Assembly (NCBI RefSeq): GCF_000179635.2 | Contig: NC_014824.1 | Coordinates: 270,001-302,000 of the forward strand | Length of the DNA stretch: 32,000 nt | Source: Ruminococcus albus 7 = DSM 20455 | GTDB taxonomy: Bacteria > Bacillota > Clostridia > Oscillospirales > Ruminococcaceae | Direction: 5' to 3' | In this document: in pieces, positions 1 to 32,000 of the stretch | How the letters are laid out: each line of letters begins with the position of its first letter | Position numbering within the stretch: the first letter of the stretch is position 1 | Notes under the pieces: model-generated | Databases searched by the model: none | Told to the model about the DNA's origin: nothing | Seen by the model: only the letters and a program-made list of their open reading frames with translations | Program-made: the position numbers and the translations under genes

Positions 1-521
1 TGGATTTTAGTTCATTGATTTCAGTATACAGTTGGGAAACTAATGAGGGTTATGAATATGAAGTGATTAATCGCGATACGATTTGTATCACAGGATATAG
101 TGGTTATGATGCAGAAATAATAATACCTGATAAAATAGATGGTAAAAAAGTTACTAGCTTAGGGGAAAATTCTTTTAGGTATACCGGAATTAAAAGCATA
201 ACGATACCCGATGGCGTAAAGAGTATAGGGGAAAATGCTTTTGATAATTGCGAATACCTGACAAGCATAACTATTCCAGAAAGTGTAGAGAAAATAGAAG
301 GCTATACTTTTTGGGGTTGTGATAATCTGGAGAGCATAACGTTACCCAATAGCATAACTAGCATAGGGCAATGTGCTTTTGGCGGCTGCAAAAGCCTGAC
401 AAGTATTACTATACCATATAGCGTTACAAATATTGGAGATTATGCTTTAGGATATAAAATGTTATTAAGGTTTGATGAATATGAGAAACTCCCCAATTTC
501 AAAATTTATTGCTACAAAGAC
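1..521 (+). pseudogene. Surface-protein gene, 5' segment (BspA-type leucine-rich repeats). Open at the window start and disrupted after codon 519-521 by the 522-9885 insertion
   Basis: The frame is open from nt 3. It contains tandem ~23-aa units of the form ITIPxxVxxIGxxAFxxCxxLxS (LRR_5/BspA pattern). Beyond nt 521 the frame reads 21 insert-derived codons and stops at 584. Confidence 0.8.
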
Positions 522-532
522 GCCCAACACAT

Positions 533-544
533 CACCTTATCAAC
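533..544 (+). repeat. Left terminal inverted repeat CACCTTATCAAC of the integrated element
   Basis: Its exact reverse complement is present at 9861-9872. Both copies lie 11 nt inside the AC junction dinucleotide. Confidence 0.7.
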
Positions 545-557
545 ACTAAAAAATACC

Positions 558-589
558 GAAATTCAGCATTTTTTCAAATGCTGAATTTC
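558..589 (-). terminator. Perfect 14-bp hairpin (GAAATTCAGCATTT / AAATGCTGAATTTC) at the recombinase 3' end
   Basis: A 14-bp perfect stem with a 4-nt loop, followed by a T-run on the minus strand (rc of 547-557). The recombinase stop codon lies in the loop. Confidence 0.6.
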
Positions 590-2126
590 ACCTCAATACC
601 TGTTTCATCGGATATAAGCACGACATCAATCATCGCTGCCGCTATATCGTGCTTTTCCTGAACCGTCAGTTTATCCCACTGCTTCATAGGTTCTTCCAAA
701 GGCTTTGTGTCGATTGCTTTACGCTTACGGCACATAGTCTGCAATTTTTTATCAAGCTTCGATTTCTGTTCGTGCAGGGCGCTCACACGCTTCTGAATGT
801 AGTCAAAAAGTACGCTGTCCGCATCAGCGAGCTTTTCCATGAGCTTCTGGATCTCACCGTCAATGTGAATGATCTCTGTCTTGATACTCTCCGTTTCGGT
901 GTCGGGCTTGCTGTCCTCACGCTTTGCGATTTTGAGCTGTTCGATACGCTTCTGCATTTCTTCCAGCACAGCGTCCTCGACCTGTTTCGGCTTTAACTGA
1001 ATGGGCGGAGTGGGACAGCCGTTCAGCGTGAACTTGCCGTAGTCGATGAAGCGGTGATACACACACCTTTTCTGTTCGCACAGTGATTGAAGTGCATCGC
1101 ATAGCCGCAGCAGGCACATTTCACCATACCCACAAGCCAAGAGTTCATAGCCTTGCCGTTTGTCGGGAACTTGCTCTGGTGCGACTTCCTGTCCTGCACT
1201 CTCAGCCACGTTTCCGCAGGCACAAGCCCCTCATGGTATGCTACCTTGACGAAATGCGTATCATCAAGCCCAGCGTGGATAAACAAGCCGTGAATGCCGT
1301 CATAGGCTTCAATATCGTCAAGCATTTCATATCCTTTGGAAAGAAAATAGCGGTAGACCTCTTTGTCAGCCCTCACATACAGCGGATTTTCAAGGATACG
1401 GCTCAGGTGCGACCTGTCAAGATTGGAAATGCCTGTTTTCGTGCGTGGTGTCGGTCTTGAAGCATTGATACCGTTCTCCGTCATGTAGCGGATAATATCG
1501 GTCAGAGAGTTTTCGGGATGCTGATACAGGTCATACGCCACACGCACCGCCTCCGCATTCTCCGAGGGAACAAGCACCGAGCCTGTTTTGCCGTTAATAG
1601 TCCGTCTTTCGGGAGTGTAGCCGAACTGAACTTTACCGCCCTGATAGAATCCTGTTTCTCTTGCCTTAGTCTGGAAAGCATCGGCTACACGGGCAGCGAT
1701 AGTCTCACGCTCAAACTCTGCGAAGTTTAGCAGATTGTTTCGCATCATACGCCCCTCTTTTGTCTCCGTATTGAACGGCTCGGAGAGGGAGTAGACGGTC
1801 ACACCATAGCGGTCAAGCTCGTCCGTGATATTCAAGTATTCCCTCATATTTCTACTGAAACGGTCATACTTTTTCACGATAATTCTGCTGATAAGCCCCT
1901 CACGGGCATCGCTCATCATCTGCATAAATGCGGGACGGTGCATCACATCTTTGCCCGACTTGCTGTCATCGCAGTAGATACGATAGTCGCATTCGCCCAC
2001 AAATCTGATACACTCCTCCTTCTGTGCGGATATGGACAGCGAATTGTTGCCCTTATCCTTGTCACTAACGGATCGACGAAAGTAAATTGCCGTGATACCG
2101 TCGTTTGTTTTAGTTGATTTTCTCAT
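574..2126 (-). pseudogene. Large serine recombinase (resolvase domain + recombinase domain + zinc ribbon + coiled-coil/DUF4368-like C-terminus), split by a frameshift near nt ~1080-1100
   Basis: The N-terminal ORF 1023-2126 has AIYFRRSVSD (catalytic Ser context) and a KCACCGYAM zinc ribbon. The C-terminal ORF 574-1209 continues the family pattern (EQKRCVYHRF..., long coiled coil) in another frame. The two ORFs overlap by 187 nt. Confidence 0.85.
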
Positions 2127-2188
2127 TGTTGACCTCCAATTGCATCAGCATAATCGTAACTGTAATTCTTTTTCGGCAGATTGCCAGA

Positions 2189-2377
2189 TCATTCAGTTTC
2201 TTTCTTTGTTCCGTTGCGGCGCATTGCACCGAGGAAAATATCGTACATCTTGTTGATCTTCTGCTGTCTGATTGTTTCGGGAACATCATCAGGGTAAGAA
2301 ACTCTAACCTTGATACCCTCATCAGACACATAGGGGGCTGCCTTCTCTCTTTTCTCTACGGCAGATGTTGTATTCAA
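2189..2377 (-). CDS. Small 62-aa protein upstream of the recombinase. Its size and position recall TnpW-like transposon proteins (tentative)
   Basis: An ORF co-oriented with and immediately upstream of the recombinase. It contains a VRVSYPDDVPETIRQQKI motif. No domain could be verified. Confidence 0.4.
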   Translation of the reverse strand: MNTTSAVEKREKAAPYVSDEGIKVRVSYPDDVPETIRQQKINKMYDIFLGAMRRNGTKKETE

Positions 2378-2648
2378 ATTTTAGTCCTTTCCGACAGCTT
2401 TCTCTTTGTCGCTGTCTGTCATTTCAGGTTTGGTTATCAGCATCATCGCTTCTTTCAGCGATAGAAGTCGTAGCCATATCATCACCACCATTCTGAAATT
2501 TTAGTCGAGCCGAACTACTCAGCCCATACTAAAATTATAGCGCACTTTCGGGGTGAAAGTCTATTCGCAGTGCGCATGAAGCCCCGTGCGCCATAAAACT
2601 TTTCTTATCGTGAAAATGTTATGTGAAATTTTGAATTGGGCATAAAAA

Positions 2649-2673
2649 ATGCAGAGCCGGTGTTGCTCTGCAT
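2649..2673 (-). terminator. Hairpin terminator ATGCAGAGC-N7-GCTCTGCAT
   Basis: A 9-bp perfect stem followed by a T-run on the minus strand, downstream of the 2722-3165 gene. Confidence 0.6.
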
Positions 2674-2721
2674 GAAGATGGTATTCGGTTTTATTATCTG
2701 AATCGTACGCTTAGATTATTC

Positions 2722-3165
2722 TTAGTCCATACGGCGAAAACGATATAATTGCAAACTTGTAAATTCATCTTTGTTATGCTCCTTATACACGCCAATTTGA
2801 CGGAGCAAGTAGTTGATTACACCATTGCCTTGCATTGGTTCTATCGCTATGCTGCCATTCTCAAATAAAACACCTGTTTGTGTTCCATATCCACCAAAAT
2901 AATCTGTTTCAATATACATGATCTGTGCGTCTTTAGATTCCTGCAACAAAAAGCTAATGACAGAATCAGATAGATAATTGAACTGAGGATATTTATGAGT
3001 ATCAGCAGTATCAAACAACTCCTCAATATCGTCAAATAAGCTATCATTGAGAAATGACATTCCATAACCCTGCGGAAGTATATTTTTCTCTGCATACACC
3101 CAATGATCTGAAATGTTTTGAATAACATTCTCTTTTGCAATAATAGCTCTTATCATATGTCCCAT
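2722..3165 (-). CDS. Hypothetical protein, 147 aa
   Basis: An AGGGAGAG RBS lies 6 nt before the ATG at 3165 (MGHMIRAII...). The TTG start at 3204 in the ORF track is unlikely. No motif was recognised. Confidence 0.6.
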   Translation of the reverse strand: MGHMIRAIIAKENVIQNISDHWVYAEKNILPQGYGMSFLNDSLFDDIEELFDTADTHKYPQFNYLSDSVISFLLQESKDAQIMYIETDYFGGYGTQTGVLFENGSIAIEPMQGNGVINYLLRQIGVYKEHNKDEFTSLQLYRFRRMD

Positions 3166-3710
3166 GAAAACTCTCCCTGTTTTTACGAGCACGCCGACCT
3201 CCAACTCTTTCCCCTAAATTATAACACACCGCCCCCAAAAATGCAATCCCATTTCCGAAAAATCCACCCTCCAGAATCACCGTCATCATCAACAGAAATC
3301 CCATGTTGAAACTATGCAGGAGGGAGAATCATCATGAACAAACTGTAAACTTTTCAGAAAATTATGCCAGAATCCTCAAATTTCACGGTAGATAAGTGAA
3401 GGGGTATTTTCATGGGCGATCAGGCAGGGCAGAAATTTGAATGTAACGATAAGTGTATCGACATTCAAAATCGGCTCAGGGAGAGCTGAACGGAAGGTTT
3501 CACCAGACTGCCGCCCACCCAGCATCATAACTGCGCCGAAGCCCAGTAAAATACTCTCAGAGCCGTGCGAATACAGAGAAAAGTCGCATAGCTCGTACAT
3601 GAACTTTGTTCATGTATATCACAGCAGGAGCGTGAAAAAGTGCCGAAGAACGGCGAAAAACAAGTGAGGGCGTGGAACGCCCGATCAATTTTCACAAGCA
3701 CGGTATGTCG

Positions 3711-3797
3711 TATTACGATTATGAAAAATCGTAAACCACATACGGCTTGTTAGGGGAAAATTCCCCTAAGACCCCTGAGAGGTCGGCACAGCCGACC
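3711..3797 (+). other. Cluster of short perfect inverted repeats upstream of mobC (candidate oriT region)
   Basis: The repeats are TTACGATT-N6-AATCGTAA (3711-3732), GGGGAA-AA-TTCCCC (3753-3766) and GGTCGGC-ACA-GCCGACC (3781-3797). oriT commonly lies upstream of mobC and relaxase genes. The nic site was not identified. Confidence 0.25.
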
Positions 3798-3818
3798 GAG
3801 ATACAGAAAGGAGACACA

Positions 3819-4394
3819 ATGTCAATATTCAAAAAATCGGGCGAGGTAGATTTCACTGAACCGCCCGAAACCAGCGAGGGCGAATCACCACCGCAGGACA
3901 CCGAGCCGAGCGAGGTACGCAAGCACCTGATTACTTTCAGAGTGAACGACATGGAACTTGAAGCAATCAACCGCCGATATGCGGAAACATCGTTCAAAAG
4001 CCGTGGCGATTTTTGCAGGTATTCTGCACTCATCGTGATGAATGTTGAGGAAGATACCGAGGACATAAAGCAGATAGCGAGGTACATATCGTCTATCTCC
4101 AATTCGTTCAATCAGGTAGCCCACCGTGTCAATAAAGGCGGAAAACTTTACGATGAAGATATTTCCGATATGAAAGCGAGATTAGAGGAAGTTTGGCGAT
4201 TACTCGTATCCATACGATCCACACGGGAACATACGGTGCAATTGCTTATATCTGCAACCCGGACAAAACCGCAGACGGCAAATATGTTGTTAGCAACCTG
4301 TGCGTATCTTCTCCATGTGGAGCATCAGAACAGTTCAAAAATATCCGAGAGTGTGTCGGCACAGGACGAAGCCGAAGCGAGTGTCAGCACATAA
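3819..4394 (+). CDS. mobC: MobC-type relaxosome accessory protein. Its 3' end overlaps the relaxase frame by ~200 nt, so the native stop is probably lost
   Basis: An AAAGGAG RBS precedes the ATG at 3819. The motif HLITFRVNDMELEAINRRYAETSFKSRGDFCRYSAL...SNSFNQVAHRVN fits the bacterial mobilisation protein MobC pattern. Confidence 0.7.
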   Translation: MSIFKKSGEVDFTEPPETSEGESPPQDTEPSEVRKHLITFRVNDMELEAINRRYAETSFKSRGDFCRYSALIVMNVEEDTEDIKQIARYISSISNSFNQVAHRVNKGGKLYDEDISDMKARLEEVWRLLVSIRSTREHTVQLLISATRTKPQTANMLLATCAYLLHVEHQNSSKISESVSAQDEAEASVST

Positions 4395-5094
4395 TACAAT
4401 CGTTTGCTCCGGGGGAAGTCACTCCCGAACGTGCTTTGCTTATCGGGCAGGAACTTTGCAAGGCACTTTTCAATGACAAGTATCAGTATGTGCTTGCCGT
4501 CCATTGCGACCATGAACATATCCACAATCACATCATCGTGAACAATGTGAACTTCTACACGGGCAAGACCTTTGAAACCGAGCATAATCAGGGCAAAATT
4601 CCCGACCGAGCGTGGAGCAAACTCCGCACGATTTCGGACGAACTATGCAGGAAACACGGACTTTCTATCATCGAAAATCCGCATCTTTCAAAGGGTAAAA
4701 GCCATTGGGAGTGGGAGCTTGACCAACAGAATTTGTCGTGGAAAGAACAGCTTAAACGAGCCATTGACGAGGTTATCAAGGTCAGTGAGGACTTTGAGGA
4801 TTTCCTTGCGAAATGTGCCGATTTCGGAATACTTGTGGACTACAATCCCGACCATAAAATCGACCTGAAATTTATGCTTGCCGAGCAGAAAGAACGCAAT
4901 TCGAGGGCGAAATTCACAAGAGCGAAAACGCCCGAACAGATTACGCACAGCAGAGTGCGGAGCGTAAAGCCCTGAAGAAAGAAGCGGACAGACTTTCAAG
5001 GCTTGCGCAGCAGAAGCGTGACAGTCAGAGAACGCTTGACCGATATATGCAGAACGAACAGGCTGCCAAGAGAAAGAAAGGTCAGCTTGAATAA
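4193..5094 (+). pseudogene. MobA/VirD2-family relaxase that is degraded: TTG start, internal deletion with frame change near ~4940-4960, and the extreme C-terminus retained in another frame up to 5094
   Basis: The relaxase core HCDHEHIHNHIIVNNV (histidine triad) is present. The ORF stops at 4975 after ~260 aa. The downstream frame encodes a ...KALKKEADRLSRLAQQKRDSQ... tail ending TAA at 5092-5094. Confidence 0.75.
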
Positions 5095-5109
5095 AGAGAG
5101 GAAGATTTT

Positions 5110-5621
5110 ATGAGTAGAATAGGTTATATCCGTGTTTCCACGGAACATCAGGAGACAGCGAGACAGCAGGAGATCATGGACGGCTATCAGGTAGACCGCA
5201 TCTTCTCCGAGAAGATTTCGGGAGCGAACAAAGACCGCCCACAGCTCAGGGCTATGCTTGACTATGTGCGTGAAGGCGATACGCTTTACATCGAAAGTAT
5301 CAGCCGTTTAGGACGCTCCACAAAGGATTTGCTGAACATCATTGACACTCTCACCGAAAAGGGTGTCACTCTCATCAGCCACAAGGAAAACATCGACAAC
5401 GTGAGGGCATCGAGATCGCTAAGGCTCAGGGTAAGTACGCAGGGCGTAAACCCATTGAAATCGACTGGACGAGGTTCGGTCAGCTTTATGGGGAATGGAA
5501 GTCAAAGAGCATCACGGGCAGGGACTTTATGCGGAGAATGGGCTTGTCGGCTAACACCTTTTACCGCCGTGTGCGTGAGTATGAAATCCGTCACGGCATT
5601 GCCGAGCCTACCTCTGCTTGA
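5110..5621 (+). pseudogene. Small serine recombinase (resolvase/invertase) with an internal deletion and frameshift at ~5400
   Basis: The N-terminus MSRIGYIRVSTEHQ...RLGRSTKDLL is intact. After ...HKENIDN the family sequence resumes in a different frame (REGIEIAKAQGKYAGRKPIEIDW...FYRRVREYE, an HTH) and ends TGA at 5619-5621. About 40 codons are missing. Confidence 0.8.
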
Positions 5622-5699
5622 CAGCCCCCTCAGACGAACGGAAAAGTCCATCAGAGCCGTTCGAGCCTGCGGAGCGGAAAACTAACCGCCTGAAAAGAA

Positions 5700-5740
5700 A
5701 AGACCTGAGAAGTGCTTGTGTGAGCAAATCTCAGGTCTTT
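5700..5740 (-). terminator. 11-bp hairpin AAGACCTGAGA / TCTCAGGTCTT
   Basis: A perfect stem followed by a T-rich run on the minus strand, ~100 nt downstream of the 5845 stop. Confidence 0.55.
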
Positions 5741-5844
5741 GTGAGTTATTCAGTTCCAAAAGGGTATGCTGTCATTGTGGCGCGCGCCATAATTCCGATA
5801 TGGACTTGTGTGGAACGGATTACAGGTGTTCCAATAGACTACGG

Positions 5845-7326
5845 TCATTTGAACTTCTTGACAGTAAAGTACCGAGTAACACTTGAAATGATCATCATAA
5901 GGATCATCACACTCAGCACGGCAAATGCGATCAGGAAAGAGTACGGAAACCACACACCGATCATTTTGTAGCTTGCAAAGCCATAACCTGCGATGCTGAC
6001 TGCTATTCTGGGGAGCAGGGGGGTCAATACAAGCAGCGGCACCAGAATGCAACATTGTTTGCATAGTCTTTTCTTCTCTTTTGCAAGGTCTGTCTGCTTC
6101 TTGTCAAGGCGCTTTCTCTGCGTAAACATCATAAAAAGCACCAGAATAATACCGATCAAACTAACGATTGTGATACAAGACGATACCTTATCCATAGTCG
6201 AGCAAGGATCTAACAGTTCAAACTGTTCTCTGTTGATCTGTTCGCCCTTCATGACTTGATAAAGTGAGTTGCCTGCATAATCTGCTATGAATGTCCACAC
6301 GTTTGAAACGGAGAAAATGCCGATGTCCCGTTCTTTATCGACAAGAATGAAAGAGCTGAAATTTGCGTTCGTTCCCGTGTGATACAAAAAGCCGTCATAA
6401 TCTATCCATCCGTTATACTGTACCATACTGTTACCCATGTCGATCTTGTACACATCGGGAGCTTTTTGTGAAGCAGTAATAGCGTTTGTTAGTTTTTCCG
6501 GCAGCTCCAAATGTCCGAGCTGTGCTTCTATCCATAGCGACATATCCTTCGGTGTGGAACGCAGACCGCCGTCACCCGAAGTCAGCGAAAATTCAGGTTC
6601 ATCGTATGGCCTAAGTTTCAGGAATAACCAGCGGTAGCCCTGTGTTGTCGGAATATGATATCCGCTGTGTATCATTCCGATCGGCTGCAATATTTCCTTT
6701 GTGACGTATTCTTCAAAGGGCTGACCGCTGACGGTTTCTGTGATATATGCAAGAATGTCATAGCCGAGATTACAGTATTCAAACCTCGTTTCGGGTTCAT
6801 AGACAAGCTCGATGTTTTCGGCAATGTGGGCTATTTCCTCATTGGAAACTGTGTTGTCTTCGACCGGATACTGCATCATCGTTGTGTTGGAAATGCCCGA
6901 ACAGTGTTCAAGAAGCTGCCATATCTTCGTATCCTGCGATGCTCCGTTCCAAGTCACGATCCACCACGGCAGGTAGTCCGATACGCTGTCCTCAACCGAG
7001 AGCTTACCCTCCTCCTGCAATAGAAATACAGACAGTGCAGTAAATGCTTTTGAGCATGAGCCGATGCCGAACACAGTGTCCTCAGTTACGGAAGTTTGCT
7101 CCTCGATATTGGCATATCCCCAATTCTTGAAACCGACCTCCGAGCCGTTCACCAAAGTAACGGCAAGTCCGGGCGGATCATCTTTCTCTATTTTTTCTTC
7201 AACAAAAGCACTCCACTCCGTATTATCCAAGACGGTATCCGCAGCAGATGCCTGAAGCGGTGCTGCGATCAGAATAGGCAGCGTAAGAGTTACTGCTATT
7301 GCTTTCAGTATGAAATTTCTGATCAT
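5845..7326 (-). CDS. Beta-lactamase-fold serine hydrolase (class C / PBP4*-like) with a signal peptide and C-terminal transmembrane anchors
   Basis: The three family motifs are present: SxxK (SCSK), YxN (YCN) and HTG. The N-terminal signal reads ...APLQASA. Hydrophobic C-terminal helices follow. The ATG at 7326 overlaps the upstream stop (ATGA), and an AAGGAG RBS is present. Confidence 0.85.
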   Translation of the reverse strand: MIRNFILKAIAVTLTLPILIAAPLQASAADTVLDNTEWSAFVEEKIEKDDPPGLAVTLVNGSEVGFKNWGYANIEEQTSVTEDTVFGIGSCSKAFTALSVFLLQEEGKLSVEDSVSDYLPWWIVTWNGASQDTKIWQLLEHCSGISNTTMMQYPVEDNTVSNEEIAHIAENIELVYEPETRFEYCNLGYDILAYITETVSGQPFEEYVTKEILQPIGMIHSGYHIPTTQGYRWLFLKLRPYDEPEFSLTSGDGGLRSTPKDMSLWIEAQLGHLELPEKLTNAITASQKAPDVYKIDMGNSMVQYNGWIDYDGFLYHTGTNANFSSFILVDKERDIGIFSVSNVWTFIADYAGNSLYQVMKGEQINREQFELLDPCSTMDKVSSCITIVSLIGIILVLFMMFTQRKRLDKKQTDLAKEKKRLCKQCCILVPLLVLTPLLPRIAVSIAGYGFASYKMIGVWFPYSFLIAFAVLSVMILMMIISSVTRYFTVKKFK

Positions 7327-7976
7327 CAAGTATTCTCCTTTTTACAAATGTTATCTATTTTACTTTGAACAAACAATTTCAGAGCAAGTAATCCATAGCT
7401 CATCAATGAAATCAAAGCATAGTATACAATACCGAGTATAGCCGCCTTAAATAAAGTCAGGCTTTCTGCCGGTACCAAGCCATATATAAGGTTACCTGTA
7501 ATTAGAAAGCGAATATAATCAAACAGGAAGTAACACATTGCCATAGCCGGGGCAATCATAATTCTTCTGAAACGATCTTTTTTATCCTTTAACTCAAATT
7601 TTGTCGCAAACAAAAACATTGCCAAAACCAACATGGGATTGATTCCGTGCATGAAGAAAAACATATCACTAAAATTAAAATTGAACCAACCTAAGAACTT
7701 AAAAAACACAGTACAAAAAACGGTCAGTATACACGGCAGAACTAATTGATACATCATCACAGGCAAGGCTTTCTTTCTGATAAGACCTACGATCCCGTCA
7801 AATAGCAATAACAAGCCACATAAGGAATTTGAAATAAAAGTCAACTCATGCATCAATGAAACTTGAAAATGATATCCAACAAGCACCGTGAATAGTATGA
7901 ATGCCCCCACAATCATTTTTGTTATTCTTTTGATAGTTCTGTCTGCATAAGATACTCTATTTCCTTCATAACTCAT
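7326..7976 (-). CDS. Polytopic integral membrane protein, unknown function
   Basis: 216 aa with about 6 hydrophobic helices. It is translationally coupled to the hydrolase gene. A GAGGT RBS is present. Confidence 0.7.
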   Translation of the reverse strand: MSYEGNRVSYADRTIKRITKMIVGAFILFTVLVGYHFQVSLMHELTFISNSLCGLLLLFDGIVGLIRKKALPVMMYQLVLPCILTVFCTVFFKFLGWFNFNFSDMFFFMHGINPMLVLAMFLFATKFELKDKKDRFRRIMIAPAMAMCYFLFDYIRFLITGNLIYGLVPAESLTLFKAAILGIVYYALISLMSYGLLALKLFVQSKIDNICKKENT

Positions 7977-8079
7977 AATTGTTTACCTCATAATCTTTCC
8001 GATTTTTATGAGCAAAATGAGAGCTTACTGCAATAGCTCACTTTATCAGTTTCAGGCTCATCAATATATGATCACCTGT

Positions 8080-8811
8080 CTAACCGTTGTAATCATAAAA
8101 CAGCTTATCAAGCAGCTTGTCAAGCCCACGCTTGTCACCGAGGGCAGCCCTGATAAAAATGCCGATATTGCAGAGCATCAGCTTCAGATAGAGCCAGTCA
8201 CCCATATCATCGTATTTTCTTGTGGAATTGATAAGTACGTTTTTATGCAGAACGGTATATTTCTTTCCTTTACGCTTACCATATGCTTTCAATAGCTTGG
8301 CAGTCGCAGCATCTTCCATAGCTTTCTTTTCCACAAATCCGCCTATTGCCTGAAATGTTGATTTCTCAGCCCAGAAGATACCACAGTACAGTCCCGTGAC
8401 AGCAAAAGACACTCTACACAGCAGATCATTCAGATACAGAGGAACAGAATATCGCTCAAAGCGGATCGGCGCTCCGCCGCCGATATATTTGCCTGTGTCC
8501 AGCAAAAAAGCGATCTCTTTCAGCGTTCCTTTCGTCATACGGTTATCGCAGTCTATGGTCACAATAATATCGCCAGTCGCATTAATGATCCCTGCGTTTC
8601 TGACCTTGGCAATACACCTGTCACCGTTGGAAATGACCTTTGCACCATGTTTCTCTGCGATCTCTGCAGTCCTGTCAGTACAGCGATTGCAGACAACGAT
8701 GATCTCCACCTGACCGCCGTAATACTTTACGGCGGCTTTTATGGAACGGATACACCTTGCCACATATTTTTCCTCGTTATGGGCGGGAATAATAACCGAG
8801 ATGCTTTTCAT
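8080..8811 (-). CDS. Family 2 glycosyltransferase
   Basis: The N-terminal motif ISVIIPAHNEEKYV and a DxD motif (IDCDN) are present. Confidence 0.85.
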   Translation of the reverse strand: MKSISVIIPAHNEEKYVARCIRSIKAAVKYYGGQVEIIVVCNRCTDRTAEIAEKHGAKVISNGDRCIAKVRNAGIINATGDIIVTIDCDNRMTKGTLKEIAFLLDTGKYIGGGAPIRFERYSVPLYLNDLLCRVSFAVTGLYCGIFWAEKSTFQAIGGFVEKKAMEDAATAKLLKAYGKRKGKKYTVLHKNVLINSTRKYDDMGDWLYLKLMLCNIGIFIRAALGDKRGLDKLLDKLFYDYNG

Positions 8812-9428
8812 GATGATGTTTCCCTCCGCAGATATATCTGTTTCCAGTGATCTATCATTTTCAGATAATCATGTTCCATATCATCGGCATTTAAGCTGCC
8901 ATTGCTTATCTTTTCAAATAAATAACCTTCACAGGCAAGATATATGTTCCTATATATCATTTCAAGGTCAAGACCTTCTATAAACTGATCAGGGGTAATG
9001 CTGATATTAGTAGTCTGATAATCAAATCTTGAATAGCTGTCTATAAAGTCCGAAACGTCCGCTTTTACCTCTGGTTCATTATCATAGTATGCTTTCAGTT
9101 CAAATATCACACATTCAGGGTATGAACGAAGCATATCGGTTATTGTCTTTAATGAATGTGTAAAAGCATCAAAAAAGTTCTCGCTGTCATAGCATCCTTG
9201 TTCTTTTATTCTTTGACTCTTTATCTCAGCACAATATTGCAGAAGATACAGATAAAGCTCTTTTTTGTTCTTAAAATAATAGAATAAAAGAGATTTGCTT
9301 ATCCCTGCTTCTGCTGCGATCTCATTTATAGGGCTTTTCTTGTATCCATATTGCGAGAATACACGCAGAGCAGCATTTATGATAGAGGTGCGCTTATCAT
9401 CTGGCAAACTAAGAAAGCTGTTATTCAT
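8808..9428 (-). CDS. TetR/AcrR-family transcriptional regulator
   Basis: An N-terminal HTH is present (AALRVFSQYGYKKSPINEIAAEAGISKSLLFYYFKNKKELY). The stop overlaps the GT2 start (ATGA). Confidence 0.9.
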   Translation of the reverse strand: MNNSFLSLPDDKRTSIINAALRVFSQYGYKKSPINEIAAEAGISKSLLFYYFKNKKELYLYLLQYCAEIKSQRIKEQGCYDSENFFDAFTHSLKTITDMLRSYPECVIFELKAYYDNEPEVKADVSDFIDSYSRFDYQTTNISITPDQFIEGLDLEMIYRNIYLACEGYLFEKISNGSLNADDMEHDYLKMIDHWKQIYLRRETSS

Positions 9429-9440
9429 ATTATCCCCCCC

Positions 9441-9489
9441 TTGACCGCTTGGTCAATTAAATTATAACACGACTGACCGTTTTTGACAA
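9441..9489 (-). promoter_or_regulatory. Sigma-A-type promoter plus candidate TetR operator
   Basis: On the minus strand: TTGTCA (9484-9489), a 17-nt spacer, then TGTTATAAT (-10 at 9461-9466). The palindrome TTGACC-N4-GGTCAA (9441-9456) lies between the -10 and the RBS. Confidence 0.55.
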
Positions 9490-9512
9490 GACCCTTTTCA
9501 TAATTAAAAAAA

Positions 9513-9553
9513 CAGGGCAATGCCTTCCACTCACGGAGGACATTGCCCTTTCC
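9513..9553 (-). terminator. Hairpin terminator downstream of the 9570-9803 gene
   Basis: An AGGGCAATG...CATTGCCCT stem followed by T7 on the minus strand. Confidence 0.55.
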
Positions 9554-9569
9554 TTATGTTATGATCGTA

Positions 9570-9803
9570 TTAGTCCTGAATTTCCTTCATCATAGTCGCA
9601 CCGTTCTTAAATCCGATCTTGTAGGCTAACCTCATCTCGGCAGTAGCAGCGGTATCACTCACGCAGTCGAGAATTTTGTGGAATACATCGATCTGCTCCT
9701 CACTCAGCGAATTTTCAAAGGGGATACAGAGCTTGTTAAACTCGTCAGAAAACTCGGCGGCGTGAATATCGCCCTGCCGATAGTTGTAAAGTACATCAAT
9801 CAT
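9570..9803 (-). CDS. Hypothetical 77-aa protein at the right end of the element
   Basis: An ORF with an AAAGGA RBS and its own terminator. No motif was recognised. Confidence 0.5.
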   Translation of the reverse strand: MIDVLYNYRQGDIHAAEFSDEFNKLCIPFENSLSEEQIDVFHKILDCVSDTAATAEMRLAYKIGFKNGATMMKEIQD

Positions 9804-9860
9804 CGTTATTTCGTCCTTTCAGTTTTTTGTAAAACCAATCGTCCGATTAACAAATATTCC

Positions 9861-9872
9861 GTTGATAAGGTG
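9861..9872 (-). repeat. Right terminal inverted repeat (GTTGATAAGGTG on the + strand)
   Basis: This is the reverse complement of 533-544, at the same 11-nt spacing from the AC junction. Confidence 0.7.
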
Positions 9873-9885
9873 TTGCCTACGGCAC

Positions 9886-10380
9886 ACCGCTGGCGAAAAA
9901 TATGCGGTTGATAATGGGTTTGATTATGAATTGTTAGACAAAACCAATACGATTTCCGATTGTACGATCACGCTCAGCCACACGTCATACATCTATGACG
10001 AAACGGAAAAGGAGCCTATTGTGACCGTAAAAGATGGAACGAAGACACTTGTAAACGGTACTGATTATACTGTTTCTTATTTAGATAATAAAAATGTGGG
10101 TACTGCAGAAATCATTGTTACAGGTATCGGACAGTATTCAGGAACAACAAGCCTGACTTTCGAAATAATTGCTAAAGTTGATTCAATGCTCGGTGACGTA
10201 AACGGTGACGGCAAGATCAATGTTACCGACATCACAAAGGTAGCTGTACACATCAAAGGTAAGAAAATGCTTGATGATGCAGTACTTCAATATGCCGATG
10301 TAAACCACGACGGTAAAATCAATGTTTCTGACATTACAAAAATCGCAGCACACATAAAAGGGAAAAAATTACTATTTTAG
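9886..10380 (+). pseudogene. Surface-protein gene, 3' segment: Ig-like repeat plus type-I dockerin
   Basis: In frame with 1-521 once 522-9885 is removed. The duplicated dockerin segments GDVNGDGKINVTDITKVAVHIKGKK and ADVNHDGKINVSDITKIAAHIKGKK are present. Confidence 0.8.
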
Positions 10381-10388
10381 TTCTCGCA

Positions 10389-10421
10389 CAGGCCTGTCAA
10401 TACCGGCAGGTCTGGTTTTTT
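10389..10421 (+). terminator. Hairpin terminator of the dockerin gene
   Basis: A CAGGCCTG...CAGGTCTG stem followed by T7. Confidence 0.55.
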
Positions 10422-10440
10422 TCCTATCATCCGTATCACG

Positions 10441-10458
10441 TGTGTCACGCGTGACACA
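10441..10458. promoter_or_regulatory. 18-bp perfect palindrome TGTGTCACGCGTGACACA, copy 1 (candidate operator)
   Basis: The sequence is its own reverse complement. A second copy at 19472-19489 has about 50 nt of homologous downstream context. Confidence 0.5.
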
Positions 10459-10508
10459 AAATAAAAAATCACATTTTAACTATATAAAAATATTATTTGG
10501 ACGTTTCC

Positions 10509-10538
10509 TTGATTTTTTTTATCTACCTGTGCTATACT
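10509..10538 (+). promoter_or_regulatory. Strong sigma-A-type promoter with no ORF behind it
   Basis: TTGATT, an 18-nt spacer, then TGCTATACT (extended -10). Confidence 0.5.
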
Positions 10539-10803
10539 GTAGTCATAGAAGAGAGGAAGACTTCTCACAAGCAGATAACACTTGCTCCCTGCAGCAAAAA
10601 AGGCACCTCTTAGCGCCAAGAGGTTAACATGGCGTGAAAACTCCAGTTACCAATCATCGTTTTGCCTTTGTATAGCAAGCAACTCAAAAATGTTATTCTC
10701 CTTGTTATTCTGCTATCAGTAGGGTAGGGAACAGCCCCGAGCTCAGGCCTGTATTCATCAGGAAATCCGCAAAAGCGGATAAGTTCCATCGTTTATGTTC
10801 CTT

Positions 10804-10873
10804 TATGGTGATTCTTTGAATTTTTTCCTCCTGTTTTTTGGAATCTTCATTTTTTTATGGAGATTCTTTTTTT
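10804..10873 (+). repeat. Three direct repeats of the form T(A/T)TGG(N)GA(T)TCTT...T-run upstream of parM (candidate centromere or operator)
   Basis: The copies are TATGGTGATTCTTTGAATTTTTT (10804), TTTGGAATCTTCATTTTTTT (10838) and TATGGAGATTCTTTTTTT (10856). Confidence 0.3.
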
Positions 10874-10915
10874 ATCTGAATAAATTTTCTTATAAAATAA
10901 AGATGTCTAAAAAAT

Positions 10916-10956
10916 ACTATATATAATTTTTAATTCGCGTCAGAATCTTATATAAT
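10916..10956 (+). promoter_or_regulatory. Bipartite promoter module, copy 1 (ACTATATATAAT box, then TATAAT 29 nt downstream)
   Basis: The sequence is ACTATATATAATTTTTAATTCGCGTCAGAATCTTATATAAT. It is near-identical to 15582-15622. Confidence 0.55.
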
Positions 10957-10997
10957 AATATAGGCAAATTAAAACTGAAAATTCAGGAGGTACAAAT

Positions 10998-12170
10998 ATG
11001 ATAAACACAAAAGATTTTAAGACAAAGACTTATCTTAAAAAGGGAAATAACATAGGATCAAACAAAGCTTGGGTCATAGCTATGGATGTTGGCTACTCAG
11101 CAGTAAAGATAATGTCAAAGACAGATATCTGTTCTTTCCCATCATTTGCTATAAGAAGAAAAGATAATACAGCTTCCATAGGCGACGCTGCTCCTACAGA
11201 TATTCAGTATAAGGGCGAAGACGGTGTTATCTGGGATGTAGGAGAGATCGCTGTTGGTAAGATTTCTCAGTCAGATAGCAGTAATTCCGAAGAAATGCTC
11301 TATTCGAGAAATAGATACACTAATCCGATGTTTCTTGTTATCAGCAGAGTCGGTATCGCGCTCGGTCTGCAGGGCTACATGGGAGAGAACGGCGGCGGAA
11401 AGAAGAAAATTGTCCTCCAGACTGGACTTCCTCCTGCATATGTAAAGGCAGACAGCAAACCCTTAAAAAATATACTTAAGGGTAAGCACGAATTTTATCT
11501 TAAGATAGGAAAAGAAACATGGAAGAAATACTGCTTTGAACTGGAAGAAGAGAACATCTGGATCATGCAGCAGCCTTTAGGCTCACTTCTCGGTGCAACT
11601 CTAACTGATGAAGGAAAGCAGACTCCGGACGGAAAAGATCTTATGAACAAGAACGTCCTCATCTTCGACGGCGGATTCGGAACTCTTGATACTTTCGAGA
11701 TAATAAACCGAACAATAGGATCGACACAAACATTTGATCATCTCGGTATGAAAGCAATACTGCACAAGGCAGTAAATGATATTTATAACAAATACGACGA
11801 GGAGATAGCCGTATCTGCAATGCAGAATATTCTTAGTACCGGAAAGATCAAAAAGTACGATTCGGAAACGGTATCCACTAAAACCATAGAGATAGCAGAC
11901 ATCGTTGAGACTTGCAGTTATGATATCTGCATGGAAGCTATTAAGAGCATACGTACTATTTACAACAATCTTATCGAATACGATTATTTGCTCGTTACAG
12001 GCGGCACAGGTGATGCTTGGTTCTCGACAGTAAAAAATTATTTTTCCAAGATGGAAGGGCTCAATGTTATAGCAGCTAACAGAGCTACTACTATTCCTCA
12101 GATCTTCTCCAACGTGAGAGGTTACTATCTGTATCGTGTAACTGCACTGAATTCAAAGAAGTCAGCATGA
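10998..12170 (+). CDS. parM: ParM/StbA-family actin-like segregation ATPase
   Basis: The actin-fold motifs are present: AMDVGYSAVK (phosphate 1), LIFDGGFGTLDTF (phosphate 2) and LLVTGGTGDAW (adenosine). A GGAGG RBS is present. Confidence 0.8.
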   Translation: MINTKDFKTKTYLKKGNNIGSNKAWVIAMDVGYSAVKIMSKTDICSFPSFAIRRKDNTASIGDAAPTDIQYKGEDGVIWDVGEIAVGKISQSDSSNSEEMLYSRNRYTNPMFLVISRVGIALGLQGYMGENGGGKKKIVLQTGLPPAYVKADSKPLKNILKGKHEFYLKIGKETWKKYCFELEEENIWIMQQPLGSLLGATLTDEGKQTPDGKDLMNKNVLIFDGGFGTLDTFEIINRTIGSTQTFDHLGMKAILHKAVNDIYNKYDEEIAVSAMQNILSTGKIKKYDSETVSTKTIEIADIVETCSYDICMEAIKSIRTIYNNLIEYDYLLVTGGTGDAWFSTVKNYFSKMEGLNVIAANRATTIPQIFSNVRGYYLYRVTALNSKKSA

Positions 12171-12191
12171 TGTAAGGAGGAGGACTAGGAA

Positions 12192-12788
12192 ATGTATGTA
12201 CAGGTAAGACTCTATGTTCATCAGGATAACGACTTGATGATGATAAATAACGCTCCCGGTTTCAATCTTGACACGATCATCCACGATGCAGTGTGTGCTT
12301 TCGTCAGAGGCGAGGATTTTGAGATCCCGTCTCTAACGATAAAAAAGAAAAATATGAAGGACTCCGGCAGGATATGCGTAACATTCGATGAAAGGTCAGA
12401 TGCAGACGTTATATCTTATCTCAAAACAGTAAGATACGGGTTTATGAATGATTATCTCAAGCAGATAACCAAAAGATATATACAGAGGGATATGTTTGAA
12501 GCTGCTTTTTGCGCAGAGGAAGGTGAAAATAACAAATCTGTCAAAGGCGTTGTTTACCATAAAAAGCGTGTCAGCTTAAATGAAGAACCCAAAGAAATAA
12601 ATGTGAGCAAGAAAAACGATGTACTCAATGTGCCGGGTCAAGATCCTGCCGAAAGCAACATAGCACCTGCAGAGCCGGCGGTACAGCGGGAGATCACTTT
12701 TGAAAAAAACATCAATGATACTAGCGATGCAGGAAACAATGATACCGAGGAAATGGTCGATCTGATAGATAGCCTTATCGGTATCTAG
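12192..12788 (+). CDS. 198-aa protein in the ParR/adaptor position (function inferred from position only), with an acidic C-terminal tail
   Basis: It has an AAGGAGGAGG RBS and lies immediately downstream of parM. The C-terminus reads ...NNDTEEMVDLIDSLIGI. No domain was recognised. Confidence 0.6.
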   Translation: MYVQVRLYVHQDNDLMMINNAPGFNLDTIIHDAVCAFVRGEDFEIPSLTIKKKNMKDSGRICVTFDERSDADVISYLKTVRYGFMNDYLKQITKRYIQRDMFEAAFCAEEGENNKSVKGVVYHKKRVSLNEEPKEINVSKKNDVLNVPGQDPAESNIAPAEPAVQREITFEKNINDTSDAGNNDTEEMVDLIDSLIGI

Positions 12789-12804
12789 GAGGAAAGAAAA
12801 AACA

Positions 12805-14040
12805 ATGGATAATTTCAAAATACCATCAGACACTCTGGATAGACTCAATGATTTTGCGGATCAGATAATGGATATGATCGACGGTTCTTATCCTTTCTTT
12901 ATAGTTTACGCTACCGAAAACATGAATAAGAAGACCAACTATAAGTATTTCTATTCTATACCATCGGAATTGGGCTATAAACTCTGCGATAACAAAATGA
13001 AAGACATTCTCGATCTCCATAACATTCCCCGCGATGGAACGCCATGCTCCGTCAAGGACTTTTCAATGCCGGATGATGAAAGGGAAAAGCTTAGAAATAT
13101 CGTAAACAGCTTTATGTTTTACTGCCAAAACGCTAGGATCCCATGCTTCATTCAGATCGCAGTAGAAAATAACGCAGAAAAGAACAGCACAGAGTACATT
13201 ATGGACATCGTATCACCGTACAGGCTGTTGATAAAGCTTAACAATGATAAGATCACAAAAGTTCTGAGATATACTATGGAGTCGAATATTTATCCATCAA
13301 GGCTGATGGACCTGAAGACTGATCTGCTTGACATTAGTGAGATGGTTAATGATGTAACTAAGCTGGATCATGATCAGGAAGAAATCTATCCGGATTCTAC
13401 CGAAACTGAATTTTCTGAGATCTACTCAGCGCCTGTCTATAATCCCGAAACGGCTGAATACGATGTTATAAGCGAAATTGTAATGGACAGCGCTGAAATA
13501 ATCGAATCTATGAACAATAAGGAAACAAAAGCAATTTCGGATAATAAGATCACTCCTGTTTCTGAGCCTGTCGAAGAAAAGCCAAAGAAAAAGAGAGGAA
13601 GAAAAAAGAAGTCAGAAACGGTTCTTACCTCGGATGTTCCAAATGTTTCAACCATAGAGAAAAAGGAAGAACCGGACGAACTTCCTAAGCCCAAAAAGAG
13701 AGGAAGAAAAAAGAAATCAGAAACAGTTCCTGTTCCTGAAGAAACATCTGTAATAAATGTAGAACACAAGGAAATCCCTGATGAGGCCCCTAAGCCCAAG
13801 AAAAGAGGAAGGAAAAAGAAGACGGAAATGAATGCTGTAATTGAAACACCGGCCGCAACAAGCGCCCCTCAGAAGAAAATAAAAACAAAAGAATATTCAA
13901 ATTTGGGAGAAATCATCACTCCTATAATGAAGTCCAGCAAGAGTAAAAAGAGATCGAACTCTGCTTTGTACGAAAAATATAAAGATATTCTTGAGAGATT
14001 CCCCGATGACTTCATAGATGGCGAATACGACGATGCGTAG
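12805..14040 (+). CDS. 411-aa protein with a duplicated N-terminal domain and three AT-hook-like PKPKKRGRKKK(S/T)E repeats
   Basis: A GGAGG RBS is present. There is an internal duplication (PFFIVYATENMNKKTNYKYFYSIPSELGYKLCDNKMKDIL versus PCFIQIAVENNAEKNSTEYIMDIVSPYRLLIKLNNDKITKVL). Three basic repeats are spaced ~36 aa apart. Confidence 0.75.
   Translation: MDNFKIPSDTLDRLNDFADQIMDMIDGSYPFFIVYATENMNKKTNYKYFYSIPSELGYKLCDNKMKDILDLHNIPRDGTPCSVKDFSMPDDEREKLRNIVNSFMFYCQNARIPCFIQIAVENNAEKNSTEYIMDIVSPYRLLIKLNNDKITKVLRYTMESNIYPSRLMDLKTDLLDISEMVNDVTKLDHDQEEIYPDSTETEFSEIYSAPVYNPETAEYDVISEIVMDSAEIIESMNNKETKAISDNKITPVSEPVEEKPKKKRGRKKKSETVLTSDVPNVSTIEKKEEPDELPKPKKRGRKKKSETVPVPEETSVINVEHKEIPDEAPKPKKRGRKKKTEMNAVIETPAATSAPQKKIKTKEYSNLGEIITPIMKSSKSKKRSNSALYEKYKDILERFPDDFIDGEYDDA
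13581..13827 (+). repeat. In-frame ~108-nt periodic repeat encoding the KKRGRKKK motifs
   Basis: Three copies of CC(T)AAGCCCAA(A/G)AA(A)AGAGGAAG(A/G)AAAAAGAA at 13581, 13684 and 13789. Confidence 0.7.
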
Positions 14041-14049
14041 AAGAAAAAA

Positions 14050-14080
14050 AGACCGATTGTGACAGTCGGTCTTTTTCTAT
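14050..14080 (+). terminator. Terminator of the parM operon
   Basis: AAAGACCGA-N9-TCGGTCTTT followed by T-rich sequence. Confidence 0.65.
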
Positions 14081-14210
14081 ATTATCTCAGTTCTATATCA
14101 TGTAGTGCAGCTTGTTCTGCACACTTGAAAACTCCGGAACTGGTAAAATCAGTTATATAAATTCAAGAAACGTATTTTTATCGATTCTAATTTTCTGTTA
14201 TAATATAATT

Positions 14211-14393
14211 GCTGATGAACATTTCCGATATTTAATTATTATCCGGAGTTCAATGTCCTTTGCCAAGGACAGAACCTTCGTGGAGAGCGAAGAAAAATAA
14301 TTCCTAATAGTGGAGTGTCTGTCGGAAATCATCAGCATCTCTTGGTTTTTGGAAGGAAAGTCGGATGAGCGCAGTTCGGCTTTCTTTTTTTTT
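14211..14393 (+). ncRNA. Candidate structured small RNA (~180 nt) with its own promoter and terminator
   Basis: An extended -10 TGTTATAAT lies at 14196-14204. A long-range closing helix pairs 14211-14228 with 14322-14336, and an inner helix pairs 14232-14239 with 14296-14302. Two hairpins lie inside: GTCCTT/AAGGAC and CTTCG/CGAAG. A 10-bp terminator stem with a T9 run spans 14356-14393. There is no credible ORF. Confidence 0.4.
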
Positions 14394-14483
14394 ATTTTTA
14401 GTAATTTTCTAATAATATATATATAGACTAAAAATTCGACTCTTTTTTAGAAAGGAGGGCAAGGCGGTTTATCGCCCTGCACA

Positions 14484-15575
14484 ATGAAAAAAATCAAACT
14501 ATTATCATTTATTTTATCAGCGTGTATGTTATCCGCATGCAGCAATGAAACCAAATTCGTTGACAAAGGGAAAAAACGCATAGTCGGTGAAAACGAAAGT
14601 ATTGCAGAAGTAATGGAAAAACCTGATAAAAAAACATTTAGCGATATCCCGATCATAAAAACCATATCTGAAAATAACTCAGGTCATTTTGAGGGAAATC
14701 TGACCGTTAATGCAAAAGATAACGATATAAATTATGATGTAACTCTTGATGTCAGTGAGGATAAAAACATAAAACTGGGAATACATTCCGAAGATACCGA
14801 GTTTTCTATTTTGTATTTCAATGATTCGATGGAATTATTTGTTATCAATCCTTCCGGAAATGAATACTTTATGGATACAAAGCGTATTATCCTCAACAAT
14901 TTTGCTTGTATAAAGGATCATATGTATCAGTATGCTATCTACGCAGCCAACAATAACGGTTTTTTCAGCTTTACTGAAGACAATAAGAGCATGATGTTAA
15001 ACTGCAATTCATCTACTGTGTTTTCTGCAATATGTGAAATATTTGATCAGGTGAACGAAAATTATTCGGAAGTATACAGGCTGACAAAAGAGGATAAGTC
15101 GTTTATGTCCTTTGCAAGAGAAATGTTTAATGATACTGAACACGAATTGTCGGAGGGATTATCCAAAAACGCTATGAATGATTTCACTGAAGCTTACTGC
15201 GTCATAGCACAGAGAAAGCTTTTATCAGAGACAGATAAACTCTTCTCTTTTACTCTGACTGTTAATGATGACCTGGATCTTGAATATGAAATGAGTGTGG
15301 TCGATGAAGAGAATAAGCCTCTTTACACAATAAAAGGTGATCTCGAAAAAACGGATAAAGCCACAGAAGTTATAGCCAGACCTAAAGACATAGATGATTA
15401 CAGAGAAAAAGAAGATGATTCCTCTCAGGTCGATATAAGAGCGGATAATGATGATATCGCTCCTCAGGATGAAGATACGAATCCCGAAGAGCCGGAAGAA
15501 TGGGAGGATAACAGCTTTTTTGAAGGCAAAACAGACGATTCGGACTGGATCTCTGATGACTTTTTTAAAAAATAA
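14484..15575 (+). CDS. Lipoprotein with an acidic C-terminal tail
   Basis: The signal peptide carries a lipobox (MKKIKLLSFILSACMLSAC|S). The SD AAAGGAGGG lies 24 nt upstream and is bridged to the ATG by a small hairpin. Confidence 0.75.
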   Translation: MKKIKLLSFILSACMLSACSNETKFVDKGKKRIVGENESIAEVMEKPDKKTFSDIPIIKTISENNSGHFEGNLTVNAKDNDINYDVTLDVSEDKNIKLGIHSEDTEFSILYFNDSMELFVINPSGNEYFMDTKRIILNNFACIKDHMYQYAIYAANNNGFFSFTEDNKSMMLNCNSSTVFSAICEIFDQVNENYSEVYRLTKEDKSFMSFAREMFNDTEHELSEGLSKNAMNDFTEAYCVIAQRKLLSETDKLFSFTLTVNDDLDLEYEMSVVDEENKPLYTIKGDLEKTDKATEVIARPKDIDDYREKEDDSSQVDIRADNDDIAPQDEDTNPEEPEEWEDNSFFEGKTDDSDWISDDFFKK

Positions 15576-15581
15576 AAAATA

Positions 15582-15622
15582 ACTATATATAATTTTTTTT
15601 TAGCCTCAGTTTCTTATATAAT
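15582..15622 (+). promoter_or_regulatory. Bipartite promoter module, copy 2
   Basis: The sequence is ACTATATATAATTTTTTTTTAGCCTCAGTTTCTTATATAAT. It has the same 29-nt register as copy 1. Confidence 0.55.
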
Positions 15623-15655
15623 AATAGTAGAAAAAAAAGAAAGGACGGGATAAAA

Positions 15656-16150
15656 GTGATATACAAAATTGATAAAAATTGTATATTATACTATCAGTAT
15701 ATAAAGGAGCTGGAAAGCAATTTTGCCTTTGAGGACAGAATACAGAAATTATGTAAGATCACGGGGAGAAGCCGTTCAGATCTTGCGATAAAGATCGAAT
15801 GTAATAGAAGAGCATTCCTTAACATCACATGGAAAGACGGAGAGCCTGTTGATTTTGATTTCTCAGGAATAAACATCAATGACCTTAATATTACTCCGAG
15901 AGAGTATCATGAAAGCAACATAAATAAATATTTGGATAAAAAAGTTGCGGCAAAGCTGAAAGCTCCATTGAATTATGAGTATTTTCTTATAAATACAGCA
16001 CTTTTTATTGAGCTTCCGGATCTAGCTGATGTAACTTTCAAATTCCGAGTTAATGGGCTTGAATTACTTAACGAACAGGAAGATATAGCCATAACCTATG
16101 CAAGAAATATGGTACAAAGTCTCATAGAAGATGTTTCTTACGTTTATTAA
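15656..16150 (+). CDS. 164-aa protein with a possible HTH, GTG start
   Basis: The segment RIQKLCKITGRSRSDLAIKIECNRRAF resembles an XRE-type HTH. The ORF is the only evidence for the start. Confidence 0.55.
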   Translation: MIYKIDKNCILYYQYIKELESNFAFEDRIQKLCKITGRSRSDLAIKIECNRRAFLNITWKDGEPVDFDFSGININDLNITPREYHESNINKYLDKKVAAKLKAPLNYEYFLINTALFIELPDLADVTFKFRVNGLELLNEQEDIAITYARNMVQSLIEDVSYVY

Positions 16151-16171
16151 TAAATTTAGGAGGATACATAT

Positions 16172-17302
16172 ATGAATAAGAGCGATGTAACTAAGTTCAA
16201 AAAGTTTATCGACAACGACAACAACTTTTTTACAGTGAATAATGTTCTGACTGCTGTTATAAATAAAGACGTTGTATACTGTACTGAAAAAAGATCGTGG
16301 ATAAGCTATTCTCAGAGCGAACAGGAGGAGATAGTCTCTATAATCAAAAAAGTACTGACAGGAAAGATAGGCAAAGTTCTTACCGAATACGAATTCCCTA
16401 TAACCCCCGAGAAGAAAAATGTTTCTCAGGAACTACTGATGAATATGAAGATATCTCAGTTTGAAGATGATGATCTGAACGAGATCTTCATTAATAAGAT
16501 CAAAGACGGTGTGAAAACAGATGGTGCATACACCGTACTGTCTGTAAACTTTACGATCTCTGTATACGATAAAAATGCTGATCACTCAGATGAAGTATCT
16601 TTTGTTGTAACTGCTTTTTGTCCTATAAAGCTGAGGATCGACGGCTTTATTTATAACGACGAGTCCAATACCGTCGAAAAGAAAACATCAACAGACAGGA
16701 TCCTGGAACAGGCTTCTGACGGATTCATGTTCCCTACATTCACAGATAGGCAGGAAGATGTGAACCATGTAATGTATTTTTCTAAAAATGCCGGAAAGCC
16801 GAATGTCGGGATAATAGAAAATGTACTCGGCTGCAAGTATATAATGAGTTCTGAACAGCAGAAAACGCATTTCTGGGGTATGGTCGCCAATGTCCTGGGT
16901 GAAGACCTTAACTATGATATGATAGTAAATATAAATGAAAAGCTGTCAGATCTTGTACAGGCTTCCGAGGGACTAAAAGAGGCACGTGAAATAGACTGTG
17001 CAGACATACAGCATATTCTTGAAAAATGCGATGTACCGAAGGACAAGCTTGATGATTTTGGTAAGATCTATGATAAGGTGATGTCATCAAGGTATTCATC
17101 TTTTATTGCAGCAAACGTCTGTGATGAAAAAGTTAATATAAAATTCGGAAATTCCAGCCTGAAGATCGATTATAAAAAAGCAGCTACTGCCCTCGACGTT
17201 CAGATGGTAAACGGAAGGAAGTGCCTTGTATTTCCTCTTGATTCAGCCGAGATTTCTGTGCTTGGCATCGACACGAGCGTAAATCATTCTCTGAACGTTT
17301 AA
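16172..17302 (+). CDS. DUF4317-like protein (recognised from memory of the family pattern and not verified)
   Basis: A GGAGG RBS is present. Matching segments are ...IIKKVLTGKIGKVLTEYEFP..., ...FCPIKL... and ...GFMFPTFTDRQEDVNHVMYFSK.... Confidence 0.7.
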   Translation: MNKSDVTKFKKFIDNDNNFFTVNNVLTAVINKDVVYCTEKRSWISYSQSEQEEIVSIIKKVLTGKIGKVLTEYEFPITPEKKNVSQELLMNMKISQFEDDDLNEIFINKIKDGVKTDGAYTVLSVNFTISVYDKNADHSDEVSFVVTAFCPIKLRIDGFIYNDESNTVEKKTSTDRILEQASDGFMFPTFTDRQEDVNHVMYFSKNAGKPNVGIIENVLGCKYIMSSEQQKTHFWGMVANVLGEDLNYDMIVNINEKLSDLVQASEGLKEAREIDCADIQHILEKCDVPKDKLDDFGKIYDKVMSSRYSSFIAANVCDEKVNIKFGNSSLKIDYKKAATALDVQMVNGRKCLVFPLDSAEISVLGIDTSVNHSLNV

Positions 17303-17340
17303 CTAAATAAGTCTGCAAAAAAATTTTTTATTTGAAAAAT

Positions 17341-17353
17341 TTTCTGCTATAAT
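17341..17353 (+). promoter_or_regulatory. TTTCTGCTATAAT -10 region upstream of the 17395 gene
   Basis: It shares the TTTCTnnTATAAT form seen at 10945, 15611, 22589, 19537 and 14192. Confidence 0.4.
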
Positions 17354-17394
17354 TATATATAGAAATAAATAACCAAAGACGAGGAGTGTTATAA

Positions 17395-19218
17395 ATGTCA
17401 AAATTTTGTCCGTCATGCGGAAAGCAGCTGAACGATACAGCAATGTTCTGTGAGCACTGCGGAACCAAGTTAAACACAGAAAGTACAGTTTCCGAAGAGG
17501 TAAGCCAGGTCTATATGCCGGCGACGGAAGAAAAAACCTATGAAAATGATGATGATAACAGCGCGGCTGCTATGCTGAGAAGCAGATCTTATGAGGAAAA
17601 GCCAAAAGAGAAAAAGCCTGTAAGAAGGAAGATAATTGCAGTACTTGCTTTTCTTGTGGTGTGCGCAGGCGGTGCTTTAGCTTATTTGCTTCTTAAAGAG
17701 CCCGAAAAGCCACTTAAGCCAAACCGGGAAGTTGTATCATCCAAAGCAGAAAAAACAGAATCTGAACCAGAAGTGTTGACCACATCGGATGAAGACAGCA
17801 AAGCGGATGATTCTTCTGAACCGGAGACAGAAGATAATGAATGGGAGATCAAAGCAGAAATCGAAGCTCCTGAGAAAGAACTTGATGTAACTACGGAAAC
17901 AGTTAATGATCATGAGATCAAAAAGTTTTCTACAGGCATCAAAGATTCGTATTATGACTTTGTAAACTACTATAAGGAACAGTACGGCAGTAATGCTTCT
18001 TATTCTCAGTTCAAAACCGAGGACGTTTATACAAGACAGTCGCAGCGAAAGAATTACACCGGTGTTAAAGATAATTACAACATAAACATCAATGCTAACA
18101 CCAGAGACGGAGAATCAGTCGTTCTTGCAAAGTCAAGCTTTAGTACGTACACGGCGTATTTTGACGGTGCATCGTCTTTCTATATGGAAATACACGACGA
18201 AGAAGGGGAGTCCGTTTCAACTTTTCAGACAGAATGCTATGATCACTTGAAGAACTTTATGGACGAAGATCTGGCTGAGTTTCTTGTATATGGCCAGGGT
18301 AAAGTCTATTACGGAGAAGAAGATAACAAAAACCTTGAATACGAGATGATCTTCTCCACACAGGACATAAAAATGAAGGCTAACAGAAATGTTGAGGTCG
18401 ATAAAAGACACGGCTTTAAGGCTGCGTTTGAAATCGGATTTGAACTTATGACTGATGAAGAAAGTCAGACTCCTTATTTTGACGGAAGCTCTCCCGAGGT
18501 GTATAATAATTCTTCAATAAAGATATCCGACTTTATCCCGGTTCTGAGTGATCCTTCTCAGACTGACTGCGGTTCTTCTCACGAATTCATGAAGAATGTA
18601 ATGTCAAACTTTACTATACCGGGTAAAAAGTTTATCGATACTAAGCTTGACAGCATGAATGTTACTGAAATGGTATCCGAGGACGATGGTTCAAAGACCA
18701 AAAACGCTTTTAAATTCAGAGTTTCAAGCGGTGTCAGCGGAATGAAGTATGAGGATGCTCCTTTCGTAGACTTCAATTTTGAAGCAGTCAAGGATGATAA
18801 ATCAAATTACTCGGAATGTAAGAGTGAGATATACGGAAATCTCAAAAACAGCAACAGGACAGATAAGAACGTCGAATCGATCATTTCTTTCCTTAAGGCT
18901 ATCTACCCGAATATTGCCGGTGCTAACATTCCGGCTGACAAAGCTGTTGAATCATTGAGAAAGAACCAGCCTTTTGAAATCGATGTTAAGATTGGCGCTG
19001 CATGGTCCAGCAACGTACCGGCTCATCTTGTTATATCCAATGAGGAAGGCACCTGCTTTACCTTGACTTTTGGTATAGAACAGCAGTCAGTAAATAAAGA
19101 AGATGACAGTAAAGATGAATCATCATCTATAGGCTTGGAAGAGGATATGCCTCAGGAAGCAAGTTCAAAAACTGATAATTCGTCAAAGGCTGACGATTTT
19201 GCCGCCGCACGCTCGTGA
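17395..19218 (+). CDS. Zinc-ribbon / single-pass membrane protein with a large extracytoplasmic domain. The C-terminus is probably altered by the IS insertion
   Basis: The N-terminus has CPSCG...CEHCG. A TM helix IIAVLAFLVVCAGGALAYLLL follows. The stop codon lies inside the left-end hairpin of the tnpB element. Confidence 0.75.
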   Translation: MSKFCPSCGKQLNDTAMFCEHCGTKLNTESTVSEEVSQVYMPATEEKTYENDDDNSAAAMLRSRSYEEKPKEKKPVRRKIIAVLAFLVVCAGGALAYLLLKEPEKPLKPNREVVSSKAEKTESEPEVLTTSDEDSKADDSSEPETEDNEWEIKAEIEAPEKELDVTTETVNDHEIKKFSTGIKDSYYDFVNYYKEQYGSNASYSQFKTEDVYTRQSQRKNYTGVKDNYNININANTRDGESVVLAKSSFSTYTAYFDGASSFYMEIHDEEGESVSTFQTECYDHLKNFMDEDLAEFLVYGQGKVYYGEEDNKNLEYEMIFSTQDIKMKANRNVEVDKRHGFKAAFEIGFELMTDEESQTPYFDGSSPEVYNNSSIKISDFIPVLSDPSQTDCGSSHEFMKNVMSNFTIPGKKFIDTKLDSMNVTEMVSEDDGSKTKNAFKFRVSSGVSGMKYEDAPFVDFNFEAVKDDKSNYSECKSEIYGNLKNSNRTDKNVESIISFLKAIYPNIAGANIPADKAVESLRKNQPFEIDVKIGAAWSSNVPAHLVISNEEGTCFTLTFGIEQQSVNKEDDSKDESSSIGLEEDMPQEASSKTDNSSKADDFAAARS

Positions 19219-19471
19219 CTTTAGTCATGAGTTAGGCGTCATTTCTTGACATTCTGTTGTGCATGGTCGAGGGTATGTATATTCATTGTAATACCATATC
19301 GTAAGAGCTACCAAATACAGGAAGTCCTGATCATATACTTCGTCTTGTAAACTGTAAGCCTCAATTAAGAATGTCAGATACTATAATTCTTAAGTGAAAG
19401 ACAGCTAAGTGAGTAAGATTAGCTGTCTTTCTGCATCTTAAACCTCATAAAAAGAAAAATTGAATTCTGTT

Positions 19472-19489
19472 TGTGTCACGCGTGACACA
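19472..19489. promoter_or_regulatory. 18-bp palindrome TGTGTCACGCGTGACACA, copy 2 (extends to 22 bp, 19470-19491)
   Basis: It is identical to 10441-10458 and sits ~55 nt upstream of the tnpB promoter -10. Confidence 0.5.
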
Positions 19490-19507
19490 AACACAGCAAA
19501 ACTTTTA

Positions 19508-19548
19508 AGTATATAAAATTTTAAATTCTTAAAAAAATCTACTATAAT
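19508..19548 (+). promoter_or_regulatory. Bipartite promoter module, variant copy, driving tnpB
   Basis: The sequence is AGTATATAAAATTTTAAATTCTTAAAAAAATCTACTATAAT, with the same 29-nt register. Confidence 0.5.
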
Positions 19549-19669
19549 AAATATATATGGAATCCATCGTATTTTGTAGCAACTGTAAGCGACAGAAGTC
19601 TTAAACATAAACATGTAACAGATTACATTAATTCTCAAAAAAAACAAGTAGAAGGAGGAAGTCTGCAGT

Positions 19670-20995
19670 ATGCAGATATATACGACATACAGCGTTAAGA
19701 TCAAGCATTACAACAACATCTTTAAAGATACCGTTATCGTATACAGACATGCTGTAGATTACCTTATCAGCGTTTGTCTGGATCATTGGGATAACATTGT
19801 TACATTCAAAGGGGTGAGTAGACTCACATATATTGAAACACTGATCCATGCTACAAAAGATAATCCCGATCCAATTTATGACTTTGACGCCAAATTCTAT
19901 AAAATGCCAAGCTATCTGCGTCGTGGTGCAATCAACGAGGCTATAGGCAAGGTATCATCTTACAAAACCAATCTCGATAACTGGATCAAAGATCCGGTCG
20001 GAAGAGAACCATCGTATCCAAAATCAGGTTATTCATTCCCGTCTATGTATCGTACAGTAATGTACAATCAGACCGGTGATTATACTGCCCGGATCAAAGT
20101 CTACATCCGTAATACATGGGACTGGATAACGATAAACTTTAAAAAGTCTGATATGGATTATATATACAGACATTGCAGTTTTCGCAAGCAATGCGCTCCA
20201 ACACTTCAAAAACGAAGCAAGGAGTGGTTTTTGGACTTTCCGTTTGAGGAAAAGGTCAAACTTGCAGATACATCTGTACACGAACAGACCATTGTTGCTG
20301 TAGACCTTGGGATCAACACCGCTGCTACGATTTCCGTAATGCGTTCAGATGGCACTATTCTTGGAAGGCATTTTTGTAAGCTTACCAAAGAAACAGACCA
20401 TCTGATGCATAGCATTAACCGTATAAAAAAAGCTCAGCAGCATGGTAACTATAAAACACCAAGGCTTTGGGCAAAAGCCAAAGGAATCAATCACGACATT
20501 GCCACTAAAACAGCTGCCTGCATCGTAGATATAGCCGTTCTTTATAATGCAGATGTTATTGTATTTGAGCATTTAGACAAGAACGGTAAGGTCCGCGGTT
20601 CTAAAAAGCAGAAGCTCAAGCTGTGGCGCAGTCAGGAAGTACAGTCTATTGTAACGAATAAAGCTCACAGACAAGGTATGAGAGTAAGCCATATCTGTGC
20701 ATGGAATACGTCACGCCTTGCCTACGATGGCAGTGGTTTTGTACTTCGTGGTAAATTCGGTGGTTTCAATACCTATGAGCTATGCAAATTTCAAAATGGC
20801 AAGACCTACAACTGTGATCTATCTGCTTCGTATAATATCGGGGCAAGATATTTCATACGTGAAACATTAAAATCCTTGGATGAGAATTCAAGGTTGCTCA
20901 TTGAGGCTAAAGTCCCTCAATGCAGTAAGAGAAGCACCTGCACGTTCTCTACCTTAGTTAACCTGAATGCGGAAATTATTGCTCAAACAGCATAA
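19670..20995 (+). CDS. tnpB: TnpB-family RNA-guided nuclease (IS605 OrfB-type) with a degenerate zinc finger
   Basis: The RuvC triad contexts are VAVDLGIN, VIVFEHLD and NCDLSASYNIGARYF. The canonical CxxC pairs are replaced (CAWNTSRLAYDGSG...LCKF...NCD). An AAGGAGGA RBS is present. Confidence 0.85.
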   Translation: MQIYTTYSVKIKHYNNIFKDTVIVYRHAVDYLISVCLDHWDNIVTFKGVSRLTYIETLIHATKDNPDPIYDFDAKFYKMPSYLRRGAINEAIGKVSSYKTNLDNWIKDPVGREPSYPKSGYSFPSMYRTVMYNQTGDYTARIKVYIRNTWDWITINFKKSDMDYIYRHCSFRKQCAPTLQKRSKEWFLDFPFEEKVKLADTSVHEQTIVAVDLGINTAATISVMRSDGTILGRHFCKLTKETDHLMHSINRIKKAQQHGNYKTPRLWAKAKGINHDIATKTAACIVDIAVLYNADVIVFEHLDKNGKVRGSKKQKLKLWRSQEVQSIVTNKAHRQGMRVSHICAWNTSRLAYDGSGFVLRGKFGGFNTYELCKFQNGKTYNCDLSASYNIGARYFIRETLKSLDENSRLLIEAKVPQCSKRSTCTFSTLVNLNAEIIAQTA

Positions 20996-21105
20996 TTTTC
21001 TGAGTTCAGGCTGTATGGTAGAAACGTAGTCCGCCTGCCTAAAGTGGGCGTGTCCGCTAGGACACTATAGGAAGCACGCGACTTTAGTCGTGTGAGGCTT
21101 CACAG
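20960..21105 (+). ncRNA. Candidate omega/reRNA scaffold spanning the tnpB 3' end and the right end
   Basis: This is the position expected for TnpB guide RNAs. Hairpins present are CAGGC/GCCTG (21007-21037), GTGTCC-GCTA-GGACAC (21050-21065) and CACGCGACT-TT-AGTCGTGTG (21075-21094). Confidence 0.35.
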
Positions 21106-21165
21106 TGATCCTTGGTTTGTGGTTAACAAGGACCAAAAGATGCTGCTTGATTATCTCCTTAATTA

Positions 21166-21190
21166 AAAAGCTCCTTACGGGGCTTTTTTT
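21166..21190 (+). terminator. Terminator that is probably the native terminator of the 17395 gene, displaced by the IS
   Basis: An AAGCTCC-TTAC-GGGGCTT stem followed by T8. Confidence 0.55.
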
Positions 21191-21207
21191 TATCTAAATA
21201 AATTTTT

Positions 21208-21243
21208 ACATATAATAAATATGTATTATAAAAATTGTATATT
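21208..21243 (+). promoter_or_regulatory. Bipartite promoter module, divergent copy
   Basis: ACATATAATAAAT, then TGTATATT 27 nt downstream. Confidence 0.35.
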
Positions 21244-21274
21244 TTGGCGTATCGTCAAAAACAGGAGGTAAATA

Positions 21275-22552
21275 ATGCGTAAAGTGTTTAAATGTATCAA
21301 TAAAGTAATCGCGTCGGCAATTGCTGCATTGTTAGCTGTTTCAGGAACAGTACTGGTTAGTTTCGCTGATGATTATCAAAAGGGAGACGTAAACAGAAGT
21401 GGTTCGATTAATGTTACAGATATTATCAGTGTGGCAGCCCATATAAAAGGCAAAAGATTAATAGACCCTGAATATCAATATCTGGCCGATATAAATGAAG
21501 ATGGTATTATAAATATTTCTGATATAACGACAATAGCTGCAAGAGTCAAAGGTTATTATGCCAATAAGGTTCCGGAGAAAGTAAATTTTACAAGCACGGA
21601 TACATCTCCGTCTTACTTGTTTTTGAAACAAAACTATAAAGGAATGGTAAAATCAAAGGAGCTGGATCCAAACAGCAATAACGGAGTATTATTTGATAAT
21701 CTTTATTATGGTTATCAGATAGACGATAATACATATAGATTATATAGCAGGAACACTTATACAGACGTTCCTAAGAAGTATGTTCGTGACGGTGTATTTA
21801 TTACCAATAAATACAACAATATCTTGAATGTGGGAAATATATCGCAGTTTGATAATGAACTTAATGTAACAGAATATAACGGAAAAGATAAGGATCTGAG
21901 CTGCGGTCCCGCGTGTATTGCTATGGCTGTTACAAGTGAATTCAAAAAGAATGTATCTATTACAGACGTTTTTGTAGACGGAAATAATTATGCATGGTCT
22001 ATAGGAGCTATACCAAAAAATCTTTATGCACATAATTACAACTACACACCATGGAATTTTGAATGGTGTGAGGCCGGAGGGAACGGCACTACCCTTAATG
22101 GTATGTTCAGGCTTATGCAGATATATGCCGACAGGGAAGGGAAGACTGCTGTTTCACCCGTTGTAAACTATTATGAAAGCAATAATAAAACAATAGATAA
22201 AATAGACAAGGCTCTCAGTGAAGGACATACCGTTGTGGCTTCTGTGCTGTTTAATTCGAGATATGTAGCTTTCAATGGCTATTCCAATACTATCCGTGCT
22301 GCAGCAAATTTTCTCCCGGCAAATCCTTTTATCCATTATGTGGTCATAGCAGGAGAATGTGATGGATCAGGAAAATATGACGGATATTATGCTGTAGCGG
22401 ATCCTTATAAAAAAGCATTGAAAGATATAAACGGAAATTTGGTCTGTGATGATATAAATTCGGGACTTACTATCGTAAGAAAACAGACTATGGCTGGTTC
22501 GATAAATCAGATGTATGATTCGTGGTACAGAGGTATTGTATACGTGAAATAA
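21275..22552 (+). CDS. Secreted dockerin-containing peptidase C39-like (papain-fold) protein
   Basis: It has a signal peptide and dockerin repeats (GDVNRSGSINVTDIISVAAHIKGKR / ADINEDGIINISDITTIAARVKG). Candidate catalytic Cys (LSCGPACIAMAV) and His (HYVVIAG) contexts are present. Confidence 0.75.
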   Translation: MRKVFKCINKVIASAIAALLAVSGTVLVSFADDYQKGDVNRSGSINVTDIISVAAHIKGKRLIDPEYQYLADINEDGIINISDITTIAARVKGYYANKVPEKVNFTSTDTSPSYLFLKQNYKGMVKSKELDPNSNNGVLFDNLYYGYQIDDNTYRLYSRNTYTDVPKKYVRDGVFITNKYNNILNVGNISQFDNELNVTEYNGKDKDLSCGPACIAMAVTSEFKKNVSITDVFVDGNNYAWSIGAIPKNLYAHNYNYTPWNFEWCEAGGNGTTLNGMFRLMQIYADREGKTAVSPVVNYYESNNKTIDKIDKALSEGHTVVASVLFNSRYVAFNGYSNTIRAAANFLPANPFIHYVVIAGECDGSGKYDGYYAVADPYKKALKDINGNLVCDDINSGLTIVRKQTMAGSINQMYDSWYRGIVYVK

Positions 22553-22559
22553 TTTTTTT

Positions 22560-22600
22560 ACTATATATAATTTTACTTTTTCAAAAAAATCTGCTATAAT
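22560..22600 (+). promoter_or_regulatory. Bipartite promoter module, copy 3, upstream of tRNA-Lys
   Basis: The sequence is ACTATATATAATTTTACTTTTTCAAAAAAATCTGCTATAAT, with the same 29-nt register. Confidence 0.5.
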
Positions 22601-22791
22601 ATATATGTATACTTTCAAACATTTCATGTTTCATTTTAACCCCTATTGATGTTTTATGGCTGTAAGGAAGATACAGTGTATCTTCCTTCGCTGTAAAACA
22701 AATCACAAAGCTTGCGTAACTACGATTTCATCTCATTTTTACTCCTAAATTTTTGCTGCAAGGGCAGCTTTTAGTTACCTTTGCAGTACAT

Positions 22792-22864
22792 GTGCCATTA
22801 GCTCAGTCGGCAGAGCATTTGACTTTTAATCAAAGGGTCCGGAGTTCGAATCTCCGATGGCACA
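22792..22864 (+). tRNA. tRNA-Lys (anticodon UUU); CCA not encoded
   Basis: A manual cloverleaf fits: acceptor GTGCCAT/ATGGCAC, D arm GCTC/GAGC, anticodon stem TTTGA/TCAAA with loop CTTTTAA, and T arm CGGAG-TTCGAAT-CTCCG. Confidence 0.9.
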
Positions 22865-22913
22865 CTTACGGACTTTTAGTCTGAATAAATTATAGAAAGA
22901 AGTGATACGAAAA

Positions 22914-23204
22914 ATGAATAAGGCAGAACTTATCAATGTTATCGCAGAGAAGGGCGGTTATACCAAGAAGGAAGCTGATAAGGTACTGACAACAGTTCTT
23001 GATACTATTGCAGGCGCTCTGGAGAACGGTGAGAAGGTCACTCTCGTTGGCTTCGGTACATTCGAGGTTAGGGAAAGAGCTGCTAAGGTCGCTTTAAATC
23101 CTGTTACCAAGGCTCCTGTTGACGTTCCTGCAAGAAAGGTTCCCGCGTTCAAGGCTGGACAGGCTCTTAAGGAAGCTGTTGCAAAGGCTAAGAACAAGAA
23201 GTAA
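22914..23204 (+). CDS. hup: HU-family DNA-binding protein with a Lys-rich C-terminal extension
   Basis: The sequence MNKAELINVIAEKGG...VGFGTFEVRERAA...NPVTKAPVDVPARKVPAFKAGQALKEAV fits HU. The ATG at 22914 is chosen to match the conserved HU N-terminus. Confidence 0.9.
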   Translation: MNKAELINVIAEKGGYTKKEADKVLTTVLDTIAGALENGEKVTLVGFGTFEVRERAAKVALNPVTKAPVDVPARKVPAFKAGQALKEAVAKAKNKK

Positions 23205-23273
23205 AAAGCTTTTTCATTTTCTCCTTTTTAAGCCTCTGATACAATACATAACTATTGTAAAAGAGGCTTGTAT

Positions 23274-23328
23274 GCAGACGTTATACGGAATTTGTGAGTT
23301 CGAATCTCACCGTCTGCGCGTTTTTTTT
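23274..23328 (+). terminator. tRNA-like minihelix (7-bp acceptor stem plus T arm) followed by T8, acting as the hup terminator
   Basis: The layout is GCAGACG, 13 nt, GTGAG-TTCGAAT-CTCAC, CGTCTGC, G, then CGTTTTTTTT. There are no D or anticodon arms. Confidence 0.5.
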
Positions 23329-23825
23329 GAGGATTTTCAAAAAAACTTCTTAAGGTGTCAGACTTGTTGTTGAAACGCTCAGAATCACACAAAACTTCCC
23401 GTCACGCTCATTCCTTATCTTCTCACCTGCGATATATGCTGCACTTGCTACGCAACTGCCCCACTCGTTCGCGTGACCATTTTGACGTTGAAATGATATA
23501 TTGCTGTTATGCGACTTCTTTCGGTTTGGATTAATCTCAATACATACAAATGTTCGATTCTGTTTTATGTTATAGCACGAATATTCGCACTGTCAAGAGC
23601 TTATCGAAAATTTGTTCTTTGTTGCTACTGAGTGGGCATATAGCTAAATTCAAATATCATCTTAACACTAAGGTGCATTTTAGTGCGTTTTTTCAAGTTT
23701 CTCATGCTCAGAGGTTCGTATGGTTAATTGCATCTATCATGAAAACATAGAAAAAATACGTTATTAAATGAAATACAGACACAAATTAAGTTTTCTTTTG
23801 CATTGTAATTTAATAGATTATTAAC

Positions 23826-23854
23826 TTGACAATTAACACATCTGGTGATATACT
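23826..23854 (+). promoter_or_regulatory. Consensus-like sigma-A promoter
   Basis: TTGACA, a 17-nt spacer, then TGATATACT. The palindrome TTAATT-CAC-AATTAA lies just downstream (23866-23880). Confidence 0.5.
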
Positions 23855-24092
23855 GATTAAATGGTTAATTCACAATTAAATATTCTTTGTTTAGTAGTTT
23901 GTGCATAATTCTAAATGCATTGACAATTTTCACTTTCATTATTTAGATGTATATATTGAAAATAAGTTTTATACATTTGATTCTTATATGTGCAGAGGAA
24001 AGAAGTTTTATCAATGCTATGTAAAGAATATAACCGATGATTGTAAGTGCAAAGTATCTGGTGAATTTAGGTTTATGTGATACATAAATAAA

Positions 24093-24126
24093 ACAGAGGA
24101 GGAGTAAAGCTCCTTCTCTGTTTTAG
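24093..24126 (+). terminator. 13-bp hairpin terminator or attenuator upstream of the ABC operon
   Basis: AACAGAGGAGGAG-TAAAG-CTCCTTCTCTGTT followed by TTTT. Confidence 0.55.
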
Positions 24127-24194
24127 CATAATGACAAATTGAAAAATGATAAACAACCTAATAAGTTGTTAAACTAACAAATGGAGATATGTAA

Positions 24195-25085
24195 ATGATT
24201 AGAAGCATACTTACTCAGACAAAAATAATGCTTAACAAAAAGGGTTTCATGTTTGGCTTTACAGCTGTGATGATTATTTGTCTGGCGGAGGTTGTTATAA
24301 ACGCCTACGGTTTTTCAATATATCGCGTAAATGACGATGGTTTTCCAGGAAATGATGCGTCATCTGTCATAAGTTCTTTTGAAGCGTTTATTCTTTGTGA
24401 TCCATCGGGGCTTTTAAGCTATATGAAGCTGCTTTTCCCATTTCTTTGTGCCTTGCCTTTTTCATTTTCAATACTTACAGACAAGGCAGCAAATACAGAC
24501 ACTTTGCTTTGCGCCTACTGTGGTAAAAGAAGATATCTGATTTCAAAAATTGCGGCTTCATTTATCGGATCATCATTGATATTCTTCATTCCAATTATGA
24601 TAAACAATTGTTTGAACTATATCATCTTTGACAATTCTATGGGAGCAAATCTATTTAACCCCAACTGGCGGTGGAGCGGATTCGGGGTTATGCGTACAAC
24701 GGACTATCCAAATGCCCCATTTGGTGATATTATAGCAGTTTCTCCATTTCTGTTTTGCACTCTTCACGCTTTTTTGTTTTCGATAATGTCCGGAGTGTTT
24801 GGTATACTTGCACTTGCTTGCTCGGTATTTTGCAGAAGAAATAAAGTGCTGACTTTTGGTACAGGTTTTTTGATAATTAATATAATGCAATTTCTTGAAA
24901 ACTATACTCTGAATGACGATATAGAGAAAAAATACACCGCCTTGGATCCATTCATATATGTAACTTTCTATTATTGCGATGGCAAGACAGGTATGAACTA
25001 CGGAGCATTTTTTATTTCTTTGGTAGCAGTAATTATTCTGAGTTCAGCTATGTTGATTTATTTCTGCAGAAAAGACTATATCTGA
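24195..25085 (+). CDS. ABC-2-type transporter permease
   Basis: 296 aa with about 6 TM helices. A GGAGA RBS is present. It is the first gene of an operon that ends with an ABC ATPase. Confidence 0.7.
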   Translation: MIRSILTQTKIMLNKKGFMFGFTAVMIICLAEVVINAYGFSIYRVNDDGFPGNDASSVISSFEAFILCDPSGLLSYMKLLFPFLCALPFSFSILTDKAANTDTLLCAYCGKRRYLISKIAASFIGSSLIFFIPIMINNCLNYIIFDNSMGANLFNPNWRWSGFGVMRTTDYPNAPFGDIIAVSPFLFCTLHAFLFSIMSGVFGILALACSVFCRRNKVLTFGTGFLIINIMQFLENYTLNDDIEKKYTALDPFIYVTFYYCDGKTGMNYGAFFISLVAVIILSSAMLIYFCRKDYI

Positions 25086-25096
25086 GGGGTGATAGA

Positions 25097-25852
25097 ATGA
25101 AGAAAATGCTTTTGATGCTAGCCGTAATTATTCCAATATCGCTGATATTTAACGGTCAGGATTTCTGGAGTGCATTTGCTGAACGTCGCTTTGGTGAATC
25201 GGAAGAATGTTTTGATGTTTTGTTCTTTTGCAATGCTTTTGGATTTATTTACTTGCAAAATTCAAGCTTGGAATATATGCTGTATACTCTGACTGTCTGT
25301 GTACCATTTCTTTTCATGTTTGGACATACAATGTCAGACAACCTTAATGTCAGCGATATTTATGTTTTTATTCGAGAGAACAAGCGAACAAAATGGTTTA
25401 TGAAAAATACTATACGGATATTCTGGCAAAGCACTATAATAACACTTGCAAATATCGCGATTATATGGTCTATGACAGCCAAAACGGCAATTATCAAGAA
25501 ACCTGAAAATTTGGAAAAAATATTGTGGATAGCTGTTCTGATGATCATATACATTTGGATACTTATCATCGCTTCAAATTTCTTGTCAGCACTGTTTGGC
25601 AGTACCATCGGTTTAGCTTTGGGATCGGCACTTCATTATGTCTTTGTCATGGCTGCAAGGTATGGCTTTGAAAACAATTTTATCAAAAAAGTTGACCCGC
25701 TTGCCGTAGTTTTCAATGTAGTAGAGGACAGGGAAAACGTTGTTACGGCAGTGAGCACAATGATAGTTATTTTAGCTATTGTTTGTGCAATTTTCTGCTT
25801 ATACGTGAATAAGTCAGATATTAGTCTTAAAAACAAAGAAATTATAGTATGA
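25097..25852 (+). CDS. Second ABC-2-type permease
   Basis: The start MKKMLLMLAVII follows a GAGGGG RBS. The protein is polytopic. The ORF-track start at 24974 overlaps the previous gene and is unlikely. Confidence 0.7.
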   Translation: MKKMLLMLAVIIPISLIFNGQDFWSAFAERRFGESEECFDVLFFCNAFGFIYLQNSSLEYMLYTLTVCVPFLFMFGHTMSDNLNVSDIYVFIRENKRTKWFMKNTIRIFWQSTIITLANIAIIWSMTAKTAIIKKPENLEKILWIAVLMIIYIWILIIASNFLSALFGSTIGLALGSALHYVFVMAARYGFENNFIKKVDPLAVVFNVVEDRENVVTAVSTMIVILAIVCAIFCLYVNKSDISLKNKEIIV

Positions 25853-25864
25853 GTGGTGAATAAT

Positions 25865-26509
25865 ATGTCAGTGATAAAAGTTAAAAACGCAGTGAAGAGA
25901 TTCAAAAGTAACACAGTCATAGATGATGTTTCACTTACGTTAAAAAGTGGAAACATATACGGATTCGTAGGTAGAAATGGCAGCGGAAAGACTATGTTGT
26001 TTAGAGCTATGTCGGGACTTATACATTTAACAGAAGGCAGTATTGAGGTAGACGGCAAAGTGCTCCATAAAGATATCGATGCCCTCCCCAGTGTAGGCAT
26101 AGCCATCGAAAATGCAGGATTATTTCCGGAGTTTTCAGGGTATAAAAATTTAAAGATTTTGGCAGGAATAAAAAAGAAGATCAGTAAAGATAAAATTCGT
26201 GAAACCATCGCAGCTGTTGGACTTGATCCAGATGATAAACGTCCGATTAGGAAGTACTCATTAGGTATGCGTCAAAGAATACTTATAGCACAAGCTATAA
26301 TGGAGGATCCGGATGTCCTGCTTCTTGATGAGCCTACAAACGGACTTGATGACAGCGGTGTTGATGAGATAAGAAAATTGATATCTGCCCAAGCGCAGCG
26401 CGGTGCTTTAGTTTGCGTTGCCAGTCACAATAAGGAAGATATAGCATTGCTGAGTAATAAAATATTCAGGGTTGATAACGGCAAAGTCAGGGAGGATCGA
26501 GAAATATGA
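25865..26509 (+). CDS. ABC transporter ATP-binding protein (bacitracin/lantibiotic-protection-like subfamily)
   Basis: It has Walker A GRNGSGKT, signature YSLGMRQR and Walker B LLLDEP. Confidence 0.9.
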   Translation: MSVIKVKNAVKRFKSNTVIDDVSLTLKSGNIYGFVGRNGSGKTMLFRAMSGLIHLTEGSIEVDGKVLHKDIDALPSVGIAIENAGLFPEFSGYKNLKILAGIKKKISKDKIRETIAAVGLDPDDKRPIRKYSLGMRQRILIAQAIMEDPDVLLLDEPTNGLDDSGVDEIRKLISAQAQRGALVCVASHNKEDIALLSNKIFRVDNGKVREDREI

Positions 26510-27228
26510 AATTATTTCTTTCGTTACAAGCTGTACTGATTGCTATAACGGTAATACTTTGCTTTCATGCCAAGAGTCTGACAGATAATGTGGGAATAAC
26601 TGAAATGAACAGTATTGAAAAGATACATCAAAGTGATTGTGACTACATTGCAGTAATACATGACACTGAAGAACTCGATGACAGGTTTACTCAGTTTGAC
26701 CGTGAGAATGCAGATCTGGGAACTCAAACATATGGCACAGCAATTTTTATTGGAACGCCAAAGGACAGTTTCTCTTTTTCAAATAGCAGTACTTTCTGCA
26801 CGATTGATGTGGATAAGGTCATAAAAGGTAATATCAAGACTAAGAGTATTAATGTAGAGATAAAAGGCGGGTTTTATTACGAGACTGAATCTGAACACAT
26901 GGAACGTCTAAGTGACGCTAAGGATATGGAGATAGAAACACCTGCCGAAAGACTTTTCACTTTTGATTTGGGCGGTATGAATTTTATGAACCCTGGCAAA
27001 AAGTATCTCATTATTTCTCAAACCCTTGATTTAGGAGACAAGACTTTTTATAGGATAAATGGTTATATGATAAGCTGGCTGTGCCTTGATAAAACTGAAA
27101 GTAAAATTATGAAAACAGAATATGTATATTCGGATTGCTTTGATAATGAAATTTTTACTCCTGAACAAGAAATAATAGAGGCATTTTATTCAAAAAAAGA
27201 AAGCATACTGAATAAGTATTGCAAATAA
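26506..27228 (+). CDS. Membrane-anchored or secreted 240-aa protein of unknown function, translationally coupled to the ATPase gene
   Basis: There is an ATGA overlap with the upstream gene and an N-terminal hydrophobic helix (LSLQAVLIAITVILCF). Confidence 0.65.
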   Translation: MKLFLSLQAVLIAITVILCFHAKSLTDNVGITEMNSIEKIHQSDCDYIAVIHDTEELDDRFTQFDRENADLGTQTYGTAIFIGTPKDSFSFSNSSTFCTIDVDKVIKGNIKTKSINVEIKGGFYYETESEHMERLSDAKDMEIETPAERLFTFDLGGMNFMNPGKKYLIISQTLDLGDKTFYRINGYMISWLCLDKTESKIMKTEYVYSDCFDNEIFTPEQEIIEAFYSKKESILNKYCK

Positions 27229-27309
27229 AGAAAAAATAGCAATTTTGCCTTCCAGATAAATCGTTTTGGAGTATTTTGTCACATTAAAATAATTATATAA
27301 TTACTGAGT

Positions 27310-27548
27310 TTGGTTTGCGGCTGAAAATCAAAAACTTCACTGATATGCCAAGTATAGCGGAAGGTAGAAGTCTTATTTATGTGATGCGTGAAAAGAAAGC
27401 TCCCGATAAAAGCCTTATTACAATTGAACTTACCCCAAAAACTCATAAAATACGACAGAAGCTTCTGGCTTATAATTGACCGATAAGAAATAAAGCACAG
27501 ACTGAATTCATAGAAAGATGGCATAAGCACGTTCTTGAATGTGTTTGA
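27310..27548 (+). pseudogene. 3' remnant of a PcfJ-like gene with an in-frame stop at 27477-27479
   Basis: The + frame reads ...MPSIAEGRSLIYVMREKKAPDKSLITIELTPKTHKIRQKLLAYN*PIRNKAQTEFIERWHKHVLECV*. This resembles the C-terminal PcfJ pattern as recalled from memory. The 83-aa ORF on the minus strand is its shadow. Confidence 0.4.
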
Positions 27549-27558
27549 TCAACAACAT

Positions 27559-27592
27559 AAGCGTCTCACTTTTATGTGAGGCGTTTTTTATT
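27559..27592 (+). terminator. Module A terminator
   Basis: An AGCGTCTCAC-TTTTAT-GTGAGGCGTT stem followed by a T-run. It is homologous to the terminators at 28809 and 31708. Confidence 0.55.
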
Positions 27593-27637
27593 CGGGCCTT
27601 TTTCATGAAATTATAACGTCTGATATCATTCTAAATA

Positions 27638-27706
27638 TTCATCTATAATATTTACAGAGTTTATTTGTTGATAACTGGAGTAATCAAATTTTTTGATTAA
27701 GATGAA
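27638..27706 (+). repeat. Module A imperfect hairpin (69 nt) with TATAAT in the 5' arm and apical AACTGGAGTA
   Basis: The outer stem pairs TTCATCT+TAAT with ATTA+AGATGAA, and the inner stem pairs ATTTG with CAAAT. The linear sequence is homologous to modules B-E. Confidence 0.5.
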
Positions 27707-27762
27707 CATCAAGAAATAAGCTTCAAGAATTACTATATATAATATTTTTGGAGGTAATAATT

Positions 27763-28551
27763 ATGAGTCACTATTCATTGATCGCAATAGGATTTGAAAA
27801 TGAGGAAGATCTGGAGAATATGATGTCTATTTACGACGAATCCCGAAAAGTCGCTCCTCATATCGACATGACGAAAGAAAAAATTTACGAAAATGCACAA
27901 GCTTTCTATCAGGAAAAATGCAAGCTTATTGAAGCATATGAAAGAAATCCTGAAAAAGCAGTTGCTGAGCATGGAGAAAGAGCTAAGGAATTTTATGAAA
28001 ACCGTCATATCGATGGGTATTTGGGTTGTTACGAAAATCCTGAAGATTATTATAAACAGATTATATCGCATCGAAAAACAGACAGAAATGGAAATGTATT
28101 AACGATGTCTAATTCTGAAGCCAAGTGGGATTATTATGATGTAGAAAAAGAAACAACGATCGGGAAAATAAAAGAAGAGTATAGAAAAGCACGAGAGAAG
28201 TTTGATTCGTCCAGGCTCGAATTTATATGGAATGTAGTGGTTAATGGCATCAAACCTGAAAAAATGGATCTTGATCATTTCATGTTGCTGTGGGGCGTTC
28301 CTTCTAAAGAAGAAATGTTGAAGCTGTATAAAAGTAAAGAAGAGTATATTTCTTTTCACAGAGATACTTTCTGCCCTTCTTACAGTGTGCTCTTGCCTGA
28401 AGGCTGGTTTGAACCGGGAACAGTAGGAAGCTTTGGTTTAAGTACTGCGAGTCCCGCGGAGGAGCACGAATTTCGTAAAAATTATTATAAGGAATTCATT
28501 GAACCCTATGACGATGATACAAATGTTTTTGTGATTGATTGTCACATTTAA
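27763..28551 (+). CDS. Hypothetical 262-aa protein
   Basis: A GGAGG RBS lies 7 nt before the ATG at 27763. The protein is acidic and helical, with a SEAKWDYYDV segment. Its function is unknown. Confidence 0.75.
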   Translation: MSHYSLIAIGFENEEDLENMMSIYDESRKVAPHIDMTKEKIYENAQAFYQEKCKLIEAYERNPEKAVAEHGERAKEFYENRHIDGYLGCYENPEDYYKQIISHRKTDRNGNVLTMSNSEAKWDYYDVEKETTIGKIKEEYRKAREKFDSSRLEFIWNVVVNGIKPEKMDLDHFMLLWGVPSKEEMLKLYKSKEEYISFHRDTFCPSYSVLLPEGWFEPGTVGSFGLSTASPAEEHEFRKNYYKEFIEPYDDDTNVFVIDCHI

Positions 28552-28575
28552 GACGAATCAAATAAAGGAGATATA

Positions 28576-28787
28576 GTTATAGCCAATAAATTTTCTGACA
28601 TAGATCTTTGCTTCGCAAAGATTGATGATATAGTAGAAAGAAAATGATCTTTCACGGTGAACTATGGAGCAGTCAGGAAATAGATGAGTTTTATAGCGAA
28701 CGAGACTTTGAGACAGAATTGAGTCGTATCACAATATTTGATAAAACTATTTTTGATTTTCAGACAATGAAATTTTTCCTAAAATGA
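28576..28787 (+). pseudogene. Possible small gene disrupted at an A-run (28641-28644), with no ATG at its RBS
   Basis: After an AAAGGAG RBS, one frame stops at 28645-28647. The next frame continues from 28644 (MIFHGELWSSQEIDEFYSERDF...) to 28787. One extra A would fuse the two frames. Confidence 0.3.
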
Positions 28788-28808
28788 ATGTTCATTGAAT
28801 CAACAAAG

Positions 28809-28838
28809 CGCTTCTCTCTTTTGGGGAGGAGCGTTTTT
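28809..28838 (+). terminator. Module B terminator
   Basis: A CGCTTCTCTC-TTTTG-GGGAGGAGCG stem followed by T5. Confidence 0.55.
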
Positions 28839-28855
28839 ACTTGCTATAATAATCT

Positions 28856-28924
28856 GTTATAATACTATTAGATTCATTCTTTGATAATCGGAGTTATTAA
28901 AAATGGATCTAATTTAATTATAAC
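28856..28924 (+). repeat. Module B imperfect hairpin (69 nt), the best-paired copy
   Basis: The 5' arm is GTTATAAT-ACT-ATTAGAT-T-CATT-C-TTT and the 3' arm is AAA-A-AATG-G-ATCTAAT-TTA-ATTATAAC. About 21-22 of 26 positions pair. The apical stem is ATAA-TCGGAG-TTAT. The extended -10 TGTTATAAT lies in the 5' arm. Confidence 0.6.
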
Positions 28925-28937
28925 GGAGGAATAAACA

Positions 28938-29222
28938 ATGAACTACAAAAACGGGAAATATATTCTTGATGACGGACACATCGTTCCGTCTTATGAAGCG
29001 ATACAGATCTATAACGTAGTGGAATTCAATTCACGCAAAGAAGAAGTGTATGATATGTACCTAAGCGTCAACAAAGACAAAAAGATCCCGGATGATTTTT
29101 TTGAATCGGTCAAATTGAGAGAACTTACTGATGATTATATCGATGCTATAACAAACGAAAATGATAATTTATCCGACATTCTATATAATGTCGTAAAATC
29201 AGGATGCAAAAAGGAGATATAA
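28938..29222 (+). CDS. Hypothetical 94-aa protein
   Basis: It has an ACGGAGGAATAAACA-ATG RBS and is flanked by its own modules. Confidence 0.7.
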   Translation: MNYKNGKYILDDGHIVPSYEAIQIYNVVEFNSRKEEVYDMYLSVNKDKKIPDDFFESVKLRELTDDYIDAITNENDNLSDILYNVVKSGCKKEI

Positions 29223-29302
29223 AATAATGGATAGGTATTTCATCTCTCACAATTATCGAGTTATAAATTATGATTAAAAAATACAATTAGATCCAATCTT
29301 AA

Positions 29303-29331
29303 CGGCTCTGCTTTATTGCAGGGCTGTTTTT
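29303..29331 (+). terminator. Module C terminator
   Basis: A CGGCTCTGC-TTTATT-GCAGGGCTG stem followed by T5. Confidence 0.5.
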
Positions 29332-29348
29332 ATCGGATCAAAAATTCA

Positions 29349-29417
29349 AATATAATAATTACAGAATTCATTTTGATGACTTGGAGTGTCAGAAAAAATT
29401 GAATTACTATTTATATT
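29349..29417 (+). repeat. Module C imperfect hairpin (69 nt)
   Basis: AATATAA...AATTCA-TTTT pairs with AAAAAATTGAATT...TTATATT. The apical sequence is GAC-TTGGAGT-GTC. Confidence 0.5.
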
Positions 29418-29431
29418 ACGGAGGAATAAAT

Positions 29432-30517
29432 ATGACACTGATACAGAAAGTGATCAGGCTGTTAAGTATAAATCATGATGGTCTGACGACGAAAGAATTA
29501 TACGAAAAATTACCGGAATATTCTCCTACCGGCATAAGAGGAGTTATTTCCAGATATTTGAGAACAAACGAAACTCCAGCTTTTGAAAGAAAAGAAGCTG
29601 GAGTCTTTGTCTTGATAGAAGTTATAAAGGCAGAAAAGAACGAAGAAGGTATAAGTCTCAGTTATAGAGCATCATATGATACTTTGGAAAATGGCAGTGT
29701 TGATCTCTTTTATAAAGATGTATTTGTAGAAAACGAAATGATAGAAGAGGGCGTATACGAACAAAGAAGAGCATTTGCAGATGAACAGGACTTCTTTAAT
29801 GCAAAGATAAACTTGCAGGCAGTGCTGGCTCATGCTGATGCTAAGACTATACTGAACAAACTTAAAACAGAGTCCTTTGATATGATACTTACCGACCCGC
29901 CTTACAGGGTAATTTCAGGAGGGACAGGCGGTAAAAACGCACCCAAAGGAATGCTGAGCAAAAATGACGGAAAGATATTCGATAACAACGACATACAGTT
30001 TGATGAATATATTCCCGAATGTTACAGGGTACTTAAACCTGACAGACAGGCATACTTCTTCACAAATTTTCTTAATCTTCAGCAGCTTATTGAAGCAGTT
30101 CAGAGGTCAGGATTTAAGGTTCATAACCTTTTGGTCTGGCTGAAAAATAATGCCACACCCAACAGATGGTACATGAAAAACTGTGAGAATGTATTGTTCT
30201 GCTACAAAGGAAAAGCAAAGGCTATTTCAAACTGCGGAAGTAAGACCGTACATCAGTTTGATAACATAAAGGGACCAAAACTCCATGAGACCGAAAAACC
30301 CGTTGAACTGCTTAAAATGTATATAGAAAATTCCACTGAAGAAGGAGAATGGATCCTTGACCCGTTTGCGGGCTCAGGTTCGACAATGGCGGCATCGCTT
30401 CTTCTGAATAGAAAGGTATTTACCTGTGAGATAGATAAAAAGTATCTTAATGTAATAAAAACCAGAGCAATATCTATCCTGAAAAGCGGAGAAGATGATA
30501 GGAACTTAGTAGTTTGA
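29432..30517 (+). CDS. Orphan beta-class DNA methyltransferase (N6-adenine or N4-cytosine) with an N-terminal winged-helix-like domain
   Basis: Motif IV (LTDPPYRV) precedes motif I (LDPFAGSGST). The ATG at 29432 follows an ACGGAGGA RBS. No restriction endonuclease gene is adjacent. Confidence 0.9.
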   Translation: MTLIQKVIRLLSINHDGLTTKELYEKLPEYSPTGIRGVISRYLRTNETPAFERKEAGVFVLIEVIKAEKNEEGISLSYRASYDTLENGSVDLFYKDVFVENEMIEEGVYEQRRAFADEQDFFNAKINLQAVLAHADAKTILNKLKTESFDMILTDPPYRVISGGTGGKNAPKGMLSKNDGKIFDNNDIQFDEYIPECYRVLKPDRQAYFFTNFLNLQQLIEAVQRSGFKVHNLLVWLKNNATPNRWYMKNCENVLFCYKGKAKAISNCGSKTVHQFDNIKGPKLHETEKPVELLKMYIENSTEEGEWILDPFAGSGSTMAASLLLNRKVFTCEIDKKYLNVIKTRAISILKSGEDDRNLVV

Positions 30518-30566
30518 AAAAATCAGTTTTGCGTCAGCGGTGCTGCTTTTAATAAGATAAATATTC

Positions 30567-30631
30567 AATTATAATATTAACAGTATCAGTTTTTGGATAC
30601 TTGGAGTAAAAAAAGAGTTACTATAATAATT
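30567..30631 (+). repeat. Module D imperfect hairpin (65 nt)
   Basis: AATTATAATAT-TAAC...TTTTT pairs with AAAAA...GTTA-CTATAATAATT. The apical sequence is TAC-TTGGA-GTA. Confidence 0.45.
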
Positions 30632-30650
30632 AAAACAGGAGGAAGTAAAA

Positions 30651-31361
30651 ATGGGACTAGATATGTATTTGTACAAGGTATCTACACCGGAAATAAATGA
30701 GGGCGAAATTATAAATGATATACACGAAGATCCAAGATGCTCCGGTGTTAAATTTATCAACACAGATGCAGAAAATGTTCTTTGCGACACAATTAAGAAA
30801 ATTGCTGTAAAATGTATTATAACAGAACGATACTATAATATGAGAAAAATCATAACGGATTATCTAATGAATTTTGATGTTTTAGAAGAAAAAGCCTCTG
30901 AATACGCAGAAAAGTTCTATCAGGGCGGATCTTCCTATAGTTGCACAAAACAATCTTTTAGTCTGTATTGTGATGATAATGAAGAAGTTAAAAGAATTCT
31001 TAATAGCATCGGTAATTCAGGCGAAACGATTTTAGAAACGACACCAAGTATGACAACGAGTATCAGGTATGAAAAAGATTATGATAGAATAGTTGTTAGT
31101 TTTACTGTGAATGAAACTAATATGCACTATGAAGGTAAATACCTCATCACAAAGAATAATAAAAAATATGCTGTAATAATGAAAGAAGTCGATTATCAGC
31201 GGAAAGGACTGAATGATACCGGATGGTCGTTGCTCCCGGAAAACTGTTGTTACTGCGATGATAAAGACCTTATCTGTGAAATGACTGAAGACGGCGGACT
31301 ATCAGAGTCCTTTATGGAAAATTGGATCGACAATGAAACAGTATTCTGGCCATGGTGGTAG
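30651..31361 (+). CDS. Hypothetical 236-aa protein
   Basis: It has an AGGAGGAAG RBS and starts MGLDMYLYKV. No domain was recognised. Confidence 0.75.
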   Translation: MGLDMYLYKVSTPEINEGEIINDIHEDPRCSGVKFINTDAENVLCDTIKKIAVKCIITERYYNMRKIITDYLMNFDVLEEKASEYAEKFYQGGSSYSCTKQSFSLYCDDNEEVKRILNSIGNSGETILETTPSMTTSIRYEKDYDRIVVSFTVNETNMHYEGKYLITKNNKKYAVIMKEVDYQRKGLNDTGWSLLPENCCYCDDKDLICEMTEDGGLSESFMENWIDNETVFWPWW

Positions 31362-31374
31362 AAGGAGATAAACA

Positions 31375-31686
31375 ATGAATGATGTAAAAGAAGAAAAACT
31401 GGAATACTATCAATGCCTGAAACTTCTAGAATACCTCGTAGAGATCGGCTTGATACAGAAAAATCCCCAAATTCCGTCTGATATTCTCGTTTTTTGTGAG
31501 GGTAATGGAGAGGAATATCCTGAAGGATGGTATAGTGAAAATATTTTCGATGCAGCAAGAGATCTGGTCAATAAACCGGATGAACAGAGAATACTGCTTG
31601 ATGCCATCGAGGAAAAGGGATTTAAAAAGCCTGAACTTCCTAAATTTGAAACCGTAAGACTAGATGTAGAAAAATTCTTCAGCTAG
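31375..31686 (+). CDS. Hypothetical 103-aa protein
   Basis: It has a GAAGGAG RBS and lies 13 nt after the upstream stop, within the same cassette. Confidence 0.7.
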   Translation: MNDVKEEKLEYYQCLKLLEYLVEIGLIQKNPQIPSDILVFCEGNGEEYPEGWYSENIFDAARDLVNKPDEQRILLDAIEEKGFKKPELPKFETVRLDVEKFFS

Positions 31687-31707
31687 TATAGTAATTCATG
31701 ATTACAA

Positions 31708-31735
31708 AGCGTCTCTCTCAGGAGGACGCTTTTAT
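31708..31735 (+). terminator. Module E terminator
   Basis: An AGCGTCTCTC-TCA-GGAGGACGCT stem followed by TTTTAT. Confidence 0.5.
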
Positions 31736-31742
31736 CTTTGGG

Positions 31743-31844
31743 GAAATTCTAGTATAATTCAGGTATAGGATTTAATTGATAAACTGGAGGTCAGACAAGT
31801 TGTTGAGATCAAATAATAAAGGTAAAAATCTATGACATAATTTC
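31743..31844 (+). repeat. Module E hairpin-like region (102 nt, expanded loop, weakest pairing)
   Basis: Its ends are GAAATT and AATTTC. It shares the linear motif TATAAT...TTGATAAACTGGAGGTCAG with modules A-D. Confidence 0.35.
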
Positions 31845-31861
31845 TAAACGGAGGATGAAAA

Positions 31862-32000
31862 ATGAAAATATTTACTGCTTATGATATAGACTGGGATGTT
31901 GATATTAATGAAATCTATGAAGCATTCGAAAAAATGACTATTTACGATGCAGCAAAAGAATTATGTATCACTGCAGATACGTATGCTGATATGAAAACGG
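31862..32000 (+). CDS. Hypothetical protein, 5' partial (runs off the window)
   Basis: It has an ACGGAGGATG RBS and an ATG at 31862. The frame stays open to the window end (MKIFTAYDIDWDVDINEIYEAFEKM...). Confidence 0.6.
   Translation, partial: MKIFTAYDIDWDVDINEIYEAFEKMTIYDAAKELCITADTYADMKT

Follow-up and report, generated by a model that had tools for sequence, protein, structure and literature searches.

A structured RNA with covarying stems that precedes a lipoprotein/DUF4317 module on plasmids of rumen Oscillospiraceae

Several bacterial RNAs, encoded beside their partner protein in operons or on mobile elements, combine covarying stems and invariant loops with signals of their own and are tied to one protein module through rearrangements; these include Y RNA (with rsr), omega-RNA (with TnpB or IscB), retron ncRNA (with its reverse transcriptase) and ToxI (with ToxN). 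Invariant loops on covarying stems are typical of ribonucleoprotein and aptamer RNAs and not of small RNAs that act by seed-type base pairing. Terminator-type riboswitches and attenuators, such as the c-di-GMP-I and PyrR leaders, share a different layout, namely a promoter, a P1-closed junction, a terminator and a conserved gene. CsrB and RsmZ carry 7–22 GGA motifs, presented as A(N)GGA in many hairpin loops, and end in a Rho-independent terminator; to our knowledge, no Csr sponge RNA has been described in Firmicutes. Finally, STAB-SD elements are 5′-proximal Shine–Dalgarno-like stabilisers, at which a bound ribosome blocks RNase J1 (PMC5737220).

RNA-G, the RNA described here, has traits of each of these groups. 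It lies on the Ruminococcus albus 7 contig NC_014824.1, within a stretch of 32,000 nucleotides (positions 270,001–302,000 of the forward strand) that we call the window and to which all coordinates refer. RNA-G is a real, conserved, non-coding structured RNA on the + strand. In its fold, hairpins P3 and P4 extend from a three-way junction that is closed by a long interrupted helix P1, and a tail and a terminator come after P1. The elements of the locus are as follows.

14189–14204, + strand: RNA-G promoter, a AATTTTCT motif and then an extended −10 TGTTATAAT at 14196–14204 (assigned by sequence match only)
14205–14393, + strand: RNA-G, ~185 nt, non-coding
14210–14230, + strand: 5′ strand of P1, composed of P1a TGCTGATGA (14210–14218), an ACA bulge and P1b TTTCCGATA (14222–14230); its partner is 14320–14337
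14231–14254, + strand: junction strand J1/3 with the conserved UA-N2-3-GGAG(A/U); GGAG #1 is at 14245–14248
14255–14270, + strand: hairpin P3, GTCCTT-TGCC-AAGGAC
14276–14292, + strand: hairpin P4, CTTCG-TGGAGAG-CGAAG, with an invariant stem and the loop YGGNAR(G)
14293–14319, + strand: junction strand J4/1, A-rich, with a conserved RGGAG at its end; GGAG #3 is at 14312–14315
14320–14337, + strand: 3′ strand of P1, TGTCGGAAA and TCATCAGCA
14338–14352, + strand: single-stranded tail, pyrimidine-rich, TCTCTTGGTTTTTGG
14353–14393, + strand: intrinsic terminator, a 13–16 bp stem and then T9, matched by a terminator scan
14403–14418, + strand: candidate second promoter for the lipoprotein gene, AATTTTCT-AA-TAATAT (a consensus match and nothing further)

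An earlier note on this DNA had proposed a self-contained, ORF-free structured unit with its own extended −10 and a strong terminator, and this description is borne out. All of the strings that it quoted are found in the window, either exactly where it placed them or at most one base away. Read from the sequence, both strands that it had paired in P1 (14211–14228 and 14322–14336), both of its hairpins (14255–14270 and 14276–14292) and GGAG at 14245, 14282 and 14312 are present, and its terminator ends with T9 at 14393 according to both the sequence and the terminator scan.

The + strand of RNA-G folds with a minimum free energy of −62.7 kcal/mol (z = −4.59), and none of 200 dinucleotide shuffles folds as well. 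The − strand of the locus folds less well (−43.2 kcal/mol, z = −3.2). Mechanical open reading frames of 62 aa on the + strand and 46 aa on the − strand overlap the RNA; neither is conserved, and across the clades described below no conserved reading frame runs over RNA-G on either strand. A mini-ORF or RNA-toxin reading based on GGAG-N4-AUG in the window was rejected because the start codon is missing from the other clades, and a type I toxin–antitoxin or antisense RNA was rejected because no small ORF is conserved on either strand. A promoter-like site on the − strand at RNA-G is unconserved in the clade alignment.

Rfam 15 gives no match at the gathering score over RNA-G in the window or in two distant homologous loci (L018 and L021), in agreement with the earlier statement that the RNA fits no known riboswitch or T-box consensus. 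At E ≤ 10, an Rfam search of 14040–14500 returns terminator-driven noise only, with 5–22 bits against thresholds of 40–200. ARAGORN reports nothing on RNA-G, and a resemblance to a tRNA T-arm (CCGGAGUUCAAU versus the tRNA at 22792) was discarded as limited to the window's own clade. A literature search found no papers on DUF4317 or on non-coding RNA of Ruminococcus albus. RNA-G is a novel family within an established class of bacterial structured RNAs (small RNA or leader) and has no catalogued relative.

The first homologues came from protein-guided look-ups and one loop-anchored DNA pattern, and originate from ruminant-gut metagenomes and an Oscillospiraceae MAG (goat omasum). These look-ups gave 11 distinct sequences in three clades. 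The two other clades are ~84% and ~72% identical to the window, and L002, a member of the window's own clade, is 97.5% identical. A covariance model trained on the two closest clades matches the window once (14205–14391) and has no further match there at E ≤ 10. More distant homologues of the actin-like partition ATPase (ALP) led to two further plasmid groups, L018–L020 and L021/L022, in which the model matches with E = 2e-8 (L018) and E = 3e-5 (L021), in both cases directly upstream of the lipoprotein gene and on the same strand as this gene. With these matches, 16 homologues in five clades are known, all from ruminant-gut metagenomes or MAGs. L010 is a decayed fragment that retains the core only and is devoid of the promoter, the 5′ strand of P1 and the terminator. 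Elsewhere, an exact 48-mer scan of genome contigs gave no match, and scans of viral contigs with the flanking proteins and the loop-anchored pattern gave nothing. BLAST against PLSDB and phages (with the RNA, 10 kb of the window, the L018 version and the flanking proteins) found no homologue and distant DUF4317 genes only. The distribution of RNA-G is narrow and plasmid-bound, so far confined to plasmids of rumen Oscillospiraceae (Ruminococcus-like).

The helices are supported by compensatory changes. In an alignment of four clades, which was fitted to the model and thus leans towards it and which draws on a family of only five known lineages, 93.8% of cells in P1, P3 and the terminator are paired, compared with 76.2% when partners are shuffled and 35–49% when they are slid. 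Twenty-six pairs are changed on both sides, versus 17.8 ± 2.0 in shuffles (0 of 500 reach 26), and the covariation score is 0.472 versus 0.191. Sixty G·U cells make the structure strand-specific, with 95.9% of cells paired when read on the + strand but 83.4% when read on the − strand, and we assign RNA-G to the + strand. The strands of P1a, P1b, P3 and the terminator are fully complementary within each clade but not between clades. For P1, the own-versus-cross clade matrix has 8–9 of 9 pairs on the diagonal and 1–5 off it, and its compensatory changes include U-A/U-G/C-G/G-C at one pair and C-G/U-A at another. Five of the six pairs of P3 change on both sides (GUCCUU/AAGGAC, GUCCU/GGGAC, CGGCAU/AUGCCG and UUGG/CCAA), as do 13 of the 14 pairs of the terminator, which is present in all clades. 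The earlier note had made conservation and covariation of its helices a test of its proposal, and the outcome is positive for P1, P3 and the terminator. The test went against its additional helix between TTAATTATT and AATAATT; this helix (whose real span is 14232–14240 with 14296–14302) can pair in the window but has two or three broken pairs in clade 3 and is absent from clades 4 and 5. In some clades GGAG #3 can pair with UUCC, but the helix P5 (UUCC/GGAG) that would thereby mask it was dropped as a family feature because no more than 80% of it is paired. With its covarying stems, RNA-G adds a well-supported new family of structured RNAs, found so far only on plasmids of fibre-degrading rumen Oscillospiraceae.

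P4 behaves differently: its stem CUUCG/CGAAG has one and the same sequence in every clade, whereas the remaining helices covary. Its loop varies (UGGAGAG, UGGAAA, CGGGAA), so that of the three displayed GGAG motifs pointed out earlier, the two junction copies (#1 and #3) are conserved in five clades and the loop copy is not, since distant clades have GGAA or GGGA in place of GGAG #2. The enrichment of GGAG has P = 0.002–0.024 in clades 1–3 and P = 0.07 and 0.15 in the other two clades. In all five clades, J4/1 consists of an A-rich, ARN-like run and then GGAG. The tail is invariant as CUCUUGGUUUU in clades 1–3, but clades 4 and 5 carry UAUCCAUAUUC and UUCCAUCUU instead. RNAalifold suggested a pseudoknot between J1/3 (AUCYGGAG) and the tail (CUCUUGGU); across five clades, this pairing is no better than with shuffled tails, and within clades 1–3 both segments are invariant and hence show no covariation.

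RNA-G precedes a module of four genes in the window, all on the + strand.

14484–15575, + strand: lipoprotein gene, lipobox LSAC, true start at 14484, signal peptide MKKIKLLSFILSACMLSAC
15656–16150, + strand: gene for a 164-aa protein, second in the module
16172–17302, + strand: DUF4317 gene (Pfam)
17395–19218, + strand: gene for a Zn-ribbon protein (Pfam)

This module (lipoprotein, ~160-aa protein, DUF4317, Zn-ribbon) lies 3′ of RNA-G in every clade, and the RNA is co-oriented with the lipoprotein gene and 50–90 nt upstream of it in all five. Two arrangements occur. In the first, the module follows the partition operon, with RNA-G directly upstream of the lipoprotein gene; in the window, this upstream operon encodes ALP and two further proteins, of 198 aa and 411 aa, the longer of which has three AT-hook-like KKRGRKKK repeats. 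In the second (L018–L020 and L021/L022), the module is inverted and divergent from ALP, and RNA-G again immediately precedes the lipoprotein gene. ALP plasmids devoid of the module (L023–L025) have no match to the covariance model. Because RNA-G is kept in the inverted module and absent where the module is absent, it belongs to the lipoprotein/DUF4317 module rather than to the partition genes. Searches of Pfam, NCBIfam, PHROG, PADLOC and the PDB gave no informative match to the module proteins, and a defence-system check of the module gave no match. Single-sequence AlphaFold models of DUF4317 and the 164-aa protein (pLDDT 33 and 54) are uninformative, as are PDB sequence searches, and RNA-G offers the first functional handle on this uncharacterised lipoprotein/~160-aa/DUF4317/Zn-ribbon module.

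An element of the form TTTTCT-N2-3-TAtAAT, equivalent to the RNA-G promoter, lies 5′ of the RNA in all five clades, and the same motif also heads other units in the window. Every clade has a perfect TGnTATAAT here, and P1 begins 5–7 nt after the −10 hexamer in each of them, a placement that would set the transcription start at the foot of P1. As an observation of its own, Logan contigs begin at 14385–14417 (library type unspecified).

RNA-G shows the traits of a stand-alone small RNA, with its own promoter upstream, an intrinsic terminator at its 3′ end and no conserved ORF. We infer recognition by a protein (or a ligand) from the invariance of several unpaired segments and of the entire P4 stem alongside the covariation of the remaining stems. 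Our preferred, still tentative, reading is that RNA-G is a discrete, protein-bound small RNA, the partner or decoy of a protein of the module or of the host. It would be made as a discrete small RNA and bound by this module-encoded or host protein, probably through a recognition surface to which the invariant P4 hairpin, the A-rich strand and both GGAG motifs of the junction contribute, and binding would tune the expression or activity of the adjacent module. P4 and the junction GGAG motifs are ready baits for such a binding partner. Like Y RNA, omega-RNA, retron ncRNA and ToxI, RNA-G has covarying stems, invariant loops and signals of its own and stays with one protein module through rearrangements; unlike them, it has no Ro, TnpB, reverse transcriptase or ToxN next to it. 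Retron, bridge-RNA and omega-RNA readings were rejected: RNA-G adjoins neither a reverse transcriptase nor an IS110 gene, and the TnpB-like gene in the window lies at a distance of 5 kb with a structured 3′ region of its own, in which the covariance model finds no similar scaffold.

The strongest alternative, which we regard as possible though on balance unlikely, is that RNA-G is a cis-acting leader or attenuator, in which the promoter of RNA-G would also start transcription of the lipoprotein module and in which the junction senses a small molecule or protein (maybe a product of the module) and sets termination versus read-through. The earlier note had mentioned a cis leader of the lipoprotein gene as its second option, and this option gains weight since no clade and neither arrangement separates RNA-G from that gene. 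A covarying structured domain upstream of homologous genes is indeed what is found, and its strict same-strand adjacency to one gene family across five clades is the classic signature of a cis-regulator; its absence where the module is lacking also speaks for this reading. The layout, with an aptamer-like junction, invariant junction nucleotides and then a terminator, is that of terminator-type riboswitches and PyrR leaders, and a c-di-GMP-I aptamer in L018 indicates that plasmids of this group use riboswitches. In all five clades, a −10-like hexamer in the plasmid's usual TTTCT-NN-TAtAAT form recurs at an equivalent position behind the terminator, which speaks against an attenuator, but it is a weak promoter candidate that lacks a −35 and, in most cases, TG. 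Should it not be a real promoter, the lipoprotein gene depends on read-through and RNA-G is a leader. Folds of truncated transcripts and duplex scans of the terminator arms against upstream sequence yielded no antiterminator partner conserved in position or sequence in the five clades, and thus no exclusive antiterminator of the kind that terminator riboswitches have. The spacer of 14–16 nt between P1 and the terminator stem is likewise untypical of terminator-type riboswitches, and the plasmid-only distribution is very narrow for a metabolite sensor. We favour the stand-alone, protein-bound small RNA over the attenuator because no antiterminator is conserved and the −10-like element follows the terminator in all clades.

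Less probable again is a base-pairing small RNA, in which the tail (CUCUU, UCCAU or UUCCAUCUU) would be an anti-Shine–Dalgarno seed that represses translation of target mRNAs, and in which, as part of the same improbable reading, the A-rich ARN-like strand and the U-tail would be handles of the Hfq type. In line with this reading, the predicted folds leave the tail unpaired, its sequence is invariant in clades 1–3, an (ARN)n-like J4/1 is present in all clades and the terminator has a long U-tail. However, the tail differs between clades 1–3 and clades 4–5, and many segments besides the tail are invariant. Target prediction with four conserved single-stranded segments, in the window and the homologous loci, revealed no conserved target; the best predicted targets are unconserved (the site at the Zn-ribbon ribosome-binding site is lost in L014 and L015), the match to 21132–21145 is at chance level (E = 5.6), and pairing to the lipoprotein leader involves different segments of the RNA in each clade.

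The remaining readings connect RNA-G with other non-coding elements of the window. Five leaders at 27.6–31.9 kb have TATAAT-N18-20-TTGATAAYYGGAGT in common. The same leader occurs in L014 and L019/L020, distant plasmids that also carry RNA-G, and because of this recurrence we consider its motif a real regulatory motif of the plasmid family. A second conserved non-coding unit, at 10.43–10.88 kb, carries the leader motif in reverse complement as ACUCCAGUUAYCAA; the five leaders dock on this 10.6 kb segment in the same register with −12 to −20 kcal/mol, and the L017 version of the segment is a perfect 14-mer complement of the motif. For the leaders, a STAB-SD-like role is plausible, with GGAG close to the transcript 5′ end. 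RNA-G shares this position of GGAG but differs from STAB-SD elements in that it ends in a terminator, has no ORF to protect and holds its GGAG inside a conserved three-way junction. It is a speculative and rather improbable idea that RNA-G, the TTGATAAYYGGAGT leaders and the 10.6 kb antisense segment form one post-transcriptional circuit across the plasmid via a UA-N-GGAG factor, or else that RNA-G is an orphan riboswitch for the DUF4317 module. In the circuit, the factor would bind both RNA-G and the TTGATAAYYGGAGT leaders of methylase/anti-restriction-like cassettes, and RNA-G would set the level of free factor. If the partner of RNA-G also recognises the GGAG leaders of the cassettes, it would define an RNA-based regulon on Gram-positive megaplasmids.

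The sponge model of the earlier note, in which RNA-G titrates a protein or the 10.5–10.9 kb antisense segment acting on the GGAG leaders, appears very doubtful. In its favour are the common motif of the leaders with the related UAUCYGGAGU in J1/3, the recurrence of the leader motif on distant RNA-G-carrying plasmids and the complementarity of the L017 segment to it. But the likeness of RNA-G to leader modules B and C, on which the idea was built, did not stand: the shared strings are present at chance level (TGGAGTGTC has 6 matches versus 4.2 expected; blastn-short of RNA-G against the leader modules gives E = 0.36 and 22), the covariance model finds nothing at E ≤ 10 in the 27–32 kb array, and above-chance likeness is limited to the short UA-N-GGAGU motif. 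Pairing of RNA-G with the 10.6 kb site was rejected as well, its energy of −11.8 kcal/mol being worse than the shuffled mean of −14.1 kcal/mol. As this pairing is no better than chance, a sponge could act only via a GGAG-binding protein. RNA-G does resemble CsrB and RsmZ in its repeated unpaired GGA motifs, one of them in a hairpin loop, and in its Rho-independent terminator, but it has 2–3 such motifs instead of 7–22, and in place of A(N)GGA in many hairpin loops it has two conserved GGAG in junction strands and one GGNA loop. Six-frame translations of the window contain no CsrA signature, and no CsrA-like gene is present in the window. That the locus is not a functional RNA at all, but a DNA-level site, a decayed gene or a chance structure, is extremely unlikely: the decayed fragment in L010 might suggest it, but compensatory and G·U-specific changes on one strand and the conservation of promoter and terminator with no conserved ORF contradict it.

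The window itself belongs to a large replicon of plasmid-like character from a rumen Firmicute. Besides the actin-like partition ATPase (ALP_N) and the other genes discussed above, it encodes resolvases, a MobA-type relaxase, NikA/MobC, dockerin proteins, HU, an ABC ATPase, an N6/N4 DNA methylase and a tRNA. The minimum of its cumulative GC skew lies at ~9–11 kb, where gene orientation flips.

The small genes of the 27-32 kb array, an N6/N4 DNA methylase gene among them, are each headed by a GGAG-bearing cassette leader and each have their own terminator and promoter. The leaders, which recur on other plasmids, and a second conserved non-coding unit at 10.5 kb lie as follows (L-numbers denote compared loci).

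Window 27644-27681, 28858-28894, 29351-29387, 30570-30607 and 31753-31790: cassette-leader family
L014 6305, L019 14513 (minus strand) and L020 11020 (minus strand): cassette leaders on other plasmids
Window 10430-10880 (plus strand): second conserved non-coding unit, with counterparts at L015 1630-2100 and L017 1735-2100
Window ~10838-10875: terminator of that unit

The leader consensus is TATAAT-N18-20-TTGAT(A/G)(A/C)YYGGAGT, and the constant spacing from the -10 element would place the motif between roughly +13 and +27 in the transcript. As the surrounding hairpin is not conserved, the motif is a linear one. The 10430-10880 unit carries the palindrome TGTGTCACGCGTGACACA and a predicted promoter, TTGATT-17-TGcTATACT, and its ~120-nt core is almost unchanged between clades. 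Within this core lies ACTCCAGTTAYCAA, which is the leader motif TTGATAACTGGAGT in reverse complement and suggests an antisense sRNA directed against the cassette leaders. The GC-skew minimum coincides with the same unit, which may belong to the replication-origin region.

The unit and a TnpB-like gene each have a copy of one palindrome upstream.

Window 10438-10457 and 19474-19493: identical 18-bp palindrome, upstream of the 10.5 kb unit and the TnpB-like gene, respectively
Window 19670-20995: TnpB/Cas12f-like gene (NCBIfam guided_TnpB and PADLOC)

The palindrome is followed on its 3' side by AAC(T)TTTAA-TATATAAAA and then a promoter, an arrangement that looks like an operator common to both. 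The guided_TnpB match scores 70.8 bits, under the cutoff, and the PADLOC matches are Cas12f/Cas12u. Downstream of the gene, region 20995-21190, which is GC-richer and strongly structured (z = -5.2), probably represents the omega-RNA of this gene. Both flanks, at 19.22 kb and 21.08 kb, carry GACTTTAGTC-type hairpins.

The element (AA)TTTTCT-NN-TAtAAT occurs five times (0.76 matches expected), directly 3' of terminators and 5' of plus-strand units.

Window 10883, 14189, 14403, 15610 and 17338: (AA)TTTTCT-NN-TAtAAT element

The element looks like a promoter class particular to the plasmid backbone.

Several features bear on the ~185-nt structured RNA and on the leader of the lipoprotein gene that follows it.

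L010 4426-4601: degenerate RNA copy, ~95% identical to the window
L009 3560-4700: IS1595-family transposase insertion (goat-omasum Oscillospiraceae MAG)
Window 14459-14480: conserved, covarying hairpin separating the lipoprotein start codon from its Shine-Dalgarno sequence (AGGAGGG)

The degenerate copy comprises only the RNA core, lacking promoter, 5' P1 strand and terminator; its third GGAG motif is mutated, and it lies in an unrelated context, flanked by genes for an AraC-family regulator and for SIR2. The transposase insertion separates the RNA terminator and candidate second promoter from the lipoprotein Shine-Dalgarno sequence. In the window, the start codon lies 27 nt 3' of AGGAGGG. The intervening hairpin is present in clades 1-3 of the RNA homologues and absent from clades 4-5, where the Shine-Dalgarno-to-start spacing is normal. 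In Logan assemblies SRR4055034-46 (L003-L006), several independent assemblies of identical sequence start at window 14223, 14385, 14404 and 14417, within the RNA or just past its end, and continue rightwards across the lipoprotein module. If these runs are RNA-seq, the breaks would be transcript boundaries.

Further plasmid features are listed below.

Window 12805-14040: 411-aa protein with three KKRGRKKK(S/T)E AT-hook-like repeats, last gene of the ALP partition operon
Window 22792-22864: plasmid-borne tRNA for Lys (anticodon UUU, in the loop CUUUUAA)
Window ~23285-23325: tRNA 3'-end-like fragment (GTGAGTTCGAATCTCACCGTCTGCGC plus T-run)
L018 13019-13100 (minus strand): c-di-GMP-I riboswitch (64.5 bits)

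The 411-aa protein may serve the partition system as its centromere-binding or nucleoid-associated partner. The tRNA-like fragment, about 430 bp 3' of the tRNA, is possibly a former integration site. The riboswitch, on a related plasmid, lies upstream of a gene for a 953-aa LRR_5/Lipase_3 surface protein.

Follow-up and report, generated by a model that had tools for sequence, protein, structure and literature searches.

What does an intergenic module do when it recurs between genes that are unrelated to each other, and does its conserved fold act in DNA or in RNA? The question is raised by a locus on the megaplasmid of Ruminococcus albus 7, where five homologous modules, A to E, lie on the + strand between unrelated genes at positions 27553–31861 of the window, that is, the whole 32-kb stretch of DNA analyzed here (its proteins are those of R. 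albus 7, and the record comprises 420,706 bp). The first-pass annotation had reported five homologous, co-oriented modules at these positions, and a profile HMM of the module core recovered all five with E-values from 6e-8 to 1.5e-5. In the rest of the 32-kb window, no further match better than E = 0.15 was obtained.

The conserved parts follow each other in a fixed order: an intrinsic terminator, the motif AWTCnnnTATAAT, a YAG that is the likely start site, a GGAG, and a strong Shine-Dalgarno (SD) motif (Table 1). Across the 17 distinct copies of the family, GGAG invariably follows TATAAT at a distance of 26–27 nt; the proposed conservation of TATAAT plus about 27 nt is borne out and is tighter than described. 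Two other proposed common parts held for some of the modules only. The terminator type AAGCG..TCTC...GAGG.GCG is present in A, B, and E, but C and D have different terminators, that of D being weak; the ribosome-binding site ACGGAGGAAUAAA was found in B and C, whereas the other modules just have strong SDs. The promoters lack a good −35 motif because the −35 position falls in the T-tract of the terminator. As most copies have no recognizable −35 and a 9-of-12 promoter scan detects just A and B among the modules of the window, their activity as promoters is a presumption based on the perfect −10 box. As an SD, the GGAG is weak: the energies of its pairing with the anti-SD are −5.6 to −6.6 kcal/mol in 10 of the 11 copies and −10.0 kcal/mol for the GGAGG of module E, compared with −8.2 to −11.1 kcal/mol for the true SDs.

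Table 1. Features of the module array and of its immediate downstream region.
Feature	Position	Strand	Details
Module A terminator	27559..27592	+	AAGCGTCTCAC...GTGAGGCGTTT + T-run; 11-bp stem with T-tail
Module A core	27632..27682	+	AAATATTCATC; TATAAT 27644-27649; YAG, predicted start A27656; GGAG 27677-27680; HMM E = 6.4e-8; promoter scan CTGATA-18-TATAAT
Module A 5' mRNA hairpin, long form	27656..27724	+	GGAG in internal loop; RNA MFE −19.1 kcal/mol, z = −4.15, 0/200 shuffles as good
Cargo gene 1	27763..28551	+	262 aa, ORFan; SD GGAGG 27750-27754
Module B terminator	28806..28839	+	AAGCGCTTCTCTC...GGGAGGAGCGTTTTT
Module B core	28848..28895	+	TGtTATAAT (28858-28863), extended −10 by promoter scan; predicted start A28870; GGAG 28890-28893; HMM E = 2.7e-7
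Module B 5' mRNA hairpin	28870..28910	+	CGGA loop; RNA z = −3.59
Cargo gene 2	28938..29222	+	94 aa, ORFan
Module C terminator	29303..29331	+	GGCTCTGC...GCAGGGCTG + T-run
Module C core	29339..29388	+	TATAAT 29351-29356; predicted start A29363; GGAG 29383-29386; HMM E = 1.3e-5
Module C 5' mRNA hairpin	29363..29408	+	UUGGAGU loop; RNA z = −1.75
Cargo gene 3 (ADU23991.1)	29432..30517	+	Orphan N6/N4 DNA methyltransferase, 361 aa; PF01555 E = 6.6e-31
Module D terminator	30531..30549	+	Weak; 5-bp stem
Module D core	30558..30608	+	TATAAT 30570-30575; predicted start A30582; GGAG 30603-30606; HMM E = 1.2e-7
Module D leader	30582..30622	+	Weak hairpin; RNA z = −0.81
Cargo gene 4 (ADU23992.1)	30651..31361	+	236 aa, ORFan
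Cargo gene 5	31375..31686	+	103 aa, ORFan
Module E terminator	31707..31733	+	AAGCGTCTCTCTC AGGAGGACGCTTTT
Module E core	31742..31790	+	TATAAT 31753-31758; predicted start A31765; HMM E = 1.5e-5
Module E GGAGG	31786-31790	+	Within CUGGAGGUCAG
Module E leader	31765..31834	+	No significant fold; RNA z = +1.09; ssDNA z = +0.9, +1.0
Cargo gene 6	31862..32000	+	112 aa, continues past window end
Module F, 178-aa gene, and hairpin-less terminator/promoter	After cargo gene 6, outside window (L001)		

The family comprises at least 17 distinct copies, all of them co-oriented and each located in front of ORFan genes. Beyond the five in the window, copies occur just past the window end, in R. albus 8 (contigs L009 and L010), and on rumen metagenome contigs (L151 and L162); L162 carries 11 modules within 21 kb that contain 35 co-oriented genes, and diverged copies are present on L037. 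The loop motif is kept even in distant copies with wholly changed stems (F, L037, and M8), and the CTGGAGGTCAGAC subtype of module E is found again in modules M9-M11 of L162. Two modules of one genome, H2 and H3, are near-identical, and each is only about 67% identical to its counterpart in the window. Modules D and A are 75% identical over 57 nt, and the terminator of module C resembles, by eye, that of module L of R. albus 8.

Folding of the RNA from the predicted +1, a start on which all RNA-level results depend, revealed a hairpin with its base at this position and the GGAG in its loop. The z-scores versus shuffled sequences were −4.2, −3.6, −1.8, −0.8, +1.1, −5.9, −2.3, −1.8, and −2.5 for the first nine copies and +0.2, −2.0, −3.3, +0.3, −2.2, −1.0, −0.2, and −4.3 for the further ones, which corresponds to a combined Stouffer z of −8.3 for the 17 copies; for four of the 17 leaders (E, M1, M9, and K), the fold is no more stable than that of shuffles. 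The hairpin begins within 0–4 nt of the predicted 5' end in nearly every predicted fold. The GGAG, which had been placed in an apical loop, is indeed mostly unpaired in the predicted folds, with a mean unpaired probability of at least 0.65 in 9 of 11 copies. The two arms co-evolve, as shown by the more favorable pairing of cognate (−7.8 kcal/mol) versus non-cognate arms (−4.9 kcal/mol; permutation p = 0.0013); for example, inspection of the folds by eye shows that the first arm pair is A:U in module C and G:C in its R. albus 8 counterpart H2. RNAalifold yielded no common structure across the copies because the stems sit in different registers, and therefore the co-evolution of the arms comes without a position-by-position covariation statistic. 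The fold is also biased towards the mRNA: in 16 of 17 copies, the sense strand gives the more stable fold of the two strands, with an excess of about 1.9 kcal/mol over the compositional bias (p = 0.007).

A different function had been proposed for the fold, namely that hairpins of 65–102 nt enclose the TATAAT and form Frpo-type promoters, which would become active on the strand that a conjugative element transfers in single-stranded form and would drive early anti-defense genes. The layout superficially resembles that of published anti-defense islands with several Frpo-like elements (PMC11541004), and, as for Frpo/ssi promoters in general (Masai and Arai, 1997; PMC11541004), repeated structured elements precede co-oriented small genes, which here include the orphan methyltransferase; PcfJ, PcfM, and Lar-like relatives add to the superficial resemblance. 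Single-stranded DNA was folded at the hairpin coordinates of the first-pass annotation and compared with shuffled controls. For A to E, the z-scores were −2.0, −5.5, −1.6, −1.1, and +0.9 on the + strand and −1.5, −3.2, −2.0, −1.8, and +1.0 on the − strand. A long hairpin enclosing the −10 box is significant on both strands in module B, but E forms no such hairpin. In module B, the mRNA hairpin is nested in a longer one (28853-28927), in which the −10 box is also base-paired to ACGGA of the SD, and this is the only module with a significant long hairpin of this kind (ssDNA z = −5.3 to −5.5). An inner hairpin that lies 3' of the promoter supplies most of the ssDNA folding signal. When the promoter segment was included, the stability rose beyond that of shuffles in module B only (z = −5.8), whereas the gain in the other ten modules was at chance level (z from −1.3 to +1.3), so that the −10 box lies in a significant stem in one of 11 modules. 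In published Frpo structures, both the −35 and the −10 are paired within the stem (PMC11541004); in the modules, by contrast, the −35 position is outside of every stem, and the hairpins, at 40–70 nt, are much shorter and have little stability as ssDNA (−3.4 to −11 kcal/mol). Moreover, the co-varying structure begins downstream of the promoter, at the predicted transcription start, and the template strand folds worse than the mRNA-sense strand. The context of a conjugative leading region was not found either: no oriT, intact relaxase, or T4SS adjoins the array, and the sole relaxase-like ORF is short (260 aa) and lies 22 kb away. What is conserved is a hairpin at the predicted 5' end of the mRNA and not a promoter in single-stranded DNA, and Frpo-type activity is extremely unlikely.

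The GGAG is conserved in sequence as well as in structure, it is exposed in the loop, it survives where the stems have changed, and its constant position suggests that something reads it. The leader hairpin might be the putative binding site of one shared post-transcriptional regulator, perhaps a CsrA of the host or else an RNA-binding protein or nuclease encoded by the plasmid, which would contact the GGA of the loop and that of the SD and switch all cassettes together. Leaders with dual CsrA sites, e.g., the hag leader of B. subtilis, combine a GGA in a hairpin loop with a GGA overlapping the SD, and dual-site binding occurs with sites 10–63 nt apart. The distance of 22–73 nt between the two GGA motifs of the modules is near this range, and in this respect the two-site CsrA reading of the sequence pointed in the right direction. 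However, CsrA sites favor A or G before the GGA (RUACARGGAUGU), whereas the modules deviate from the consensus in the flanking bases, with a pyrimidine (C or U) preceding the GGA in every copy examined, and the arrays yielded no candidate gene for such a regulator. A shared regulator appears unlikely. The box TTGATAAYYGGAG at +13 to +26 might instead be a putative operator in double-stranded DNA, at which a plasmid repressor would block RNA polymerase at each cassette promoter. The sequence of the box is conserved, and its position 19–20 nt from the −10 box in 17 of 17 copies is typical of operators and not needed by a hairpin. Nevertheless, this is quite improbable: the distance from the box to its downstream complement varies, and the resulting loops comprise about 4 to 19 nt, a variation that fits an RNA hairpin and not a dimer operator, and G:U pairs of the sense strand are used. 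With up to two mismatches, the box also occurs twice in the window outside of the modules, and neither occurrence is part of a module (shuffles gave 1.2 matches in total).

It is very improbable that the hairpins are sites for the processing or insulation of read-through transcripts, at which, by analogy with the T7 early region or T4 RegB, an RNase III-type or GGAG-specific nuclease would cut, so that only promoter-proximal transcripts would be translated. GGAG is the target of RegB, the stems have about 20 nt per arm, and the extended fold of the read-through RNA pairs part of the SD in B and F; yet, the SD is sequestered in only two to three of 11 copies, and strong terminators are already present upstream of most modules. 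Series of small early genes with repeated promoters, terminators, or homologous hairpins between them are also known from the host-takeover module of the Bacillus phage SPO1 and, with RNase III sites, from the T7 early region. The array shares this layout, but these are phage contexts, no homology was found, and neither phage genes nor IMG/VR relatives were detected for the array.

The genes between the modules fit the cassette-like character that had been attributed to the array. Cargo gene 1 has no Pfam or NCBIfam match and only a weak match to phrog_10079, and cargo gene 3 is confirmed as an orphan methyltransferase. The PcfJ-like remnant was also recovered, albeit as a weak match (E = 7e-5; 23.1 bits, below the 25-bit cut-off); the terminator of module A directly follows this remnant. 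Genes 4 and 5 form one transcription unit, with no module in between. R. albus 8 carries 91%-identical copies of the methyltransferase, which have members of this module family on both sides but other genes around them. From 5' to 3', the identity between the window and R. albus 8 rises from about 40% in the flank to 62–65% in module C and to 80–98% in most of the methyltransferase gene, and it falls to 65–72% in module D and then again to about 40%. The homology between the strains thus consists of module, methyltransferase, and module within unrelated flanks, and it breaks at the modules. In addition, one unit of module K and a 231-aa gene is present on L010 and missing from L009, both R. 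albus 8 copies, and the junctions of this unit lie at two similar terminators with CTTCGG loops.

This presence/absence and the module-bounded homology match the PeSL (promoter-early stem-loop) cassettes of T4-type phages (Arbiol et al., 2010, PMC2839356; Comeau et al., 2014, PMC4122927). In each case, a composite intergenic motif of a terminator stem-loop, a sigma-70-type promoter, and an SD recurs in front of ORFans in a plastic region, and the motifs mark the boundaries at which related genomes differ; some PeSL stem-loops overlap the −10 box, as in module B. The likeness is one of layout, and no sequence homology is claimed. In contrast to PeSLs, the modules reside on a Firmicutes megaplasmid and not in a T4-like phage, they have no good −35, and they add a conserved 5'-UTR hairpin with a GGAG at a fixed position, which has not been described for PeSLs. 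The hairpin itself is reminiscent of 5' mRNA stabilizers of Firmicutes, i.e., the 5' stem-loop of the aprE leader (PMC11805744) and the cry3A STAB-SD, which is connected with RNase J1 (PMC4113751). Shared features are a stem-loop at the extreme 5' end and an SD-like sequence that lies a long way 5' of the true start codon and does not consistently open an ORF. However, the modules combine both features by placing the GGAG, only the 4-nt core of an SD, inside the loop of the 5' hairpin, and they are repeated over many genes of one replicon.

Taken together, we favor, with a probability of roughly 0.55, the view that the modules are insulated, portable expression cassettes with a leader that acts as a 5' mRNA stabilizer or a decoy SD. 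The intrinsic terminator would shield each gene from upstream transcription, the promoter with its perfect TATAAT would direct transcription from the conserved YAG, 7 nt past the −10 box, and the 5'-most 40–70 nt of the transcript would form the terminal stem-loop. Its loop would present an SD-like YGGAG(U/G) 21–22 nt from the 5' end, and an AU-rich linker would then lead to the strong SD. A pure stabilizer leaves the tight spacing and the sequence conservation of UUGAUAAYYGGAG unexplained. The hairpin and the decoy SD may guard the mRNAs against decay that depends on the 5' end, or they may tune ribosome loading. By analogy with the PeSL cassettes of T4-type phages, the modules may also serve as patches of homology for the swapping of genes.

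The five intergenic modules A to E share a composite organization. Each comprises an intrinsic terminator, the motif A(A/T)TCnnnTATAAT with the −10 box, 5–7 bases with YAG at their end, about 19 variable bases that end in TTGATAAYY, the sequence GGAG(T/G), and a variable 3′ part followed by a strong Shine-Dalgarno (SD) motif and the start codon. GGAG follows TATAAT at 26 or 27 nt in each of the 17 distinct copies. With a 17-nt spacer, the −35 position reads TTTTAT and lies in the T-tract of the terminator, outside of every stem. Among the window modules, only A and B passed a 9-of-12 promoter scan, and the −35 is poor in most copies. A profile HMM of the core matched A to E at E-values of 6e-8 to 1.5e-5, with no further match better than E = 0.15 in the 32-kb window. 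Because only these five copies matched well, the module is not a general intergenic repeat of the window sequence. In an Rfam search of the window, a tRNA was the only match at the gathering threshold, and nothing overlapped the module cores or hairpins at E-values up to 5; an intergenic match in the non-folding leader of module E was at chance level (E = 2.2, 20.7 bits vs. a cut-off of 41.2 bits).

Positions of the features discussed (window positions unless a contig is named; L009 and L010, R. albus 8 contigs; L151, metagenome contig; L158, locus with a 79%-identical methyltransferase)
Feature	Position	Description
Modules A to E	27553–31861	all on the + strand
Gap before terminator B	28552–28805	250 nt after the 262-aa gene; SD-like AAAGGAGA, only a 47-aa ORF
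Methyltransferase-internal hairpin	29573–29604	codons 48–58; 12 bp, ACTCCAGC...GCTGGAGT, then U-rich tail
Rfam chance-level match	31788–31834	module E leader
Apparent decayed mobilisable element	1023–5685	serine recombinase (− strand), NikA/MobC-like gene, second resolvase, short MobA/VirD2-type relaxase ORF (260 aa)
Palindrome, 18 bp, perfect	10441–10458; 19472–19489	TGTGTCACGCGTGACACA; about 55–75 nt upstream of a −10-like box, one before the ParM operon and one before TnpB
Palindrome, central G to A	L009:1866–1881; L010:2610–2625; L151:5758–5773	upstream of H1-type module
Minihelix-like element	23270–23330	GCAGACG...GTGAGTTCGAATCTCAC-CGTCTGC and T-run, after the HU gene, 400 nt past tRNA-Lys
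Module K and zinc-finger gene	L010:1790–2680	missing from L009:1790–1900
Shared assembly end	L001:10934	about 2.4 kb past the window end
Direct repeats, 22 nt	L158:33–54; L158:100–121	GGTTTTGGAGTAGTGTAAAAAT, 67 nt apart
L158 leader	L158:140–225	terminator-like hairpin from CTGGAG/CTCCGG and U-tract

The genes between the modules are unrelated to each other: four are ORFans, of 262, 94, 236, and 103 aa, and the fifth, an N6/N4 DNA methyltransferase, is the only one with a Pfam or NCBIfam match. A weak PcfJ-like remnant lies to the left of the array. The family extends beyond the window. Assemblies of the same sequence that continue for 2.4 kb past its end contain one more module, F, whose hairpin is strong but has a stem sequence entirely unlike the others, followed by a plain terminator/promoter without a hairpin. 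Copies of the methyltransferase with 91% identity are present on two R. albus 8 contigs, in both cases flanked by modules of the same family, and other R. albus 8 modules precede a Lar-like gene, a dCMP deaminase, a zinc-finger protein, and a 73-aa gene. On a 158-kb metagenome contig, L162, 11 modules are distributed among 35 co-oriented small genes in a 21-kb piece. No clear modules accompany the methyltransferase loci of 57–62% identity, except for one (61%; L037) that is adjoined by diverged copies. The modules are a real, tidy repeat family, which is reinterpreted here.

The replicon is an R. albus megaplasmid: exact matches of four window proteins identified R. albus 7, and the longest record that encodes them has 420,706 bp, the size of megaplasmid pRUMAL01. 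Elsewhere, the window encodes a ParM-type partition gene, DUF4317, TnpB, a dockerin protein, tRNA-Lys, and HU (accessions of the four matched proteins are ADU23991.1, ADU23992.1, ADU23979.1, and, for the ParM/StbA protein, ADU23974.1). The region gave no match to plasmid and phage collections by megablast or blastn (the plasmid collection did not include NC_014824, the accession of this plasmid), and tblastn with the methyltransferase against the annotated collections yielded only distant, uninformative matches. No relatives of three window proteins were found in IMG/VR. A pattern scan of viral contigs produced 21 matches that are apparently due to chance, most of them inside apparent coding sequences and a few being ordinary promoter-SD pairs. 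A single scan of this kind in metagenomes was dominated by one abundant human-gut sequence and one coding repeat, and revealed only one true locus, L151.

Several other elements were observed in the window and on related contigs. The 18-bp palindrome, with two occurrences in the window against 0.02 expected by chance, is probably an operator of a plasmid regulator; by eye, a variant also precedes the H1-type module in L162. The gap before terminator B may be a decayed cassette gene. The element after the HU gene resembles a tRNA minihelix of acceptor stem plus T-arm; ARAGORN called no tRNA there, and the element may be no more than the terminator of HU. According to our own mapping of gene coordinates, the independent assemblies L001, L003, and L006 all stop at the same base, which suggests that a repeat boundary closely follows the array. 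The hairpin inside the methyltransferase gene has a counterpart in R. albus 8, ACTCCTGC...GCAGGAGT, with two synonymous changes that keep the pair. The leader-loop motif CTGGAGT recurs in its 3′ arm, and its 5′ arm is the complement of that motif. The hairpin may act as an attenuator within the gene or as a partner of the leader loop.

The modules behave as units of exchange. The left flank is about 40% identical between the window and R. albus 8. Identity rises to 62–65% within module C and to 80–98% across most of the methyltransferase, falls to 65–72% within module D, and then returns to about 40%; homology is confined to the module-methyltransferase-module unit. Of the two R. albus 8 contigs, L010 contains module K together with a 231-aa zinc-finger (zf_Tbcl) gene that is missing from L009. 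The junctions of this unit lie at two similar terminators with CTTCGG loops, and in L009 one terminator is left as a half that is joined to the following one. The neighboring modules H2 and H3 of R. albus 8 are nearly identical to each other vs. only about 67% identity to their window counterpart (coding third positions, about 75%), which points to exchange between modules. Two other types of mobile sequence were considered and rejected. Integron attC sites are imperfect hairpins with R''/L''-L'/R' core sites (RYYYAAC...GTTRRRY) that come with an IntI integrase; inspection by eye showed only GTTATAA...TTATAAC in module B, in reversed order, and no tyrosine integrase was found in the window. 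MITEs with terminal inverted repeats fit module B only.

Transcription is predicted to start 7 nt past the −10 box, at the A of YAG. When the RNA was folded from this predicted, unmapped start and compared with dinucleotide shuffles, a hairpin was found to begin 0–4 nt from the 5′ end in nearly all copies. The combined Stouffer z for the 17 copies was −8.3.

Folding z-scores of the modules (single-stranded DNA, hairpins enclosing the −10 box; RNA, leaders from the predicted start; H1 to H3, R. albus 8; M1 to M11, L162; K and L, R. albus 8)
Module	ssDNA, + strand	ssDNA, − (template) strand	Leader RNA
A	−2.0	−1.5	−4.2
B	−5.5	−3.2	−3.6
C	−1.6	−2.0	−1.8
D	−1.1	−1.8	−0.8
E	+0.9	+1.0	+1.1
F			−5.9
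H1			−2.3
H2			−1.8
H3			−2.5
K			−0.2
L			−4.3
M1			+0.2
M2			−2.0
M8			−3.3
M9			+0.3
M10			−2.2
M11			−1.0

The stem sequences differ among the copies, and the best partner of each 5′ arm is its own 3′ arm (permutation p = 0.0013). When the folds were compared by eye, the first arm pair was A:U in the window methyltransferase leader and G:C in its R. albus 8 counterpart. Of the 17 copies, 16 form a more stable fold on the sense strand than on the complementary one; about half of the difference is compositional, leaving an excess of about 1.9 kcal/mol (p = 0.007). RNAalifold predicted no pairs on a MAFFT alignment because the paralogous stems sit in different registers, and a covariance model of the compact class found no copies other than those used to train it and was therefore left out of the covariation counts. 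The GGAG, located at +21/+22 from the predicted start, is mostly unpaired; for 10 of 11 copies, the energy of its pairing with 16S rRNA amounts to only −5.6 to −6.6 kcal/mol. By eye, modules B and E could encode mini-ORFs of 4 and 11 codons after it; start codons are inconsistent among the copies, and a leader peptide was rejected on these grounds. A second promoter with TTGATA as the −35 was rejected because no −10 is suitably spaced from it, and a leader attenuator was rejected because the hairpins in the window are not followed by a U-tract, although the leader at L158 does have one. At L158, the direct repeats are followed by a perfect TTGACA-17-TATAAT promoter.

We interpret the modules as expression cassettes that are insulated and have a stabilizing or decoy-SD leader, given their anatomy, which is that of PeSL elements, and the likeness of the leader to known stabilizers. 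PeSL cassettes of T4-type phages are terminator/promoter/SD composites that precede ORFans and undergo inter-motif recombination (PMC2839356, PMC4122927). Shared with these are the repeated terminator stem-loop, the sigma-70-type promoter with a mostly poor −35, and the SD upstream of ORFs, the concentration in a plastic ORFan region, as in L162, and break-points of indels and replacements at the motifs, as for the methyltransferase and module K units. Unlike PeSLs, which are characterized by early promoters of T4-type phages and by mini-circle formation, the modules reside on a megaplasmid without phage matches, and they add a 5′-terminal mRNA hairpin with an SD-like GGAG. This leader resembles two known 5′ stabilizers of Firmicutes: the aprE stem-loop (PMC11805744), in a stem-loop that would lie within a few nucleotides of the mRNA 5′ end, and the cry3A STAB-SD, a block to RNase J1 (PMC4113751), in an SD-like sequence that may pair with 16S rRNA without starting translation. 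In such cassettes, the promoter would be active without a good −35, and the leader would affect mRNA stability.

The first-pass annotation had preferred a different reading, namely, single-strand promoters of the Frpo type, with the −10 box inside a hairpin. Folded as single-stranded DNA, the hairpins it had drawn formed roughly, albeit weakly, in A to D, but not in E. However, this reading fails on three features by which such promoters are defined in the literature. In Frpo/ssi elements, the −35, the −10, and the UP element of a stem-loop are all paired to their complements, mimicking duplex DNA (PMC11541004), whereas in the modules the −35 is outside of the stem. Module B was the one copy whose promoter segment (−12 to +6) added stability beyond shuffled versions of that segment (z = −5.8, compared with −1.3 to +1.3 for the ten others), and an independent duplex test likewise placed the pairing of the promoter arm beyond chance only in B. 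Furthermore, the Frpo structure forms on the transferred strand, that is, the template, whereas here the sense strand is the better folded one. As for a location in the leading region next to oriT of a conjugative element, the window and the 2.4 kb beyond it showed neither an oriT nor an intact relaxase or T4SS; the apparent mobilisable element with the relaxase ORF is 22 kb to the left of the array and unrelated to it. Frpo-type promoters are highly improbable, and a hairpin with a chance −10 box should not be equated with Frpo until the −35-in-stem and structured-strand checks have been made.

A pure stabilizer does not explain two facts, the spacing that is constant to ±1 nt and the conserved UUGAUAAYYGGAG, and for this reason two regulatory alternatives to the insulated cassettes were retained. 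Binding of the leader by a shared RNA-binding regulator is rather unlikely. The CsrA-type version of this idea, the second choice of the first-pass annotation, holds for the geometry, with a GGA in the loop and another at the SD, 22–73 nt apart. It does not hold for the flanking sequence: the CsrA consensus is RUACARGGAUGU, whereas GGA is preceded by a pyrimidine, C or U, in all copies examined. Nothing useful on R. albus CsrA or pRUMAL01 emerged from the literature. That the conserved box at +13 to +26 is instead a DNA operator appears quite unlikely. A broader proposal, which we put forward only tentatively and consider doubtful, is that the modules represent an undescribed cis-regulatory RNA class of Ruminococcus megaplasmids, a 5′-terminal hairpin with YGGAG at +21/+22 that would be read by a dedicated factor of plasmid or host origin; ORFan, anti-restriction-type cassettes would then, by the dozen, form one co-regulated establishment regulon, with the modules as recombinase-independent exchange sites.

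If the modules are insulated expression cassettes, R. albus megaplasmids would arrange many ORFans as plug-in expression units, which also carry methyltransferase, Lar-like, PcfM, and antitoxin-type genes. The conserved leader RNAs would gain one more member, absent from Rfam, and the modules would provide ready, strong parts (terminator, promoter, stabilizing leader, and SD) for the genetically difficult rumen Clostridia. The PeSL principle, in which genes are shuffled as modules by means of mobile regulatory cassettes, would then extend from T4-type phages to a Gram-positive plasmid.
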